In this document: positions 1-64,000 of the stretch, piece by piece
How positions within the stretch are numbered: position 1 is the stretch's first letter
Layout: each line of letters opens with the position of its first letter
Source of the DNA: Terriglobia bacterium
Lineage (GTDB): Bacteria > Acidobacteriota > Terriglobia > 2-12-FULL-54-10
DNA length: 64,000 bases
Reading direction: 5' to 3'
Assembly (NCBI GenBank): GCA_963666975.2
Contig: CAXVYR010000002.1
Coordinates: forward strand, 224,001-288,000
Translations under genes and position numbers: made by a program
Notes under the pieces: generated by a model
The model's database searches: none
The model's input: the letters and a program-made list of their open reading frames with translations, nothing else
What the model was told of the DNA's origin: nothing

Positions 1-77
1 GTAGCGCCATGCCATCCGAGTTGGCGTCAGCGACCACCACTGCCCAGGTCACATGGATCACCTCTCGGACGCTTGCG

Positions 78-293
78 GCTGTCCTCGCCGCGAAGTCCCT
101 GCAATACAATGCGGATTTTGTCTTCCGGGCTGAACCTGCGCCGCGTCCTGCGTTTGATCTCCCGGACGGCCTTCTCGACCGCCCCCCTGTCGTCTTGTTT
201 TTGTCTCATCTTCGTTCCTTTCAGTCTCTACGATGAGCCAAAAACATCACCTTAACTATTACCCTCTACCTGTCCAACAAGCCCTGAAGGGGC
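78..293 (-). mobile_element. Truncated fragment (left end plus orfA 5' part) of the IS3-family element found complete at 41904-43415
   Basis: Near-identical to 43197-43412; encodes MRQKQDDRGAVEKAVREIKRRTRRRFSPEDKIRIVLQGLRGEDS then diverges; terminal IR degenerate. Confidence 0.9.
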
Positions 294-676
294 GGAGGCT
301 GCTCAGAACCAGGTTTGTTCAGAACGTTTGCTCACCACCAGGTCTGCTCATAACAAAACGCAGTTCGCAGCTTGGCCTTGTTGTCTTACTGCTTGGCCGC
401 TTTCCGGGCGTCTTGCTTTACCCCGCGCCTTACTACTCCAAAGTGCATTTGTAAGCTATTGATAACATGTGAGATAACAGCATCATGGCGCTTCAGCCCG
501 TCACTCCAGCTCTTCCCCTCCAATTCAAATTGCCGGCCTGCTTGGCAAGCAGAGCAGGATATAGTTCCCGGCAACGATCCTCTTCCGAGAGGTTAAGCTT
601 TCCAATAGAGCTTCAAAACTAATTTAGTTATAAAGAGTGGCCTTATTTTGTCGATAGAACATCTTATGGACTTCCA

Positions 677-890
677 TACCGTTTTCGCAAATGGTGTAGA
701 CCGCTCCGCCATCGGGACCAGGCATTCTCTTCGGCTGTCATCCTGAGCGAAGCGAAGGATCTGCTTTTGTACGCGGGGATTGGTCCTTCCCCGGCGGAAA
801 AGCAGATTCCTCGCGGAGTTTACCCTGAGCAACGCCGAAGGGGCTCGGAATGACAACGCGTTGTGGTTTACACCAACTGTGAAAATGTTC
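677..890. repeat. MITE-like element with IS630-like ends enclosing a REP-like palindrome (GTCATCCTGAGCGAAGCGAAGGATCT...GGAATGAC)
   Basis: Ends TACCGTTTTCGCAAATGGTGTA / TACACCAACTGTGAAAATGTTC resemble the IS630 IRs at 16398/17407; related to 58569-58783 and 43448-43578. Confidence 0.7.
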
Positions 891-968
891 TCAGTGGGAG
901 CAGTGTGAAAGCGGCAATAAAACATGTTGTTCGTTAAACTATTCGGCCAGCTTTAAGGGAAGGTTTCC

Positions 969-1928
969 ATGCGGGCAAACGCGCAACGATTTTCATCTCA
1001 AATCAGACGGCAGTTGTCACCGGTCGAGAGGAGGGAGCGAGAACTGTGGATTCTTATCTTGGCGATGGCTGGAATCTTGTTCGCCGGTTTTTTTGCCATC
1101 GCCTTTCCAGCCGCATTCATGGACCTCCGCACGAGCTACAACCAGGCGGCGCCACAGCTTCTCCTCGGCTTGCTGACGCTCGTTTTGCTGTTCGGCATTT
1201 ACCTTGCCCATAAATGTATTCAGATTCGGGCTCTCCGCTTCAACTCCATCATGGCGGCATGGCAATCCGAGGTTGCCGACATCCAATTATTCACCGACCC
1301 GCTCACTCGGGTCTTCAACCGCTCCGCTTTGGACGGGATACTCAGCCCCGTAGTGGAGCGGGTGCAACGCAAGCAAGCCACCCTGGTCTTTTTATATCTC
1401 GATATAAACAACTTCAAGCAGCTCAATACCCATTTCGGCCATCTCTATGGTGATTTGGTTTTATCGGAAGTCGGGGGCATGATTAAGGAATGGATCCGCT
1501 GCTCGGACTGCGTGATCCGATTGGGTGGAGATGAGTTCCTGATTGCTCTGCTGAATACCAACCAACCCGGCGGAGAATTGGTAAAGGGGCGCATTCACCA
1601 ACGGGTGACAGATTGGAACGAGCTAATATCCGCCGAGGAAAATTCTCCTTTGCCGGGGTTTAAGCTGAACCTCAGCATTGGAATCCATGAATTTGACGGA
1701 ACCCAGTCCATCGACCAGGCTCTGGAGGAAGCAAGCACGAAAATGAACTCCGAGAGAACTCAGTTCCGGCTCCGGCAGATGGCATCTTCCTACTCAGGAT
1801 CAAAGAGCCTGAAAGCACAAGCCCCCGCCACGATGGCCGTCCCCGGCGCTGGCGGCTTCGGCCACTTTCTTCCCGAAAGCCGCGAGTCCAGTCGCATCAT
1901 CAATCTACAACCCACCGAAGATCGCTAG
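969..1928 (+). CDS. Membrane-anchored GGDEF-domain protein (diguanylate cyclase-like)
   Basis: Two hydrophobic segments, then TDPLT..FNR, YLDINNFK..N..FGH..GD, RCSD I-site, RLGGDEF. Confidence 0.9.
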   Translation: MRANAQRFSSQIRRQLSPVERRERELWILILAMAGILFAGFFAIAFPAAFMDLRTSYNQAAPQLLLGLLTLVLLFGIYLAHKCIQIRALRFNSIMAAWQSEVADIQLFTDPLTRVFNRSALDGILSPVVERVQRKQATLVFLYLDINNFKQLNTHFGHLYGDLVLSEVGGMIKEWIRCSDCVIRLGGDEFLIALLNTNQPGGELVKGRIHQRVTDWNELISAEENSPLPGFKLNLSIGIHEFDGTQSIDQALEEASTKMNSERTQFRLRQMASSYSGSKSLKAQAPATMAVPGAGGFGHFLPESRESSRIINLQPTEDR

Positions 1929-2076
1929 CACGCTTCTTTTTATTCAAAAGTTTCTGTCGTCCAAGGTTCTTGCGGCTGTAGAGTTCCGGGACAGCTTGCC
2001 TATGACGCCCACAAAGAAAATAGCGGAATATCTTCTGAGGACGCGATTTTGCGGGGATAGGGCGGAAGCGCAGACC

Positions 2077-2736
2077 TCACGAAAGAGCGCCCGGAATCTC
2101 CGCTGTGAATTTGCGGACACGCTCCCAAATTTCTTCCAGCACATCCAGCAGTTGGTGGTCCGAGTCATAGAGAACCAACTCGGCGTTTGAGCGGTCTTCG
2201 GCAAACCGGACCGAAAGACGGTGGTCCACCGTCTCATCGGCGCGTCCGTGGACAACCAGCGCGGGCTGACGGACGTCGGGAAAGGCCTCATACTGCAGGG
2301 CGTCTTCCAGAAGACGGTAGGAAAGATTGCGGACCTGCTTTTCGCCAAAGTGGTACACCTGACGCTGACCCCGCTCTCGCCACTCGCGCATGACATCCTC
2401 GCCGAGCGAGGCTGCCCAGTACCGTGCCAGGTCGAAGGCCGGGGCCAGCAAGACCACGCCCGGAACGCGCCGGAGATGCCGCGCCGCGAACAGCGCCGCC
2501 AGGTAAGCTCCCATGCTGGAGCCGATCAAAACGGCAGGCCCTGCTCCCACCAGCCGGTCCAGCAACGACAGTTGCCGCGAGAGTGTAGTGTTTTCAAAGT
2601 CGCCCTCGGTCAAATCCGGCAGCTGGAGTTCGTAGCCCAGCTCCGCGAACCGCTGGCGGAAAAACTGCCCCTTGCTCGAATCCGGCCCGGAAGCAAATCC
2701 ATGCAGATAGAACAGGGTAAAGTGATCGCTTGACAA
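2077..2736 (-). CDS. YqiA/YcfP-family alpha/beta hydrolase (esterase)
   Basis: YLHGFASGP, GSSMG nucleophile elbow, HGRADETV, SDH. Confidence 0.85.
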   Translation of the reverse strand: MSSDHFTLFYLHGFASGPDSSKGQFFRQRFAELGYELQLPDLTEGDFENTTLSRQLSLLDRLVGAGPAVLIGSSMGAYLAALFAARHLRRVPGVVLLAPAFDLARYWAASLGEDVMREWRERGQRQVYHFGEKQVRNLSYRLLEDALQYEAFPDVRQPALVVHGRADETVDHRLSVRFAEDRSNAELVLYDSDHQLLDVLEEIWERVRKFTAEIPGALS

Positions 2737-2930
2737 GCAGAAATTCCTTCATTCACCCTGGCATGGACGCTCGAACGTCTTAGCAGCGAATCCGCGCCGG
2801 GTGTTTTTCTCCAGATTTCTATCCAGCTTTTATATCCAGCTTTTTATTCGGGGAGCCATCCTAGTCCATTTTGCGGGGTGCGTAAAGGATTAGGCGTCAG
2901 CGGGTAGTGGGGTCACAGATTGGCGATGCT

Positions 2931-3137
2931 CTATCCGCGATCTAGCCGAATTGCCTGAAGGGTAGCATGGATTGCTTTAGCACGTTCGTCCTGGGCCAGC
3001 CTTCGCCATTTTTTCTTCTTTGCTTCTGTGCTAGCCTTATCGCCCATTTTGTCTAGTTCGAGGGCCCTCCGCGTGTGCTTAATAGCTTCGTTGTCGTAGA
3101 AGGCTGCCGCCACTTTGTCACCCAAACGCCCTGCCAT
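2931..3137 (-). CDS. Small basic hypothetical protein downstream of the IS1 transposase
   Basis: ORF MAGRLGDKVAAAF... preceded by an AAGGGGG purine tract; no recognised family. Confidence 0.45.
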   Translation of the reverse strand: MAGRLGDKVAAAFYDNEAIKHTRRALELDKMGDKASTEAKKKKWRRLAQDERAKAIHATLQAIRLDRG

Positions 3138-3151
3138 TTTTTTATCCCCCT

Positions 3152-4096
3152 TTATTCGATAAGTTCTCCAAGGCTCCAAATGTGATCCGTGATCCCTGCC
3201 TCCATCGCAGGCGTTACGCGCAGTGTGCCATGAATCCGACAGAAATTATAGTGAGCAAAATGCAAGGCTAGGGCAGCCTGCAAATTCTCCCATTTCTTGC
3301 TGAAAGCGTAGGTCAGCCGGGTAAGCCTCTTGCACCATTGCCGGAGAGTCCCATTCTGCCTTTCCACATGGCTAGTGCAGATGCGAGCCGGGTCTGGACT
3401 GCCAATAATCGGGGTTGACACGGTTCCTATGACCTCTCCTGGACTGTAACGCTCTCGACCATCTTCTGGCTTGCCGTAGACCTTGACCAGTTGTGCGTAA
3501 TCGACCCGATCTGTGAGGGCGTAATCAATCGCTGACGGGTAGCAGGGGAAGCCGTCCGTGCTAAGCTGAAACGGCCTGTCTGCGGTAGTCTTTCGCACCT
3601 TTGCAATAAATTCGTTTGTGCTGATTTGGTTTCTTTTCCCAAGGTGCCAAGCTACCACCAGCTTCGTGTGCCGTTCGAGTCCGATGAAGGTGTAGGCTTC
3701 CCCGATCTTGTAATTATTTAGCTCAGCAATCCATTTGTGCTGTTCTTTCTTGAACACGAACGACCAAATCTCATCAAGCTGCAAATCTTCCACGGGCACA
3801 TTCCGCAGCCGCTTTTCTAGCAGCCGTTCGCAGTGATCCCCGGCGGCTTTCAGCAGGTTTAGCACTGTCCGCTTTTCCACATGACAAAGGCGAGCAGTGC
3901 CCCTTACGCTGTTCCCTTCCACAAGGCAATGAAGGATCATGTTTACCTTCTCCAGCGGGAGCCGTGCATAGCCCAAGGGCTTGTCCTGAGGCTCGCTGTA
4001 CCGCTTCCCACACTGTTTGCACTGGAATCTCTGAATTGCTTTCTTTCCAAATTTCCCGGCCTTCACCATCTCGATCTCGCAATTGTGGCACGTCAT
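3152..4096 (-). CDS. IS1-family transposase (single ORF: zinc ribbon, HTH, DDE)
   Basis: CxxC...CxxC N-terminus, GNSVRGTARL HTH, LDEIWSFV, STDG, TSHVERQN, LTRLTYAFSKK, HYNFCRIH, TPAMEAG. Confidence 0.9.
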   Translation of the reverse strand: MTCHNCEIEMVKAGKFGKKAIQRFQCKQCGKRYSEPQDKPLGYARLPLEKVNMILHCLVEGNSVRGTARLCHVEKRTVLNLLKAAGDHCERLLEKRLRNVPVEDLQLDEIWSFVFKKEQHKWIAELNNYKIGEAYTFIGLERHTKLVVAWHLGKRNQISTNEFIAKVRKTTADRPFQLSTDGFPCYPSAIDYALTDRVDYAQLVKVYGKPEDGRERYSPGEVIGTVSTPIIGSPDPARICTSHVERQNGTLRQWCKRLTRLTYAFSKKWENLQAALALHFAHYNFCRIHGTLRVTPAMEAGITDHIWSLGELIE

Positions 4097-4222
4097 TTTT
4101 GACCTTGCTTTCTTCGAGCCGGTGAGCCAAAATGACGGAAGGTGTCACAACCTCGTTCTTTGGCTTCGGCCTGAGAATGGCCCCGCTGGTAGCTATAACT
4201 ACTAACGGGGCAGTTATCAAAC

Positions 4223-4323
4223 TGGCGGTGAGGGTCCGATTCGAACGGACGGGAGTCTGGTGTTCTTGGCACCACTCCACCAAATTTACAGTCTGGCGCG
4301 TTAAACCGCTCCGCCATCTCACC
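4223..4323 (-). tRNA. Atypical class II tRNA, anticodon GUA, with Ser-type body and 29-nt variable arm; CCA encoded
   Basis: GGTGAGA-TG-GCG GAGCGGTTTAA CGC-G-CCAGA CTGTAAA TTTGG-[TGGAGTGGTGCCAAGAACACCAGACTCCC]-GTCCG TTCGAAT CGGAC-CCTCACC-G-CCA; A7.C66 mismatch. Confidence 0.85.
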
Positions 4324-4397
4324 ACAGAATCAAAGGCCAGGGAGTTAGGTTTTTGGAACCTCATTCTCTGGCCTTTTGTTTTGTGTAACATAAACGT

Positions 4398-4448
4398 ATT
4401 ATGCAATATTGCATGGATAATGTCAAGGCTTAAAATGCAATATTGCAT
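4398..4448. promoter_or_regulatory. Divergent overlapping sigma70 promoters with two perfect 14-bp palindromes (putative operators)
   Basis: Minus strand TTGACA(4426-4421)-17-CATAAT(4403-4398); plus strand TTGCAT(4409-4414)-16-TAAAAT(4431-4436); ATGCAATATTGCAT at 4401-4414 and 4435-4448. Confidence 0.75.
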
Positions 4449-4469
4449 AAGAAAGCTTTTTGGTGTAGT

Positions 4470-4889
4470 ATGGCGCTGTGGAGGTTCATGGACTATGAAA
4501 CGGAAGATCGTCTAAATCTGATCCAGCAATGGTATGAAGTTCAAGACGACGCCGTGAAAGTAGCCTTTGATTACACGTTGCGTATACTGGCGGCGACAGA
4601 AGATTGGAACGATTCTAGCGTCAAAGAGTTTAAGGTTCTGACTAGAAAGCATGTTGGTCTTTGTGAAATTAGATTCAAAACAGATGCGAGACATCCAAAC
4701 GGTGAACCCTACAAGAGAAGATTTAGGCCGGTAGGGGTATGGCGTCCAGATTCTAGAGATTTTGTGCTTTTGTTAGGCTGTGAGAAATGGGGGATGAATT
4801 ATATCCCCCCAAACGCTTTTGATTTAGCGTTGGATTACAAGACTCAATATTTTGAGCAAGGAAGGGGCGCAATTTATGAGCACATTTAG
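4470..4889 (+). CDS. Putative RelE/ParE-superfamily (HigB/Gp49-like) toxin
   Basis: W.F.DY......N.IQQWY, FKVL...HVGLCEIRFK, RFRPVG, FVLLLGCEK pattern; upstream of and overlapping an HTH gene; start uncertain. Confidence 0.7.
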   Translation: MALWRFMDYETEDRLNLIQQWYEVQDDAVKVAFDYTLRILAATEDWNDSSVKEFKVLTRKHVGLCEIRFKTDARHPNGEPYKRRFRPVGVWRPDSRDFVLLLGCEKWGMNYIPPNAFDLALDYKTQYFEQGRGAIYEHI

Positions 4890-5466
4890 GCAATTGTGGC
4901 TCAAACTTACGAAGAGCAAAAAATACCGAGAGGAGTTCGTTGCTTCTCAGGTCAAGCGTGGAATTCCCTTTCAAATCCGCACGATGATGAAGCATGAGGG
5001 GTTTTCCCAAGAAAAGCTGGCCAAACTTTCCGGTCTGACCCAAGGAGTCGTTTCCAGGGCCGCGAATCCCGATTACGGGAATCTCACGCTTAATACTGTC
5101 ATCAGAGTTGCAGCCGGGTTTGATGTTGCCTTTATCGGACGCTTTGTGCCCTTCAGTGAATTAGGGGGATGGTTTACTAACTTGTCGGAAGAGTCAGGGA
5201 AAATTCCCACGTTTGAGGAAGAGAACAGGGCGATGGAGCAGTGGGGGCCGTCGAGAGAAGAGGGTGACGACTCAAGCGTTGCAGCGGCGATTTCATCTGT
5301 GAACGACAGGTATGACAAACGACCTGCAACCAGAATGGTGGCAGAAGATACTAACGTGCTGACGAAATCGGAGGATGCTCCATCTGACCGGAGGGCGGTA
5401 GAGAATGTACTTGTTAATTACTTGCCCGAGGGTAGGAGCACAATCAATGCGGGGTTATTGCCATGA
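4876..5466 (+). CDS. XRE/HTH_3 antitoxin-like regulator with long C-terminal tail
   Basis: FQIRTMMKHEGFSQEKLAKLSGLTQGVVSRAANPDYGNLTLNTVIRVAAGFDV HTH; overlaps the toxin stop. Confidence 0.8.
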   Translation: MSTFRQLWLKLTKSKKYREEFVASQVKRGIPFQIRTMMKHEGFSQEKLAKLSGLTQGVVSRAANPDYGNLTLNTVIRVAAGFDVAFIGRFVPFSELGGWFTNLSEESGKIPTFEEENRAMEQWGPSREEGDDSSVAAAISSVNDRYDKRPATRMVAEDTNVLTKSEDAPSDRRAVENVLVNYLPEGRSTINAGLLP

Positions 5467-5879
5467 CAAAGAAGGAACCAACTAAACAGATCAACGACGT
5501 CGAAGTGGTCGAGGAACAATTACCATTCCCTCATCCAGAAAATTATGCTTACACGAATGCTGCGCTGATTTCCATGTCAAGCTGGGACATTAGGTTGTCT
5601 TTTGCAGAAACACGCCCTAATTCAGAGGCCATATCCAAGGCTGGCGTTGTAATGACCCCCGCCCATTTTAAGGCGCTCACCGTTGCAATGTTCCAAAACT
5701 TGAAAAGTTACGAATCAGTGTACGGTGAGATTATCATCCCTCTGCCCAAGCAACCAGAACAAGCCAAACCAAAGGAAGAAGGCGTAGTTGAGAAGGGGGA
5801 GCAGGCCGGGAAAAAGGCCGAGACGGAAGGGATGCGGGTTCCCAGACCGCCAATCAAACGCACAACAAAGCCACGCTAA
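5463..5879 (+). CDS. DUF3467-like protein
   Basis: YTNAALISMSSWDIRLSF...VVMTPAHFKAL...L..YESVYGEI pattern; ATGA overlap with the antitoxin. Confidence 0.65.
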   Translation: MTKKEPTKQINDVEVVEEQLPFPHPENYAYTNAALISMSSWDIRLSFAETRPNSEAISKAGVVMTPAHFKALTVAMFQNLKSYESVYGEIIIPLPKQPEQAKPKEEGVVEKGEQAGKKAETEGMRVPRPPIKRTTKPR

Positions 5880-6250
5880 AGCCCTACAACCCCAGCAAGC
5901 GATCAGGTATCAATGCGGGGTTATTGCCATGACGCACAAACTTGGCGCATTGCCCATCGCCAATCTATGACCCCACTACCCGTCATCGGCATCCATCAAG
6001 ATTGGTATGCCCTTCCGAAAATGTTTTTTTAGACAATAACCATGACACCAAAGGTGCTGACTTGAGCCTTGGAGGTGGTCATTACCGAGAGTCACCGTCA
6101 GACTTACGGGATCATAATCCAGATTCCTCGATAGATTTCCCACAAAAACAGCACTCATAGCCCTTTTCCATCGTGAGGCTATGATGCCACGGAAGCCCGC
6201 CTGATTCCCATTTTTTCCAAACTAGAGCACTACCCAAACCCTTCTCCCAC

Positions 6251-6279
6251 TTGACATTTTCCGCCTGCTTCACTAATCT
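6251..6279 (+). promoter_or_regulatory. sigma70 promoter of rplM-rpsI
   Basis: TTGACA-17-TAATCT just upstream of rplM. Confidence 0.7.
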
Positions 6280-6302
6280 GGTTACTCTTTAACATTGTTG
6301 AG

Positions 6303-6764
6303 GTGGTGATAGAAGTGTCAACTTATTTCCCCTCCAAGGGGGAGGTCCAACCGAAATGGTATTGCGTGGACGCGGAAGGACAGGTATTAGGCCGGCTGGC
6401 AACGCAAGTGGCCACTTTGCTGCGCGGCAAGCATAAGGCGGAATTTACCCCTTTCCTAAACCTCGGAGATCATGTCATTGTGATCAATGCGGCCAAGGTG
6501 CGCCTTACAGGCAACAAGCTGGCTCAGAAGGTATACCGCCATCATACGGGCTATCCTGGCGGGTTGGTGGAAATCAGCGCTCAGAGGATGATGGAGCGCA
6601 AGCCGGAAACCATGGTGCGCGAAGCGGTGCTCGGCATGCTGCCCAAGAATAAGCTGGGGAAGGCGATAGCAAGGAAATTGATGGTTTACCGGGACGGCAA
6701 GCACCCCCATGAGGGACAGAAACCAGAGCCTTACCGGTTGCTGGCTGCCAAGCAACTAAACTAG
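6303..6764 (+). CDS. rplM: 50S ribosomal protein L13
   Basis: [40 protein letters not shown]; true start may be a few codons downstream. Confidence 0.97.
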
Positions 6765-6799
6765 AGACAGACCAGCCAGAACCAGTTCGAAAGGAAAAA

Positions 6800-7210
6800 A
6801 TGGAAGAGCAGGCGAAGGGCCCAATCGAGCAATATTACGGAACGGGAAGGCGCAAGTGCAGCGTGGCGCGCGTCTTTTTGCGTCCCGGCAAGGGCGACTT
6901 CCTGGTGAATGGCCGTCCGATGGACGCATATTTTCTGGGGGAGCCGCAGCGGGTGCGGATGCAGCATCCACTGCAGATAACGGAATTGACCGGGAAGTTC
7001 GACGTGCTCATCAATGTGCGTGGAGGGGGCATCGTAGCACAGGCTGGCGCAGTCCGGCTAGGCATAACGCGTGCGCTGCTGGTTTATGATGCCGAGTTGC
7101 GGGGCAAACTCAAAAAGGTGGGTTTCTTAACCCGCGATGCGCGGATCAAAGAGCGCAAAAAGTACGGCCAGAAGGGCGCACGGAAACGGTTCCAGTTCTC
7201 CAAACGCTAA
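6800..7210 (+). CDS. rpsI: 30S ribosomal protein S9
   Basis: [27 protein letters not shown]. Confidence 0.98.
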
Positions 7211-7250
7211 GGCAACAAAGGAAACAGCCACTTCACTACGAGGAGGTTTT

Positions 7251-8117
7251 TTGGCGGCAATTACGATGAAAGAGTTGTTGGAAGCTGGCGTTCACTTTGG
7301 GCACCAGACCCGGCGCTGGAATCCAAAGATGAAGGAGTATATTTTCGGCGAACGCAATGGCATCCACATCATTGATTTGCAGAAGACCCTCAAAATGTTT
7401 AAGGAAGCCACACGGTTTGTTGTGGAGTTGGCCAAGGAGGGGCGGACTCTCCTGTTTGTGGGAACCAAGCGGCAGGCTCAGGAAGCAATCGTCGAAGAGG
7501 CCAAGCGATGCTCCATGTATTTTGTGAACCAGCGATGGCTGGGCGGGCTGCTGACCAATTACGGCACCATCCAAAAGTCGATCCGGCGATTGAAAGAGTT
7601 GGATGAGATGTCGCAGGACGGCCGCTACGAGTTGCTGCCAAAAAAAGAAGTCATCAAGCTGGAGAGGGAGCGGAAGCATCTGGAGCAAAACCTGTCCGGC
7701 ATCAAGGAAATGCCCGGTCTTCCGGACGCCGTTTTTGTGATTGATTCTTTCAAAGAAGAAATTGCAGTTCACGAGGCCCGCAAGCTGGAAATTCCGGTGG
7801 TGGGGGTTGTAGATACCAACTGCGACCCGGACAAGGTGACATACGTCATTCCCGGCAATGACGACGCCTTGCGGGCCATCCGGCTATTCGCTTCCAAGAT
7901 TGCGGACGCGGTTTTGGAAGGAAAGCAACTGGCTGCGGAAGTCGCTTTAGAAGAGGAGAGCCGGGCAGCGAAGGCGGAATCCGAGAACCAGGAACTGGCC
8001 GCAGAGGATTCGCAGATGTATTCCCCTCCGCGAAAAGAGCCTGCTGTTGAACCGGCAGGGGAGGAAGACTTGTCCACCGATACTCCCGACGTAGCGGCCC
8101 CGGGAGGCATCCAGTAG
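7251..8117 (+). CDS. rpsB: 30S ribosomal protein S2
   Basis: AGGAGG then TTG start; [35 protein letters not shown]. Confidence 0.97.
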
Positions 8118-8347
8118 GGTTGTTTCACCCGCCCGGGATTTTCGGCGATTCGCCGCTGCCGGACTGAGCGGCTCCCACCCAGTCTTGTATTGGCAAGAGG
8201 TTTTCAAAAAAAAGAGGCTCTGAAATGCGGGCGGTTTGCAGGGGAAAGTAAGAGGCGATTCCGCTTTTGCCTCCTGGAATCAACGTCCCGCAAAAAAACG
8301 CCGCTGGGATTGCAGCGGCCATTCCAAAGGCAGGTTCGTCCGAAATC

Positions 8348-8980
8348 ATGGAAACTGAGATTAAGATTTCAGCACAAACAGTAAAGCAGCTTCGCGAGCG
8401 GACCGGCGCACCCTGGGCGGACTGCAAGGCGGCGCTCACCGAGTCCAAAGGAGACCTGGACGGAGCAGAGGTGGTCCTGCGCAAGAAGGGTCTCGCCGCG
8501 GCGAAGAAAAAGGCGGGACGCACCACGCTGGAGGGGTTGGTCGGCTCCTACATTCACGCCGGCGCAAAGATCGGCGTGCTGGTGGAGTTGAACTGTGAAA
8601 GCGACTTTGTAGCCCGCACGGCAGAGTTTCAGCAACTGGCCCATGATATCGCCATGCACATCGCCGCCTCGGACCCGCGTTACATTCGCAAAGAGGAAGT
8701 GACGCCGGAGATCCTGGAAAAAGAAAAAGAAATTTACCGGGCGCAGGCATTGGCATCCGGCAAACCGGAGAAAGTGCTGGACCGCATTGTGCAAGGCAAA
8801 ATGGAAAAGTTTTATGAGGAGGTTTGCCTCTTGGAACAACACTTTATCAAGGACCCGGGGCAGACCGTAAACCAGGTCATCGCCTCCGGCATCGGAAAGC
8901 TCGGGGAAAACATCAGCGTGCAGCGCTTTGTCCGTTTCAAGGTTGGTGATAGTACGGAGAGCACCTCCAAAGCGAGCTAA
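8348..8980 (+). CDS. tsf: Elongation factor Ts (short form)
   Basis: [34 protein letters not shown]. Confidence 0.97.
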
Positions 8981-8993
8981 CGTTCCGTCCTCC

Positions 8994-9713
8994 ATGTCCT
9001 CCAAGCCCATTTTCAATCGTGTGTTGCTGAAGCTGAGCGGAGAGGCTCTGGCAGGCGCCTCCGGATTCGGCGTCGCTGCGGTTCGCTTTCAGGAAATCGC
9101 GCAGCAGATCCGCGAGGTCAGCCGACTGGGCGTGCAAACGGCGCTGGTCATCGGAGGAGGGAACATCTTCCGGGGATATGCCGATGCGGCCAAGGAAATG
9201 GACCGGGTGGCCGCGGATCACATGGGGATGCTGGCAACCCTGATCAACGCCATCGCTTTGCAGGATGCGCTGGAGAAGCAAGCGGTTCAGACGCGAGTAA
9301 TGACCGCCATGGCGATGCATCAGGTGGCGGAGCCTTACATCCGGCGGCGCGCCCTCCGCCATCTGGAAAAGGGCCGCGTAGTGATCTTTGCCGCGGGCAC
9401 GGGGAATCCTTTTTTCTCTACCGATACGGCGGCTGCCTTGCGGGCGATGGAGATTCAGGCCGAGGTGATCCTGAAAGCCACCAAGGTGGACGGCATATAC
9501 GATGCCGACCCGGTCAAGGTCAAGGATGCCAAGATGTTTTCGAAAATCTCCTACCTGGAAATGATCTCGCAGAATTTGACGGTTATGGATTCCACGGCTC
9601 TTTCGCTGTGCCGCGACAACAGCCTGCCCACCATTGTCTTCAATCTCAATGATCCCCAAAACATCGTGCGAGTCATTCTAGGGGAAAAGGTGGGTTCGCT
9701 GGTAAGCGGCTGA
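8994..9713 (+). CDS. pyrH: Uridylate kinase
   Basis: [36 protein letters not shown]. Confidence 0.97.
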
Positions 9714-9757
9714 TTCAGCTCCGGACGGGCCGGAAAAACCGGCTTGGGGAATGGCTC

Positions 9758-10315
9758 ATGACAAAAGATGTTCTTCAGGAGGCAAAGCGGCGAATAGAAA
9801 AGGTAAGCGAAGACTTGCGCGCGGAACTGGCTACCCTGCGCACGGGCCGCGCCTCCATTACCCTGCTCGATCATACGAAGGTGGATTATTACGGCACCCC
9901 GACGCCTATCAACCAATTGGCCACTCTTTCCGTGCCGGAACCCACCACAATTTTGGTGCAGGCCTGGGACCCGACGGTATTGCCCCAGATCGAAAAAGCC
10001 ATTCTCAGTTCCGACCTCGGGCTGAACCCGGCCAACGATGGGAAGGTGCTGCGCGTCCCCGTTCCTCCGCTGACCGAAGAGCGCCGGAAGGAACTCGTGA
10101 AACATCTGCACAAGGTGCTGGAGTCGCACCGCACGGCCGTGCGGAACTTGCGGCGCGATGCCAACGATGCCGTCAAAAAATTGCTCAAAGATAAAAAAAT
10201 CAGCGAGGATGATGAGCGGCACGCCCATGCGGAGGCGCAGAAAATAACCGACCAGTCGATTGCCAAGCTCGATGAGATGGGCAAGAACAAGGAAAAAGAG
10301 ATGTTAATGGTCTAG
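9758..10315 (+). CDS. frr: Ribosome recycling factor
   Basis: LRTGRAS, VDYYG, LGLNPANDG, PPLTEERRKEL. Confidence 0.97.
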   Translation: MTKDVLQEAKRRIEKVSEDLRAELATLRTGRASITLLDHTKVDYYGTPTPINQLATLSVPEPTTILVQAWDPTVLPQIEKAILSSDLGLNPANDGKVLRVPVPPLTEERRKELVKHLHKVLESHRTAVRNLRRDANDAVKKLLKDKKISEDDERHAHAEAQKITDQSIAKLDEMGKNKEKEMLMV

Positions 10316-10424
10316 CGATATCCCGCCGCCGTGCCGGCAAACCGGCCCCAGTACGGCACACAAGGTTCAGACAACATCTTTACTCTTCCCGCAAAGGCAT
10401 CACATCCGTTTTTTTATCCGCCCG

Positions 10425-11012
10425 CTAGAAATCCGTATTCATCCGAACCGGCGATTGCAAGGTGAACAGCACCAAAGATTCCGCCGGGATGCGGACTCGC
10501 TCCCTGCCGCGCACCGTCTGGGCAACTGTCCCGGCGGCGGCGCCGATTCCCGCGCCAATCACCGATCCTTTTTTTCCGCCGGAGATCGCTCCGATCACGC
10601 CTCCCAGCAATCCGCCGCCTCCTGCCACTTTAGCAGTTTCCTTTCCGCGCGAGGCGCCGTTTTCTTGATAGAAATTGGTCCGGACAGCAATGGATTGCCC
10701 TGCAAAATTCAAAGCGGTCAACTCCAGCGCCAGCTTGGGGCGCCCCTGGATATGGCCACCCTGCTCCACCACGGTCAGCCTGCCGATGGCCTCGGCTCCC
10801 TGGGGAATCACGATTCTTCCGTTTACCCTCAATGGGGAGTTCAGCGTAGCCCGGAACGTTTCGCCTACGTAGTCCGTCTTGGAGTCAATCGTATTCACCA
10901 TGCGCACGGCAATTGTCTCCCCTGCCGGGATAGTTACCGATGCCGCCTGGCTCGTCGCCACGGCAAAAAGCAATGCCAGCGCTATGCTCAAAATCTGTAT
11001 CTGGTTTTTCAT
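10425..11012 (-). CDS. Exported protein with beta-rich domain and glycine zipper
   Basis: Signal peptide; VTIPAGETIAVR..IDS, GGGGLLGGVIGAISGGKKG.IGAGIGAAAG. Confidence 0.75.
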   Translation of the reverse strand: MKNQIQILSIALALLFAVATSQAASVTIPAGETIAVRMVNTIDSKTDYVGETFRATLNSPLRVNGRIVIPQGAEAIGRLTVVEQGGHIQGRPKLALELTALNFAGQSIAVRTNFYQENGASRGKETAKVAGGGGLLGGVIGAISGGKKGSVIGAGIGAAAGTVAQTVRGRERVRIPAESLVLFTLQSPVRMNTDF

Positions 11013-11356
11013 CCGCGTCTCTCCCTTAATTTCAAGTTCCACATTTCACTGTTTCCACGCTCTCCCGGCAGCTTCCGTATTCTGATCCGAACAGGCTTTG
11101 CCTAGTTGCATCGCCGCATCGCTGCCACCGCTCCAGCATAACAAAGGAAAGAGGAATTCAATCCGGCGGAGTGGCGCTGGGAAAAAACATCGGAGGTTCC
11201 CGAAATGATTCATCTGAATCTGCCGAAAAGAAAGAGCGATGCATTTCCCTCGGGCACCGAACGGCCTCTCCGGCATGGAACCGGCTGGATGGATGGTGAT
11301 GATATAGTCTAGAATCTATGTGAGCATTACTTGACTAGAGAAAGCGAACCTCTGCA

Positions 11357-12757
11357 ATGCAATCCAAGCGGCAGATTGTCTATCTGGCAGGCGTCATGGG
11401 TGTCGTGTCCTTGGCTGTTGCATTCGGCATCTGGTGGAGCCGGCGGGGGGTGGAAACGGTTCAGACGATGCGCGTGGCGCGGCAGGACGTGACCTCTTTG
11501 GTGATGGCATCGGGTGAAATCAAACCTAAAAACTACGTTCACATCAGCGCGAACGCATTCGGGAAAATCGTATCTATCTCCGTCCGTGAAGGCGACCGGG
11601 TGCGACAAGGCCAGGAACTGGCGAGGCTGGAAGCAATCCAGTCGGAAGCGGAGGTGAGAGCGCAGCAAGCCCAGCTCTCTGCGGCAGAATCCGACGTTCA
11701 AAGCGCGGAAGCGTTCGAGCAATCCATGAAGGCTAATTTCGAGGCCGCCGGGGCTGAACTGGCTCGCGTGCAGGCTCAACTCGAACGATCCCAGCAAGAC
11801 TTTGTCCGGGCGCAATCCCTGCACGAGGAACAGTTGATCTCGCGGGCCAGCTTCGAGCAAGCCCAGGCGGATTACAAGGCGACGGTCGCCTCAGAACAGG
11901 CATCCGAAGCACGCCGCATGCACGCCCAGGCCCAATGGAAACAGACATCCACCCAGCGAACCATAGCGCAAGATCGCGTCCGGCAGGCCAGAGCGAACCT
12001 GGAGCGCCTCACCGACCAGCTCAGCAAACATACTTTCGTCTCGCCGCTCGACGGCGTAGTAACCGACCTGCCGGTGAGCGTGGGAGAAAATGTAGTGCTG
12101 GGCGTGCAAAATGCGCCGGGCAGTTTGCTGATGACGATTGCCGACCTTTCCGTGATCACGACGGAGGTGCTGGTGGATGAAACCGATATCGCCAGGATTG
12201 AGTTGGGGCTGGCAGCGAAGGTGGAGATTGACGCTTTTCCCGGCGAGCCTTTGGCAGGGGAGGTAACGGAAATCGGCAACACTGCTCTAGTCCGCTCTAC
12301 CGGCCTGGCCGCTGCGCAGAGCGCGCTTTCCAACCAGCAAGCCAAAGACATCAAGGTGGTCATTACATTGTCGAACCCGCGGTCCAACTTGCGCCCCGGT
12401 CTTTCGGCAACAGCCGAGATAACGACCGGCACTCGTGAGCAGACATTGGCCATTCCGCTGCAAGCTTTGACGATCCGCCTGCGGCGCGACCTGGGCGCGC
12501 AAAGCAGGGACAATGAAACCAGAACGGGCGCTGTGCAGACCGGAGCGGGCATGGAAGACGGCGAAGAGTTGGAGGGCGTCTTTGTGATCCGCGACAGGGA
12601 GGCTTTCTTTCAACCCGTGGCAACCGGCATCAGCGGCATCACTGACATTGAAGTGTTGAGCGGTCTCCAGGAAGACGATGAAATTGTCACGGGCAGCTAT
12701 GAAGCCCTGCGCACCTTGCAATCCGGCGCTCACGTGCTCATCGATAACGACAACTAA
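11357..12757 (+). CDS. Efflux periplasmic adaptor (MacA/HlyD-like)
   Basis: N-terminal TM, VREGDRVRQGQ, coiled coil, SPLDGVV, VDETDI, LRPGLSA. Confidence 0.92.
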   Translation: MQSKRQIVYLAGVMGVVSLAVAFGIWWSRRGVETVQTMRVARQDVTSLVMASGEIKPKNYVHISANAFGKIVSISVREGDRVRQGQELARLEAIQSEAEVRAQQAQLSAAESDVQSAEAFEQSMKANFEAAGAELARVQAQLERSQQDFVRAQSLHEEQLISRASFEQAQADYKATVASEQASEARRMHAQAQWKQTSTQRTIAQDRVRQARANLERLTDQLSKHTFVSPLDGVVTDLPVSVGENVVLGVQNAPGSLLMTIADLSVITTEVLVDETDIARIELGLAAKVEIDAFPGEPLAGEVTEIGNTALVRSTGLAAAQSALSNQQAKDIKVVITLSNPRSNLRPGLSATAEITTGTREQTLAIPLQALTIRLRRDLGAQSRDNETRTGAVQTGAGMEDGEELEGVFVIRDREAFFQPVATGISGITDIEVLSGLQEDDEIVTGSYEALRTLQSGAHVLIDNDN

Positions 12758-12788
12758 CGATACAAACACCAATTAGAGGAAACTCCGG

Positions 12789-13529
12789 ATGGCGGAAACC
12801 AGCAATCGGTTGCAAGGAACCGCTGCTCACCAGAGCGCGGCGAACGGGAAGCTCATCCGGACCGAGGACCTGTGGAAGACCTACCTGATGGGTTCGGAGC
12901 AAATCCACGCCTTGCGCGGTGTCAGCCTGGAAATCGAGCGCAACGAATATGCCGCCATCATGGGGCCGTCCGGTTCGGGAAAGTCCACCTTGATGAATCT
13001 GATCGGCTGTCTGGACACCCCCACGCGGGGCAGCTATTGGATCAACGGAAAACTGGCGAGCGATCTCGATGACGATCAATTGGCTTATCTGCGAAACCGG
13101 GAGATCGGCTTCGTTTTCCAAACTTTCAATCTTCTGCCGCGGGCGACGGCGCTCGGCAACGTGGAGTTGCCGCTGGTTTACAGGGGCCTTCCGGCAGCCG
13201 AACGCCGCGAAAAAGCCCAAAACGCTTTGCGGATGGTCGAGCTGGCAGACCGCATGGACCACCGGCCCAGCGAACTCTCCGGCGGCCAGCGGCAGCGCGT
13301 GGCCATCGCGCGAGCTTTGGTGAACTCGCCCTCCATCGTGCTGGCCGATGAGCCTACCGGCAACCTGGATTCCGCCACCGGCACCGAGATTATGAATCTT
13401 TTTGAGCGTCTCAACCGGGAGGGTCACACGCTGCTGGTGGTCACGCACGAGCAGTGTGTTGCGGCCTATGCGCGCCGCATCATCCATATCCGGGACGGCA
13501 CGGTGGAGCGGGATGAACGTATCCGTTAG
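12789..13529 (+). CDS. ABC transporter ATP-binding protein (MacB/LolD-like)
   Basis: [27 protein letters not shown]. Confidence 0.95.
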
Positions 13530-13632
13530 CGGCCGGCGGCAAAAGCACCGGAAGCCTGAAATTGCCGGAGAAGACGAGGAACCGGAGCCTCCCGGCACAG
13601 GGTTCGACTGTTTGGATTTTCAAGGTTGAAAA

Positions 13633-14853
13633 ATGTCTATTGCTGATTCCTTCCGGCTGGCGATCCATACCTTGCTGGCTCACAAACTCCGGTCTTTCCT
13701 GACGCTGCTCGGCATCTTGATCTCCGTCACAACGCTGGTCACCGTTGTCTCGATTGTCCGCGGCATGGACCAATTCGTCGCCGAGCGTCTCTCGCAGCTT
13801 GGCACCGAAGTTTTTGTCATCTCCCGGTTCGGCATCATCACGAATTCAAAGCAATGGGCGGAGGCGCAGAAGCGTCCCAGGTTAACCCTGCAGGACTACG
13901 AGGCCTTGCGCCGGGGAGTAACGCAAGCCACCCATGTAGGAGCCATTGTGCGGGAGCGGGGTGAGTTGAAACACGGCAGGCAATCCCTCCGAGCCTCCGT
14001 TCGGGGTGTGACGGCCAATATGATTGACATCCGCACCGAAGAGCTTGCCTCCGGCCGCTACATCAGCGAGGCCGATTACCGCCATCGCAAGCGGGTTTGC
14101 GTCATTGGCGCAGACGTCTTAATAAATTTATACCCGAGCGGAAACGCTGTTGGAAAATTACTTTCCATCCGAGGGCAAAGATTTCAGGTCGTCGGGGTGG
14201 CCCAGCCCGTGGGCTCCATCTTTGGGCAGTCGCAGGACAATTTCGTTTATATCCCTTTGACGACAGCGCTGAAGCTCTACGGACAGCGGCGAAGTATCGG
14301 CTTCCAGATTCGGGTCCGCGAAGCTGCTCTTCTGCCTCCGGCCGCCGACCAGGCGCGGCTCATCCTGCGGGCACGCCACCATCTGGGCTATTTCGACAAG
14401 GATGATTTCGGGTTAATTAGCCCGGCCGCGGTTATGGAGCTCTGGCAAAGTCTGACGGGAACCATTGCGCGGGCGGCTGTGGTCGTCACGATCATTTTTG
14501 TTGTGATGGGCGGAATCGTGATTATGAACATCATGCTGGCGTCTCTCGCGGAGCGCACCTGGGAGATCGGCATGCGCAAGGCGGTGGGCGCGACAAGAGC
14601 GGACGTGCGAATGCAATTTCTTATGGAAGCGGCCTGTTTATCCATACTCGGAGGCGTGCTGGGTGTCGCTCTGGCTTTTGCGGGCACCAGGCTGGTCGCT
14701 TTGCTGAGCCCCGTCCCGGCTCCATTTTCTCTGGATATCGTGGTCGCTGCCCTTGCCGTTTCGGGCGCGGTTGGACTGTTTTTTGGCATCTATCCAGCCG
14801 CCCGTGCCGCCCGCCTGGACCCGATCACCGCTCTGCGGTCCGAGAGCGGTTAG
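13633..14853 (+). CDS. ABC permease (MacB/FtsX family)
   Basis: RSFLTLLGI, IMNIMLASLAERTWEIGMRKAVGA, LDPITALR. Confidence 0.93.
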   Translation: MSIADSFRLAIHTLLAHKLRSFLTLLGILISVTTLVTVVSIVRGMDQFVAERLSQLGTEVFVISRFGIITNSKQWAEAQKRPRLTLQDYEALRRGVTQATHVGAIVRERGELKHGRQSLRASVRGVTANMIDIRTEELASGRYISEADYRHRKRVCVIGADVLINLYPSGNAVGKLLSIRGQRFQVVGVAQPVGSIFGQSQDNFVYIPLTTALKLYGQRRSIGFQIRVREAALLPPAADQARLILRARHHLGYFDKDDFGLISPAAVMELWQSLTGTIARAAVVVTIIFVVMGGIVIMNIMLASLAERTWEIGMRKAVGATRADVRMQFLMEAACLSILGGVLGVALAFAGTRLVALLSPVPAPFSLDIVVAALAVSGAVGLFFGIYPAARAARLDPITALRSESG

Positions 14854-14920
14854 AACCGTGAATCCCCTTCCCCGGAAGGTTGCATGACGGTTTCCGGATG
14901 AGGGGATCGGTGAAGCAAGC

Positions 14921-16156
14921 ATGGTCGCATTTCGTGAAAATCTGAAGCTCGCATTCGGCACACTTGCCACGCACCGCCTGCGTTCGGCACTGGCCATTCT
15001 GGGTGTGGTAGTAGGTACCGCCATCGTCATGGCGATCGGGGCGATTCTGACCGGCCTGGACCGGAGCGTGGTGGCGCTGCTGGAGCGTTTTGGGACCAAT
15101 ACGATTTTTGTCTCCAAGCTATCCCCCGGCGTAGAACTCGGCCACCGTAGCCGCGAACAACGCTTGCGGAAGCCGCTGACCCTGGAAGATGCGGAGGCGA
15201 TTGAGGCATCTTCTACTGCTGCTGTGCGCGTGGCCGCTCAAATCTTTACCGAAGACATAGTCGATGTGCGGTACCAGGGCGAGGAGGTTTCCGCCACGCA
15301 CTTTTTCGGCGGCGGACCGGACTATGCCCGCGTGACCAATATGAACCTGAAGGAAGGCCGCTTCTTTACCGAGAGCGAGAACCGGCATCACCTCCGCCTG
15401 GCGATGATTGGCTATGAGATTGATCAGGCGTTGTTCCCGAACGAGAGCGCGCTGGAAAAAACCATCGACGTCGGCGGCAGGCCGTTTCGGATCGTGGGGG
15501 TGTTTGACCGCCGTAAGGGAAACTTCTTTGGAAGCGAATCGCACGATCAATACGTGCTGGTGCCCTACTACACCTTCCGCAAGTTTTATCCGGCGATCCG
15601 CGAACATTATTTTCTGGTGGAGGCTCGCCCAAAACAGCTGGACCAGGCCGTGGATCAGATTCGCGGATTGTTGCGGAGGCGGCGACACGATGGCTTGAAC
15701 CAGCCGGACAGCTTTTATGTATCCACAGCGGAGTCCATCATCGACCAGTTCCACAAAATCACCGCCGCCGTAACGACGGTGATGATGCTGATCAGTTCAA
15801 TCGGCTTGCTTGTGGGCGGCGTGGGCGTGATGAATATCATGCTGGTTTCCGTCACCGAACGGACACGGGAGATCGGCATCCGCAAGGCCGTAGGAGCGCG
15901 GCGGCGGGACATTGTCCAACAATTCCTGTTCGAGGCTGTTACCCTGACCGGATTAGGAGGATTGCTCGGCCTGCTGCTCGGCCTGAGCCTGGGATGGTTC
16001 CTGCGGTGGGTCTATCCTTCGATCCCCTCGGAGGTTCCGCTCTGGGCGATGGCATCCGGGCTTGCGGTTTCGCTCGCCGTAGGATTGTTCTTCGGCCTTT
16101 GGCCGGCTATCAAAGCCTCCCGCCTGGAACCGATTGAGGCCCTGCACTACGAATGA
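14921..16156 (+). CDS. ABC permease (MacB/FtsX family)
   Basis: GVMNIMLVSVTERTREIGIRKAVGA, LEPIEALHYE. Confidence 0.93.
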   Translation: MVAFRENLKLAFGTLATHRLRSALAILGVVVGTAIVMAIGAILTGLDRSVVALLERFGTNTIFVSKLSPGVELGHRSREQRLRKPLTLEDAEAIEASSTAAVRVAAQIFTEDIVDVRYQGEEVSATHFFGGGPDYARVTNMNLKEGRFFTESENRHHLRLAMIGYEIDQALFPNESALEKTIDVGGRPFRIVGVFDRRKGNFFGSESHDQYVLVPYYTFRKFYPAIREHYFLVEARPKQLDQAVDQIRGLLRRRRHDGLNQPDSFYVSTAESIIDQFHKITAAVTTVMMLISSIGLLVGGVGVMNIMLVSVTERTREIGIRKAVGARRRDIVQQFLFEAVTLTGLGGLLGLLLGLSLGWFLRWVYPSIPSEVPLWAMASGLAVSLAVGLFFGLWPAIKASRLEPIEALHYE

Positions 16157-16258
16157 ATCTTTCCGCTGCCTATGCGACCCGGAGCCAGCCGAAAGGCTTG
16201 ACCTGACGCCGGAGAATCCAGTAGCATAAATTCACGGTACAGGCAGGAAGCCTCCGGA

Positions 16259-16333
16259 GGCGCTATCGTCTAGGGGTTAGGACGTGAGATTCTCATTCTC
16301 AAAACCCGGGTTCGATTCCCGGTAGCGCTACCA
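16259..16333 (+). tRNA. tRNA-Glu(CUC)
   Basis: GGCGCTA...TGAGA TT CTC AT TCTCA...CCGGG TTCGATT CCCGG TAGCGCT A CCA; TTGACC-18-TAGCAT promoter upstream. Confidence 0.95.
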
Positions 16334-16397
16334 TCCACACACTGCTGCTGAGCTCTATCTAAAACACTTTCCCTGATTGACAATTTGCGGCGTATTA

Positions 16398-17407
16398 GAC
16401 CATTTTTATAGATAGTGTATAGTGGTGACTGGCGATACACTGCGAACAAGAATCAATGGCGAAGGCGTATTCGAACGATCTGCGGCGGAAGCTGCTGGAG
16501 GCGTACGATCGGGGGGAGGGGAGTCTTCGGGAAGTGGCGGAGCGGTTCGGGGTGAGTAGTCCGTATGCGTGGAAGATCTCGGCGCAGCGCAAGCGAACGG
16601 GGCAGGTCGAGCGGGTGGAACAACGGCATGGGCCAGAGAGCAAAGTGACGGCTGGGGTGGAACGGCAGTTGATATCCTGGGTGCGGCAGCAACCCGAGTT
16701 GACGTTGGCGGAGTTACAGGAGCGACTCTGGGAAACGGCGCAGCTGCCGGTCAGCCTGACACGGCTGTGGCAGGTGCTGCGGCTCAAAAAAAGTCGCTCC
16801 ATGCCCAGGAACAGGAGACCCCGGAAAATCAACAGCGGCGGGCGGCGTGGTGGGAGACGCTGAGGGGGATAGATCCGGCCCAGTTGGTCTTTGTGGATGA
16901 GAGCGGAGCAACGACGGGAATGACGCGCCGCTATGGGCGGGCACCGTCTGGAGAGCGGGTGCGGGAGGCGGCCCCGGCCGGGCACTGGAGCACGCTCACC
17001 CTGCTGGGGGCCATGAGCGCGGAGGGAATCCTGGCCAGCATGACGGTCGAGTCCCCCACCGACGGGGATGTCTTCCTGGCTTATCTGGACCACGTCCTCT
17101 GCCCCCAGCTGAGTCCCGGACAGGTGGTAGTGATGGACAATCTGTCGGCCCACAAAGTGGACGGCGTTCGCGAGCGGATCGAAGCAGCCGGGGCTAGATT
17201 GCTGTATCTGCCGCCTGACTCGCCCGACTTCAATCCGATTGAGAAAGCCTGGTCGAAAATCAAACAGCATCTGCGCAAGGCCAAGGCTCGCACCTTGGAA
17301 CGGCTCGAAGACACCGTCGCTCAATCCCTGGCGACCGTCACTTCACAGGATGCAACCGCCTGGTTCCGCCACTGTGGATATGCTATACACTAACTGTGAA
17401 AACGGTC
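16398..17407 (+). mobile_element. IS630-family insertion sequence
   Basis: Imperfect 25-bp IRs (GACCATTTTTATAGATAGTGTATAG vs GACCGTTTTCACAGTTAGTGTATAG); TA on both flanks. Confidence 0.9.
16456..17393 (+). CDS. IS630 transposase, two frames joined by a probable -1 frameshift at CTCAAAAAAAG (~16783-16793); possibly decayed
   Basis: AYSNDLRRK HTH; VFVDESG, VVMDNLSAHK, LPPDSPDFNPIE (usually PYSP). Confidence 0.85.
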
Positions 17408-17664
17408 TAGTGTTATGCTGATTCCACCAACAGTTAATTGCGGAAGCACCATAGTGACTGTAGTGGGTATAGTGGGAGGGTATACCCTGGAGGACCCAGG
17501 CCAAGTCGCCTTCGGCCCTTCCTCTCATACCCCCTCACAAGTCACTACACCCACTACAGAGTCTGCGGAGACGAGGCTTTCAAATTGCTAGATCGCTTGT
17601 CCCGGCGGATGCCTATTTGTCAGATGGCCTACCCCACGACGGAAGCGGCAACTCGGCGCATCTT

Positions 17665-19533
17665 TTACCATTGAGCCGCCGGGCCACCAAGCTCTACCTG
17701 AGACCCCACCGGTTGCATTCCCCATTTCCTGGCCAGCGAAGGAACCAAGTGCCTCACTTTGCCCCCAACCACGGTCATCAGAACCCTTATGTTCTCAATG
17801 TCGTCTTCCGGGATTGTTAGGTAGTCTCGATCCAGCACCAGGAAATCGGCAAACTTGCCTGGCTCCAGAGCACCTAGCTTGTCTTCTTTCATTAAATAGT
17901 ACGCCCCCCAAGTAGTCGCACTCTTTAGAGCCAACTCCCGGCTGATCCGTTGATTCGGCGCATAGACCCTGTCGTTTTCCTGCGGCACCTTTCGATCCAC
18001 GAATCGAGCCAGAGTCCAAAAGACGGTCAGCGACGTTGTTGCCAAGGGCCGGTCGATCTCGAAACCGGTGGGAACCTGGGCATCAATTAGTGATTTTTTC
18101 GGCACAGTCCACTGGACAGCCTCTTCACCGAAGGTTTTGAATATCCTGGGAGCATTTTGCATATAGAAGAAAGGAGCGCCGCCGACAGCCATCCCCAGTC
18201 TCTTGATCCGTCCTATCTGATCCGGCCGCGGGGACATGGTCAGGTGGTCCCAGGCATGCCTCTTCGCCCGGATTTGTTCTGGTGTGAAGCCCGCTTCTCT
18301 GCTCCCTCTTTCAATCGCTTCCATTAGATAATCGACATCCAGATCTCCACCCATATGCATCGCCGCAATGCGGCCTCCGGCCTTAACGAACTCAACGAGT
18401 CGCCGGAAATGCTGATCGCTTGGATCAAATGAACAACTGTTGGATCCGGCGGCCACTTCGACTCGAGGCTGCGCCGTGGTACAACCGCTGCCCACTCTTT
18501 CCACTCCCCATCCTCCGGCGTTCCAGAAGTAATCGTTGCCTGTGCCTTCCAACAAAACGATTGTGTTGAATATGTAAGGGTCAGCGTCGAAAAACGTTTC
18601 ACGCCAACCCCAGGTCCACGCATTCCGCACGGGCATCTCTCCGCTTTTCGACAAGTCGCTATACACCTTCAGATTGGAGGGAGTGTAAGCCCTCGATCCG
18701 AATGCACTGACTCCCAAGCTTGCCCACCAACTCAGCTCGATGCGATGAATCTCCTTCAGTTCCTTGTAGTGGTCCTTCATCACCACTTCGTGGAATACCC
18801 AGTCCATGGCGCCGCGAACGCTCCCGCCGCGCCGTCCAGTTTCACTATCCAACAGCATGTCTTGCTGTGGGAATACCTTTGCGATTTCCTCCTCTCCTCT
18901 TTCATTCGCCAAAGCCCCCGTGAACACAGTTCTATGGAAGACCGGATTGTTGGGAGCGAGTCGGTCCAGCAATTCCTTCGGAATCATTTCTCCGTCCAAT
19001 ATATTTCCGTATCTCTCCCGGTCGAGCCCATATTCGTACTTGTCGCCAAGAGAATGAGCGAAGAAGATCCATTGCCCTGGCTTCGCCTTGCTGACTGCCT
19101 CCCGCAACACTCCCGGAAACGCTTGTGCCTGTTCCTGTGGGCTCCCCGTCATATACCGGGCTACAATCTTGTCATCCGTCAGTACCTTCTTCAATGCATA
19201 CGGATTCTGTGGCGCCCAGTCATATGGGTGATCATGCACTACAATCAGCCCCGGTACGACTGTCCGGCCTTCCAAATCTATCTGTTTAGTATTCGGTCCC
19301 GCTTGCCCGCGAATCTGGGCGTTGGTCCCCACTGCCACAACATTGTCATCCCGAATGGCCATCGCTTGGGCTACCGTTCCTACGTTCGAGGTGAAGCTCT
19401 TATCACTCATCGTCACGATCTTCCCGTTGTATACGATCATCTCTGGGGTTGCTTGCTGAGCCTGTCCTACGTTAACCGCCAGGAAGCTCCACGCCACAAG
19501 GAATGCCGACACACTACTCCATCTATTTTGCAT
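17665..19533 (-). CDS. Secreted amidohydrolase-3 (YtcJ-like) family protein
   Basis: Signal peptide; NGKIVT, IDLEGRTVVPG..HDH, GALEPGKFADFLVLDRDYL, VLMTVVGGK. Confidence 0.88.
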   Translation of the reverse strand: MQNRWSSVSAFLVAWSFLAVNVGQAQQATPEMIVYNGKIVTMSDKSFTSNVGTVAQAMAIRDDNVVAVGTNAQIRGQAGPNTKQIDLEGRTVVPGLIVVHDHPYDWAPQNPYALKKVLTDDKIVARYMTGSPQEQAQAFPGVLREAVSKAKPGQWIFFAHSLGDKYEYGLDRERYGNILDGEMIPKELLDRLAPNNPVFHRTVFTGALANERGEEEIAKVFPQQDMLLDSETGRRGGSVRGAMDWVFHEVVMKDHYKELKEIHRIELSWWASLGVSAFGSRAYTPSNLKVYSDLSKSGEMPVRNAWTWGWRETFFDADPYIFNTIVLLEGTGNDYFWNAGGWGVERVGSGCTTAQPRVEVAAGSNSCSFDPSDQHFRRLVEFVKAGGRIAAMHMGGDLDVDYLMEAIERGSREAGFTPEQIRAKRHAWDHLTMSPRPDQIGRIKRLGMAVGGAPFFYMQNAPRIFKTFGEEAVQWTVPKKSLIDAQVPTGFEIDRPLATTSLTVFWTLARFVDRKVPQENDRVYAPNQRISRELALKSATTWGAYYLMKEDKLGALEPGKFADFLVLDRDYLTIPEDDIENIRVLMTVVGGKVRHLVPSLARKWGMQPVGSQVELGGPAAQW

Positions 19534-19779
19534 GGTCTTTTCCTCCGCCTAAAAAACAGCCTTCCTCTGGTAAGTTCCTCGCCGGGAACCTACGGCAGGG
19601 AGGGAAAAGGGTGACTAAAACGAAATTAATTTCTTAGCCTCCCGGTAGCCACGAGGATATACCCGTTTGCCCCCAGTCGAGCCCCCGAGCACAATTGTTT
19701 CTCCGAGATGTTCCCATTAGCTCCCAACCGCCCCTTTCCGGGTCCTGAAAGCCTGTCGCCTTGGCTTCCAGAACCAGCT

Positions 19780-19913
19780 TTTTCAGACACCTCTTCAGTC
19801 CATCTATCTGCCTCAGCATGCTGGCAAATAAACGTCTCGTCAAATGGCTCTCCGCCAGCAATAGCCAATAATACCGGGCCTGTTTTCACCAGCCGCTGCT
19901 GCAGGCTCGTCAA
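19780..19913 (-). pseudogene. C-terminal remnant of an IS1380-like transposase
   Basis: Two frames give TSLQQRLVKTG / RYYWLLLAESHLTRRLFASMLRQI, resembling IS1380 C-termini as I recall them; internal deletion. Confidence 0.55.
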
Positions 19914-20005
19914 CCCACCTGCTTCCCGATCTCAGCCCAGGAGAGCCCCTGCGCACGGAGACGGGCAATCCTCGCCGAATCCACAACGCGGCGCGGAATT
20001 CTCTC
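19910..20005 (-). pseudogene. Remnant resolvase-type C-terminal HTH
   Basis: PRRVVDSARIARLRAQGLSWAEIGKQVG. Confidence 0.45.
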
Positions 20006-20099
20006 GCTTCCGCTGGTACAAATACTGCCGGTCAGGTCACTACTTTCTAATGCGGGAAAACGGACCAGCGAGAGAGGACAGTTCCATTTCGCAAGCGCG

Positions 20100-21273
20100 C
20101 TACGGAAGGCGAAATCTCTAGAATGCATCGCATGAATGCCCTCCGACCCGAAACCGAGCGGGCCCGGATCGCAGGACGACTTCCTCGCAGAATTTTCGCT
20201 CGGCCAACGGTATTTTGTGTTCCTCCAGAATCCGTTTAACGCGCTCCAAAACTTCTGCGTACTCAACCGCGCGCGTAGGGTCAACACAATATACTCATTC
20301 CTCGATCCTGATCAGGTGTCTTCAAGAGACATTGCCTCTCCGGAGGCGACGTCCTGCAAGAATGCTACGGCTAGTGCCGCCTCGCCCAGCGTGCAGTCAT
20401 CGGCCATCGCTGCAACCAGTCTCTCCTGACTCGGGGCGCCACACTTATTCTTGGATTTCCTGGCGACGGCGCTCTTTGTTTTTCTGCGGAAAAACGCTTT
20501 CACCACTGGAGGACCGAATCTTCGACGAAGTCGGTCCAGACTTTTCGCCTCAACTTGCCGGACACGCTCCCTAGTTACACCGAGTTCATCGCCGATCTCC
20601 TGCAACGTCTTCCTTTCCCCATCCCATAATCCATAGCGGTAAGCGACAATGGTTTGTTCTCGCTCCGGCATGAAAGAGAGCAGCCGATGGACAAAAGTCT
20701 TCGTGCTGAAAGGTAATGCGGCCACGCCTTCCTGAATCCCTCTCAGCAAGCCCAACTCTGCCTGACGCCTGCCCGAAACGTGCTCAAGAATATTTGTCTC
20801 AACGTCGGCTCTACTCTTTGGCCCAAAACCTCTCATGCGGATGAGGTTCTCCTTGGGATAATTGAGCAGTTGGCGTACAGACTTAATGTGAAGATGTGCC
20901 AGGATGTTTGCGGACTTTGTTGTCAGGTCGAGGCAATCAACAGGCGCATCGAAACCCACTTCAGCAGCTTCGGGAATGACCCACCTGCCGCGGGTTAATT
21001 TTGACTGTGACCTCAATCGGCGAGGAAGTGTTGGAGGCAGCTCTCCAGTGTGGCGAGTCTGTTTTTTCATGCTGGGCGTAGGAGGACCTTGCGCCGATCT
21101 GAGGAACTGTTTAAAAGCGCGTCGCATAATCGATAAGCCTTTTATGCCGAACCCGATCAAGCTGAGGAGTTCCCCCTTAGTTGATTGCGAAAGTTCGCCG
21201 ACGGTCCTGATAGCACATCACCTTAGCTCTAGTTTCAGGTGGAGAACTTCAGGTCCTCAATAAGCCATTGCAA
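20100..21273 (-). pseudogene. Disrupted tandem RNAP alpha-CTD-like plus sigma70 region 4 protein (main ORF 20312-21160)
   Basis: alphaCTD-like PVDCLDLTTKSANIL...FGPKS; sigma4 REQTIVAYRYGL..KTLQEIGDELGVTRERVRQVE; upstream alphaCTD-like copy broken by TGA stops and a frameshift. Confidence 0.7.
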
Positions 21274-21348
21274 TGTCCTTCACTACGCATGGACAATCCC
21301 AAGGGCGTGCAGCACTGCCCCCATCTTCAGAACGGCCTCATAAAAGAA

Positions 21349-23232
21349 TTACCATTGCGAGGCAGGGCCTCCAAGTTCTATCTGGGCTCCAGTGGGTTGC
21401 ATTCCCCACTCCCGCGCTAGGGAGGGAACCAGATGTACCGGTTTGCCGCCCACCATCGTCATCAGGACCCGGATCGTCAGAATATCATCCACAGGGATCG
21501 TCAAGTAATCTTTGTTCAGAACCACCAAGTCCGCAAACTTGCCCGGCTCCAGGGAACCGAGGACATCTTCTTTCAGGGTTCCATAGGCTGCAAAGAGAGT
21601 TGCCGACTTGAGCATCGCCTCGCGACTGATGGCCTGCGCGGGAGCACCTAAATTTCCATCCCAATCCTTCCGCGTAATGGCGCCATAGAGAACGTGCATG
21701 TAGGTCAAGTTGGTGTATTCGCTGAGGGGCCGGTCAATTTCTACGCTATTCATGACTCCGGCATCATACAGGGCTTTCCGAGGCACCATATTCATCGCAC
21801 CACGCTCGCCGTAGTCGCGGAGAGTTCGTGTTACACGTCCTTCCCAGACGACGATGTCCCAACCGCTGGTCATCATCCCTAAGTTTTTGAAGCGCGGAAT
21901 CTGGTCCGGGCGGGGATACATACTCATATGTTCGGTGACATGGCGTTTGGACCGGATCTCGTCCAGCGTCATGCCAGCGTCTCTACCGGCTTTCTCTATG
22001 ATGTCCAGCACCATATCTATTTCCACATCCCCCGTCATATGGTCACCGGCTAATCGTCCTCCTGCCTTGAGGTATTCGTAAAGAGCACGAGAAATGTTTT
22101 CCTGGGAATATCCAGGATTCGCACAATTCCTTTCTTTCCGAGCAGTTGCCTCTGGGGTAAGCGGATCCAGCTGGGTGCACCCTCCTCCCTGGTGGGCGGT
22201 CATCCCTGTATTCCAGAGGTAATCGGAACCCTTGCCGACCATGGAGGCCACCGCGTTCACAAAATAGGGGTCTTGGAAGAAGTCGTTGCGCTCCGGCCAG
22301 AACCAGCCCCAACCAAGCCGCATCGCCATCTCTCCCTCTTTGTCCAGGCTATTGAAGGCTCGAATGGCTCCACCCGTATAGAGTGAAGTCGCATTTAGGG
22401 TAATCCCAAGGGCTGATGTCCAGGACAACCCGAGCCGGTAGATCTCGCGCAGTACCTCGGGTGGGTAAAGGATGTCTTGCTCCACCTCCCGATAGCAAAC
22501 GGCGCATGTGCCGGTCTCCTCTCCACTCTCTCCTGAATAGGAACCTATTGGGCTAATCAGGAACTTGTCCCATTGATCCCCGTACCCGTTCTTTACGGCC
22601 TCAATTCCTTTTTGGTTCAACACCAAGCCCGTAAAACCCCCTCGAATGAGCACTGGATTGTTGGGAGCCGCCACGTCCAGCATATTTTTATTAATTTGCC
22701 TGCCCAACATGGGCGAGATCTCATTCCCCCATCGGTAGTCTGGACCGTATAACAAACTGATCCGAATCCATTGGCCGGGTTTGGCCTTCTGCACCGCCTC
22801 ATCCAAAACTCGAGGGAATTGTTGCATCACTTGATCGGGGGGCACATTCAAAAACCGCTCAATGTGCATGTCGTCGCTGACCACCTTCTTCATGACCGTC
22901 GGATTCAGCGGATTCCAGTCTTGCGGATGATCGTGCGTGGCTCCAAAACCGGGGGTTACCGTTCGCCCCTCCAAATCATACGATTTCGTGTTGGGGCCTG
23001 CCAGCCGGCGAACTTGGTCATTGCTCCCCACCGCCGCAATCTTCCCTTCCCGGATCGCGATCGCCTGAGCTATCGTGCCAAGATTTGCATTGACTCCGTG
23101 GTTGTTCACCGTGACAACCTTGCCGTTGTAAAGAATCGTGTCCGGGGCCGTCTGCTGGGCCCACAACGGCCCTCCACTCACCCCCAACACCCACACCACG
23201 ATCAGCAATTGCCGAAAGATCTCTTTCCTCAT
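21349..23232 (-). CDS. Secreted amidohydrolase-3 family protein
   Basis: Paralog of 17665-19533; THDHP, GSLEPGKFADLVVL. Confidence 0.88.
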   Translation of the reverse strand: MRKEIFRQLLIVVWVLGVSGGPLWAQQTAPDTILYNGKVVTVNNHGVNANLGTIAQAIAIREGKIAAVGSNDQVRRLAGPNTKSYDLEGRTVTPGFGATHDHPQDWNPLNPTVMKKVVSDDMHIERFLNVPPDQVMQQFPRVLDEAVQKAKPGQWIRISLLYGPDYRWGNEISPMLGRQINKNMLDVAAPNNPVLIRGGFTGLVLNQKGIEAVKNGYGDQWDKFLISPIGSYSGESGEETGTCAVCYREVEQDILYPPEVLREIYRLGLSWTSALGITLNATSLYTGGAIRAFNSLDKEGEMAMRLGWGWFWPERNDFFQDPYFVNAVASMVGKGSDYLWNTGMTAHQGGGCTQLDPLTPEATARKERNCANPGYSQENISRALYEYLKAGGRLAGDHMTGDVEIDMVLDIIEKAGRDAGMTLDEIRSKRHVTEHMSMYPRPDQIPRFKNLGMMTSGWDIVVWEGRVTRTLRDYGERGAMNMVPRKALYDAGVMNSVEIDRPLSEYTNLTYMHVLYGAITRKDWDGNLGAPAQAISREAMLKSATLFAAYGTLKEDVLGSLEPGKFADLVVLNKDYLTIPVDDILTIRVLMTMVGGKPVHLVPSLAREWGMQPTGAQIELGGPASQW

Positions 23233-23506
23233 TTTTTATCTCCCCTCAAGGTTGTAATTTTCGAAAGCGCAATTTGTAACTCTCGCAAAGAATCCGGCCC
23301 AGCCAGCCCGGCAGGACCAGTGACAGAGTCAAAGTGGATCTTCAACCCGAACTGCGTCTTGTCGCGTCTTGGTGACGGTTGTGCAAGATCAGTCTTGCAG
23401 CGGGATTAAATGCCCCTTCAGCCGCGCTTTAGATTGTTTTTGTCCCAACCAAAAGATTGGGCAAAGATGTGGAAACCACACCTTTGCCCAGAAAAGCGCA
23501 AGCAAA

Positions 23507-26500
23507 TCAGAAGTTGATCTTCAACCCGAACTGGATCTGCCGCTCCGAATTGACAGTATCCGTGATCCGCCCCGCAGCGCTATTGATCGAGCGTGTCGCT
23601 GATGTGAAGATGGTGTCTTCGGGACTGGCAAAGTTGGGATGGTTGAACAGGTTGAAGAGCTCCGCCCGGAATTCCACGCCGCGCTGCTCGCCCAAGGAGA
23701 ACTTCTTCTTCAACGCAAAGTCGAAGTTATTGAATCCCGGCCCGATGATCGTGTTCCTCGCCAGGTTGCCATAGAATCCAGTCTCCTGGCGTTCAAAGAC
23801 TGAAGGGTCATAGTACTTGTCGGGACCTCCCAAAACCGGGTTATTGTCGGCTCCCGGTTTGAGATCCGGGCGGATGTTCCGACGAATCGCGCCACTGTCG
23901 GCTGCGTTGTAACCCAGGGTTGCGCTAAGCGGGTTGCCGGTTTGCAGCTTCAGGATTCCATTCATTTGCCAACCGTTTATCAACGCTCTCGCGGCCGCGT
24001 TGTCGAAATCCCCCGTGGGAAACTCGTAAGTGTAAGTGAAAATAAAGTTGTGTCTTGAGTCAAAGTCAGATAAGCCTCGATCGCCCTTGTGGTCATCCGG
24101 GTTCTGAGTCCCTCCAGTGCCACCTGCGTTACCTATCCCATCCCATCGATCAACACCCTCATCAACCGTCCTGGACCAGGTATAAGCGACCCCCATTTGC
24201 ATTCCCTGGCTGAAGCGACGGGCCACCTTCACCTGCAAAGAGTTGTAGAACGATTGCGCCCAGCTCGATTGACGAGAATCCCAAAGAGTGTTGGGATTTC
24301 GAATGCTCCGGGCACCGTCGGGACAGTTTGGATTCACGGGCTTTCCGGGACTGGTATTGTGGCACACGCGGCCATCCGCAAGGATCGTGGGAAACTTCGT
24401 GTTGGCGGTTCGATTCATCAGTAAGTCATTTCCCTTGGATCCGGCGTAAGCCAGCGATACCGATGTTCCGGCCATGAGCTCCCGCTGAATGGCCAAGTTG
24501 TACTGCAGCAGGTAGGGGTGGTCCATGTCAAAATCGAATGTTTGAACTCCCAGCTTCGTAAGAGCAGGATCGACCGTCCTAAAGACTCCCAGGAAGGGTG
24601 GGTCTCGCAAGTCCACAAGGGTGTAAATGGGAGGCTGGCGAACCGACGGGATGAACCAGATGTTGGAAAGCAGATGCTGCCGGAACATCCCGAATCCCCC
24701 TCGGATAGCGGTCCTGCCGTCCCCTGCCAAATCCCAGGCAAAGCCCACGCGCGGCTGGAAGTTTTTCCACTGGTCGGCGTTCTTAAAGTACGGTCCGGGG
24801 GTGGGCTCTAGATCCAGCACATCCGCGAAGTTTGTCAATCGGTCATGATTTTCTGTCGGAACCGTGGAGTGTTCAAATCGCAGTCCCGCGTTTAAGGTGA
24901 AGTTCGGTGTGACTTGCCAACTATCCTCCAGGTAGACACTCGCCATCCACTGGCGCAGACTGCGCACCGCGGAAGAACCCGGCTGGGCGCCTGTATAATT
25001 GTCCGGTTCCGCTCTGAAAAACCTCTCCAGCGAAGGAAAGCGGTAGCTTCCTCCCAGTCGCTGGGGTGCGGTGATATTGGTCTGAAATCGCTTGACGACC
25101 ACTCCAAATTTTAGCTGGTGCGCCCCACGACTGCTACTTACGTCGTCCTGGTAATGGAAGTTGTTCACTGTGTAATGCTTCGGGTTAGAGCTCCGACCCC
25201 CAATCCCCGTAATTAAACCGCGAGTGAAATCGACGGTGGAAAACGGGCCAAACGGGACTCCGGGGACAAAGTCAAACCGGGACGGGAGCGGCTCCCAAAG
25301 CGCTTCGGTATTATTAAAGGAGTCACTGCGGGTGAACCCGAACCGGGCGGTATTGATCAAGGTGGGCGAAACGATGTGGTTCCACTCTAACGTAGCATAC
25401 TGCCATCGAATCCTTCCACTGGTTTCGGCAACGTTAATCCCACTGTTAGGCCCACTCCTGGTGGAGTGGTCGAAGGTGTAGCGGCCAAAAACATTATCGT
25501 TATCCGAGAAGCGGTGGTCCAGCCGCGTCATCCAATAAGCTAGATTGATCGGCTGGCTGAAAGGCGTGACAAACTCTGCCATGCCGTCTCCAAAATTTTT
25601 CGCGGTATTCGCCCGCGGCGCAATGGCGATGAAAGGCGCGATATCCGGATGGATCTCGATAGGGTCACGACCCGGAAGGATTCCCTGCCGGGCGTTGTCG
25701 TCCAGGACTCGTCCGGTGCTGACTTGGGCTTTCCGCTCCCTTATGAATTCCATCGTCCCAAAATAGAACGTCCTGTCTTGTTTAATGGGTCCCCCCAACG
25801 AAAACCCGAACTGGTTGCGCTTGAACCCGGGCTTTTCCTGGTTGGAGGAATTGAGAAAGAAGTCATTGGCATCGAACGAGCTGTTGCGGAGAAATTCAAA
25901 GGCCGTGCCGTGCATTTCATTGGTGCCCGACCGCGAAACCGCATTCATGACCGCACCGCCCTGACTGCTGTACGAGGCGCTGTAGCCACTGGTCAAGAGC
26001 GAAAACTCTCGAATGGCTTCGATGCCCACGGCACCCCCTTCTATCGTTCCGGGGGTCTGCCGGTGAACGTCCGCGACCTCCGTGCCGTCCACCAGAAACA
26101 CATTGCTGCTCACCCGGGCCCCACCGACGGAAATTCTTCTTCCAGTACCGGTGTTAATCGAACCCCCGCCTCCTCCTGCTCTCTTCACCTCCGACGTTCC
26201 CACCTGCAAGGCGATGAGCTGAGTATAATCGCGGCCATTTAAGGGCAAATCGCGAATCTGGCGATCGTCTACCAGGGAAGCTAGGGAAGAGGTCGTGGTC
26301 TCCACCACGGGCGCTTCCTCGGTGATGGTCACACTTTCCGTGACCGCCCCTACACTGAGCGGAATATTGACGTTCACTTCCAGGCCCACCGTTAACTGAA
26401 TGCCAGCGCGAACCGCCGTTTGAAATCCCGGCGTTCCCGCTCTCACTTCATACGTTCCTACCTGCAGTTGCCGCAGGTGATAGACACCTCTCGCATCGGT

Positions 26501-26827
26501 CTCTACCGTGCGGGTAGCTCCCGTGTTCACGTTGGTACTGGTCACGGATGCTCCCGGTATGACCGCCCCGGTGTCATCAGTCACGGTGCCGGAAATCGTT
26601 GCGGTGGTAACTTGCGCATACCCGTTGGCGAGGAAAAGCGCCACGGCAAGAAATAACGAAATCAGGATGAAATTAACGGACTTCTTGAAACGCATGGGCT
26701 GCCACCTTCGACGCCGCCCGGTGGCGGTCTCTACAGTTCCAGAGGTCGTCCCCGCCTTAGTCAGAGCAACCTCCCTACCAAGAAGCAGACGCACTAATAG
26801 TGTCCCAAAGAATCCCTTCCGCTGCAT
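23507..26827 (-). CDS. TonB-dependent receptor (Oar-like, carboxypeptidase-regulatory-like N-domain)
   Basis: ISGTVTDDTGAVIPGA, LPLNGRDY, SRSGTNEMHG, PRVGFAW, RQIQFGLKINF; start 26827 (strong SD) or 26695 (directly before the signal peptide). Confidence 0.92.
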   Translation of the reverse strand: MQRKGFFGTLLVRLLLGREVALTKAGTTSGTVETATGRRRRWQPMRFKKSVNFILISLFLAVALFLANGYAQVTTATISGTVTDDTGAVIPGASVTSTNVNTGATRTVETDARGVYHLRQLQVGTYEVRAGTPGFQTAVRAGIQLTVGLEVNVNIPLSVGAVTESVTITEEAPVVETTTSSLASLVDDRQIRDLPLNGRDYTQLIALQVGTSEVKRAGGGGGSINTGTGRRISVGGARVSSNVFLVDGTEVADVHRQTPGTIEGGAVGIEAIREFSLLTSGYSASYSSQGGAVMNAVSRSGTNEMHGTAFEFLRNSSFDANDFFLNSSNQEKPGFKRNQFGFSLGGPIKQDRTFYFGTMEFIRERKAQVSTGRVLDDNARQGILPGRDPIEIHPDIAPFIAIAPRANTAKNFGDGMAEFVTPFSQPINLAYWMTRLDHRFSDNDNVFGRYTFDHSTRSGPNSGINVAETSGRIRWQYATLEWNHIVSPTLINTARFGFTRSDSFNNTEALWEPLPSRFDFVPGVPFGPFSTVDFTRGLITGIGGRSSNPKHYTVNNFHYQDDVSSSRGAHQLKFGVVVKRFQTNITAPQRLGGSYRFPSLERFFRAEPDNYTGAQPGSSAVRSLRQWMASVYLEDSWQVTPNFTLNAGLRFEHSTVPTENHDRLTNFADVLDLEPTPGPYFKNADQWKNFQPRVGFAWDLAGDGRTAIRGGFGMFRQHLLSNIWFIPSVRQPPIYTLVDLRDPPFLGVFRTVDPALTKLGVQTFDFDMDHPYLLQYNLAIQRELMAGTSVSLAYAGSKGNDLLMNRTANTKFPTILADGRVCHNTSPGKPVNPNCPDGARSIRNPNTLWDSRQSSWAQSFYNSLQVKVARRFSQGMQMGVAYTWSRTVDEGVDRWDGIGNAGGTGGTQNPDDHKGDRGLSDFDSRHNFIFTYTYEFPTGDFDNAAARALINGWQMNGILKLQTGNPLSATLGYNAADSGAIRRNIRPDLKPGADNNPVLGGPDKYYDPSVFERQETGFYGNLARNTIIGPGFNNFDFALKKKFSLGEQRGVEFRAELFNLFNHPNFASPEDTIFTSATRSINSAAGRITDTVNSERQIQFGLKINF

Positions 26828-27171
26828 GAGAAGCCTCCTTTTTTCAGTAGCGCATCGTTCGAGCGAAAAAAACCACCCTCAACTTGCCTCGAAGAAACGA
26901 CGCAGTTTCAATCCGCTTGCGAAAACCGGCTTAAATCAGAAAATTACTACACTCAGCCCAAAAAGGGGTGCGTCACTCTGGTTTGGTGAGAACGAACAGG
27001 GATTCTTGCAATGAGTAAAGGAACAGGAGGCTTTTGAAGATCCGCTGGATTTCCCGCGCATCATGATTGGTTACCACCGAGCCAACAGTTTCAGGTCTTA
27101 CGCCACATTTACCCCTTTTGTAACTCTTCTACGCCTGCCCTCCCCATCCTGTCAAGCTTTTTTTCCGGAAT

Positions 27172-28563
27172 TGTCGTTAGCACATGATATGTCCGGTGGA
27201 AATAGCAAGTGAAGTGTCCGCTTTGAAGGCGGTCTGGGGTAAGACCATCTATCCAGGAGGTGGAGATGGAGTCATACCCGAGGGCCGCCGTGGAGCGGGC
27301 AATGAAGATACAAGAAGTAATCTTGCGAGCGATAGGGAAGCGGATCAACTGGTGGCAGGCAGCCGAGATCATCGGGATCAGCGACCGGCAGATGCGGCGG
27401 TGGAGCAGCCGGTACGAGCAGTACGGCTACGACGGGCTGTTTGACCGGCGGCGGGGAAAGCCGAGCCCGCGGCGGGTACCCCTGAGGACGGTGGAGAAGG
27501 TGCTGGGGCTGTATCAAGAGAAGTACTTTGACTTCAACGTGCGGCACTTTCACGAGAAGCTGCGGGAGGAGCACGGCCTCCGGCTGAGCTATACGTGGGT
27601 GAAGCTGGCGTTGCAGGGGGCGGGGTTGGTAAACAAGAGGCGGAAGCGGGGCGTGCACCGCCAGCGGCGGCCCCGGCGGCCGTTGCCGGGGATGCTGCTG
27701 CATCTGGATGGGAGCCAGCATCGGTGGTTTGTCGATGATCGCTGGTATGACCTGCTGGTGGTTCCGGATGATGCCAGCAGCGAGATTTACTATGCGCAAC
27801 TGGTGGAGCAGGAATCGACGCGGACGGTGCTGGCTGCCCTGCGGGAGGTGGTCGAGCAACAGGGGGTCTTTTGCGCCCTTTATAGCGACCGGGCCAGTCA
27901 TTTCTTCCTGACCCGAAAGGCGGGTGATCTGGTCGATCGGCAAGCCGACCCAGGTGGGCCGTGCACTGCGGGAGCTGGGCATTCAGATGATTCCGGCCTA
28001 CTCGCCGCAGGCGCGAGGACGTGGCGAGCGGAATTTCGGGACTTGGCAAGGGCGGCTACCACAAGAGTTGCGCCTGCGGGAGATTACTACGGTCGAGGCA
28101 GCGAATGGGTTCCTGCGGGAGGGCTATATCGGGGAGTTCAATCGGCGCTTTGCCGTGCCGACCGCCCAACCGGGCAGCGCCTTTTTGCCGCCAGCCAGAC
28201 GGGAGTTAGACCGCATCTTCTCGATCCAGCACGAACGGGTAGTGAATCGGGACAATACGGTCAGTCTGGAGAACCGCCTCCTCCAGATCGAGAAAACTCC
28301 CTGGCGCGGGACTCTGGCGGGCTGCCGTGTGACCGTCTATGAACACCTGGATGGGACGTTGAGCATTGGCTATGGACCGCATACGGTGGGTCGCTACTCC
28401 TCCGAGGGGGTGGCGATCCGGTGCGGTGGCCGGCGGCGGAGCCCCGTGGCTTCCCGACGACACCATTCGGCGCTCACCTCAGTCGCCCTACGGGCTCCTT
28501 CGGTCAGCGCCAAACCGCTTTCGGCCGAATCATGAAACCGGACATTTTAACTTGCTAACAACA
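27172..28563 (+). mobile_element. IS1202/ISNCY-type insertion sequence
   Basis: Ends TGTCGTTAGCA... / ...TGCTAACAACA with internal GTCCG repeats; no target duplication seen. Confidence 0.8.
27260..28535 (+). pseudogene. Frameshifted IS1202/ISNCY transposase
   Basis: GMLLHLDGSQHRW, DDAS, LYSDRAS in one frame; TQVGRAL, AYSPQARGRGER in another; frameshift near 27940-27945. Confidence 0.85.
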
Positions 28564-29283
28564 CTTTACCCAGAGTTTTATCTCTTCAACGGCATCCTTT
28601 TCAGCCCACGGTGATATGAAGACGTCGGTAATCAGGGAGCGCAGGTCAATGCGCCTTCGTTTACACTCCGGTACCCATGAATAGCGAGGATTGAGATCAA
28701 GCGGCACGGCGTGGGGAAAATCATTCAAGTCAATATTCCGATTACCACCCGCCAATGGATCGATAGCAGTTAACCACGCCCGAACCTCGCAGTCTTGGGA
28801 ATATTGAATTTGCTTGGTCGTGATGAATTCTAAGGCGTTGAAGGTGTTTGCCAGATAGTCGGTGCCATACCGCACTAAACCCACGTGAGCCTCATCCAGC
28901 AATCCGTCCAGGGCTGACTTCAGCAGTCCATAGCGTGAACAAACGGCTACTCCGTCATGGCCGTATTGTTCCCACATATCGAGTGTTTCTTGACGGTAGA
29001 GCTGCCAGCAACTGATGTAATAGGACTCGCGATTCTGGGCAAGAGAACCAAGGTGATTATTGAGGCTCACACGGTCGTTGATGTCATACGGGTCCAAACC
29101 AAGAACCCGCCTTGCATATTGCTCAGGGGGTAAACCTTCACTCTTATCGGAGAACAAGTCAGCTCGCCGGAAGTAGAGTTCCTCACTCACCATTAAATCG
29201 CGGAACTTGCGAAGATCCATGAAGCGGCAAATCATAGCGTATTCGTTCGGTTCTACGCGGTTGACGTATGGCACAATAGGCAT
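28555..29283 (-). CDS. DUF2971-like protein, C-terminus truncated by the IS
   Basis: RFMDL.KF..L....LYF..AD.F.D..EG, ISCW, MWEQYG, E.EVR-like motif; last codons lie inside the IS end. Confidence 0.65.
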   Translation of the reverse strand: MPIVPYVNRVEPNEYAMICRFMDLRKFRDLMVSEELYFRRADLFSDKSEGLPPEQYARRVLGLDPYDINDRVSLNNHLGSLAQNRESYYISCWQLYRQETLDMWEQYGHDGVAVCSRYGLLKSALDGLLDEAHVGLVRYGTDYLANTFNALEFITTKQIQYSQDCEVRAWLTAIDPLAGGNRNIDLNDFPHAVPLDLNPRYSWVPECKRRRIDLRSLITDVFISPWAEKDAVEEIKLWVKCC

Positions 29284-29635
29284 TCTCTTCTCTTGTACTC
29301 CGTCCCCGCGCCGTTCGCAAGAGATCCTAACGCAGACAAGGCGAGCCTCGAACGGACTGTGGCTGCGGGATGTGACTGGCAGTGACCTCTAGAGGCCCTC
29401 GGGGACCAGCCGTTCACCTGGACGAAAAATGCCCTACCCGTAAAAGTGTTCGTCGTTGTCCCGAAGGCCCTTTGTGGGAAGTGTGGTTGGTATACGCAGG
29501 GCTCTCGAACGACAGGTCCTCGGTAACGCCCATGTGTTTAGCGATCTTGCCCTACTGGACATAAAGTCGGCAAACTGGAAACTGACCCACTATCGAACCG
29601 TGCAACCGTATTCCGTTTCGCCCTGCCGTGCTTTA

Positions 29636-29791
29636 GACCGTTTTTATGGATTGTGTATCCCGTCCGAGCCGCGACCGTGAGGGAGCGTCCACCCAACGCG
29701 GTTCGGCCAACCAAAATGTTGTGGTCGCTCCTTTACAGTCGCGGCTCGGATTTTTGGACTTTGCATATCTACACCATTTGTGAAAATGATT
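29636..29791. repeat. IS630-ended MITE enclosing an inverted REP pair (CCGAGCCGCGACCGTGAGGGAGCG)
   Basis: TA-GACCGTTTTTATGGATTGTGTAT...TACACCATTTGTGAAAATGATT-TA. Confidence 0.75.
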
Positions 29792-29853
29792 TAGAATAAC
29801 AATAGCGGTTCCGGGGTAAAGGAAATCCCGGCGCCAAGGAGGATTTGGCGGCC

Positions 29854-30546
29854 ATGATTTTTGACCCGATGTATTTTCTATTTCTGGCGCCCGGATTTGC
29901 GTTGTCGCTGTGGGCCAGTTTCCGGGTAAAAAGAGCCTTCAAGAAGTATTCCAAGGTCCCCTCTGCGCGAGGGATGACCGGGGCCGAGGCGGCTGCGGAG
30001 TTGTTGCGAGGAGCCGGTATCACCGGCGTGCGGATCGTGCCCACGCACGGGATGCTCTCGGACCACTACAACCCCATCAACAAGACGCTGGCGCTGTCGG
30101 AAAACGTCTATCGCACGAACTCGATAGCCGCCATCGGCGTGGCCACCCACGAAGCGGGGCACGCCATCCAGCACGCGCAAAACTACGCCCCTCTATGGGC
30201 GAGGTCCCTGCTGGTGCCGACAGCCAATATCGGATCGGGCCTGGGCTACATTGTGATGGTTCTGGGACTACTGTTCTCTTCCACGAACATGGTCCTGGTG
30301 GGAGCGGTTTTGTTCTCCGCCGTTCTGCTGTTTCAGATCGTCACGCTGCCGGTGGAATTCGACGCCTCCAGCCGCGCCAAGGCATTGGTGGTGGAGCAGG
30401 GCATCATCACCCAGCAGGAACGGGAAGGAGTAGACAAGGTCCTGAATGCGGCGGCCATGACCTATGTGGCGGCGGCGATCAGTACGCTGCTGACCTTGGT
30501 CTATTTCCTGCTGCGGGCCGGTCTGCTGGGCGGGGGTGACGACTAA
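29854..30546 (+). CDS. YugP-like membrane zinc metallopeptidase
   Basis: LSDHYNP, HEAGHAIQH, TLPVEFDASSRA, AAAMTYVAA. Confidence 0.92.
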   Translation: MIFDPMYFLFLAPGFALSLWASFRVKRAFKKYSKVPSARGMTGAEAAAELLRGAGITGVRIVPTHGMLSDHYNPINKTLALSENVYRTNSIAAIGVATHEAGHAIQHAQNYAPLWARSLLVPTANIGSGLGYIVMVLGLLFSSTNMVLVGAVLFSAVLLFQIVTLPVEFDASSRAKALVVEQGIITQQEREGVDKVLNAAAMTYVAAAISTLLTLVYFLLRAGLLGGGDD

Positions 30547-30654
30547 CCCGCGGTTCCCCGCCCTGCAATGCATTGGCATCTCGGGACGCCGTGTAGCGAT
30601 TACCAGCAGTCAGGAACCATGAGGTTATCTGCCAGGTTATCTGGGGGTTATCTG

Positions 30655-31047
30655 TTACCCCACTTTTTCCTTTTTTTCCTTCCGAGCCTTCCAGCTTTCA
30701 AAGAGCTTTTCCAGGCCCTTCTCCACAAGGTCGGGCATCTTCTCAAAGGTGTGGGCCACAGTCGCGCCGCGCCCCAGCATGTGCACGTTGAGTTCCCCGC
30801 CCCGAACGGCTAGGAGGGCCACTGGCCGGACGCGAATTCCTCCTCCGCCCCCTCCTCCCTCACCGGTGGCCGCTTTCTTTTCCGCTCCGCCTGATCCCCC
30901 TCCCGCGCCAACTCCCAGCGAGACACGGGAAATCGGGACGACGGTAAATTCCCCGGCGGTGAAAGGCGAGCCGACAATGGTCTCCGTATTGGCCAGAGTT
31001 TTGAGTTCTTCAATCAAATCCTTCAAAATTTCCTGTGCGGTACCCAT
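30655..31047 (-). CDS. YtfJ/GerW-family protein
   Basis: TETIVG.P, VVPISRVSLGVGAGGG, GGGGGGGIRVRPVA. Confidence 0.85.
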   Translation of the reverse strand: MGTAQEILKDLIEELKTLANTETIVGSPFTAGEFTVVPISRVSLGVGAGGGSGGAEKKAATGEGGGGGGGIRVRPVALLAVRGGELNVHMLGRGATVAHTFEKMPDLVEKGLEKLFESWKARKEKKEKVG

Positions 31048-31073
31048 GATCTCCTCCCTCCGAATGAACTACT

Positions 31074-31697
31074 TTATGATGCCAGGCATTGCTTGTAAAT
31101 CGCCTTGTAAGGAAGCCTAAATAGAAACCCCAGCAGCGCCTTCGCCAGCCGGTCCGGATGGAAACGAATCTCCATTTGCAGAGCATTCTCTCCGGTGAAA
31201 TTGACGAAGATGCCGGCTCCGGGACCCCAATCTCTTTGAGCCAGGACACCCGCCAGCATGCCGTTCAAGGCTGGATCGGGCAGCGAAAGACTGCCGCGCC
31301 ACCGCGCTAGCTCTACCGAGCGCAGGAGACCATCCAGAAGGCTCCGGAGTTGAGGAACCAGAGCGCGGCGAATCGCGGAGTCCCGGAAACAACCGCGCAG
31401 CAGCCGAACCACAAAGGGTGCATGCCGCCTCCGCCGCCCTCGAGGCCGGACCGCGGCTCTTTTGCGCTCTTTCCTTCGCCGTGGAGCGGCGAGCGGGATG
31501 GGCATTCCGGCAAGCAACAGTTGCCGGCTGCCTTTGGCCCAGGGCAGCGGGCGAAGATAGGTCAGCAGGACCAGCCAACGAATCCCCATCTGACCGCTTG
31601 CGGTATCCACCGTCACAACCACCGGGCTGCGAAGCAACAGGATGAACCCGCCTGCTGCGACGACCAGAGCTGCCAATGCGATCCACACGAGAAGCAT
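31074..31697 (-). CDS. YtfI/DUF2953-like membrane-anchored protein
   Basis: N-terminal TM, DPALNGML motif, immediately upstream of the ytfJ-like gene. Confidence 0.6.
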   Translation of the reverse strand: MLLVWIALAALVVAAGGFILLLRSPVVVTVDTASGQMGIRWLVLLTYLRPLPWAKGSRQLLLAGMPIPLAAPRRRKERKRAAVRPRGRRRRHAPFVVRLLRGCFRDSAIRRALVPQLRSLLDGLLRSVELARWRGSLSLPDPALNGMLAGVLAQRDWGPGAGIFVNFTGENALQMEIRFHPDRLAKALLGFLFRLPYKAIYKQCLAS

Positions 31698-31852
31698 CTA
31701 ACTCCTGGAAACATCTTACTCTTGTTGGAGGCGGAGGATGGGCCGGGAAAAATATTATCTCGCCGCAGAGAATCCCGGACCGCCTATCGCTTGACGGATT
31801 GCGCGTCTAATCGCACCTCATCATCATCATCGCATAACAAGCCGGCTGCCCG

Positions 31853-32530
31853 CTAGGAGTGACATGTCCCCAGCGCTGACAGGAACCGCCTGGCTCGGTC
31901 TTCGATGTCGGCGGCCTGCAGCAGGTCCCCGATGACCGCCACCGCATTGGCCCCCGCCTGCAGAACTGCAGGCGCATTTTCGAGCGTAATGCCGCCAATC
32001 GCCACCAGCGGCATTGCGGTGAGGGAGCGCACCCGCGCTACCATCTCCAGGCCCACCACCGGGTCCGGCTCCTTCTTGGTCGAGGTGGGAAAAACCGGAC
32101 CGATCGCAATGTAATCGACCGGCAGGGAGGCGGCCTCGCGCGCCTGTTCCAGGTTGTGCGTGGAAAACCCGACCACCGCATCCTGCCCCAGAAACAGCCG
32201 CGCCTTGTCCGGCGGCAGGTCGTCTTGTCCCAGGTGCACCCCGGCGGCTCCGCACAATTTTGCGACATCCGCCCGGTCATTCACGATCCATTCCCCTCCG
32301 AACGCGCCGACCCACCGGGCAAGCGCCGCGCACTGCTCCAAGTGCGCCTTGCGGAACCGTTCTTTGTGGCGATACTGGATTACTTTGACCCCGGCTCGCA
32401 AAAGGGGTTCCAGGATCGAGGCGGGGGAAAGTTCCGGACGAATGGAGGTGTCCAGGATAGCGTAGAGCGGAGCGCGAGCTAACAATTCACCGATTGGAAC
32501 GCTCATCCTCTGAGTCATCCCTTGTATCAT
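31853..32530 (-). CDS. thiE: Thiamine-phosphate synthase
   Basis: IVNDRAD, GVHLGQDD, GFSTH, GPVFPTSTK, VAIGGI; start uncertain. Confidence 0.93.
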   Translation of the reverse strand: MIQGMTQRMSVPIGELLARAPLYAILDTSIRPELSPASILEPLLRAGVKVIQYRHKERFRKAHLEQCAALARWVGAFGGEWIVNDRADVAKLCGAAGVHLGQDDLPPDKARLFLGQDAVVGFSTHNLEQAREAASLPVDYIAIGPVFPTSTKKEPDPVVGLEMVARVRSLTAMPLVAIGGITLENAPAVLQAGANAVAVIGDLLQAADIEDRARRFLSALGTCHS

Positions 32531-32603
32531 CCCTATGTATCAGCCCTTGCATGAGCCTCTGTTCCGGCTTGGTTTGTGCGGATGCGGGCTGGTCTGCGAA
32601 GCG

Positions 32604-33968
32604 TTACTTTGCCGCCATGGCAGGGCGGTTCTGACAATTCGACAGGAAGCCGACGTGATAGTTCCCCTGGAGGAAGCGCGGATCGGCGAGGATCTTTCGG
32701 TGCTTCGGGATGGAGGTTTGGACGCCCTCCACGATGAACATCTCCAGAGCGCAGCTCATGCGGCTGAGGGCCTCTGCTCTGTCCCTCCCGTGCACGACCA
32801 GTTTGGCAATCAGAGAATCGTAGTAGGGATGAATGACGCACTCGGAATAGGAGGCGGAATCGACGCGAACGCCTGTTCCTCCGGGCACGTGAAAGGAGGT
32901 GATCTGGCCGGCCGAGGGGATAAACGTGACGGGGTCCTCGGCGTTGATGCGGCACTCCATGCTGTGGCCGCGAAGCAGCACGGGCTGGTCGGTGGTAATT
33001 TCCTGAAGCGAAGCTCCGGCTGCCAGCAGAATCTGGCTCTTGACCAGATCAATGCCCGTGACCATCTCCGTTACCGGATGCTCCACCTGAATGCGGGTGT
33101 TCATCTCGATAAAGGAGAGGTCTCCCTTCTCATCCATCAAAAACTCCACCGTGCCGGCGTTCGTGTACCCAATCTGGCCGATGACCTTCTCGACAAGCGC
33201 CCCTATTTCCTGGCGCTTCCGGGGCGTGACCGGAACAGCCGGTGACTCTTCCACAATTTTCTGGTAGCGGCGCTGAATGCTGCACTCTCGTTCGCCCAGG
33301 TGAATGGCCTGCCCGCTGTGATCCGCCAGTACCTGAAACTCGATGTGCCGGGCTCCCGGAATCATCTTCTCCAGATACATTTCGTCGGAATTGAAAACCT
33401 GGAGCGCCTCGCTCCGGGCAGCGAGGAAGGCCGGAACCATCTCCTCCGGCGCATGCGCCACGCGCATCCCGCGGCCTCCGCCGCCGGCCGCCGCCTTAAT
33501 CAAAACCGGGTAGCCGATCGCGGAGCCCCACTCTTTAGCCTCTTCCGCGCTGTAGACCAACCCTTCGGAACCGGCCAGCACCGGCAGCCCCGCATCCTTC
33601 ATCGCTTGCCGGGCTCTGCTCTTATCTCCCATCAGTTGAATCAGTTCCGAACGGGGGCCGATGAACGTAATATCGGAAGTCTCACACACCTCGGCGAAGT
33701 TGGCGTCCTCGGACAAAAACCCATAGCCCGGATGGATGGCGTCCGCGTCGGTGATGGCCGCGGCGCTGATCACGGCGGGAATGTTCATGTAACTGGCCCC
33801 AGGCCGCGCCGGTCCGATGCAGATTGCCTCGTCGGCAAAGCGCACATGCAGCGAGTACAGGTCCGCTTCCGAATAAACGGCCACGGTCCGTATCCCCAGC
33901 TCTTTGCAAGCGGTGATCACCCGCAGCGCGATCTCTCCTCGGTTGGCAATCAGTATCTTTTTGAACAT
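32604..33968 (-). CDS. accC: Acetyl-CoA carboxylase, biotin carboxylase subunit
   Basis: ILIANRGEIA, HPGYGFLSE, ERECSIQRR, EMNTRIQVEH. Confidence 0.96.
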   Translation of the reverse strand: MFKKILIANRGEIALRVITACKELGIRTVAVYSEADLYSLHVRFADEAICIGPARPGASYMNIPAVISAAAITDADAIHPGYGFLSEDANFAEVCETSDITFIGPRSELIQLMGDKSRARQAMKDAGLPVLAGSEGLVYSAEEAKEWGSAIGYPVLIKAAAGGGGRGMRVAHAPEEMVPAFLAARSEALQVFNSDEMYLEKMIPGARHIEFQVLADHSGQAIHLGERECSIQRRYQKIVEESPAVPVTPRKRQEIGALVEKVIGQIGYTNAGTVEFLMDEKGDLSFIEMNTRIQVEHPVTEMVTGIDLVKSQILLAAGASLQEITTDQPVLLRGHSMECRINAEDPVTFIPSAGQITSFHVPGGTGVRVDSASYSECVIHPYYDSLIAKLVVHGRDRAEALSRMSCALEMFIVEGVQTSIPKHRKILADPRFLQGNYHVGFLSNCQNRPAMAAK

Positions 33969-34004
33969 AAAGGCAGACGGGAAGCGCCGGAGAGCAAAGC
34001 GGCG

Positions 34005-34523
34005 TCAGTCTCCTCCTTGGGAGGAAACCGAGGGGCGCAGATCGAAAAGCGGCTCACCATACTCTACCGGCTGCCCGTTCTCGACGTAGCATTTCACGAC
34101 CTTGCCCGTGATTTCCGCCTCGATTTCATTCATCAACTTCATGGCCTCTATAATGCAAAGCACCTGCCCGGGCTGTACATCATCTCCCACCTCCACGAAT
34201 GCAGGGGCATCCTGGCCCGGCGAGGAGTAAAAGGTTCCGACCATCGGAGACCGCACAACGTGCAGCGCTTCCGGACGGCCCGAAATGCCGGTTCCAGCCT
34301 CGGCTGTATACACGCCTGCTTGCTCGGAGCCGGACGGCTGAACACCTGCCACCCTCACTCCGGCGTGCCGCGCTAATTCCGCTTGCTCAGCCAAAGCCTC
34401 TGCCGGAGAAGACCCGGTATTTCTGCTGATCCTCAGCCGGACTCCGGAGCGCTCCAGCTCGAACTCGGAAATCCCCTTTTCCGTTATCAGGTCAACGAGT
34501 TCTCTGATCTCTTTTAGATTCAT
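34005..34523 (-). CDS. accB: Biotin carboxyl carrier protein
   Basis: [17 protein letters not shown]. Confidence 0.96.
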
Positions 34524-34580
34524 CTACGGAGTGGGGTTCCGATCCTTTCCGGTGCTGCTCTCGCCCCGGCCTTTCAGCCG

Positions 34581-35672
34581 CTAAAGCACCGTCAGTTCTT
34601 TGGGTGTTGTCGTCAGCACTTCCGGGCCTCGTTTCCGAACCACCACCACATCCTCGATTCGGACGCCGCCATAGCCGGGAATATAAACACCCGGCTCAAC
34701 CGTCACCACGGCATTTTCCGGCAGCAGGGCCTCCTGACTTCTGGCCAAGCTAGGCAGTTCGTGAATCTCTCTGCCTACCCCGTGACCGGTGCTGTGAGTA
34801 AAATACCGGCCATACCCGTGACGATCCAGCACCCTGCGGGCGGCTTTGTCCACGGCAGAACACGGGACCCCAACCTGAACGGCTTGCTCGGCCTCCTTCT
34901 GCGCTTCGAGCACGGCCTCATAAATCCGTGCAGCTTTCCGGGGAGCCTGACCCAGGAAAACCGTCCGCGTCATGTCGCCCGCGTAGCCGCCAAGTATAGC
35001 ACCCAAATCCAGCATAACGCATTCATTTCGCCGAAGCTTGCGGGTCCCCGGAGACGAATGCGGCAGGGCCGTGCGGGGCCCCGCGGCTACGATCGTTTCA
35101 AATGCAGGCCGCTCCGCGCCGTTGCGCCGCATCCGGTACTCAATTTCGGCAGCCACCTCAATCTCCGTTATCCCCGGACGCAGGTGGGCAATCGTCTCGG
35201 AGAACGCCTTGGAACCCAGGTGGACGGCCTTTCGGATTTGCTCAATCTCGGCCTCATCTTTTTGAATGCGGCACGATTCCACCATTCCAGAGGTTGGGAC
35301 AAGCCTTTTATCTACAATTAATTGACGGATTCTCTGGTAGGAGCCGAAAGAAACTGAATCGCTCTCAAAACCCAAGCGGGCCTGTTTGGTTCTGGAGGCC
35401 CATTTCAAGGCAGTCAGAAAGTTTCCTCCCTTGGTAATCACCACTCGGGAGCCTTGGACTTCCTGGTGGGCACGCAAGTCGTACCGGGCGTCAGTGAAAA
35501 AGACGGAGCTGCGGAGGGTTACCAGAAGCACTCCTGCAGTTCCCGAAAAGCCGGTCAGATAGTGGACATTCGGCAGGGAACCCACCAGCAGCGCTTCGAT
35601 TTTCTCCTGCGCCATGCGCTCCCGGAGCTTTCTCAAACGCCGGAGAGGAGGGGAGAGTGGCTCCTTTTTCAT
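34581..35672 (-). CDS. Xaa-Pro aminopeptidase (M24 family)
   Basis: YLTGFSG, HSTGHGVG..IHE, TVEPGVY, GVRIED. Confidence 0.93.
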   Translation of the reverse strand: MKKEPLSPPLRRLRKLRERMAQEKIEALLVGSLPNVHYLTGFSGTAGVLLVTLRSSVFFTDARYDLRAHQEVQGSRVVITKGGNFLTALKWASRTKQARLGFESDSVSFGSYQRIRQLIVDKRLVPTSGMVESCRIQKDEAEIEQIRKAVHLGSKAFSETIAHLRPGITEIEVAAEIEYRMRRNGAERPAFETIVAAGPRTALPHSSPGTRKLRRNECVMLDLGAILGGYAGDMTRTVFLGQAPRKAARIYEAVLEAQKEAEQAVQVGVPCSAVDKAARRVLDRHGYGRYFTHSTGHGVGREIHELPSLARSQEALLPENAVVTVEPGVYIPGYGGVRIEDVVVVRKRGPEVLTTTPKELTVL

Positions 35673-35779
35673 AGTTCATGCCGGGGCTGTTTGTTGTCTC
35701 GCGCTGCCTGTGCATCCGGTGAAAAGTACAAAGACTCCCCGCATGGGGAATCTTTGCAGTGGATTGGCGGTGCAGTGAC

Positions 35780-38587
35780 CTACAACTGTACAATCTTGGG
35801 AGTGATAAAGAACAACAACTCGTTGGTGGTTGAGTCGGTGGATTTCCGCTTGAACAGGTTCCCGATGAGGGGGATGCTGCCGAGCAACGGAACCTGCACT
35901 TCCGTCAAGTTGTTGATGTTCTGGATAACGCCGCCGAAGAAAACCGTTCCCCCGTTGCTGACCAGCACCTGCGTGGTGGCCGACTGGGTATCGAGCGCCG
36001 GAATGCCCTGGATTCGGGCAATGCCGGGGTCGATGGTGGTGTTTTCGATATCTATATCCAGGAAGACGGTGCCCTCAGCGGTGATCTGTGGCAAGACCGT
36101 CAGCCGCAGCACCACATCCACAAACTGCACGCTGACGGTGTTGTTCACAGTCGTCTGGATGGGAATGCGCACCCCTTGCTTCACGGTGGCTTCGACGTTG
36201 TTCTGGGTAATCAGCTTGGGCCGGGAAAGCAGCTTGCCGATCCCTTTGGCCTCGGCCGCCGTGATGATGGCATCGATCGCGAAGTTGGGGTTCAGGCCCG
36301 GGCCGGTGAGCAAGAAGGTCAGACCGCTGGTGGCGCCAACGGCTCCCAAGTTCGTTGCCAAGGGTTGCGCCACGTTGGCAAACGTTGGCGGCTCCCCAGG
36401 TGCCGGAGGTTCGGGAGGACTCCCGATAAACAGGGGCGGCACCGTACCCCGATTGATGGGACTGGTGCCGACCAATCCGGTGCCTCCCAGGGTTACATTC
36501 CCGGAGAATCCGGAGGCGGCCAACTGCACTCCAATATCCCTGGCAAAGGAGCGGCTGGCAGCCACTACCCTGGCTTCAATCTCCACCTGCTGGGTTTTCC
36601 GGTCCAGGGTTTGGATGAGAGGGTCCATCTGGTTTACGACAGCCTGAATATCAGTAATGATCAGGGTGTTTGTGCGGAGGTCGGCGATCACATCGCCGCG
36701 CGGCGAGAGAAACCGCTTTAGAGTCGCGATCATGTCGTTGGCACGAGCGTAGCTGAGAGTACGCGTCACAGTAACCTTCGGCTCAGCCTCTTCGATTGCC
36801 CGGGCCAAGTCTCTCTGCTGTTCCTCCTCCCGCTGGAGAGTGGCGAGGGTGGCGATCCGCACGACGTTGCCTTCCACCCTACTGTCGAGCGAATTGTTCT
36901 TCATGACAATGTCCATAGCTTGGTCCCAGGGAACCTCGTCGAGGACTATCGTCACAACGCCGCTCACGGCGGGGTCCAGCACGACATTAAAGCCGCTGAT
37001 TTCATGCATAAACCGGAAAAAGTCTTTTAGGTCCACGTCTTTCAAATTCATTGAAATGGGCTCGCCATCATAGCCTGAGGGAGCGGCGGCCTGCCCGGCC
37101 TGCTGCATGGCTGCAAGTGGCGCTAGCGCAGCCATCGCATAGGAGTTGGTTTGTTGCGCCAGCAAAACTTCCGGCTCAGGCTCGGCGGCAACTTCATTGA
37201 AAGCCGGGATGGTTTCCGGGAGGACTTGCCCGGCAGTATCTGCCTTGTCAGAAGCAATTTCTTCTTCTTCGGAAGCTGTCGCGAACTGCCCGGTTTCAGG
37301 AACATCAATAACTTCCGGCAACTTCGTTACCAAGTCAGGGGTTGCCGTGTCAGAAACCGTTTCCACTGCGGCTATCTCGTCCGCAGCCATCTTCTCCGCC
37401 TCAAGGGGCTCTGCCATAATCTCCGGCAAGGGCGGGACAGGCACTTCCGATGAGTTGGAAGCAATCTGAATCGTTTCCTCCGACACAGACTGAGCCAAGG
37501 GGGGCAGCGAAGAGGCTTCTTCAGCGTTGTCTGATGCCAGCGATTCGGTTTCCGGAAATTCCAGAGCTTCTTTGCTCTCTATTGGGCTCTCTATTGGGCT
37601 CCCTGCTGTACCCCATGGTTCCGGGTTCAGTTGTTCCGGAGCGTCGTATGCGTCGTATGCTACTGCAGCCAGCTCGGCCGGTTCCCCTGTGGCCGTCCCA
37701 TTGGATGCATTGCCGTTCTCTTCCACGTGATCTCCGAACAACACCAGCAAAGAATTGGACTGCGACTGGACGCGGAAAGAAGTGTGTCTATCCAGATCAA
37801 AAACCACTCTGGAAACTAACGGATTACGGCTAAACTGTGCGGTCCGAACAGCCTTCAGGGGAGGCCTGTTTACGGGCAGGCTCCTCTGTTGCATTCGGTT
37901 TATTGTATTGGGAATGTCCAGCACCAATCGGGCCGGATTGTCCAGTTTGAGGGTCCGATATTCCAAAGCGCCGTCGGAAATGATCTCCACCGCCAGCGAG
38001 TCTCCCTCGGGCCGAATCACGGAAACCTCCCGGATTACCGTCCCTGGATGAGACGGTGGATGAGAGGCCTCGGCCGGAACGCCGGCAGAAATCGGAACCT
38101 CGGCGGAGACCGAAACGTCGGCAAAATCCTCCTGAAACCGGATTTCGAGCCCTCCGGGAACCTCATCATAGCGGATTTCCGATTCCTGTTTCAGGAGAAT
38201 CTCCATGCGCAGATGGGACTTGCCATCGGCCGCTTCATAGTTGAGCAGGCGGTAACTGCTGACCAATGGAGACCTCATCAACTGGCTTTCCGAGGGGCGG
38301 TCCGTGGATACACCGGCCAAGTCCAGCACGAACAGATGGGAGCCGATCCGGGACGGGGTATACTCCGCCGACGGAGGCAGTTGGAGCAGGAAGGTGGTGC
38401 CTTGCCGGTCTACGGTCGTGCGCAAGCCCAGCAGCTCGGTTGTGGCCGCCAAGGCCAGGGTAGCTGTCAGGAGCCAGCCCAGAATACAAAACATTCCTTC
38501 GCGTCTCCACCTCATGGATTTCATCCCTCCGTTAAAAACTTTACCCATCTTCGGTTCCCTTCTTCGCTTCCCTGCCCTAAATTTCAA
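35780..38587 (-). CDS. pilQ: Type IV pilus secretin with AMIN domains
   Basis: LDNPARLVLD AMIN, ISMNLKDVD, VPWDQA, QVEIEARVV, VPLLGSIP.IG.LF; start uncertain. Confidence 0.92.
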   Translation of the reverse strand: MKFRAGKRRREPKMGKVFNGGMKSMRWRREGMFCILGWLLTATLALAATTELLGLRTTVDRQGTTFLLQLPPSAEYTPSRIGSHLFVLDLAGVSTDRPSESQLMRSPLVSSYRLLNYEAADGKSHLRMEILLKQESEIRYDEVPGGLEIRFQEDFADVSVSAEVPISAGVPAEASHPPSHPGTVIREVSVIRPEGDSLAVEIISDGALEYRTLKLDNPARLVLDIPNTINRMQQRSLPVNRPPLKAVRTAQFSRNPLVSRVVFDLDRHTSFRVQSQSNSLLVLFGDHVEENGNASNGTATGEPAELAAVAYDAYDAPEQLNPEPWGTAGSPIESPIESKEALEFPETESLASDNAEEASSLPPLAQSVSEETIQIASNSSEVPVPPLPEIMAEPLEAEKMAADEIAAVETVSDTATPDLVTKLPEVIDVPETGQFATASEEEEIASDKADTAGQVLPETIPAFNEVAAEPEPEVLLAQQTNSYAMAALAPLAAMQQAGQAAAPSGYDGEPISMNLKDVDLKDFFRFMHEISGFNVVLDPAVSGVVTIVLDEVPWDQAMDIVMKNNSLDSRVEGNVVRIATLATLQREEEQQRDLARAIEEAEPKVTVTRTLSYARANDMIATLKRFLSPRGDVIADLRTNTLIITDIQAVVNQMDPLIQTLDRKTQQVEIEARVVAASRSFARDIGVQLAASGFSGNVTLGGTGLVGTSPINRGTVPPLFIGSPPEPPAPGEPPTFANVAQPLATNLGAVGATSGLTFLLTGPGLNPNFAIDAIITAAEAKGIGKLLSRPKLITQNNVEATVKQGVRIPIQTTVNNTVSVQFVDVVLRLTVLPQITAEGTVFLDIDIENTTIDPGIARIQGIPALDTQSATTQVLVSNGGTVFFGGVIQNINNLTEVQVPLLGSIPLIGNLFKRKSTDSTTNELLFFITPKIVQL

Positions 38588-39072
38588 TCTTCCGGCAGCC
38601 GCTTGACGACTTCCCTGGTGACCTTTTGACCGCGCGCATCGGTCGTCTCTTCCATAAACACAACGCGGTCCGGGCTGATCCTGGATACCTTGCCGTTACA
38701 CAGCTCATCCTCTGCGCGCAAGAAATAAGCGATGTTCGTGTTATTGTCCACCACCGCGATCCATGTGCCGTCAACACTGCTGGCGATCCCCTGCAACTGC
38801 AACTGCCCGATCAGCAACTTAGTTTTGCCCGCTCTTTTGGCGCATGCCAAACTGGGATCGACTTCTGTATCCCCGTCTACAATCAGGGTACGGAACGGAT
38901 CCCGTCTTTGGCTCACCCCGGAAGACTGGCTGGCGGCAGTGGCGTTCTCCTGCTGTGTTTCAGCGGAAGAACTTGCTTCTTCCTCAGAACTCTGAGCCGC
39001 TTCCTGGGATACGGCCGGAGGCACAACAAGAATGGCTGCCAGAACCGCTCCGAACAATACGCCGGTCTTCAT
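38584..39072 (-). CDS. PilP-like pilus assembly protein
   Basis: RRDPFR motif, LQLQGI; lies between pilO and pilQ. Confidence 0.75.
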   Translation of the reverse strand: MKTGVLFGAVLAAILVVPPAVSQEAAQSSEEEASSSAETQQENATAASQSSGVSQRRDPFRTLIVDGDTEVDPSLACAKRAGKTKLLIGQLQLQGIASSVDGTWIAVVDNNTNIAYFLRAEDELCNGKVSRISPDRVVFMEETTDARGQKVTREVVKRLPED

Positions 39073-39103
39073 ATTTCCTCTTTCCTCACCCTGATTGCGC
39101 TGG

Positions 39104-39757
39104 CTACTGCGCCGGCTGCCCGGCTTCGGGCGAAGGAGCCGTTTCTCCTTCCGTGCTAAAGAAAGTAGTGGTCGTGCAAACAGCCACCACGGTCTCATTC
39201 GGACTGTACGCGTACTGCCTGTTCCCCACCGACCTTCCCGCCTCAATGCTGCCCAGCTTCAAATCCGACACGTTGATGATGCGGGTCAACCCTTCCAGCT
39301 TTTGATAAAACTCCAGAACTCTATAGTACGGGCCGTCCAGCTCCATCTCGAAAGGAACCTCGACGTGAAATTCATCCGGAATCGGCTGCTGCCGCGTGAA
39401 CCGGCGAACCACGACTCCCGAAACGTTGGCTTGCGCTTGAATCTGCCGCATGAAATTATCGATTTCTTTTTCGTCCGGCACGATGGTGAGCAGAGTCTGG
39501 AGTTGTTGCTGCAGTTGCTGGTTCTGCGCCTCCAGGGCTTCCAACTGGCCTTCCAAAGGCCGCAGGGGAGCGATCCGTGCCTCCAATTCAGCGCTCTGCT
39601 GTCTTTTAGCTGTATTGCTGTCGCGCACCCGGCTCAGCGACGGGACGGGTTCTGACATCGGATTGTACTCGAATGCAAGCCACAAAAGCACACCCACCCC
39701 CAGAATCAAGCCGACCTGGGCCCGGGTGGACATTTCGCTGAATTTCGGCAGTGCCAT
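39104..39757 (-). CDS. pilO: Type IV pilus assembly protein PilO
   Basis: VPDEKEI, GPYY....F...EGLTRIINV; synteny. Confidence 0.88.
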   Translation of the reverse strand: MALPKFSEMSTRAQVGLILGVGVLLWLAFEYNPMSEPVPSLSRVRDSNTAKRQQSAELEARIAPLRPLEGQLEALEAQNQQLQQQLQTLLTIVPDEKEIDNFMRQIQAQANVSGVVVRRFTRQQPIPDEFHVEVPFEMELDGPYYRVLEFYQKLEGLTRIINVSDLKLGSIEAGRSVGNRQYAYSPNETVVAVCTTTTFFSTEGETAPSPEAGQPAQ

Positions 39758-39769
39758 CGGTTTCCTCTT

Positions 39770-40351
39770 TTAGGTAGCGGGAGCCTCAGCCGCCAGTTCC
39801 GCAGTGAACCGGAAAATCACGTTCTTCACCTCTTTGGCAGCGCTATCCTCGTACGCCTCTTCCATTTCCACATTCGAAAATGCCTGACTGTTCTTCAACT
39901 CAGTCAAGAAATTCGCCACGGCCGGCATATTCAAGGCAATCCCCTGGATGGAGATGTTTTGTCCGGTCTGGTCAAAGCCGGTCAGCCACAGCGACTCCGT
40001 GTTGGAAACGGTTGTCGCAAGCATGGTCAGCAACGTCGCCGGGCCGGACCGCCGCTCCTCGAGCCCGTTGATAATCGCGATGCGCCTTTCCAGGTGGTCC
40101 CTGCGCGCGATGTTCGTATCATATCTGGCGCGAATAGCCGCCAAACGTTGCTCTTCCTCCGTCAACTCCTGTATCTGTTCATCCAAGACTACCCCTTCGG
40201 CTAGCAGGCCGGAGTAGCGCCAGTACTGCACCCCCAGCACCAGCAGCAGCACAACGGCGAAAAGGATCATGATGGGCGTTCCCTCCAGCGTTATGACCGG
40301 AGCGCCTCTTTTGACTTTCCTCGGTAATCCCAGCAGGTTGACACGAATCAT
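39770..40351 (-). CDS. pilN: Type IV pilus assembly protein PilN
   Basis: MIRVNLL, TM, coiled coil, LWLT; synteny. Confidence 0.88.
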   Translation of the reverse strand: MIRVNLLGLPRKVKRGAPVITLEGTPIMILFAVVLLLVLGVQYWRYSGLLAEGVVLDEQIQELTEEEQRLAAIRARYDTNIARRDHLERRIAIINGLEERRSGPATLLTMLATTVSNTESLWLTGFDQTGQNISIQGIALNMPAVANFLTELKNSQAFSNVEMEEAYEDSAAKEVKNVIFRFTAELAAEAPAT

Positions 40352-41406
40352 ATGTTTTCAAAACTCCTCAATGCCAATCCGACCGCCACCGCCAAGCGGG
40401 GTGCGTTTTCCGACACGATCGCTCCCGCCGCGCTGGTTTCATCGTAGCCGATTTGCCGGAACGGGTTGAGCTCTTCCACCGGTAGGGAAAACTCCTGCTT
40501 CAGCAAATCGACCAAGCCGTACACCTTGGCCGAGCCGCCGGCAATATAGAGCTTCTGGAGGTGCTCGCCGCCGGCTGTCGCGCGGAAGAAGTCGAAGGTT
40601 TTTTGCATCTCCAAGGCAATAATCTCGGAGACTGACTGCAACACCGGGATGCGGGCCTCCTCGCTGATTCCGGCCACCGAGCCTCCCATCTTCACCTGCT
40701 CGGCTTCCTCGAATCCAAGGTCCAGCTCCTTTTGCAAAGAATCGGTGTATTGATTGCCGCCCACCGACACATCGCGGGTGAACAGAGGGGTTCGCCCTCG
40801 CACGATATTGATGTTCATGACGCTGCCGCCCAGGTTCAGCAGGGCGATGGTGGCGTCGGCCGCGGGATCGTAGTTGTATTCGTAGACGTTCTGCAAAGCA
40901 AACGCGTCGATGTCCACCACGGCGGGCGTTTTTCCGGCCATCGTCAAGACATTGGTGTAGTTGAGAATCTTGTCCTTCTTCACCGCCACCAGCAGCACTT
41001 CCATCACGGAACTCTCCGGGTCGGACTCCAGAATCTGGTAGTCCAGGTTCACTTCCGCGATGTCAAAAGGAATGTGCTGCGCCGCCTCCATCTGGATGGC
41101 CTCATTCAGTTCTTCGTCGGTCATCGGCTCCAGCGACAGCTTTTTCACAATGACGGAATGACCCGACACCGAGGTGGCCACATCCCGGGTCTTAATCTTG
41201 TTATCCGCAAAGATCTTGGCGATGGTGTTGGAGACCGCGTTGGTATCTACGATAGCCCCGTCCACCACAATCTCCGGGTCCAGACTCTCCATGCTGAGCT
41301 TGCTGACCTCCAGCCCTTTGCCGACCCGTTTCAGCTCGACGGCCTTGATCGAACTGGAACCAATGTCCACTCCGACTAATTGTTTGCCTCTGCCAAAACC
41401 TAGCAT
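40348..41406 (-). CDS. pilM: Type IV pilus assembly protein PilM
   Basis: VGVDIGSSSIK, IPFDIAEV.LDY, VAVGLALR. Confidence 0.94.
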   Translation of the reverse strand: MLGFGRGKQLVGVDIGSSSIKAVELKRVGKGLEVSKLSMESLDPEIVVDGAIVDTNAVSNTIAKIFADNKIKTRDVATSVSGHSVIVKKLSLEPMTDEELNEAIQMEAAQHIPFDIAEVNLDYQILESDPESSVMEVLLVAVKKDKILNYTNVLTMAGKTPAVVDIDAFALQNVYEYNYDPAADATIALLNLGGSVMNINIVRGRTPLFTRDVSVGGNQYTDSLQKELDLGFEEAEQVKMGGSVAGISEEARIPVLQSVSEIIALEMQKTFDFFRATAGGEHLQKLYIAGGSAKVYGLVDLLKQEFSLPVEELNPFRQIGYDETSAAGAIVSENAPRLAVAVGLALRSFENI

Positions 41407-41426
41407 CCACGTCCCCCCTAAAAAAC

Positions 41427-41651
41427 CTATACCCGCCGCGCCGATGCGGCTTTCAGCCGGCCCTTCGTATCTTCAGACTGGCTTTGCCGCTCCATCCACC
41501 GGTCCAGTGTAGTCTTCTTAAAGCGCCAGCGGTTGCCCAGCTTAAAAGCAGGAACTTTCGCCGCCGAGAGGTACTTGTACAAAGTATCCGGAGAGATGCC
41601 GAGATACTGGGAAGCCTGGCGGATATTCATCACTTCGCGTGGGTCAAGCAT
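41427..41651 (-). CDS. Excisionase-type HTH (HTH_17) DNA-binding protein leading the pil operon
   Basis: VMNIRQASQYLGISPDTLYKY...VPAFKLGNRWRFKK; start uncertain. Confidence 0.85.
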   Translation of the reverse strand: MLDPREVMNIRQASQYLGISPDTLYKYLSAAKVPAFKLGNRWRFKKTTLDRWMERQSQSEDTKGRLKAASARRV

Positions 41652-41976
41652 AGAATCAGCATCTCCCTTGGTTTCTGCTATGACTGCTGTTCGCAACGTC
41701 TCAATCTTTACCGTCACTCAAATTCAACTAAATTTCAGATGCTTTCCAATTCAGACTTCCAGGGTTAGATAGCCATTTTTCTTTAGGCTCGTCAAGTCGA
41801 TTCTGGGTAGTTCATATCTCCAAGGCAGGCTTTTACCCGTGAGTTCTCGCCACCTCCTCCATAGAAGTGCTAAATCTTGAGTGTTTTAGCGGGTTGACCC
41901 CTATGTACGTCGTCAGATAATGTTGGACACAGAGCATAAAAAGATAAGGTGGCGTTCAGGCTCCTCTGGGTTGATG

Positions 41977-42960
41977 TTAGGCTGCCCTTCTTTTGAAGTG
42001 CAACCGTTTTCTTAAGATCATAGTTTTCTCTTTGATGCGATCCCGTTTTTGCAGGATGGCACTGCCTTGGCCTGTAAAAACGTCATACGGTGTCAGGTTG
42101 TTCAGGCTTTCATGGTATCGGTTGGTGTTGTAGTGGTTGACGAAGGCATCGATCTGCCGCTCCAGCTCTTCTGGCAGGTAATAGTTGTTGAGCAGGATGC
42201 GGTCTTTCAGAGTTCGGTGCCAGCGTTCGATCTTGCCCTGCGTCATGGGGTGATAGGGCTTGCCGCGAGTATGCGGCACGCTGTTTTCTGCCAGCCATGA
42301 TTGCAGTTCGGAAGAGACGTAGCACGGCCCGTTGTCGCTCAGGAGGCGAGGTCTGTGCCGGGCGCCCACGCGGTCGAGGCCGGTGGCTTGCAAAGCATCC
42401 CGCAACGTGGCCGAGACGTCACTTGCGCTCATGGTTTTGCACAGCCGCCAGGCGATGATATAGCGCGAGAAGTCGTCCAGCACCGTGGACAGGTAGAACC
42501 AGCCCCAACCGATGACTTTCAGGTAGGTGAAGTCGGTCTGCCAGAGCTGGTTGACCGCCGTGGTCGGGTTGGCGAACCGTTCCGCCGCTTTCAGGACAAT
42601 AAAGGCTGGCGCGGTAATCAGGTCATGGCTTTTCAGGACGCGGTAAACCGTCGATTCAGAAAGGTAATACCGCCTTTCCTCGGTAAAACGCACCGCCAGC
42701 TCGCGTGACGACAGATCGGGCTCGGCCAGGGCTAACGTCACCAACTGCTGAGTTATCTCCTCCGGCACCTTGTTCCAGACAGGGCCAGGATCGGGTTTTT
42801 TGTCTTCCAGCCCATCAAAGCCTTCCGACACATAGCGGTCGTACCAGTTGTAAAACGTCGATCTGGGAATGCCAACCTGCTGCAGCGTCCGGCGCACCCC
42901 CAGGGCAGATTGCTCCACCGTGCAGATGATCTCCAGCTTCTCCGAGGCAGGGTATCTCAT
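41977..42960 (-). CDS. IS3-family transposase OrfB (integrase core)
   Basis: WQTDFTY, LSDNG, QGKIERWH. Confidence 0.92.
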   Translation of the reverse strand: MRYPASEKLEIICTVEQSALGVRRTLQQVGIPRSTFYNWYDRYVSEGFDGLEDKKPDPGPVWNKVPEEITQQLVTLALAEPDLSSRELAVRFTEERRYYLSESTVYRVLKSHDLITAPAFIVLKAAERFANPTTAVNQLWQTDFTYLKVIGWGWFYLSTVLDDFSRYIIAWRLCKTMSASDVSATLRDALQATGLDRVGARHRPRLLSDNGPCYVSSELQSWLAENSVPHTRGKPYHPMTQGKIERWHRTLKDRILLNNYYLPEELERQIDAFVNHYNTNRYHESLNNLTPYDVFTGQGSAILQKRDRIKEKTMILRKRLHFKRRAA

Positions 42961-43328
42961 GTATGTTCCTCCCCATCCCCGATCACGCTTTTTTTTAGCA
43001 GGCGATTTTCCAGCATAGCCTCGGCCAGGGCCTCTTTCAGCTGTACGGCCTGCTCCCGCAGAGTCTTGACTTCGCCACTGGTTGCCTCACGGTCTATGTC
43101 GCCCGCCAGCCGCTTGCGGCCAGCCTCCAGAAACTCCTTGCTCCAGCGGTAATACTGGTTCTGGTGCAGCCCCTCGCGGCGGCACAGCTCCGCGATGCTG
43201 TCCTCGCCGCGAAGTCCCTGCAATACAATGCGGATTTTGTCTTCCGGGCTGAACCTGCGCCGCGTCCTGCGTTTGATCTCCCGGACGGCCTTCTCGACCG
43301 CCCCCCTGTCGTCTTGTTTTTGTCTCAT
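42957..43328 (-). CDS. IS3-family transposase OrfA
   Basis: HTH SIAELCRREG...YYRW; ENRLLKKS. Confidence 0.9.
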   Translation of the reverse strand: MRQKQDDRGAVEKAVREIKRRTRRRFSPEDKIRIVLQGLRGEDSIAELCRREGLHQNQYYRWSKEFLEAGRKRLAGDIDREATSGEVKTLREQAVQLKEALAEAMLENRLLKKSVIGDGEEHT

Positions 43329-43447
43329 CTTCGTTCCTTTCAGTCTCTACGATGAGCCAAAAACATCACCTTAACTATTACCCTCTACCTGTCCAACAAG
43401 CCCTGACGGGGCACATAGCCCATAGATTTGCTACAAAACTTTCGGGA

Positions 43448-43578
43448 TGTCATACCAAGGGTCTGCCCTGAGTTTGCCGAAGGGGCCGATGCTTTTCGGC
43501 CCGAAGAATCTGCTCGTCCGAGTGGCTTCCACTCCAAACGAAAGACAAGCAGATCCTTCGCGTTGCTCAGGATGACAG
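43448..43578. repeat. REP-like palindromic repeat
   Basis: TGTCAT...GAATCTGCT...AGCAGATCCTTCGCGTTGCTCAGGATGACA; related to 736-854. Confidence 0.65.
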
Positions 43579-43683
43579 CAAAAGCGGCGCTTGCCTCTCC
43601 CGCTCCGGGTACGGTCTACGGAAACCATAAAACAGGTATAGCTTCAGGCTTCAATGTGCAGTAAGGGGATGAAGAAGAAAATG

Positions 43684-43746
43684 AGGCGCTGACGGACCGA
43701 TAGGCATGGGAAGTCGGCTATCGCGCAGCAGCCCGTCAGCGCCTCC
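43684..43746 (-). terminator. Long hairpin downstream of the amidohydrolase gene
   Basis: GAGGCGCTGACGG...CCGTCAGCGCCTC followed by a T-rich tract on the minus strand. Confidence 0.55.
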
Positions 43747-43767
43747 ATAAAATGAAGCTTGCCCCGC

Positions 43768-45612
43768 TTATCGAAACTTCACATAGAATTCCTTGGAGTT
43801 GGTCTTTCCCCACGCAGGAGCGCGATGGACTACGCGAACCAGGGAGGTTCCAACCGATTTCACCAGATTGGCGGGCACGGTGGCCCGCAGCTCGGTGGAA
43901 CTCACCAACTCGGTCCGCAACTGGGTGTCCTCGAATTGGATGATGGAACTGGAGACGAACTCCTTGCCCCTGACGGTCAGCGTGAAATCATCGCTGCCCT
44001 CGACAATAACTTGAGGCGCGATCGAGGTGATGTGGGTCGGCAACTCGCTGATCACCCAATCTCCGAAAGTGAGCGCGTATTCCCATCGTGTGGGAATCGG
44101 GTTGGTAAAATCGTAATGGTAGCCGGTCTGCATTTCCTTGCCGTCTTTCATCACGGCCTCAAGCGAATTTTTGAAGGCGAGAATATCCCTCAGGGGATCT
44201 TGTCCGAGGATCAGAAGGTCGGCCAGCTTGCCTGCCTCGAGCGTTCCCAAGTCCTCGTCTTGCTGGAGAAGCTCCGCCGCCCATAGGGTGGCTGCCTGGA
44301 TGGCCTGCATGTTCGTCAGCCCGGCATCCACCAGGATTTGCATCTCCCGCCGGACGCCCATGCCGGGGAACATGGTGGCATGATAGGGCGAGGTCGTGTC
44401 CATCCCGGTGGAAATCTTGCCGCCAGCATCGACGAACGTTTTGGTAAACCACAGGTAGTTTTGGTAGCCCTTTTTCATCAAAGCCAGCTCGTCGGGCGTG
44501 AACTGGTCCAGGAGCGTGTAATCCAGGATGTTCATGCGAAAACGATCGGGGATGTAGTGCAGGTTGGGGTTGTTGAACAACTCCAGGTCCTCCGCCCGCC
44601 ATTCCTCCATATGGTCGTTGACCTGCCGGAACATATATCCAATGCAGGATTCAATGAAGACCTCTTCCCGAACCAAAAGGTCGATCAGGTCGCGGGCCAG
44701 GTCCCGGTCCATCAACCCGAACGACATAATCCGTCGCGGGTCCTCGATGGCGAGAGGATATTCGTTGAAATCGGGATTGGGACCCCATAGCTCTGTCTTG
44801 CTGTTCCAGGGGCGCCCGCTCTCCGGAAAAGCGACCCGCAACCTGCCGGTATCAAAGATTCGCATATCGGGTATTTTTGCCAGGTCTGCGGGCTTGAGCA
44901 TGTCCGGGACAGGCAACCCGGTGGCGTGCGCCAGGTTGTCGATGCCTGCCAAGGCTGCTTCCTTGGCGCTCATTCCGATGTGCCCGGAAACAAACAATCC
45001 CCGCTGGTGAGCACGGCGAGTGATGGCGGCCAGAACCTGCGGAGTAACGCTTGTATATACCTTAATGATCTTGGAGCCTCTGTCCGCCAGCCCGTCCACC
45101 TGCCTCATGGCTTCTTCCGGGTCGTGGACCTGGTCGTTGGCGCCCATGTAGATGCCGCCGATGGTTCCCTGGCTGAGGAAAAACCGCGGGCCATAGATCT
45201 TGCCGCTGTTGATGCCCTCCATCTGCGCGTTCAGCCAGGGGCCGCCTCCGTAGCCCAGTACCGAGGTCACGCCGTTGGTGATGAGCAGTTCCGGAAACCA
45301 GTTGCGGTAATGCGTGTGGGTGTCCCAGAGCCCGGGGGTGATGTATTTTCCGCGGGCATTAATCACTCTTGCGCCAGCCGGAGGTGTTCCCCCCTGGGAA
45401 ATCGACCGGATTCGGTTGCCGTCGATCACGATCAAGGAATTTGTGAGGGGAGCGCCGCCATTGCCGTCTATGAGGGTTCCTCCTTGGATAGCCGTCACAT
45501 TTTGCTGGGCCATAACCGCAGGCCCTCCCTGCGCGGCAAAAACGCAAACAGCTAGAATCAGGCTCCATTGCAAAACCGCTCTGGACGGAGCAAGTAATCG
45601 GATGGCTTTCAT
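43768..45612 (-). CDS. Secreted amidohydrolase-1 family protein with C-terminal IPT/TIG-like domain
   Basis: PGLWDTHTH, IIKVY, GTLEAGKLADL; C-terminal ITSIAP..TLTVRGKEF. Confidence 0.88.
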   Translation of the reverse strand: MKAIRLLAPSRAVLQWSLILAVCVFAAQGGPAVMAQQNVTAIQGGTLIDGNGGAPLTNSLIVIDGNRIRSISQGGTPPAGARVINARGKYITPGLWDTHTHYRNWFPELLITNGVTSVLGYGGGPWLNAQMEGINSGKIYGPRFFLSQGTIGGIYMGANDQVHDPEEAMRQVDGLADRGSKIIKVYTSVTPQVLAAITRRAHQRGLFVSGHIGMSAKEAALAGIDNLAHATGLPVPDMLKPADLAKIPDMRIFDTGRLRVAFPESGRPWNSKTELWGPNPDFNEYPLAIEDPRRIMSFGLMDRDLARDLIDLLVREEVFIESCIGYMFRQVNDHMEEWRAEDLELFNNPNLHYIPDRFRMNILDYTLLDQFTPDELALMKKGYQNYLWFTKTFVDAGGKISTGMDTTSPYHATMFPGMGVRREMQILVDAGLTNMQAIQAATLWAAELLQQDEDLGTLEAGKLADLLILGQDPLRDILAFKNSLEAVMKDGKEMQTGYHYDFTNPIPTRWEYALTFGDWVISELPTHITSIAPQVIVEGSDDFTLTVRGKEFVSSSIIQFEDTQLRTELVSSTELRATVPANLVKSVGTSLVRVVHRAPAWGKTNSKEFYVKFR

Positions 45613-45670
45613 TAGTTTTCCCTCCCCATTTATCTGGCCCCTTTTATGGTTGCCCTTTCTATTTATCTCA

Positions 45671-47554
45671 CTACCAACCGGCGGGAATCTTCTCCGTCCA
45701 GGTCGTCGCGCCCACGGCCTCCATTCCGGCCTCGCCGGCCAGCGAGGAAGTCAGGTGGACCACCTTGCCGCCCACCGAGGTCATCAGCACTTGAATGTCT
45801 GGAATCTGATCCTCCGGGATGGTCAGGAAATCCTTGTCCAGCACGATGAAGTCTGCAAACTTGCCGGGCTCCAGCGTTCCCATGCGGTCCTCGCGCAGCA
45901 CGTAGTACGCCCCCCAGCGTGTGAGCGCCTTCAACTGAATGATCCGGTCCGTCCTTTGATCCGGCCCGTAGACGCGCTTGTCAAAGTCGTGGTACCGGTT
46001 GATTCCCTTCAGGACAAAGAAAAAGATTTTTTGCGGCAGAGGACGGTCGATCTCGAAGCTGGTCCGGACGCCCGCATCGGTCAAAGCCTTGCGCGGCACC
46101 ACCCAACTGGTGTACTCCACACCGTACTGTTTGGCGATGAGCGAGGCCCCGCGGTGGGGCTCCCACAGATTGGTGTTGATCTCGCTCGCCATCATCCCCA
46201 GCCGCTTCATGCGGGGAATCTGGTCCGGCCGCGGCGCGCCTTCGCCGTGGTCAAAGGCGTGGCGTTTGGCGCGGATTTGCTCCAGGGTAAAGCCCGCTCT
46301 GCGGCTCGCTTCTTCAATGGCGTCCATGTAATAGTCAATGTCCTTGTCTCCGCCCGTATGCATGGTGGCGACTCGCATGCCGTTTTCGATGATCCGCTCC
46401 AGGGTCTCTCTTCCTGGCGAGCCGGGAGCGAAATTGCAGCGGGCGGGGCCTCCATAGGTGTATTGCTTCTGGAGTTGTTCCCACTCCGCCCGCACGGGAA
46501 TGCTCATGCAACGGCTTCCGACCGCCCCCCACGCTCCCACCAGCCAGAGATGGTCGGTGCCGTGTCCCACCATGCCGGACAGGTACCGCAAGATATCGGT
46601 GCTCCAGTCGGGCCCCGTGTAGCCCCATGCGAAACGAGCAGGCATCTCTCCCCTCTTGTCCAGGTAATCCAGGGCCTGAAAGTTGTGATAGGCGTAAGGG
46701 GACGACCCGAAGGTCGTGATCCCGTAGCGCGCCCACAACTCCATTTCAGCCTTGAGAATCGCTGCCAGCAGCGGTGTCTTCCCCTTGAACATCGCATCCG
46801 GTTCCATCGGCCGGCTGAAGCCGCCGCCCGCTTGCAAAAATTGTTCGGCACTCTGTTCACCTGCGTTGCCCGTCATCACGGAAAGCGTGGGATGGACCGA
46901 GCGCAGCTCGTCAATGGCTTTCTGGTTTACCACGGAGGTGATAAACCCGTTTTTCACCTTCACCGGGTTGTCGGGAGCCAACTGATCGAGATATTCCTTT
47001 CTGATGCTGTCGCGAAACAGCGCTCCCATCTCTAGCGCCCACTCATATTCGAGCCCCCAGTTGAAGCTGATCAGAATCCATTGTCCCGGCTTCGCCTTGG
47101 CCACCGCCTCCTGCATCACGGTCTCAAAACGCGCCAGCTGTTCTTTCGGCGGAATGCTCGGCAGCCAGCGGTGGATCACCATGTCGTCGTTCGGCAGGAC
47201 GTGCGTGATGGCCCGGGGCTCCTGAAACATCCAGTCGGTGGGATGTTCGTGCGTCAGGATCAGGCTTGGAAGAACGGTTCTCCCCTTGAGGTCAATGGAT
47301 CGGGTCTCGGGTCCGGCCAGAGGCCGGATAGCGTCGTTGCTTCCCGTGGCCAGAATTTTCCCGTCCCGAACCGCCATCGCCTGGGTGATGGTCCCTACGC
47401 GGGACTCGAAGGAGTCATCATCCATCGACACAATTTTTCCGTTGTGGAGGATCATCTGGGGATAACCCAGCTTGGAGGCAATGTCCGCCTGCTGGGCCCA
47501 CCCCGCCTGCAACCCGAGAACAAGCGTCAAAACTGCGGTTAAAGCCTTTTTCAT
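45671..47554 (-). CDS. Secreted amidohydrolase-3 family protein
   Basis: Third paralog; THEHP, GTLEPGKFADFIVL; start set at MKKALT signal peptide. Confidence 0.88.
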   Translation of the reverse strand: MKKALTAVLTLVLGLQAGWAQQADIASKLGYPQMILHNGKIVSMDDDSFESRVGTITQAMAVRDGKILATGSNDAIRPLAGPETRSIDLKGRTVLPSLILTHEHPTDWMFQEPRAITHVLPNDDMVIHRWLPSIPPKEQLARFETVMQEAVAKAKPGQWILISFNWGLEYEWALEMGALFRDSIRKEYLDQLAPDNPVKVKNGFITSVVNQKAIDELRSVHPTLSVMTGNAGEQSAEQFLQAGGGFSRPMEPDAMFKGKTPLLAAILKAEMELWARYGITTFGSSPYAYHNFQALDYLDKRGEMPARFAWGYTGPDWSTDILRYLSGMVGHGTDHLWLVGAWGAVGSRCMSIPVRAEWEQLQKQYTYGGPARCNFAPGSPGRETLERIIENGMRVATMHTGGDKDIDYYMDAIEEASRRAGFTLEQIRAKRHAFDHGEGAPRPDQIPRMKRLGMMASEINTNLWEPHRGASLIAKQYGVEYTSWVVPRKALTDAGVRTSFEIDRPLPQKIFFFVLKGINRYHDFDKRVYGPDQRTDRIIQLKALTRWGAYYVLREDRMGTLEPGKFADFIVLDKDFLTIPEDQIPDIQVLMTSVGGKVVHLTSSLAGEAGMEAVGATTWTEKIPAGW

Positions 47555-48143
47555 AAAACGTAACCCCTTAATGTTGAAATTGACGGGCCGGCCAAGTTTT
47601 GAAAAAGCCATTACCCAATCCCCAGAAATCCTTCCAGGGTAGCGCATGTCTTTGTCTGATGCCGATGAGCTATCCGCAGAGACTAAGTCCTATGCTTCCT
47701 CTTTGTCAAGCTCTCTCTACTCATGCTGAAAAGCCTTTGCGCGGACTCCAAATTTAAGCACTATTTAAGCGATGCCGCTTCCTGGAATGCCCTGGCCGTT
47801 GCCTGTTTTCTGCTTCTGCCCTCCGGGGTGCAAGCGGGATTCGGCAGGCTGGAGCAGGCCGCAAAAAAACCCAGAGTAGTGAAACCCTTCAGGAAGAGGT
47901 ATGATATTGTCCTCTTTCCAATTAGACGCAAAAAGGGGAGAAGTCATGTCACCGAGAATAGCGCCGGGCACGGTGGAGGTAGCCCGCTCGCAGCTTCTGC
48001 AGAGAGACGAAGCGGACGAGGCTGTGCGGATCACTGCGCGGAAAATTAGGGATTGAGTAATCTCCCTGTGCTGGGCAATAATAAGCGGCATCCCCAATTC
48101 CATCGAAGCGCTGCGCCGAAGCAAAAAATGGAAGGGTGGAACC

Positions 48144-48740
48144 GTGACAGAGACAAAGATGACCGAAGATGCGCGAATATATGTTGTGAGAACTATCGGA
48201 CTTGCCGGCCTGCTGCTTTGCCTCAGTGGATTCCTCCGCGCACAGTCTGATCCTAATGCCTTGCCGGAAGGCGATGGCAAAGAGTTGGTGGCGGTGGCCT
48301 GCACGCAATGCCATAGCCTGAGCCCCATCCGCATGCTGCGGGACGGCCGCGAAGGCTGGAAAGAGATGGTCCATGAGATGGTCCTCCGTGGAGCGCAGCT
48401 CGGACCGGAAGAAGCCGATACCGTCATTCGTTATCTCGCGCGGAACTTCGGCCCCGGTTTGAGCCCGATGCAGACCGGAACCCTGCCTCCGGAGACGGCG
48501 CTGGGCAGCGGGAGCGGAGCGGAGTCAGGGGACACGGTGTCGCTGCCTCCCGGCGAGGGCAAGGACATGGTCGAGGCGCGCTGCCAGCTTTGCCATGATC
48601 TCGGAAGGGTCGTCACGGCCCGAAGAAGCAGGGCGGAGTGGGAGCAGATCACGAAGAACATGGTGGGGCGGGGGCCGACGGCCACGCCGGAACAGATACA
48701 GACGATGGTCTCTTATCTGAGCGCGCAGTTTGGCAAATAG
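48144..48740 (+). CDS. Periplasmic diheme c-type cytochrome (two duplicated domains)
   Basis: Signal peptide; LPEGDGKELV..CTQCH...W..MV..M and LPPGEGKDMV..CQLCH...W....NM. Confidence 0.88.
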   Translation: MTETKMTEDARIYVVRTIGLAGLLLCLSGFLRAQSDPNALPEGDGKELVAVACTQCHSLSPIRMLRDGREGWKEMVHEMVLRGAQLGPEEADTVIRYLARNFGPGLSPMQTGTLPPETALGSGSGAESGDTVSLPPGEGKDMVEARCQLCHDLGRVVTARRSRAEWEQITKNMVGRGPTATPEQIQTMVSYLSAQFGK

Positions 48741-48970
48741 GCGGGCCTAAATCGCGGGGTTTCCGGAAAGGGATTGGCCTGAGGCTCAAACCTCGGGAAT
48801 GAGGACCTGAATGCATAGTTCCCAATCGGTTGAATTCGGCATTGCACGGGGCAACCTTTGGGCCAAAAAGTGAATCAGAAGACAATCGAGCGGGGAATAC
48901 ATTCTTCCGCCTTCCGCAGCACGTTCCTGAATCCAGTATGAGTCCTATGTCGGAAGTAAATGGCAAATAT

Positions 48971-49732
48971 ATGATTGAGGCCCAAGGCCTCAGCAAGTTT
49001 TACGGCAGCTTCGCGGCGATCCGCGATGTATCGTTCGCAGTGCCCCGCGCCCAGGTAGCGGCTTTCCTCGGACCCAACGGGGCCGGCAAATCCACCACCT
49101 TAAAGATTCTCACCGGTTTCCTGACGCCCAGCGACGGCACGGCCCGCATCGCCGGTTTGGACGTGGCTGCCCACCGCATTGAAGCTGCCTCGCGGGTCGG
49201 ATACTTGCCGGAAAACGGACCGCTCTATCCTGAGATGACGCCGCTCGAGCTGCTGGAATTCTTCGGCGAGGCTCGCGGGCTGCCCAGCGGCCGGTTGAAG
49301 AGCCGCATCGAGGCCGTTGTCCAGCAGTGCCAGTTGCAGGCGGTGATTGAGAAGAGCATCTTCAAATTGTCGAGAGGATACCGCCAGCGAGTCGGAATGG
49401 CGCAGGCCTTGCTGCATGAACCCGACATTCTCATCATGGACGAGCCGACCAGCGGCCTCGATCCCAACCAGATTCGCGAAGTCAGGGAACTGATCCGCCG
49501 TCTCGCGGCCAGCAAAACGATCCTTATTTCCACGCATATTCTGCGAGAGGTTGAAGCCGTGGCCAGCCACGTGATTCTGGTCGATGAAGGACGCGTGGTT
49601 TTTGACGGAACACCGGCTGAGATGGCTGCGGGGCAGAGTCTCGATGAAGCCTTCTACCGGCTGACCGGCAAGGTTTCCGGTTCCGCGCCCAGCCGTACCC
49701 CGGCCCAGGCTGCCCCGGAGGTTCAAAGATGA
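48971..49732 (+). CDS. ABC ATP-binding protein (GldA-like)
   Basis: GPNGAGKST, LSRGYRQR, DEPTSGLDP; start uncertain. Confidence 0.92.
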   Translation: MIEAQGLSKFYGSFAAIRDVSFAVPRAQVAAFLGPNGAGKSTTLKILTGFLTPSDGTARIAGLDVAAHRIEAASRVGYLPENGPLYPEMTPLELLEFFGEARGLPSGRLKSRIEAVVQQCQLQAVIEKSIFKLSRGYRQRVGMAQALLHEPDILIMDEPTSGLDPNQIREVRELIRRLAASKTILISTHILREVEAVASHVILVDEGRVVFDGTPAEMAAGQSLDEAFYRLTGKVSGSAPSRTPAQAAPEVQR

Positions 49733-52467
49733 ACGACCGCTGGCGAATTCCCAAAGCGATCGTGAAACGCGAGCTGACCAGCTACTTCAGCAGTCCCACA
49801 GGCTACGTTTTCATTACGCTGTTCGTCTTTCTGAGCGCGGTAGCCGCCTTTTGGCAGGAGGCGTTTTTCAATAATAATCTGGCCAACCTCGGTTCCCTGA
49901 ACAGCGTTTTTCCCTACCTGCTTCTTTTTCTGATCCCGGCCATCACAATGAACTTGTGGGCCGAAGAGAAACGCAACGGGACCGATGAGTTGTTGCTGAC
50001 CCTTCCGGCTACCGACCTGGAGATTGTCGCCGGCAAGTACATGGCGGCCCTGGCGATCTATTCGGTGGCCCTGGTGTTCTCGCTGAGTCATCTGATCGTG
50101 CTCTGGTGGCTGGGAAGCCCCGACGTAGGCCTGATGTTCTCCACCTATTTCGGGTATTGGCTGATGGGCGCGGCGCTGATGGCCGTGGGCATGCTGGCCT
50201 CTCTTCTAACGGCCAATCTCACCGTTGCCTTTATTCTGGGATCGGTATTCTGCGCAGTGCCGGTATTTATCATTCATGCCGGCGCCATCTTGAGCGGAGG
50301 GCCGCGGCGGCTGGTCGAGGGGCTGTCGTTTACCGAACAGTTCCGCGATCTCTCCAACGGAGTGATTTCGTTGTCCTCGGTGATCTACTTTGTTACCTTC
50401 GCTCTGGCGATGCTGTATCTCAATGTTGCCCTGCTGGGGCGGCGTCACTGGCCGAGCCGCAAAGGCTCCGAGCCGCTCGGGCGCCATACCCTGGTTCGGG
50501 GCGCGGCGTTGCTTGTGATCGTCGCCAGCATCACCATTCTGGCGGTGCGGCTGGGTGGACGCATCGACTCCACCGCCGAGCGGCTCCATTCGCTCTCCGT
50601 GGAAACCGAGAAGCTCATCGACGGGCTCAATTCCGATCTCCCGGTATTTATTCAAGCCTATCTGAGTCCGGTTGTGCCCCGCCGCTATTTGCAAACCCGG
50701 AACAACATTATCAGCGTGCTGCGGGAGCTGGATGCCATGGGAGGCAACCGCATCCACGTCCAAATCCTTGAGACAGAAAAATACAGCCCCGCAGCGCGCG
50801 AAGCGCAAGACCTTTACGGCATCCGGCCGCGGCCCATTGCAGTGTGGGAGCAAACCGCCGGAAGCGACGCCGAGATTTACATGGGAATCGCATTTCGTTC
50901 CGGAGGCGAGGAGTTCGTGATTCCGTTTTTCGATCCGGGCCTGGCCGCCGAGTACGAACTGATGCGTTCCATCCGGTTGGTTGCTCACGCCGAGCGCAAG
51001 AAGGTGGGGATTCTGAAAACCAAAGCCGAGATCTTCGGCGGTTTTGACTTCCAGACCCGTGTGCCGACGCCCGACTGGTCCATAGTCGAGGAGTTGCGCA
51101 AGCAATACGAAGTGGTGCAGGCTCGTGCCGGGGCGGACTACCCAGAGGACATCGACGTACTGATTGCGGTCCTGCCGCATACGCTGGAGGTGCCAGAGTT
51201 GGATCGGTTAACCAGTTACGTTCGCGAGGGACATCCCTTGCTGCTGCTGGTCGATCCGTTGCCGGCCTTCAATATGGAGCTTTCGCCGCAGCCGGCTCCG
51301 TCCAGCCCCTTTCCTTTTAACCGGCCCCCTCCCCCCCAGCCGACCGACATCACGCCTTTGATGGACGCGCTGGGAGTTGCGTGGTCCAAGGAGGAGGTTG
51401 CCTGGGATCAATACAATCCACATCCGCAGTTCGGCGCCATGCCGGAAGAGGTGATTTTTGTCGCGGCGGGCAACGAAGCGGCTGAGGGGGCCTTCAACAG
51501 CGACGAGCCGGTTTCTGCGGGCTTGCAGGAGATGGTGCTGCTCTATCCGGGCCGTTTGCAGCCTGCTGCAGAAGCGGCTGAGGACCAGGCGACTGCGGGT
51601 GAAACGCCAGAGGTTGAAACGACAGAAGAAGGTGCGGGTGAGGGCGAAGCAACGGATGAACCGGCGGAAAAGGAGACGTTTGAGTTTGTCTCTTTGCTTG
51701 AAACGGGCAGAGACTCCGGCGTTGTCCCCTGGCAGTACGTGGTGCAGCCTTCGCTGTTTGGGATGCAGATCAATCCGAACCCTCCGCATGAGGCGGATGC
51801 GGAAGCCCACATCCTGGCTGCGCGGGTGACCGGCTCCGCAGCGGAGAACCCGGTCCGCGCCATTGTCATCGCCGATGTCGATATGATGAGCGAGCAGTTT
51901 TTTGAGCTGCGCCGTCAGGGTATTGCGAACCTGAACTTTGATAACGTCACATTCTTGCTGAACGCAGTGGACCAACTGGCCGGGGACGAGTCCTTTATCG
52001 CTCTGCGCAAGCGCCGGCCGCGGCACAGGACGCTCGAGGCCGTCGAGGCCCGCACGCGGGTGTACGAGCAGCGCCGTCTGGAGGAGACCCAGCAGGCCGA
52101 GGCAAACGCGGAGGAACGACTGCTGGAAGCGCAAATCCGGCTGGAGGGCGCCGTGGAAGCGTTGCGCCAGCGCAGCGACCTGGACCGGCAGACCAAACAG
52201 ATCATGGTCGCCAATCTGGAGCAGGTAGAGAACCGCCGCCTGGCCGTCGCCCGCGGCAACATCGCGGACCGGAGGCAGCAGCAGATTGAGCGCAGCCGGG
52301 CCGACATGGAAACCTCCATTCGCGGTATTCGGAGTACGATCCAATTGCTGGCCGTTGTGCTGCCGCCCATTCCGGCCTTGGTGCTTTTTGTGTTTGTTTC
52401 CCTCCGGCGGCTCCGGCGGGAAAAGATCGGCATTTCACCTGACCGTTTGGTCCAGGACCGGAGATAG
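49729..52467 (+). CDS. Fused ABC-2 permease (GldF-like) plus GldG-like auxiliary domain
   Basis: RELTSYFSSP.GY, AEEKRNGT.ELLLTLP; SLS.ET, EYEL..I, N..FLLNAVD.L. Confidence 0.88.
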   Translation: MNDRWRIPKAIVKRELTSYFSSPTGYVFITLFVFLSAVAAFWQEAFFNNNLANLGSLNSVFPYLLLFLIPAITMNLWAEEKRNGTDELLLTLPATDLEIVAGKYMAALAIYSVALVFSLSHLIVLWWLGSPDVGLMFSTYFGYWLMGAALMAVGMLASLLTANLTVAFILGSVFCAVPVFIIHAGAILSGGPRRLVEGLSFTEQFRDLSNGVISLSSVIYFVTFALAMLYLNVALLGRRHWPSRKGSEPLGRHTLVRGAALLVIVASITILAVRLGGRIDSTAERLHSLSVETEKLIDGLNSDLPVFIQAYLSPVVPRRYLQTRNNIISVLRELDAMGGNRIHVQILETEKYSPAAREAQDLYGIRPRPIAVWEQTAGSDAEIYMGIAFRSGGEEFVIPFFDPGLAAEYELMRSIRLVAHAERKKVGILKTKAEIFGGFDFQTRVPTPDWSIVEELRKQYEVVQARAGADYPEDIDVLIAVLPHTLEVPELDRLTSYVREGHPLLLLVDPLPAFNMELSPQPAPSSPFPFNRPPPPQPTDITPLMDALGVAWSKEEVAWDQYNPHPQFGAMPEEVIFVAAGNEAAEGAFNSDEPVSAGLQEMVLLYPGRLQPAAEAAEDQATAGETPEVETTEEGAGEGEATDEPAEKETFEFVSLLETGRDSGVVPWQYVVQPSLFGMQINPNPPHEADAEAHILAARVTGSAAENPVRAIVIADVDMMSEQFFELRRQGIANLNFDNVTFLLNAVDQLAGDESFIALRKRRPRHRTLEAVEARTRVYEQRRLEETQQAEANAEERLLEAQIRLEGAVEALRQRSDLDRQTKQIMVANLEQVENRRLAVARGNIADRRQQQIERSRADMETSIRGIRSTIQLLAVVLPPIPALVLFVFVSLRRLRREKIGISPDRLVQDRR

Positions 52468-52521
52468 CCTTGCCAGCCTTGATCTTGTAGGCAAGGGAAC
52501 GTCTGCGGAGAGAGCATACCG

Positions 52522-53835
52522 ATGACGGAACTGAAAAAAACGGGGATATTTTGTCTGGCCGCGCTCCTTTTGGCGGTTGCCGCCTTGGTGTTCGACACGG
52601 GAGGAGTCACTCCGGAGATTTTCAGCGACCAGGGTGATCCTTTTTATCCGGATTTCACCGATCCCCAGGCTCCCAAGGCCATTGAAGTGATTGACTACGA
52701 CGAAGCCACGGCAACCGCGCATCCGCTCAAGGTGGAGTTCCGGGACAACCAGTGGAGCATTCCCTCGCATTACAGCTACCCGGCCGACGCCCAGGACCGC
52801 CTGCCCAAAACGGCCGCCGCCCTGATGGAGTTGCGGAAAGACGCCATTGTCTCCGATAGCGTCGAGGACCACAGCGTCTATGGAGTCGTCGATCCTATAG
52901 ACCCGGCTGCCACAACGCTCACGGGACGGGGCAAACGAATCACTCTGCGGAATGAAAACGGAGATGTGCTGGCCGATTTCGTCGTGGGCAATGCTGTGGA
53001 GGACAAACCCGGCTATCGTTACCTGCGGGTTCCAGGCCAGAGGCGTACCTACGCCGTCCAGACCGATGCCGATGTCTCCGCCAGTTTTGTTGATTGGATT
53101 GAGACGGATTTGCTAAAGCTTTCCGTCGGGTATATCCAAAAGATCGCCGTCAACAGCTACTCGATCAATGAGACCTTCGGGAGGATCGAAAACGTGGAGC
53201 GGCTGACGCTCGTCAAAGCGGAAGACAAGTGGACGCTCAGCGGCGGCGGCGATCCCAACGATGACAAAATGAGGGCTCTCACCGACGCGCTGGACAATCT
53301 CCGGATCGTTGACGTGCAGCCGAAGCCGCCCAACCTGACGCGCGACCTCAAGACCCGCGAGGGCATTCAGTTGTCCGTGGATTCAGTGATGTCCCTACAG
53401 CAGAAGGGATTTTTTGTCACCCAAAACGGCCAGTTGTTTTCCAATGAGGGCGAGGTTGTTGTCGATACGGTCAACGGGTTGCAGTACACGCTCCGCTTCG
53501 GAGAGATTGCTTCCGGCGGGCCGTCTGCACCGGAGGAAACCAGCGGTGAATCGGCGGAGCAAACCGAGAGTGCCGGTGAAACAGAGGAGCGTCGATACCT
53601 GTTCATCACCGTGAACTACAGCGAAGCCCGTGCCCGGCAGTACTCCGGCGGCGAGGACTCCAGCGAAGAGGCCGAAGTTGACGACGCGGGCGAAGAGCTG
53701 GCGACGGAACTGCAAAACCGCTTCGCCGACTGGTACTACGTCATCACCGGCGCTGATTTCAACATCCTGAGGCCGCGGCGGCAGTATCTGTTGAGGGCCA
53801 CTCCTGCCTCTCCCTCTGTCGCCTCCAGCTTGTGA
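52522..53835 (+). CDS. DUF4340-like exported protein
   Basis: N-terminal TM, YPAD motif, usual position after GldG-like genes. Confidence 0.7.
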   Translation: MTELKKTGIFCLAALLLAVAALVFDTGGVTPEIFSDQGDPFYPDFTDPQAPKAIEVIDYDEATATAHPLKVEFRDNQWSIPSHYSYPADAQDRLPKTAAALMELRKDAIVSDSVEDHSVYGVVDPIDPAATTLTGRGKRITLRNENGDVLADFVVGNAVEDKPGYRYLRVPGQRRTYAVQTDADVSASFVDWIETDLLKLSVGYIQKIAVNSYSINETFGRIENVERLTLVKAEDKWTLSGGGDPNDDKMRALTDALDNLRIVDVQPKPPNLTRDLKTREGIQLSVDSVMSLQQKGFFVTQNGQLFSNEGEVVVDTVNGLQYTLRFGEIASGGPSAPEETSGESAEQTESAGETEERRYLFITVNYSEARARQYSGGEDSSEEAEVDDAGEELATELQNRFADWYYVITGADFNILRPRRQYLLRATPASPSVASSL

Positions 53836-53861
53836 GCGGGCAAATCTTGCCTGCCGTGCTT

Positions 53862-54078
53862 TAATCAGTTTCACAGTTCCTACATAGTCCGAGCCGCGAC
53901 CGTGAGGGAGCGGGTAAAATGGCGTTTTTCAACAACCTGCTGGAGCATTTCACCAATTGGTGTAGTCTGGCTAATCCTTGGCAACCACGGCGAACGCTGT
54001 CATCCCGAGCGAAGTCGAGGGAAAAGCGCTCGTCGTGGCTACCAGCGCCCGATTTACACCAAGGAGAGAAATGCTTTA
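53862..54078. repeat. Composite MITE/REP cluster with IS630-like ends
   Basis: TTTCACAGTT..ATAG, CCGAGCCGCGACCGTGAGGGAGCG, TTTTTCAACAACCTGC; inner GAGCATTTCACCAATTGGTGTA...TACACCAAGGAGAGAAATGCTT-TA around GTCATCCCGAGCGAAG. Confidence 0.65.
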
Positions 54079-54181
54079 GAAATTTTTGTTAGCGGAACCG
54101 CTGGAACGCCCTTCCTTACCTGCGACCGACGCACGGAAAGAACTCCCTCAAGCTTTCTTGCGGCTCACCGCACTTATACTC

Positions 54182-55924
54182 TTACCGAACCTGCACTTTC
54201 ACCATCTTCGATGGCGGACGGTAAGCGGGGATCCACAGCGTGGGCCGGTCGGCGGTCCGGTCGACCGTTAGATCGCGGACCTCATACGGCAAGGGCATAA
54301 AGAATTCCGTAGTCTTCTCAGTTCTCATATCGAGACGGAAGATTCGGCTGTTATTGAAGTCCGTTGCCCAAACCCACTGATTCTTATTGTCGACCGACAT
54401 AGAGTAGGGCGCGGGAAACGGGGAGCCGAAAGGCTTCGAGCCGGGAACGAGCGGAAATTCTTTGACTTCGCCTTTGTTCGCATCGAACATGCCGATCCTG
54501 CCGGCAAAGTAGAGGCCGACCCAGAGGCGGTCTTGCGCGTCCATCTCCCCGCGCCGGGGACCGGATTGCGGCGTAGGAGTGGGAAAGTCGGCGTACTCTT
54601 CCGTTCTGGGATCAAACATTCCGATTTTGCCGTTGCGCCATACGTTCAGGATGGACCTGCCTTGCGAATCCACTTCCATATCATAGGTGCCGTCATTCGG
54701 AGGAATCGTGTACTCCTGCACTGCTCCGCTCTCCATGTCGACCTTGTAAAGGGCGCCCTCGTCGTCGGTGTGCCAAACGTTGCCTGCCGGGTCGATTCCA
54801 AACATGTTGGAGCCTGAAGTCCGGGGCGTGAATTGTTCCGTCTGGGGATTGAAGCTGATAGTAGCTTCGCGCAAACCGAACACCACATTCCCTTGGGGAT
54901 CAAAAGTGATGTCGTGCGAGCCTCCGGCTGGATTGCCTGCACGCGCCTGCCCCGCAGGTTCGCTGACCCTTCCGCTCCCAGAAGGTATTGGATACGGAAA
55001 TTCCTTCACTTCACCGGTCTTCTTGTCGAGCCTGCCCAGAACATAGGAGAAGTGGTCCGTGTACCATCCGTAATTTGCATCTACGATAATATCGTGGGGC
55101 CAAGCAAACCGCCGGTCCCCGCGAAGCATATAAAGTTCCCGGCTCCCGCCCCGGGGAATGTCGTACTCGGTCACTACAATGCCCGTGGAAGCCTCGCCCG
55201 TTGGCCGGGGGCGCAGTTGGAACGGAAGCTGGTCGGAAGAGCCTGGCCCCCGAATCGAAGCCAGGTAGTCAGCCAGCGGTTCCAGGAACCTCTTTTGGCC
55301 ATAAGCGCTGGTTCCGGGAGCGTCCCGCGAGACGCGTCTTTCCCCTGCCATTCGGCTGATGATCTGAACCCACTCCTGCTTCGTATGCGGGTTTCTGAGG
55401 GCCCACTGCAACGAGTGGCAGTTGCTGCACTGTGTCAGCAAAAACTTCATGTCATCGCTGCCGGGCAGCGCAACCGCAATTTCTGCGGCAGTCGCTTCAC
55501 TGAGCAACGGTTGCCGGGGTCGCAAGGTGAAGTTCAACTCCGCCGTTTTCCCGGCAGTAAGCAGAACGGCTTCCCGGTTGACATGCTCAAAGTCAGGAAG
55601 CTGGATGGCTACGTTATAGGAACCCGGAGCCACGTCCGACCACTCCGGAAATGAGTACTCACCCCGGCGGTTGGTGTAGACACTGACCGTCATGTTGCTG
55701 TTCTGACGATGGGCTCGAACCGGAATGCCCGCCAGCGGCACTCCGCTGGAAGAAGCAACACGGCCGTTGAGAAGCGGCGCTTCCGCGGCGAAGGATGCGG
55801 CCGGCGACACGCAAGCGGCCGCCCAAACGGCCATCAGGATTGCTGCCCGCGTATAGCTCTGAGTATAACTATGGATATTGAGTCTAGGGATAGTGAGCCT
55901 TGGCAATATTGTGGCATTCATCAT
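54182..55924 (-). CDS. Exported carboxypeptidase-regulatory-like domain + c-type heme + Vgb-like beta-propeller protein
   Basis: LNGRV..SSG.PLAG, CSNCH, repeated GRLD.KTGEVKEF / IGMFDP blades; start uncertain (55834-56074). Confidence 0.8.
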   Translation of the reverse strand: MMNATILPRLTIPRLNIHSYTQSYTRAAILMAVWAAACVSPAASFAAEAPLLNGRVASSSGVPLAGIPVRAHRQNSNMTVSVYTNRRGEYSFPEWSDVAPGSYNVAIQLPDFEHVNREAVLLTAGKTAELNFTLRPRQPLLSEATAAEIAVALPGSDDMKFLLTQCSNCHSLQWALRNPHTKQEWVQIISRMAGERRVSRDAPGTSAYGQKRFLEPLADYLASIRGPGSSDQLPFQLRPRPTGEASTGIVVTEYDIPRGGSRELYMLRGDRRFAWPHDIIVDANYGWYTDHFSYVLGRLDKKTGEVKEFPYPIPSGSGRVSEPAGQARAGNPAGGSHDITFDPQGNVVFGLREATISFNPQTEQFTPRTSGSNMFGIDPAGNVWHTDDEGALYKVDMESGAVQEYTIPPNDGTYDMEVDSQGRSILNVWRNGKIGMFDPRTEEYADFPTPTPQSGPRRGEMDAQDRLWVGLYFAGRIGMFDANKGEVKEFPLVPGSKPFGSPFPAPYSMSVDNKNQWVWATDFNNSRIFRLDMRTEKTTEFFMPLPYEVRDLTVDRTADRPTLWIPAYRPPSKMVKVQVR

Positions 55925-56087
55925 ATAGCTGACCTTTCTCCAGATTTCTTGGAACTCCGCCGGAATACTCGAATACAACCTTATCGGAGAAGTCTGTCTG
56001 TCTGTCCGGGATTCTACGCCAGTTACCCTTGCAGGTCGAATCGGAAATTCACATAGCTTCCTAGGTGATATCACGGCTTGTTTTGGC

Positions 56088-56172
56088 TAAGCCCGTTTCA
56101 CAGTTCGTGTATAGTCCGAGCCGCGCGTGTTAGCAAGCGGACCCATACACCAGTTTTTCAACAACCCCTTAG
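56088..56172. repeat. Short MITE/REP composite
   Basis: TA-AGCCCGTTTCACAGTTCGTGTATAG-TCCGAGCCGCG...TTTTTCAACAACC; same layout as 53862-53940. Confidence 0.6.
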
Positions 56173-56210
56173 ACCGTCTGATACATGAGGGGCGGGCCGG
56201 CTCCTGGTTT

Positions 56211-56310
56211 CACTGATCATAGTTGCACTGATCATAGTTGCACTGATCCTTGATGCATTATGGATGCATTATGGATGCACTCTGGATGCACTATGGATGC
56301 ACTATGGAAC
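56211..56310. repeat. Short tandem repeats: 3x15 bp (CACTGATCATAGTTG) then 5x11 bp (CACTATGGATG)
   Basis: Read directly; some units carry substitutions. Confidence 0.9.
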
Positions 56311-57159
56311 CGGCAGAAGCGGCTTCTGGTCTGGCGACAGTTGCTGATCGAACGTAGTCAGCAACACGGCGGTGCTCGCATAGTTGCCCATCAAGGAAAC
56401 CATGTCGACGAGAGTCTTGTTTCCAAACAGCTGCAAGGCGCGCGCGAAAGTATCCGGGCTGAGCCGGTGGTTCCTGAAGACTTCGCGGCCGAGCCGGATG
56501 ATGGACGCCTCTTTTTCGCCCAGTCCCGTAAGGGGCTTGCGGAGCCTGACGACGTCAATGATCGCAGGTTCCAGGCCTTCCTGTAGTGCCACGCCTTCGC
56601 GGCCGAGCCGGATGATGGACGCCTCTTTTTCGCCCAGTCCCGTAAGGGGCTTGCGGAGCCTGACGACGTCAATGATCGCAGGTTCCAGGCCTTCCTGTAG
56701 TGCCACGCCTTCGTGAACCGTCCACTCAAACTGCTGGTCCATTTCGCGGGCCGTCACCAGGATAGCCAGTTCCGTCAGCCGGCGTCCGAGGTCGGATTCG
56801 TACCGGAGATATTCGCTTTCCCTCGCGCGCAGGCTGTGGAGCCGTATCCCCGCCGGTCCCTGCAGCCCGGCGAGCGAGCGGGGGTTGCTGACGGCGGAGT
56901 CGTAGGCCTTTTTTCCCTGCTCGTCCATGTCCTCTCGTTGGATCAGGGGAAGGCGGTTGCGTGAGTCGGGATAGACATCATCGGGAAACTCTGCCGCGGA
57001 TGTTTGAGAAGATGCTTGCGACGATGTTTGAGAAGATGCTTGCGGGGCGCCACCGACAGGCGATGCGGGTTGTTGCGATACGCTGTTCTGCCCGCACCCC
57101 ACGGCGGCCCATGTTCCAGCGACCAGCAAAAAAGCTCCCAGGGTTTGAAACAGTCTCAT
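56302..57159 (-). CDS. Carboxymuconolactone-decarboxylase/AhpD-like putative lipoprotein with internal 38-aa duplication
   Basis: AVGC lipobox-like; LTELAILVTARE....FEWTVH; 114-bp tandem duplication at 56481-56713. Confidence 0.75.
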   Translation of the reverse strand: MRLFQTLGAFLLVAGTWAAVGCGQNSVSQQPASPVGGAPQASSQTSSQASSQTSAAEFPDDVYPDSRNRLPLIQREDMDEQGKKAYDSAVSNPRSLAGLQGPAGIRLHSLRARESEYLRYESDLGRRLTELAILVTAREMDQQFEWTVHEGVALQEGLEPAIIDVVRLRKPLTGLGEKEASIIRLGREGVALQEGLEPAIIDVVRLRKPLTGLGEKEASIIRLGREVFRNHRLSPDTFARALQLFGNKTLVDMVSLMGNYASTAVLLTTFDQQLSPDQKPLLPVP

Positions 57160-57399
57160 TTCCTTTCACCTCCTGCGGGAGAAATTATGATTTTGTCCGA
57201 AATTTCCGATGTCGAGCTTCTCTTCGTCCTAAAGCATACGCAAGCCGGCGTGCCGACTCAAGCCTGCCGGGCAGTATCGTTTTCGGCCAATTCCGCTTGC
57301 CCATTCCCCGCTTCGCAGCGGCCTCTCAACAATTGCTTTACCCTATGACCTCGTGTACCCTTTTCCTAAGTATTCCTATTCAAGAGGGAGGCGGGGCAC

Positions 57400-58230
57400 A
57401 TGCGGTATTGGGGATTAATATTGCTCCTCGGTGCGGGGCTGCTGATTGCGCTCACACTAGGCGTGCGGGATATCCGCCGGGCTCAATCCGAATTGGGGCA
57501 GCCGGTCGGCAGCGGCTCCGCAACGGACATCCCAACCATACGGTTCGTGAAGAACCCCTCTCCTGTGCCGGAATTTACCTATGAAGACCTGGAAGGACGA
57601 AGCCAGGGCACGCGTGACTGGCTGGGCAAAGTGGTTCTGTTGAATTTCTGGGCCACATGGTGCCCGCCTTGCCGGGCGGAGATTCCCGACCTGATCCGGC
57701 TGCAGACCGAGTATGCGGACCGTTTGCTGATTGTCGGGCTCTCGACCGACGCTGAGGGAAAAGAAATAGTGCAGTCATTTGTGGAAGAGGCGGGGATCAA
57801 CTACCGGGTAGGCATGTCCACACCGGAGGTGGAAGCAAAATTCGGGGGTGTTTTGGGCCTCCCGACAACTTTCTTGGTGGATACCAGGGGACGAGTCGTA
57901 CAAAAGCATATCGGTTTTGCGAACCCGGAGCTTTACGAAATGGAGATTCGCGCCTTGCTGGATCTCCCCGTCAATGCGAACGTGGAAATGTTTGAGGACG
58001 AGGGACAAGTCTTCCTCTCAAACGCCGCCAATGCAACCGAGTTGCCTGGAGTGGACCTCTCCCAGCTTACTCCGGAACAACGGAAAGCCGCCCTCCGGCA
58101 GCTCAACGAGCAGACATGCACCTGCGGATGCAATTTGACGCTGGCGCAGTGCCGGATCAACGACACCACTTGCGTTGTGAGCACGGAGCTCGCCAATCAA
58201 GTGGTGGAGGAAATTATAGCCTCTCAGTAG
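57400..58230 (+). CDS. TlpA-family disulfide reductase with Cys-rich C-terminal domain
   Basis: LNFWATWCPPCRAEIP, GLPTTF; C-terminal CTCGC.LTLAQC....TTC. Confidence 0.9.
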   Translation: MRYWGLILLLGAGLLIALTLGVRDIRRAQSELGQPVGSGSATDIPTIRFVKNPSPVPEFTYEDLEGRSQGTRDWLGKVVLLNFWATWCPPCRAEIPDLIRLQTEYADRLLIVGLSTDAEGKEIVQSFVEEAGINYRVGMSTPEVEAKFGGVLGLPTTFLVDTRGRVVQKHIGFANPELYEMEIRALLDLPVNANVEMFEDEGQVFLSNAANATELPGVDLSQLTPEQRKAALRQLNEQTCTCGCNLTLAQCRINDTTCVVSTELANQVVEEIIASQ

Positions 58231-58568
58231 AAATCCGAGGCCGCCACCAATCAGCAACGCAGATTTAGGGCACTGCCGTCTCCTACTCTCAATTGATTTA
58301 GCTTCTTTCCTCGTGTAATCTTTCCCCAGCATTTCCAATCAGGCGGGAGTAAAAACGCGGCGGTTTCACCCGAACACCCGAATTTGTTATGCGCCGCGTT
58401 ATGCGTCGCGATGTCACCCAAACAAACAGGGGGGAGTTTGAGCTTGAGGGAACAGGGCGGTTAGCATATGCTTTTGGATTCACTAGATGCTCGAACCGGA
58501 TATTCCCGATCATTGCACAAGGCTTCTGCATCATACTGAGAGATGCTGTTGCGTGAAATGCTGAACTA

Positions 58569-58783
58569 GAGCGTTTTCACAGTTGGTGTAAACCACAACG
58601 CATTGTCATTCCGAGCCCTTTGGCGTTGCTCAGGATAAACTCCGCGAGGAAGCTCGCTTTTCACAATAACAGCCTGTGGAACAAGCAGATTCCTCGGGCC
58701 GACCACAAACCTCGGCCCTCGGAATGACATTCTAAAAAGGTTTTGGAGCAAATCCACGAGCTACACCAACTGTGAAAACGCCT
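58569..58783. repeat. IS630-ended MITE enclosing a REP-like palindrome
   Basis: TA-GAGCGTTTTCACAGTTGGTGTA...TACACCAACTGTGAAAACGCCT-TA. Confidence 0.8.
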
Positions 58784-58828
58784 TAGAACTATATAGCAGC
58801 GGTTCCAGACCATTACCTAAGGGGACTT

Positions 58829-61081
58829 ATGACGAACAGGAAGATTGCGACGGGGGCGAAGCGGCGACAGAACCTCGTACTGGCAGCCATCCTAACATTG
58901 CTCGGAGTGGGTGCTGGATTTTTGCTATCCGGGGGAAATGATATTGAGGCGCGCTCTGCCTTGGGCCGCAAACCCACCGGATTTCCCCAGCTAGTCTCGG
59001 TAGAACCCTTGCCGATGATGGACGGGGAGATGTGCCAGTGGATGCCCGCCAGCGCATCCGGCAACCTTCGCGCGTCACTCTTCCAGACGGGCGCATCCGG
59101 TCGCGCCGCCTCGGCGGAAGACCCGAACCGCGAGGAGGTTCGGCGGCGGCCCCCCCTGCGAACCATCAAAGACCCCTATGCTTCGTTCAGCGCCATCGCG
59201 GTGGACCCCGTTCGCGATGAAGTGATCATGACCGATGAAAGTCTCTTCCAGATTCTCGTCTATGACCGATTGACCAACACTCCTCCCACGGCCCAATTTT
59301 CCGAGCCGAAGCGGTCCATCGGCGGTTTAGATACGAAGGTGGATTATGTCTGCGGGCTCTACATCGATCCGGCAAGCGGCGACATCTACGCCATCAACAA
59401 CGACACGGTGGACACGCTGGTCATCTTCAACCGCCAGGCCAAGGGCAACATTCCGCCGACGCGGGAACTCTACACCCCGCACGGCACCTACGGGATTGCG
59501 GTGGATGAGGGAGCCGAGGAGCTGTTTCTCACCATTGAGCACGACAGCGCCGTGGTGGTCTTCAACAAGTGGGCGGAGAAGGATGCGGAGCCGCTGCGAT
59601 CCTTGCAGGGAGAACGGACGCGTCTGGCCGACCCGCACGGCATCGCCCTGGACGCGGAGCGGAATGTGATGTACGTCGCCAACTTCGGCTCGTCCCAATC
59701 CCACGATCCCAACCTCGACAACAAGTCCCGGCCGATGTACAGCCGGGGCGAAGGAAAAGCCAACTGGCCTCTGACGCGCAACAGCGTCATTCCGGGCAGC
59801 GGACGTTTCACCGATCCGTCCATCACCGTGTATGCGAAGGACGCGCGAGGAAACACGGCTCCCCTCCGTGTCATCCAGGGCCCGAAGGCGAGGCTGAACT
59901 GGCCCACAGGACTGGCCCTTGACCCGGTAACCCATGAACTTTTTGTCACCAACGACATGAATGACGAGGTGCTGGTCTTCGACGGGGACGCCGAGGGAGA
60001 CGTGGCGCCGAAACGCATTCTCGGCGGGCCGAAGACGATGATCAAAAACCCCACCGGCGTCTGGGTGGACCGGGAAAATGAAGAGTTGTGGGTCGCCAGT
60101 TTCGGCAACTACACAGCGACCGTTTTTCCGTTGGGCGCATCCGGCGACACGGCCCCGCGACGGGTGATTCGCAGCGGCCCCCTGGGAAAACCCGCGCTCA
60201 TGATCGGGAACCCGCACCCAGTGGCCTATGACAGCAAGCGCGAGCAGATTCTGGTCCCCAACTGAGTGGCTCATCCGCAGATTGCGGTATTCGCCAGGAC
60301 GGCGGATGGAAGCGACTCTCCCGTACGGAAAATCGAGGGCCAGAAAACCAAGCTGGGGCGCACCATGCACTCTATCATTTACGACCCGATCCATGATGAG
60401 ATCAGCGTGCCGCAGGACTTCGCCCACGCCATTCTGACGTTCCGCGCGGATGCCAGCGGCGAGCAGCCTCCGATGCGGATTCTGCAAGGTCCCGACACTC
60501 GTTTGAATGGACCGGAACGGCACACGGTGGACCCGGTAAACAACGAGATTTATGTGCCTCAAGGCGACGAGATTCTGGTCTTTGACCGCGAAGCGGCGGG
60601 CAACGTGGCTCCGAAACGCATTCATAAGGGGCCGGACACGAAATTAGGCGCGGGCGCTGTGGCCGTGGACCCGGTGCGCAACCTCCTGGTTGTTGTGGGA
60701 ACGCATGAAACTGAAGGGCTGAAAATCCGCATCTACCCGCGAACGGCGGAGGGCAACACCCCGCCGCTGCGGCAGATCGGAGGGCCGAACAGCATGATCA
60801 CGAGGATGGGCGGCCCGTTCGCGCTGTACCCGCCCTCGGGCAAGATCGTTCTCACGATGCGTCCCCGGAAGGCCGGTGTTCTGGGCGGGGATGACAGTTT
60901 CACCGGCGTCTGGAACATTACAGACAACGGCGATGTTCCGCCCCAATGGACGATCGGGGGGCCGAAAGGCGCTCTAGTGATGCCGCGCGGCGTTGCGCTG
61001 GATGTGAAGAACAAGAGCATCATCGTGACCGACAAGCGGCTCAACGCGATCCTCACTTACTATTTCCCGGAAATTTTCTAG
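58829..61081 (+). CDS. NHL-like beta-propeller protein with in-frame UGA at 60263-60265 (candidate selenoprotein, 750 aa if read through)
   Basis: ORFs 58829-60265 and 60266-61081 are contiguous and in frame; the blade repeat continues across the stop. Confidence 0.75.
60269..60313 (+). promoter_or_regulatory. Putative bacterial SECIS element
   Basis: CATCCGC(60272-78)/GCGGATG(60302-08) lower stem, GCG/CGC upper stem, GUAUU loop starting 21 nt after the UGA. Confidence 0.55.
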
Positions 61082-61334
61082 CCGGTTGCTGGAAAACCGC
61101 TGGCCGTCGTGCCGAAACGCTCTCCAGCCATGTGCGCTTCAGCGCCTGAGGCGAGTCTTGCACTCTGCGTGTTCCAGCAATTCAACCCCGACCTCAGCGG
61201 CTGAAGCCGTTGTCGTGATCCGGGTAGCGGCAGTTAAAGACACCCCAGCACGCTGACAGCGGCGTGCTGGGGGGGCCGTCAAACCGTGCCCTGACAAGAG
61301 CGTAATACTGGGATACACGAACCGTGAAACAGAT

Positions 61335-64000
61335 CTAAAAAGAGAAGCGCAAGGCGAATTGAATCTGGCGTGATGTGGTCGCCGTCCTGGAAATCCTTCC
61401 TGCCGTACTGGTTCGGTTGCCGGACCGGCCCGAGAAAACGACAGCGGAAGGGCTTGTTAAATTGGGATGGTTGGGAAGATTGAACAGGTCGGCTCGGAAT
61501 TGCAATCGCCGTTTGGAGTCGAGTAAAAATTCCCTCCGGAGCGATACGTCCATGTTGAACACGCTAGGGGAGATGAGCGTGTTGCGGCCCGCGTTGCCGA
61601 GGGTTCCCGGCGGAGGCGCCGAAAAAGCACAGGGATCGAAATACAGCTCCGGGGTGCCCAGGGTTTGGCCTGCGCTAATGCGGCCGCAACCAGCCGAAAC
61701 ACCCTCCACCAGATTGTTGCTCGCGCCGCCGGCCAGATTCGGCCTGCTGGCCGCAAACAGGTAGCCTTCGGCGCGGGCTTTGGACTCGGCGGAGAAGGGG
61801 GTCCCTTTACGTAAGTTCATGATCCCGCCCAGCCGCCAGCCGCCCAAGAGCTTGGAAAGGGGGCCTGAATTCCACCAGCGCTGCCCGCTCCCGAAGGGAC
61901 TATTATAGAAGTAGCTGAACACGAGGCGATGCCGAATATCGAAGTCCGACAAGCCGCGGTCGAGCGTCCGCATCAGGGGATACTGGCCGGTGTTGGATTG
62001 CTGCCCGACGGAGGAATCATCCACCGATTTGCTGAACGAATAGCTGGCCTGCAGGGATAGACCGGAGCTAAGCGACTTATTGGCGGAAACCTGCAGCGCG
62101 TTGTAAAAGGATTGCGCGTCCGTATTGATGATGGTGATCGAACCAAAGTTCGGATTGGTCGGTCCCGCGTTGGGCTGGCAGAGGTCTGAAGGATTGGGTG
62201 AACTGCAATCATCCGGGAAGAAGAGCGCCCCATCCTGCTGAACGACGGGAACCGGATACTGGTTCGCCTCGAAACGGCGCAACAGGTGGTTGCCTCGGGA
62301 ACCGACGTAGGAAGCCTGCGTGCGCCAGCCGCCCGGCAGCTGCTGCTGCAGCGTTACGTGGTAACGGAACACCATCCCCGAGTTCATAGCCTGATGATCC
62401 ATGACCTGAACCAGGAAGGGCACGTCGACGGCGCCTTCCAGCGCGTTGGGGAAAAATGCGGAGGTGTCCAGATTGGGGCTGACCGCGATGTTGTAAAACG
62501 GAGCCGAGCTTCTTCGCGAATTGGCCACGTATCCCAGAACGGGGTCGTAGTAGATGCCGACGCCGCTTCTCACCACTGTTTCCCGGCCCTCCCAGGGAGT
62601 CCACGTAAGACCCAGGCGGGGCGCGAAATTCAAAAGAGAAGAATTGCTCTCAAAGAAATCCCCGTACTCCACCTCCGTGCTCCGCACGACGTCCCGAAGA
62701 AACACGGTCTTGTTCAGCCGGTCGCTGATTTTGGTAACCATTTCATAGCGAAGACCCATGCTCACCTGAAGGCGAGGATGGAGCCGGTATTCATCTTGAG
62801 CGTAAAGGCCCACCAAAGTCTGCCGAAAGTCGCGCTGGTTGTCCGAGCCGGGCAATGCAACGGCCAGACCTGTTCCCACCGGTCCGGCCTGCAAAAACCC
62901 CTCCAGGCTGTTAAACGACCACACCGCACCCTTCTGCCAGTCGCTGAAGATGTCCCATCGGTAGCGATGCACGTCCACTCCAAACTTCAACGCATGAGGC
63001 CCTCGCTGCACAATGAGCTGCCCCCCGAACTGAAGGGATTTCGCGTTATCGGCCCGGGGGATATTCGACCTAGGGCCGAAGGCGCTTAGACCCGGCATCT
63101 GGATTACGCCGAACCTCGGAGCCTCGGGCAGGAAGAACAACGAAGGCGGGATTTCAATCAGGGAACGCGTGGCGGAAGAGTCAATCATTCGCGTATAACC
63201 AAAGCGGAACGCCGCCAGCGCCTGCAGATTGAGGATGTGGGTTCCCACCACCGTGAGGTATTGCTGGCGGGTCTCTTTGACGGTCTGGAACAAGTGTGTG
63301 CCCTGCGACTCCTCGCCGGTGGCGTCGTCAAAGGTGTAGCGGGCGAAGAAGCTGTCCTTGTCCGAGATTTTTTGGTCCACGCGAAAGGTAAAAAAGTTTT
63401 CGTTCACCGGCAGAAATTGGGGAGCCACGTTGCGTCCTACGCCGCGTCCCAGCCCGATATCGTTCGGTACGGGAATCAGCTCCAGGTAGGGCTGCACGCT
63501 GGGCGCGATGGGGACGGTGGGCGTGCCGGAGGAGTCCGGAAATCCGCTCCGAGCCTCTCCGTCCGGGAAGAAGCTCACATTGGTCTCGGTCAAACGGTCG
63601 CGCAGTCCCTCATAGCTGAACAAGAAAAAGGCCCGGTCCTTTTGTAACGGGCCCGTCAGCGTAAATCCGAACTGGTTCCGCTTAAAGGGAGGCGGCTCAG
63701 AATCGCGGTCAAAAAAGTTGCGTGCATCCAGCTTGCTGTTGCGGAAAAACTCAAACAGGGTTCCATGAAATTCGCCGGTTCCGGAGCGGGTGATCGAATT
63801 CAAAACCCCTCCGCTGCTGCGGCCATACTCGGCTCCATAACCGGCGCTGAGCACCTGCACCTGGAAAACCGTATCGGACCCCAGTTGCACCCCGGCGGCG
63901 CTTCGGGGAACTTGATTTCGCGCATTCATGATGCTGGTTCCGTCCAGCAGGAAGTGGTTGGAGGTGGCGCGGCTGCCGGAAACCGACAAGCTGCCGCCGC
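61335..64000 (-). CDS. TonB-dependent receptor (Oar-like); 5' end beyond the window
   Basis: TRSGTGEFHG, DARNFFD, NFAPRLG, RQIQFALRFSF. Confidence 0.92.
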   Translation of the reverse strand, partial: GGSLSVSGSRATSNHFLLDGTSIMNARNQVPRSAAGVQLGSDTVFQVQVLSAGYGAEYGRSSGGVLNSITRSGTGEFHGTLFEFFRNSKLDARNFFDRDSEPPPFKRNQFGFTLTGPLQKDRAFFLFSYEGLRDRLTETNVSFFPDGEARSGFPDSSGTPTVPIAPSVQPYLELIPVPNDIGLGRGVGRNVAPQFLPVNENFFTFRVDQKISDKDSFFARYTFDDATGEESQGTHLFQTVKETRQQYLTVVGTHILNLQALAAFRFGYTRMIDSSATRSLIEIPPSLFFLPEAPRFGVIQMPGLSAFGPRSNIPRADNAKSLQFGGQLIVQRGPHALKFGVDVHRYRWDIFSDWQKGAVWSFNSLEGFLQAGPVGTGLAVALPGSDNQRDFRQTLVGLYAQDEYRLHPRLQVSMGLRYEMVTKISDRLNKTVFLRDVVRSTEVEYGDFFESNSSLLNFAPRLGLTWTPWEGRETVVRSGVGIYYDPVLGYVANSRRSSAPFYNIAVSPNLDTSAFFPNALEGAVDVPFLVQVMDHQAMNSGMVFRYHVTLQQQLPGGWRTQASYVGSRGNHLLRRFEANQYPVPVVQQDGALFFPDDCSSPNPSDLCQPNAGPTNPNFGSITIINTDAQSFYNALQVSANKSLSSGLSLQASYSFSKSVDDSSVGQQSNTGQYPLMRTLDRGLSDFDIRHRLVFSYFYNSPFGSGQRWWNSGPLSKLLGGWRLGGIMNLRKGTPFSAESKARAEGYLFAASRPNLAGGASNNLVEGVSAGCGRISAGQTLGTPELYFDPCAFSAPPPGTLGNAGRNTLISPSVFNMDVSLRREFLLDSKRRLQFRADLFNLPNHPNLTSPSAVVFSGRSGNRTSTAGRISRTATTSRQIQFALRFSF

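Follow-up and report, generated by a model that had tools for sequence, protein, structure and literature searches.

The window analysed herein, i.e. the whole 64-kb stretch of DNA, contains a unit of 3.08 kb between two inverted repeats, in which a tRNA gene and a transposase gene are read in one direction and a three-gene operon is read in the other. The features of this unit are given below by their coordinates in the window.

2901-2938, no strand: left terminal inverted repeat, a 38-nt repeat 87% complementary with 5945-5982, with GGTAGTGGGGTC termini
2931-3179, minus strand: small reading frame inside the repeats
3152-4096, minus strand: intact IS1-family DDE transposase of 314 aa (Pfam DDE_Tnp_IS1; NCBIfam IS1)
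4180-4211, minus strand: hairpin that follows directly on the 3' side of the tRNA, where the transposase leader begins, recognised from alignments
4223-4323, minus strand: class-II tRNA of 7/5 type with anticodon GUA and G73 (Rfam 46.9 bits; arms parsed; 82.4 bits with the covariance model R1 defined below)
4335-4373, no strand: hairpin between promoter and tRNA, seen as an inverted repeat
4398-4426, minus strand: sigma-70-like promoter TTGACA-17-CATAAT, matching 11 of 12 consensus positions
4401-4414 and 4435-4448, no strand: two copies of the palindrome ATGCAATATTGCAT, an exact 14-nt repeat plus a 16-nt inverted repeat
4470-4889, plus strand: first gene of the divergent operon, 139 aa, with a protein-atlas lead and 12 aligned homologues
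4879-5466, plus strand: XRE-family helix-turn-helix protein (Pfam HTH_3, 25 bits, cut-off 23)
5463-5879, plus strand: DUF3467 protein, third gene of the operon (Pfam PF11950, E 1.2e-11)
5945-5982, no strand: right terminal inverted repeat, pairing with 2901-2938, with GGTAGTGGGGTC termini in relatives

Parsed on the reverse complement, the tRNA is 101 nt long with an encoded CCA, and it consists of an acceptor stem GGTGAGA/CCTCACC with an A7.C66 mismatch, a D arm with a 3-bp stem and an 11-nt loop, an anticodon arm CCAGA-CTGTAAA-TTTGG with GUA in a 7-nt loop, a 29-nt variable region made of T, a stem (5+4 bp with an AG bulge and a 7-nt loop) and C, and a T arm GTCCG-TTCGAAT-CGGAC. The 7/5 cloverleaf with its CCA, as well as the G73 and the 29-nt variable arm with a single unpaired base on each side, had all been described in the original prediction, and the parse recovers every one of them. 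In the whole-window Rfam scan, the family RF00005 matches 4226-4323 on the minus strand with 46.9 bits (E 7e-07; gathering score 29) and flags 7-66 as the sole non-standard pair, while ARAGORN makes no call for a tRNA at 4223-4323. An eighth acceptor pair is impossible as T8 stands opposite C65; the fold is thus 7/5 and indeed differs, as had been pointed out earlier, from the 8/4 and 9/3 forms of the allo-tRNAs. T33, A37, G18G19, the T loop, the CCA and all stems except for 7-66 are intact, and the isolated RNA is predicted to fold with -36.8 kcal/mol (z = -2.0 against shuffles). Moreover, homologues with compensatory changes show that this is not a chance cloverleaf. It is highly probable that the gene is a real tRNA gene under selection.

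The surrounding unit has the properties of an IS1-family transposon, namely an IS1-type DDE transposase, terminal inverted repeats and an empty site in a relative. The transposase scores 32.4 bits with Pfam DDE_Tnp_IS1 (cut-off 24.1) and 97.3 bits with NCBIfam IS1, just below the cut-off of 100, and the reading frames of the transposase, the first operon gene, the XRE protein and the DUF3467 protein are all open. In the same-genus genome G002 the homology on the left stops at about 2902, which is the transposon edge, and the two flanks are 367 nt apart there versus about 3.3 kb in the window; the transposon is also absent at this site from the genome G001, and a search of 13 same-family genomes did not find the tRNA. 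The right flank has diverged from that of the congener, and no direct repeat (target-site duplication) stands out clearly at the ends. The GGTAGTGGGGTC termini recur in four of seven related loci examined (L078, L082, L085 and L087), where they enclose units of 2.9-3.1 kb, and a plasmid search with the 3.08-kb element gave no match. It is nearly certain that the tRNA is cargo of a transposon and sits in a conserved slot. This cargo status and the conserved, variable tRNA slot had been missed in the original prediction. As for the divergent operon, the XRE protein is inferred to be a repressor or antitoxin. The first operon gene has no match in Pfam, NCBIfam or PHROG, and the profile of its alignment finds solved structures at chance level only (best E 0.065); a protein-atlas lead to PF05973 Gp49 clusters with a score of 0.92 makes a Gp49/HigB-like toxin a possible product. 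The alignment profile of the DUF3467 protein has no match among solved structures.

The body of the tRNA can be compared with the own tRNAs of the genome, which is 4.23 Mb in size with 48 tRNAs by ARAGORN. There is one copy of the housekeeping tRNA-Tyr (GUA, A73), located on contig C4 within a Thr-Thr-Gly-Tyr tRNA cluster, and there are four tRNA-Ser genes with Rfam support; an ARAGORN 'tRNA-Ser(aga)' on contig C3 was dropped as it has no such support. The tRNA at 4223-4323 is distinct from the housekeeping tRNA-Tyr and is supernumerary to the normal set. It has 13 of 14 acceptor bases and the discriminator G73 in common with the own tRNA-Ser(CGA), as well as the T...C ends of the variable region; the unpaired bases flanking the variable stem are 1+1 in it and in the own tRNA-Ser versus 1+3 in the own tRNA-Tyr; and its T arm is nearest to tRNA-Ser (13/17). 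The anticodon stem is nearest to that of an own tRNA-Leu (9/10) and then to that of the own tRNA-Tyr (7/10). By BLAST, positions 5-44 of the tRNA are 88% identical with the canonical tRNA-Tyr of a sister family, which itself has A73, and in the phage search the matches, in three Erwinia phages, are limited to the tRNA-Tyr-like D and anticodon arms; the tRNA-Tyr of these phages is 89% identical over positions 8-43. The tRNA-Tyr-like anticodon arm of the original prediction is thereby confirmed.

A covariance model, R1, was built from 12 slot tRNAs related to the tRNA at 4223-4323, of which eight have GUA. It gives 76.0-80.5 bits to all four own tRNA-Ser, 78.1 bits to the own tRNA-Tyr, and 46.8-59.1 bits to three own tRNA-Leu, while the remaining two score too poorly to attain E 0.01. 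Since the anticodon loop of R1 is common only to the own tRNA-Tyr, the body itself is serine-like. The tRNA has the variable arm, G73, G1-C72 and G2-C71 of a tRNA-Ser with an anticodon other than NGA or GCU, and it has the GUA loop of a canonical tRNA-Tyr with neither A73 nor the 1+3 variable geometry of the own tRNA-Tyr. The in silico evidence thus supports a mosaic with a serine-type body and Tyr-like D and anticodon arms. The earlier claim of a chimera holds in this respect, and the earlier reading as a whole is partly supported.

Mobile elements carry tRNAs against tRNA-cleaving defences, and a true extra tRNA-Tyr, charged with tyrosine, might boost the tyrosine supply or replace a host tRNA-Tyr cut by an anticodon nuclease. 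The loop CTGTAAA with a 31-39 A-T pair as in canonical tRNA-Tyr, and the above identities with the tRNA-Tyr of a sister family and of phages, speak for such a role, and GUA/G73 class-II tRNAs are found in other mobile surroundings too, i.e. in a prophage (L019, which has the same sequence as the viral contig L151) and, in L012, beside an IS1595 transposase. However, a 2023 review (available text of PMC9976931) names A73 and U35 as critical for tyrosylation, states that in E. coli the G73 of tRNA-Ser acts as an antideterminant against both TyrRS and LeuRS, lists G1-C72 and G2-C71 among the conserved pairs of bacterial tRNA-Ser, and places serine identity in the variable arm and not in the anticodon. 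The tRNA has G73 in place of the critical A73, which both the own and the sister-family canonical tRNA-Tyr retain; its variable-arm geometry is serine-like rather than that of the own tRNA-Tyr; and identical bodies with UAC anticodons (see below) are left unexplained by tyrosine supply. A role as extra tRNA-Tyr is therefore highly improbable in our view. With all the serine features present and A73 missing, serine is the most likely amino acid, and we consider the predicted charging with serine somewhat more likely than not.

To see how widely such tRNAs occur, class-II-sized GUA tRNAs with G73-CCA were sought by a pattern scan of 185,579 species genomes. The scan yielded 17 loci, with ARAGORN full-tRNA calls for 10 and Acidobacteria-type labels on five. 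In L008, L009 and L018 the GUA/G73 tRNA is followed, after about 127-145 nt and on the same strand, by a homologue of the transposase (47-71% identity); in L016 a homologue (43%) lies further downstream on the same strand, and L023 has a transposase fragment only. The divergent operon also appears in L009 and L023. Overall, XRE homologues were found in 11 related loci, and the third gene of related elements encodes a DUF3467 protein in 12 of 12.

Searches by the transposase only are unbiased for the presence of a tRNA. Of 401 genomes of the phylum, 67 have the transposase, with the unpublished genome G206 counted, and in two of the 29 genome loci fetched in this way (L034 and L053) a tRNA precedes it by about 120 nt on the same strand. 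From metagenomes, 80 loci were retained out of at least 525 confirmed transposase relatives; 69 of them have at least 150 nt upstream, and in 21 of these 69 a tRNA or tRNA-like piece ends 123-133 nt before the transposase start codon. Among the matches listed, the slot is occupied in 19 of the 27 closest relatives (53-75% identity), and the remaining eight have no tRNA yet keep the promoter, two palindromes, the hairpin and the leader, so the transposase does not need the tRNA. Both G73 and the long variable arm recur in homologues that were retrieved through the transposase alone, and they are thus not private mutations of a degenerate tRNA-Tyr, which had been raised as a way in which the chimera could fail.

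What occupies the slot varies greatly. In the 21 metagenome loci, two pairs of which are identical copies, the anticodon is UAC in five, GCU in five, ACU in four, GUA in two, CGC in two, CCG in one and ambiguous in one, and the remaining locus has a mini tRNA-like piece with no anticodon arm. Three of the GCU tRNAs (L075, L076 and L081) bear a large extra arm, while in L084 and L031 the same slot holds mini pieces made of the acceptor/T half and CCA. A second transposase copy in G002, 74% identical, has a 73-nt piece with G3.U70, A73 and CCA in its slot. Serine-type and G3.U70 acceptors are the two identities which synthetases read independently of the anticodon. Among 25 catalogued slot tRNAs, seven are serine-type class-II bodies with non-serine anticodons, and five combine G3.U70 with an anticodon that is not one of alanine, or lack the anticodon arm. 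The mini pieces, together with the extra-arm tRNAs, suggest that the acceptor/T half alone may suffice for the function of the slot.

For the class-II members there is clear evidence of selection on the folded body. In 12 members, 96.9% of the cells are paired and both sides have changed in 13 of 19 pairs, a level which is reached by none of 500 shuffles, with slid controls giving at most five both-side pairs. All four stems (acceptor, D, anticodon and T) covary, and the anticodon loops all have 7 nt, T33 and a purine at 37. The homologues with a conserved body and a variable anticodon, for which the original prediction had called, are found in L080 (UAC) and L086 (GUA): tRNA positions 1-33 and the 3' anticodon stem are identical in the two, five of seven anticodon-loop positions differ, and the DNA of their transposases is 73.6% identical. 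Moreover, at least two body types, GGCGAGT and GGAGAGG, are found with UAC as well as with GUA. This suggests that the anticodon is a selected and variable specificity part of the slot tRNA.

Two ideas on the anticodons were tried and rejected. GUA and UAC are exact reverse complements, and as a speculation a toggling by inversion of the anticodon hairpin could explain their alternation. The reverse complement of CTGTAAA predicts T32, A37 and G38, and no observed UAC loop agrees with more than one of the three, so the inversion idea stays a speculation. The other idea, a programmed recoding of the transposase in which a conserved serine is written as UAY in GUA elements and as GUR in UAC elements, fails as the cognate codons stand at conserved standard residues. 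Cognate codons are neither enriched nor avoided in the transposases, where Tyr codons stand at conserved-Tyr columns and have a frequency of 2.79 per 100 codons versus 2.72 in the others. Tyr codons are thus used normally in the transposase, so that a tRNA which inserts serine for tyrosine would cause the element to mistranslate its own transposase.

The control region lies between the tRNA and the divergent operon. The promoter at 4398-4426 points towards the tRNA and then the transposase, it is the sole promoter-like site in 3800-4800, and equivalent promoters stand at the same place in related elements. The two ATGCAATATTGCAT copies flank it, and relatives have two palindromes of other sequence at the same place. 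The HTH_3 match combined with two exact palindromes at the promoter is the pattern of an antitoxin, and the pair may well be the operators of the XRE protein. Following the promoter, the transposase leader has the order hairpin, tRNA, hairpin, leader and transposase. The first hairpin (4335-4373) has its stem and T run conserved in L008, L009 and L023, and with the T run following it on the plus strand it is terminator-like against antisense read-through. The second hairpin (4180-4211) shows compensatory stem changes across elements, tRNA-less ones included. No terminator-like site was detected between the tRNA and the transposase on the minus strand in the scan of 3800-4800.

As for transcription, 20 public sequencing runs contain part of the 64-kb stretch. 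A metatranscriptome contig of 178 nt corresponds to 4158-4335 with 100% identity, covering the tRNA with 12 nt of 5' and 65 nt of 3' leader, and further RNA-library contigs lie on the first operon gene. The signal on the tRNA is a single shallow contig from one run, for which DNA carry-over is possible, and this contig hints that the tRNA is transcribed. The RNA-library contigs include none over the transposase, 2700-4157 or 4966-6300, and are uninformative on expression there. Some runs, habitat-labelled ones included, have small word shares, to which we give no weight for the habitat.

With the position of the tRNA between the sole detected promoter and the transposase start, and with no same-strand terminator-like site in between, it is conceivable that the tRNA does not decode at all but acts as a tRNA-shaped module of the leader, i.e. 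a site for RNase P/RNase Z or a chargeable structure adjusting how stable the transposase mRNA is or how well it is translated. In line with this, the spacing between tRNA and start codon is constant at 123-133 nt in the different elements, the slot also accepts mini acceptor/T pieces and extra-arm tRNAs, and several irregular acidobacterial tRNAs are, by the available text of PMC5389517, charged but unused, or inactive, in E. coli. On the other hand, eight of the 27 closest listed elements keep promoter, hairpin and leader with no tRNA; the covariation of the D and anticodon stems is not needed for processing alone; the anticodon loops of the class-II members have 7 nt, T33 and purine 37; and the replacement of the loop only, in otherwise identical bodies, points to a selected anticodon. 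A T-box-like pairing between anticodon and leader was also tried and rejected, as the leaders are near-identical across different anticodons and hence the anticodon does not pair with them. Taken together, we regard a non-decoding leader module as unlikely.

It is also to be asked whether this particular copy is still functional. A7.C66 is private to it among the 13 class-II relatives compared, and its variable region is the longest of the 13 (29 nt versus 16-24). With R1 it scores 82.4 bits, close to L072 with 82.5 and below the 88-100 of the other transposase-linked GUA/UAC class-II tRNAs. These points, together with the absence of the tRNA from the 13 same-family genomes and inverted repeats that are only 87% complementary, would fit a passenger which was formerly functional and is now drifting, with its function lost. 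Yet the other stems and the hallmarks of the loops and CCA are intact, the four reading frames of the element are open, the promoter departs from the consensus at only one position of 12, an isolated A.C at the bottom of the acceptor stem counts as mild damage, and the RNA-library contig, for what it is worth, lies over the gene. A decayed passenger is thus very unlikely. Of the earlier suggestion that A7.C66 indicates decay, the mismatch itself is real and found in one of 13, and the intact stems speak against decay; the copy may be slightly decayed, as no other relative has this mismatch.

Our preferred reading is that of a transposon-cargo tRNA which is controlled by the XRE protein, charged with serine, and inserts serine for tyrosine at UAC/UAU. 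Taken as a whole, we put this reading at slightly short of an even chance. In the proposed mechanism, the tRNA and the transposase would be transcribed from the one palindrome-flanked promoter, under control of the XRE protein of the divergent Gp49-like/XRE/DUF3467 operon, and the normal tRNA-processing enzymes would release the tRNA from the co-transcript. Seryl-tRNA synthetase, being blind to the anticodon, would then charge it, by virtue of G1-C72, G2-C71, C11-G24, G73 and the long serine-type variable arm. Once the promoter is derepressed, serine would appear at UAC/UAU in competition with the single normal tRNA-Tyr. Judging from the sequence, reading Tyr codons as Ser is inferred to be the best-supported mechanism, and the locus is probably no defective gene but a mistranslation device that is mobile and can be switched. 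That the tRNA is actually used in translation is a tentative step, somewhat doubtful to us. Counting against this reading are A7.C66 and the longest variable region, both seen in this copy only, as well as the mini pieces and extra-arm tRNAs in the slot of sister elements, the inactivity of several irregular acidobacterial tRNAs in E. coli translation, the expected mistranslation of the element's own transposase, and the low depth of the single RNA contig.

A bolder form of this reading extends to the whole group. IS1-family transposons of Acidobacteria would have an exchangeable cassette slot whose tRNA is a codon-specific mistranslating RNA toxin silenced by the XRE protein, serving as the arm of an addiction or abortive-infection system. 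Serine-type or G3.U70 alanine-type bodies with swappable anticodons would be used, and stress or infection would lift the repression so that the proteome is poisoned. We consider this quite unlikely.

Few tRNAs in nature violate the genetic code by design. If the insertion of serine at Tyr or Val codons is true, it would mean a regulated mistranslation that spreads horizontally, and such tRNAs would provide natural scaffolds for missense suppressors. In any case, the native role of the irregular acidobacterial tRNAs, a question since 2017, gains a defined and testable unit, that is a 3-kb transposon in which a single tRNA goes together with one promoter, a pair of candidate operators and one repressor gene, and the canonical cloverleaf is an easier object for assays than the 8/4 and 9/3 forms.

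Among known systems, mistranslating tRNA-Ser anticodon variants, engineered or human, follow the same principle that SerRS ignores the anticodon (available text of PMC12993449 and PMC9258585). Those variants are chromosomal point mutants, whereas the tRNA described here has Tyr-like D and anticodon arms, is mobile and conserved across elements, and is apparently under repressor control. For the divergent operon, the Tn3-family toxin-antitoxin modules appear by analogy to be the nearest counterpart: as Lima-Mendez et al. (2020, mBio) describe in the available text of PMC7157771, a toxin-antitoxin operon, Gp49-type toxins included, lies beside the transposase, and a regulatory coupling with transposition was suggested. 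The element here is of the IS1 family and has a tRNA in the regulated intergenic region, where that text describes none. Among the matches listed, the literature on IS passenger genes and toxin-antitoxin systems gave no tRNA in a transposase leader, as far as the available texts go, and in the literature from 2017 no serine missense-suppressor tRNAs on mobile genetic elements were found.

The closest known relatives of the tRNA at 4223-4323 are the acidobacterial allo-tRNAs of 8/4 or 9/3 type with serine identity (Mukai et al. 2017, Nucleic Acids Res; PMC5389517). According to the available text of that paper, their anticodons correspond to 35 codons, two of them insert Ser at Leu codons in E. 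coli, where induction halts growth, and others are inactive, while the native role was left as that of a suppressor and/or a regulatory RNA. The same available text mentions no IS1-leader slot, bounding repeats, three-gene operon or loop-only replacement. It also describes E-loop/G-1 tRNAs in acidobacterial polycistrons, in which an E-loop tRNA with GCU resembles the slot tRNAs of L075, L076 and L081; E-loop tRNAs have an extra arm, which the tRNA at 4223-4323 lacks. As for structure, the allo-tRNAs combine 8/4 or 9/3 with a long tRNA-Sec-like D stem, in contrast to the 7/5 fold and the 3-bp D stem found here (PMC5389517). In the available text of the same source they nevertheless come from the same group, the Acidobacteria (to judge here by the labels and record titles of related loci), they combine serine identity elements with diverse non-serine anticodons, as the present tRNA does in silico with its foreign anticodon, and they have toxin-antitoxin genes and a transposon-related protein as neighbours, comparable to the transposon and the toxin-antitoxin-like operon around the present tRNA.

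On the same serine-type bodies, related loci bear both GUA and UAC anticodons, which are exact reverse complements of each other (L080, L086, L008, L071 and L072). An inversion of the anticodon hairpin would retain the stem, T33 and A37 and would exchange exactly GUA and UAC; in these five loci, loop positions 32, 37 and 38 give no clear support for a recent inversion.

Besides these bodies, the slots of sister elements, that is, the place in the transposase leader between promoter and transposase start, also hold irregular tRNAs, three of which carry an extra arm:

L075, 1322-1432: slot tRNA with an extra arm
L081, 1512-1622: slot tRNA with an extra arm
L076, slot region: slot tRNA with an extra arm

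These tRNAs are 111-129 nt long, and the extra arm, made by a large insertion in the D-loop, has in each its own anticodon-like 7-nt loop (CTCATAT, CTGATAC, CTCTAAA), and each of the three has GCU as its regular anticodon. Moreover, tRNA-like pieces of 73 nt are found in the slot of L084 and at L031 (contig C213 of the congener genome G002), with the acceptor GGGGCTG/CAGCTCC or GGGCCTG/CAGGTCC (G3.U70), A73, CCA and a T arm, and with neither a regular D arm nor a regular anticodon arm; such pieces resemble the tRNA-like domain of tmRNA.

The IS1-family slot is not the sole location of class-II GUA tRNAs that combine G73 with serine-like arms. On a Rhodospirillaceae-labelled contig (L012:4724-5824), one such tRNA, itself also bearing G3.U70, adjoins an IS1595-family transposase. 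A second, on a Rhizobiales-labelled contig (L019:2942-3031), belongs to a prophage-like region that also encodes a CI-like repressor and a YqaJ recombinase, and a viral contig (L151:8787-8845) carries an identical copy of this tRNA. As for the transposase, three homologues with identical scores stand in tandem, 2555 nt apart, on a single contig (G184:C2) from a different genome within the phylum.

Elsewhere in the source genome (G000), a weak tRNA-like match at C4:1149415-1149481 (Rfam, 36 bits) has a T arm and CCA with a defective 5' half; ARAGORN makes no call there, and the flanking genes look ordinary, with no transposase nearby. The 96-nt 'tRNA-Ser(aga)' that ARAGORN reports at C3:934710-934805, with the anticodon at position 38, is unsupported by Rfam and therefore probably a false call.

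Between promoter and tRNA, the hairpin at window 4335-4383 has a trailing T run confined to the opposite strand, as also in L036, L008, L009 and L023, and in tRNA-less elements the sole leader hairpin takes the same form. It looks like a terminator guarding the divergent operon against read-through coming into the transposon. Within the transposon's left end, an open frame of 82 aa (window 2931-3179, minus strand) has a 28-nt overlap with the transposase stop. Family searches gave this frame no match over threshold, and none of the related loci searched contained a homologue.

A perfect 25-nt direct repeat lies on either side of the DUF3467 gene, the first copy (window 5443-5467) covering the start codon and the second (5909-5933) standing 12 nt ahead of the right inverted repeat; it could be a vestige of the acquisition or duplication of this gene. 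Searches by sequence matched DUF3467 to none of the solved structures. In the divergent operon (window 4470-5879) as well as in related loci, the gene order runs from a small toxin-like protein through an XRE protein (183-318 aa in relatives) that has a long C-terminal tail, to DUF3467, an order reminiscent of toxin-antitoxin-chaperone systems.

Follow-up and report, generated by a model that had tools for sequence, protein, structure and literature searches.

Gene structure and read-through product

The window analysed here is a stretch of 64,000 nucleotides from a Terriglobia bacterium (contig CAXVYR010000002.1, positions 224,001 to 288,000), and all positions given below are counted from its first nucleotide; all features described lie on the plus strand. 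An open reading frame at 58829–60265 encodes 478 residues and ends at a TGA codon (60263–60265), and the GTG codon directly following it (60266) opens a second frame of 271 residues, which continues in the same frame to 61081. The joined translation of 58829–61081 has 750 residues, with U479 at the TGA, and is followed by a TAG stop codon (61079–61081). A beta-propeller gene split by one in-frame UGA, with the downstream frame starting at the very next codon and lacking an SD sequence, had been proposed in the first-pass annotation, and this arrangement was confirmed; the peptides quoted there, ...VAYDSKREQILVPN-U-VAHPQIAVFARTADGSDSPVRKIEG and LALDPVTHELFVTNDMNDEVLVFDGDAEGDVAPKRILGG, are both found in the read-through translation. 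A putative SD sequence, AAGGGGA (58819–58825), lies 4 nt before the ATG at 58829, and inspection of the sequence upstream of the GTG at 60266 gave no SD-like run. The motif around residue 479 is VPN-U-VAHPQ, and does not contain a CxxU pattern.

Relatives of the gene, both paralogues and orthologues, align through the TGA from residue 1 to 750 with 48–95% identity. Contigs of an RNA run were short, covering 8 of 30 bins, and none bridged the UGA by the bridging criterion used.

Conservation of the TGA codon among homologues

Column 479 was compared in 119 distinct contexts of 66 nt from the genome itself and its relatives, in which full-length copies and motif matches from further loci were pooled. 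The codon is TGA in 116 of these contexts and TGC in the other three. Counted separately, the 58 full-length copies have U in 56 cases and C in two, while the 85 motif matches from 80 further loci have TGA in 83 cases and TGC in two. The best 120 uninterrupted database proteins have a cysteine at this column with a single exception, as do all 13 uninterrupted representatives examined, which are 38–55% identical. In an alignment of 178 Sec and Cys forms, the column is C or U in 177. A conserved TGA or Cys at this position was the first check suggested by the first-pass annotation, and its outcome favours the proposed reading. The FastTree tree of the 178 forms implies at least eight changes between Sec and Cys under midpoint rooting, counted without direction.

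A SECIS hairpin within the coding sequence

RNAalifold consensus folding identified a SECIS hairpin at 60288–60308, consisting of a 5' arm (60288–60295), the loop AGGAC (60296–60300) and a 3' arm (60301–60308). A distance of 30 nt separates the UGA from the start of the loop, the stem comprises 8 bp in the window copy and 9 bp in most copies, and the apex has the form A-GGN-U. Over 55 copies, 94.3% of the 440 cells are paired and 25 double-sided changes occur at one pair, counts in which the copies, being paralogues, are not independent. The covariation comes mainly from pair 33-51 (AU 14, GC 11, CG 9, UA 4) together with a few single compensatory changes, most stem pairs being nearly invariant. 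The pairing and the covariation score were each reached by 0 of 500 shuffles, and slid controls pair in at most 64.5% of cells. In the 116 TGA contexts, pair 36-48 is CG in 112 and UA in three, and the loop reads AGGNY in 113; the AGGAC loop of the window is a rare variant (2 of 116 contexts) that does not have the closing A-U pair. The minimum free energy (MFE) of the window hairpin is -10.1 kcal/mol, which 3 of 200 shuffles equalled, and the mean over the 55 copies is -11.5.

The published bSECIS consensus describes a loop of 3–9 nt, a stem of 4–16 bp, an MFE of -7.5 kcal/mol or lower, a G within the first two nucleotides of the loop (N1-G-[G|U]-N-N2) and a distance of 16–37 nt from the UGA (PMC13188914), and the hairpin at 60288–60308 agrees with it in every point. 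The SECIS of selD in the same genome has the same apex (A-GGU-U). Searching the genome with a model of the hairpin recovered the nine family copies only. An Rfam search of 60150–60450 gave no family match, only a chance snoRNA match with an E-value of 4.4.

The hairpin leaves a clear mark on codon usage. The loop arginine codon is AGG in 54 of the 55 Sec copies, as compared to 8.1% AGG among all arginine codons of these genes, and of the stem alanines, one is encoded by GCC in 48 and the other by GCG in 52 of the 55. All three Cys copies have CGC or CGG at the arginine and do not form the hairpin; the peptide FARLAD is still encoded in one of the three. On comparison of the sequences, copies that switched to Cys appear to have kept the peptide and lost the hairpin codons, the hairpin having disappeared by synonymous changes. 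The family, with rare codons (AGG, GCC, GCG) and the peptide F-A-R-x-A held in place by the hairpin, is a clean natural experiment in how a SECIS evolves within coding sequence.

Two other hairpins were considered and rejected. The one drawn in the first-pass annotation (a 7-bp lower stem CAUCCGC/GCGGAUG at alignment columns 16-22/46-52 with a 3-bp upper stem at columns 28-30/36-38) lies in the single-sequence MFE fold (z = -1.47, 18 of 200 shuffles as good), but it is not conserved: 82.9% of its cells are paired, there is no covariation, three pairs are broken in 22–34 of the 55 copies, and 500 of 500 shuffles score as high. The expectation of a SECIS-like hairpin was right, a covarying SECIS being present at 60288–60308; the hairpin itself was misplaced. 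The competing hairpin CCGCA-GAT-TGCGG, also mentioned there, is indeed present; it pairs in 87.3% of its cells and does not covary, and 15–17 of the 55 copies break its outer pairs.

Selenocysteine machinery and reading of the UGA codon

The genome encodes SelA (466 bits), SelB (wing domain, 68 bits), SelD (349.5 bits) and a tRNA-Sec with anticodon TCA (72.8 bits), all above the curated cut-offs, and selD itself contains one TGA as a Sec codon. The machinery that a selenoprotein would need, named as a check in the first-pass annotation, is complete; as also stated there, the window holds no sel genes, all of those found being located on other contigs.

We consider it very improbable that the UGA is read through as another residue, whether near-cognate decoding inserts Trp, Cys or Gly or the code is locally changed. 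One database protein has a W at the column, as a code-4-type gene call would produce, and the selenocysteine reading is drawn from sequence comparison. Against this, the tRNA-Sec is the only tRNA with a UCA anticodon found in the genome, the complete machinery is present with a selD that is itself a selenoprotein gene, and the hairpin, whose apex is also that of the selD SECIS, agrees with the SelB-type consensus. Moreover, UGA is not reassigned: in 23 of 52 family genes the final stop codon, after a C-terminal FPE.F motif, is TGA.

Still less probable is the presence of two real genes, the first ending at the TGA with a 478-residue propeller and the second, for 271 residues, being initiated through translational coupling at the GTG next to it. 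GTG directly follows the TGA in 108 of the 116 contexts, many database proteins end at residue 478 or begin at 480/481, and atlas clusters of 430–504 and 273–303 residues exist. However, the split entries are the output of gene callers rather than observations, and a restart after the TGA is contradicted by the eight contexts in which the next codon is GTC, GTA or GTT, none of which is a start codon. Two separate genes would also have to be reconciled with the missing SD before the GTG, with a break that falls inside a propeller blade in the structural model, and with a cysteine at exactly this column in 119 of the 120 uninterrupted homologues, and they leave the hairpin and its codon bias unexplained.

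That this copy is a pseudogene, or that its stop comes from a nonsense mutation or a sequencing error, can practically be dismissed: one in-frame stop, with the rest of the gene intact, is how a fresh nonsense mutation would look, but the same-column TGA recurs in 116 distinct contexts from many genomes, exactly one in-frame TGA is present in 147 of the 150 genome matches listed (none in two, two in one), both halves of the gene are kept at 48–95% identity, and contigs from three independent DNA runs of different studies show no alternative letter at 60263–60265, with a T>C variant present at 60271.

On the sequence evidence, the apparent in-gene stop codon is almost certainly a selenocysteine codon, and we hold with high confidence that 58829–61081 is one gene for a 750-residue selenoprotein. 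The recoding mechanism is the ordinary bacterial one: in all likelihood the UGA is decoded as Sec by the genome's own SelA/SelB/SelD/tRNA-Sec system, with insertion directed by the in-gene bacterial-type SECIS hairpin at 60288–60308.

Family size, distribution and genomic context

Nine Sec-encoding paralogues are present in the genome itself, and the complete 3.76-Mb genome of a relative has 27 Sec-encoding copies of this one family. Copies were found in 11 of 13 other genomes of the same Acidobacteriota (Terriglobia) family, with about 18–27 copies in sister genomes, and the carriers include some soil and groundwater Acidobacteria with up to 27 copies per genome. Among the genomes sampled from the rest of the phylum the family is nearly absent, with copies in one further genome.

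Several paralogues adjoin genes for amidohydrolases, TonB-dependent outer-membrane receptors and transporters. In a set of 123 loci, some of which overlap or are counted twice so that the counts are inflated, the most common non-family neighbours are Amidohydro_3 (27 ORFs at 24 loci) and TonB-dependent outer-membrane proteins (20 ORFs at 17 loci), followed by SorA-like Mo-oxidoreductases (9 ORFs at 6 loci) and cytochrome c (6 ORFs at 4 loci). None of the neighbours among the 123 loci is a constant operon partner. The largest neighbour cluster (53 ORFs, 40 loci) was discarded, as it consists of antisense ORFs over family genes. A redoxin gene is located upstream in the window, and is absent at the other eight copies scanned in this genome.

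Protein architecture

The N-terminus has K/R residues ahead of a run of 17 hydrophobic residues, and in the AF2 model a hydrophobic helix spans residues 7–34 (58847–58930), which probably acts as a signal anchor or as a signal peptide that is not cleaved. It is followed by a linker of low confidence (pLDDT below 50 for residues 28–97), which includes Cys69 (59033–59035) in the motif MCQW.PAS. This residue is C in 167 of the 178 aligned Sec and Cys forms, and is the only other near-invariant cysteine of the family. The first propeller extends over approximately residues 108–445 (59150–60163) with about six four-stranded blades, as judged from DSSP strands of the model, so that its boundaries are approximate. 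The second (residues 440–750, 60146–61078) is predicted as a six-bladed NHL-type propeller in a separate domain model (pLDDT 89.9, pTM 0.89), with Sec479 in its first blade, at the end of a strand formed by residues 473–479 in the AF2 model. The conserved residues besides Sec/Cys479 and Cys69 are His270 and His514. The latter (60368–60370, motif RTMH) is H in 178 of 178 forms, and is a candidate active-site partner in the neighbouring blade. A single exported double propeller of 750 residues, with Sec479 outside any CxxU motif and split by standard annotation, was the central claim of the first-pass annotation, and every check that we ran supports it.

Proposed function

What can be said of the biochemical function of the family is inferred from conservation and predicted structure. 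We propose that the N-terminal helix anchors the product in the inner membrane, with both six-bladed NHL propellers on the periplasmic side. In propeller 2, Sec479 would be the last residue of the first blade's second strand and lie at the propeller mouth, where it may act as a catalytic residue together with the invariant His514 of the next blade and with His482, and Cys69 on the flexible N-terminal linker would provide the only other conserved thiol. Given such a catalytic role, the paralogues may be substrate-specific variants. There is, in our view, nearly an even chance that the protein works by selenol/thiol redox or nucleophilic chemistry, that its substrates are small imported molecules and that Cys69 serves as the resolving partner. 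By analogy with the NHL enzyme PAL, Sec and His might be ligands of a catalytic metal, to which we give a lesser though substantial chance, and a chemistry of some other kind seems rather unlikely.

As a tentative proposal, which we hold with clearly less than even confidence, the family could represent an unrecognised class of periplasmic selenoenzymes with a Sec-His site on an NHL propeller, perhaps complemented by a tethered, resolving Cys69 or a bound metal, and with some 20–27 substrate-specific paralogues per genome that would work alongside TonB-dependent receptors, amidohydrolases and transporters. If the proposal is true, this lineage of Acidobacteriota (Terriglobia) would be among the most selenium-dependent bacterial groups known; it would owe this to one family alone and would stand apart from the anaerobic groups, from which large selenoproteomes are generally reported.

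Comparison with known systems

Three aspects appear to be new: a selenoprotein family in the NHL propeller fold with the motif VPN-U-VAHPQ, its scale of 27 copies in one genome, and a systematic annotation error, by which public protein sets contain many clusters ending at residue 478 or starting at 480/481, the family being either split or named "YncE" or "lactonase". For scale, the largest bacterial selenoproteomes quoted in the literature hold 46–63 genes, all families together. In their searchable text, the 2026 review, the 2022 review, and the deep-Sep, BSepDB and GOS papers do not mention a propeller, NHL, lactonase or YncE, and the 2026 review, including its Table 1, does not mention PF01436, PF10282 or repeats either. 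NHL-repeat selenoproteins had been taken as already predicted in the first-pass annotation; no such published prediction was found in the selenoprotein reviews and papers searchable as text. The family is apparently undescribed, and may still be listed in the groundwater-MAG selenoprotein survey or in the BSepDB tables.

The Cys forms carry database names such as "beta-propeller fold lactonase family" or "YncE" (PF10282, PF08450, COG3391-type). The Pfam Lactonase model is marginally above its cut-off (24.3 vs 21.7 bits), whereas SGL (SMP-30/gluconolactonase/LRE-like; 22.3 vs 26.3), NCBIfam 6-phosphogluconolactonase (NF008258; 21.5 vs 370 bits) and NCBIfam 7_blade_YncE (18.5 vs 400 bits) are below theirs. 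The lactonase and YncE families proper are not known to have a Cys or Sec catalytic residue.

The Pfam NHL model (PF01436) is above its gathering cut-off of 20 bits, with a score of 33.3 (E = 4.2e-08), and a sequence-profile search of the PDB gave weak NHL matches only (best E-value 8.8e-05). Foldseek with the whole model found generic tandem WD/YWTD propellers (TM 0.25–0.33), which are uninformative on function. The six four-stranded blades (24 strands) of the predicted second propeller superpose on the solved NHL six-bladed propellers used for comparison, i.e. PAL and the NHL domains of TRIM2, TRIM71 and Brat. The closest similarities are to TRIM2 NHL (Z 27.4, rmsd 2.6 A, 262 aligned residues) and to PAL (peptidyl-alpha-hydroxyglycine alpha-amidating lyase, 3fw0; Z 26.0, rmsd 2.8 A, 268 aligned residues), the latter being a similarity of fold only, at 15% identity. 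The present proteins differ from the solved NHL domains in sequence (13–17% identity) and in having tandem propellers behind a membrane anchor. PAL, which is characterised by a catalytic zinc site and by Tyr/Arg residues in its central cavity, carries zinc-binding histidines, in contrast to the conserved Sec/Cys479, His514, His270 and Cys69 found here.

Among bacterial selenoproteins, the gene resembles those whose SECIS lies within the gene and is recognised by SelB, for instance SelD and formate dehydrogenase, in a UGA aligned with the cysteine of homologues, in a downstream stem-loop with a G-G apex 16–37 nt from the UGA, and in the presence of selA, selB, selC and selD in the genome. It differs in the surroundings of the Sec residue, P-N-U-V-A-H-P-Q having neither a CxxU nor a UxxC pattern, nor one with Ser or Thr in place of the Cys, in having a propeller rather than a thioredoxin fold, and in the occurrence of one family at 9–27 copies per genome.

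Gene structure and conservation of the in-frame TGA

The propeller gene at 58829..61081 (+) is composed of two open reading frames in the same frame, an upstream one of 478 aa (58829..60265, +) that ends with the TGA at 60263-60265, and a downstream one of 271 aa (60266..61081, +), the first codon of which, GTG, directly follows the TGA. Translation across the TGA yields a protein of 750 aa with selenocysteine at position 479 (U479), and contains both peptides quoted in the first-pass annotation, which had described the same split with a downstream frame starting at the next codon. That annotation is also correct in that the downstream frame lacks a Shine-Dalgarno sequence: the ATG at 58829 is preceded by an SD-like AAGGGGA, and sequence inspection identified no comparable run upstream of the GTG at 60266. 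As it predicted, database annotation splits such genes, since many representatives stop exactly at query residue 478 or begin at 480/481.

In the source genome, G000, the window corresponds to C2:224001-288000. A six-frame search of this genome identified nine copies with exactly one in-frame TGA (eight covering the greater part of the protein, and a shortened one), with 52-61% identity to the query and all with the TGA in the context ...ILVPN-TGA-VAHPQIA.F.R.... Among 40 related genomes searched, matches were found in 11 of the 13 from the same GTDB family (2-32 per genome); among the 150 matches listed of 264, one in-frame TGA was present in 147, none in two and two in one. The column of residue 479 contains U in 56 and C in two of 58 aligned full-length copies, and both stop-free full-length copies have Cys there. 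A scan with one genome per species provided 80 further loci (TGA at the motif column in 83 hits, TGC in two), and removal of duplicates left 119 distinct 66-nt contexts, 116 with TGA and three with TGC. In a full HMMER scan covering 1.84 billion representatives, 6441 hits passed E <= 1e-3 (644 at E <= 1e-30), and Cys was found at the site in all 13 uninterrupted representatives read across it (38-55% identity). A word-indexed search with residues 400-600 returned 739 uninterrupted proteins, and in the best 120 of these the residue is Cys in 119, which bears out the proposal that TGA or Cys would be conserved here. The sole exception, a database homologue of 725 aa (P0256), has W at this column followed by VAHPQIAAFARMAKE, probably a TGA rendered as Trp by the gene caller. 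Source names of the uninterrupted homologues are only 'DNA-binding beta-propeller fold protein YncE', '6-phosphogluconolactonase (cycloisomerase 2 family)', 'beta-propeller fold lactonase family protein' and 'hypothetical protein'.

An arrangement of two separate genes, with the TGA as a true terminator, is contradicted by the codon after the TGA, which is GTC, GTA or GTT in 8 of the 116 TGA contexts, by the Cys forms, which are single polypeptides, and by the position of the break, which an AF2 model places within a blade, where a beta-strand ends; a position inside a blade was first suggested from the repeats.

The SECIS element

An alignment of 55 distinct Sec copies (86 nt) has as its RNAalifold consensus an 8-bp hairpin (columns 32-39/45-52) with loop AGGNU, corresponding in the window to a 5' arm at 60288-60295, a loop at 60296-60300 and a 3' arm at 60301-60308. 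It is paired in 94.3% of 440 cells, and pair 33-51 occurs as AU (14), GC (11), CG (9) and UA (4), i.e. 25 double-sided changes. The observed pairing or covariation score was reached by none of 500 shuffles, and slid controls were at most 64.5% paired. Further compensatory changes in the 116 contexts affect pairs 36-48 (UA, three times), 38-46 (AU, once) and 37-47 (CG, once), and the loop is AGGNY in 113 of them. The 25-nt hairpin segment of the window folds at -10.1 kcal/mol, with an equally good fold in 3 of 200 shuffles; the mean for the 55 copies is -11.5 kcal/mol, and in most of them the stem has 9 bp and encloses a GGN triloop. The bacterial SECIS consensus, as far as it is set out in the main text of PMC13188914, specifies a loop of 3-9 nt, a stem of 4-16 bp, an MFE <= -7.5, a G in the first two loop positions (N1-G-[G|U]-N-N2) and a UGA-to-loop distance of 16-37 nt, and the window hairpin agrees with every one of these points, its spacing being 30 nt.

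The first-pass annotation had proposed another SECIS, a 7-bp plus 3-bp hairpin that is part of the single-sequence MFE fold. Across the 55 copies it is paired in 82.9% of cells without covariation, three of its pairs are broken in 22-34 copies, and it was rejected in favour of the hairpin at 60288-60308. A competing CCGCA-GAT-TGCGG hairpin, also without covariation, was rejected as well.

The Arg codon in the loop is AGG in 54 of 55 copies, compared to 8.1% AGG among the Arg codons of these genes, and the stem Ala codons are GCC (48/55) and GCG (52/55). The three Cys copies have CGC or CGG instead of AGG, so that the hairpin cannot form; one of them keeps F-A-R-L-A-D, encoded by different synonymous codons. 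This codon usage indicates a constraint at the RNA level, and not on the protein alone.

In the 4.2-Mb source genome, a covariance model of the SECIS block matched exactly the nine family copies at E <= 0.001, and no non-family sequence at that threshold. In Logan contigs assembled from three DNA runs, each of a different study, the summed depth over 60233-60314 is roughly 13-57x that of the flanks and contigs end at 60246-60310, as expected of a nucleotide block common to many paralogues; in assembly, the block of TGA and SECIS acts like a repeat. These contigs list no alternative letter for the TGA at 60263-60265; 60271 T>C is listed.

Selenocysteine machinery and genetic code

SelA (466 bits), SelB (wing domain 68 bits within a 654-aa frame), SelD and a tRNA-Sec (anticodon TCA, 72.8 bits) are all encoded in the source genome, and all outside the window, in which no sel genes had been noticed. 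The selD gene (G000:C4:1360322-1361257, locus L147; 349.5 bits) carries a single in-frame TGA at the site of the classical G-U-A-S-K motif and a hairpin, CCAAA-GGU-UUUGG, 20 nt past its UGA, from which we infer that SelD is itself a selenoprotein. Its hairpin and that of the family have a common A-GGN-U apex. UGA is not reassigned, since TGA is the terminator in 23 of 52 family genes with a recognisable C-terminal FPE.F motif. ARAGORN also reported a 96-nt tRNA-Ser with anticodon AGA (G000:C3:934710-934805), which is unusual in bacteria.

We consider it highly probable that this is a genuine selenoprotein gene, as first proposed, although with a different hairpin as its SECIS, and recoding is by the ordinary SelB/SECIS mechanism.

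The large NHL double-propeller family to which it belongs is apparently undescribed. Full-text literature searches returned no report of a propeller, NHL, lactonase or YncE selenoprotein, and three publications in which NHL repeats, selenoproteins and selenocysteine all occur concern, by title, eukaryotic topics. These four words are absent from the main texts of a 2026 review (PMC13188914; its supplements or a groundwater-MAG survey might list the family), of which Table 1 is presented as the most comprehensive selenoprotein inventory, and from those of deep-Sep 2025 (PMC12013277), the BSepDB 2026 paper (PMC13326102; the database itself might list the family), the GOS study (PMC2398784) and a 2022 review (PMC9312934).

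Distribution and gene context

Related loci are from MAGs labelled Acidobacteria, Terriglobia, Bryobacteraceae, Solibacteraceae or Candidatus Sulfopaludibacter, with single loci labelled Binatia, Verrucomicrobiia, Luteitalea, Vicinamibacterales and Deltaproteobacteria. Of 250 further genomes sampled evenly from the phylum (at most four candidates scored in each), one contains the family at E <= 1e-60. Three related genomes contain 27 (G003, a complete, single-contig genome of 3.76 Mb), 23 (G001) and 18-19 (G009) TGA copies. Bacterial selenoproteomes are quoted at 39 and 46 genes in the main text of PMC12013277, and at 57 and 63 in that of PMC13188914, the largest quoted sizes being described as the biggest found; the text of a 2006 survey gives three families and four selenoproteins for Acidobacteria (PMC1794560).

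In a FastTree phylogeny of 178 sequences, Sec and Cys forms are interleaved with at least eight changes, and the nearest neighbour of one Cys copy (L039) is a Sec copy at distance 0.27. As all Sec copies share the same hairpin, one origin followed by repeated returns to Cys is the simpler interpretation, although the tree is not proof. The shortened copy (G000:C4:2003608-2005033; L146 about 7285-9037) matches only query residues 43-207 and 454-750, retains the TGA and SECIS block, and could represent either a variant with one propeller or a gene in decay. Two Mutator-family transposase genes (L142:10244-11542 and 13373-14764, G000:C4) adjoin the copy at 1197777-1200026, and are a possible route of gene duplication.

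No constant partner gene was found among the neighbours of 123 family loci. The largest 'neighbour' cluster (53 ORFs, 40 loci) consists of antisense ORFs over family genes, such as one of 432 aa at 59327-60625 (-) in the window, which are artefacts of the G+C-rich coding strand. Recurring neighbours are Amidohydro_3 enzymes, TonB-dependent outer-membrane proteins (20 ORFs, 17 of 123 loci), DASS transporters and SorA-like Mo-oxidoreductases with cytochrome c (6 and 4 loci, respectively). Since the neighbours vary, a set of substrate-specific periplasmic enzymes fits better than a single fixed pathway. The Mo-oxidoreductase and cytochrome c neighbours hint at a link to sulfite or organosulfur metabolism; just downstream of the copy at 2150418-2152589, genes for a SorA-like molybdopterin oxidoreductase, a cytochrome c and a cupin protein are located (L144:9945-11742, G000:C4). 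Convergent with the selenoprotein gene is a TonB-dependent-receptor-like outer-membrane protein (61335-63998, -) that continues beyond the window end (CarboxypepD_reg + OMP_b-brl_4, 1086 aa in the genome). On the same strand, 600 bp upstream, lies a TlpA/Redoxin-type thiol-disulfide oxidoreductase with a WCPPC motif and a Cys-rich C-terminal tail (57400-58230, +), conceivably a periplasmic reductant; a neighbour of this type was not observed at the genome's other eight copies.

Protein fold and putative active site

The AF2 model of the whole protein (pLDDT 82.1, pTM 0.80) places an N-terminal helix at residues 7-34 and a linker of low confidence at 28-97; these are followed by about 12 blades of four strands each, for which the Foldseek matches are tandem propellers. 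From the positive residues that precede the hydrophobic helix, both propellers are predicted to be on the periplasmic side. In propeller 2, Sec479 is modelled as the last residue of a strand (473-479) of the first blade; judged by NHL and YWTD blades, it would sit in the loop that follows the second strand, on the face with which such propellers bind ligands.

Among the near-invariant polar residues in 178 aligned Sec and Cys forms are C69 (167), H270 (173), U/C479 (177) and H514 (178), as well as D468, R471, R511, D523 and E573. The H482 column contains H in 139 and Q in 34, and C175 is not conserved among these forms. Taken together, an invariant Cys/Sec, invariant histidines in adjacent blades and a single conserved Cys in a flexible tether suggest that the selenol is catalytic; it might act as a redox or nucleophilic group with Cys69 as its partner, or as ligand of a catalytic metal.

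The selenoprotein exceeds the cut-off of Pfam NHL; its scores with lactonase-type and YncE family models are marginal or far under their cut-offs. Residues 440-750 modelled alone (pLDDT 89.9, pTM 0.89, 24 strands) best resemble the NHL domain of TRIM2 (Z 27.4, rmsd 2.6 A, 262 aligned), followed by Lin41 (Z 27.1), TRIM71 (27.0) and Brat (26.5). This model also superposes on the NHL enzyme PAL (Z 26.0), and His514 corresponds to the His of the PHG-type motif with which a blade begins, a position that supplies the zinc ligands in PAL.
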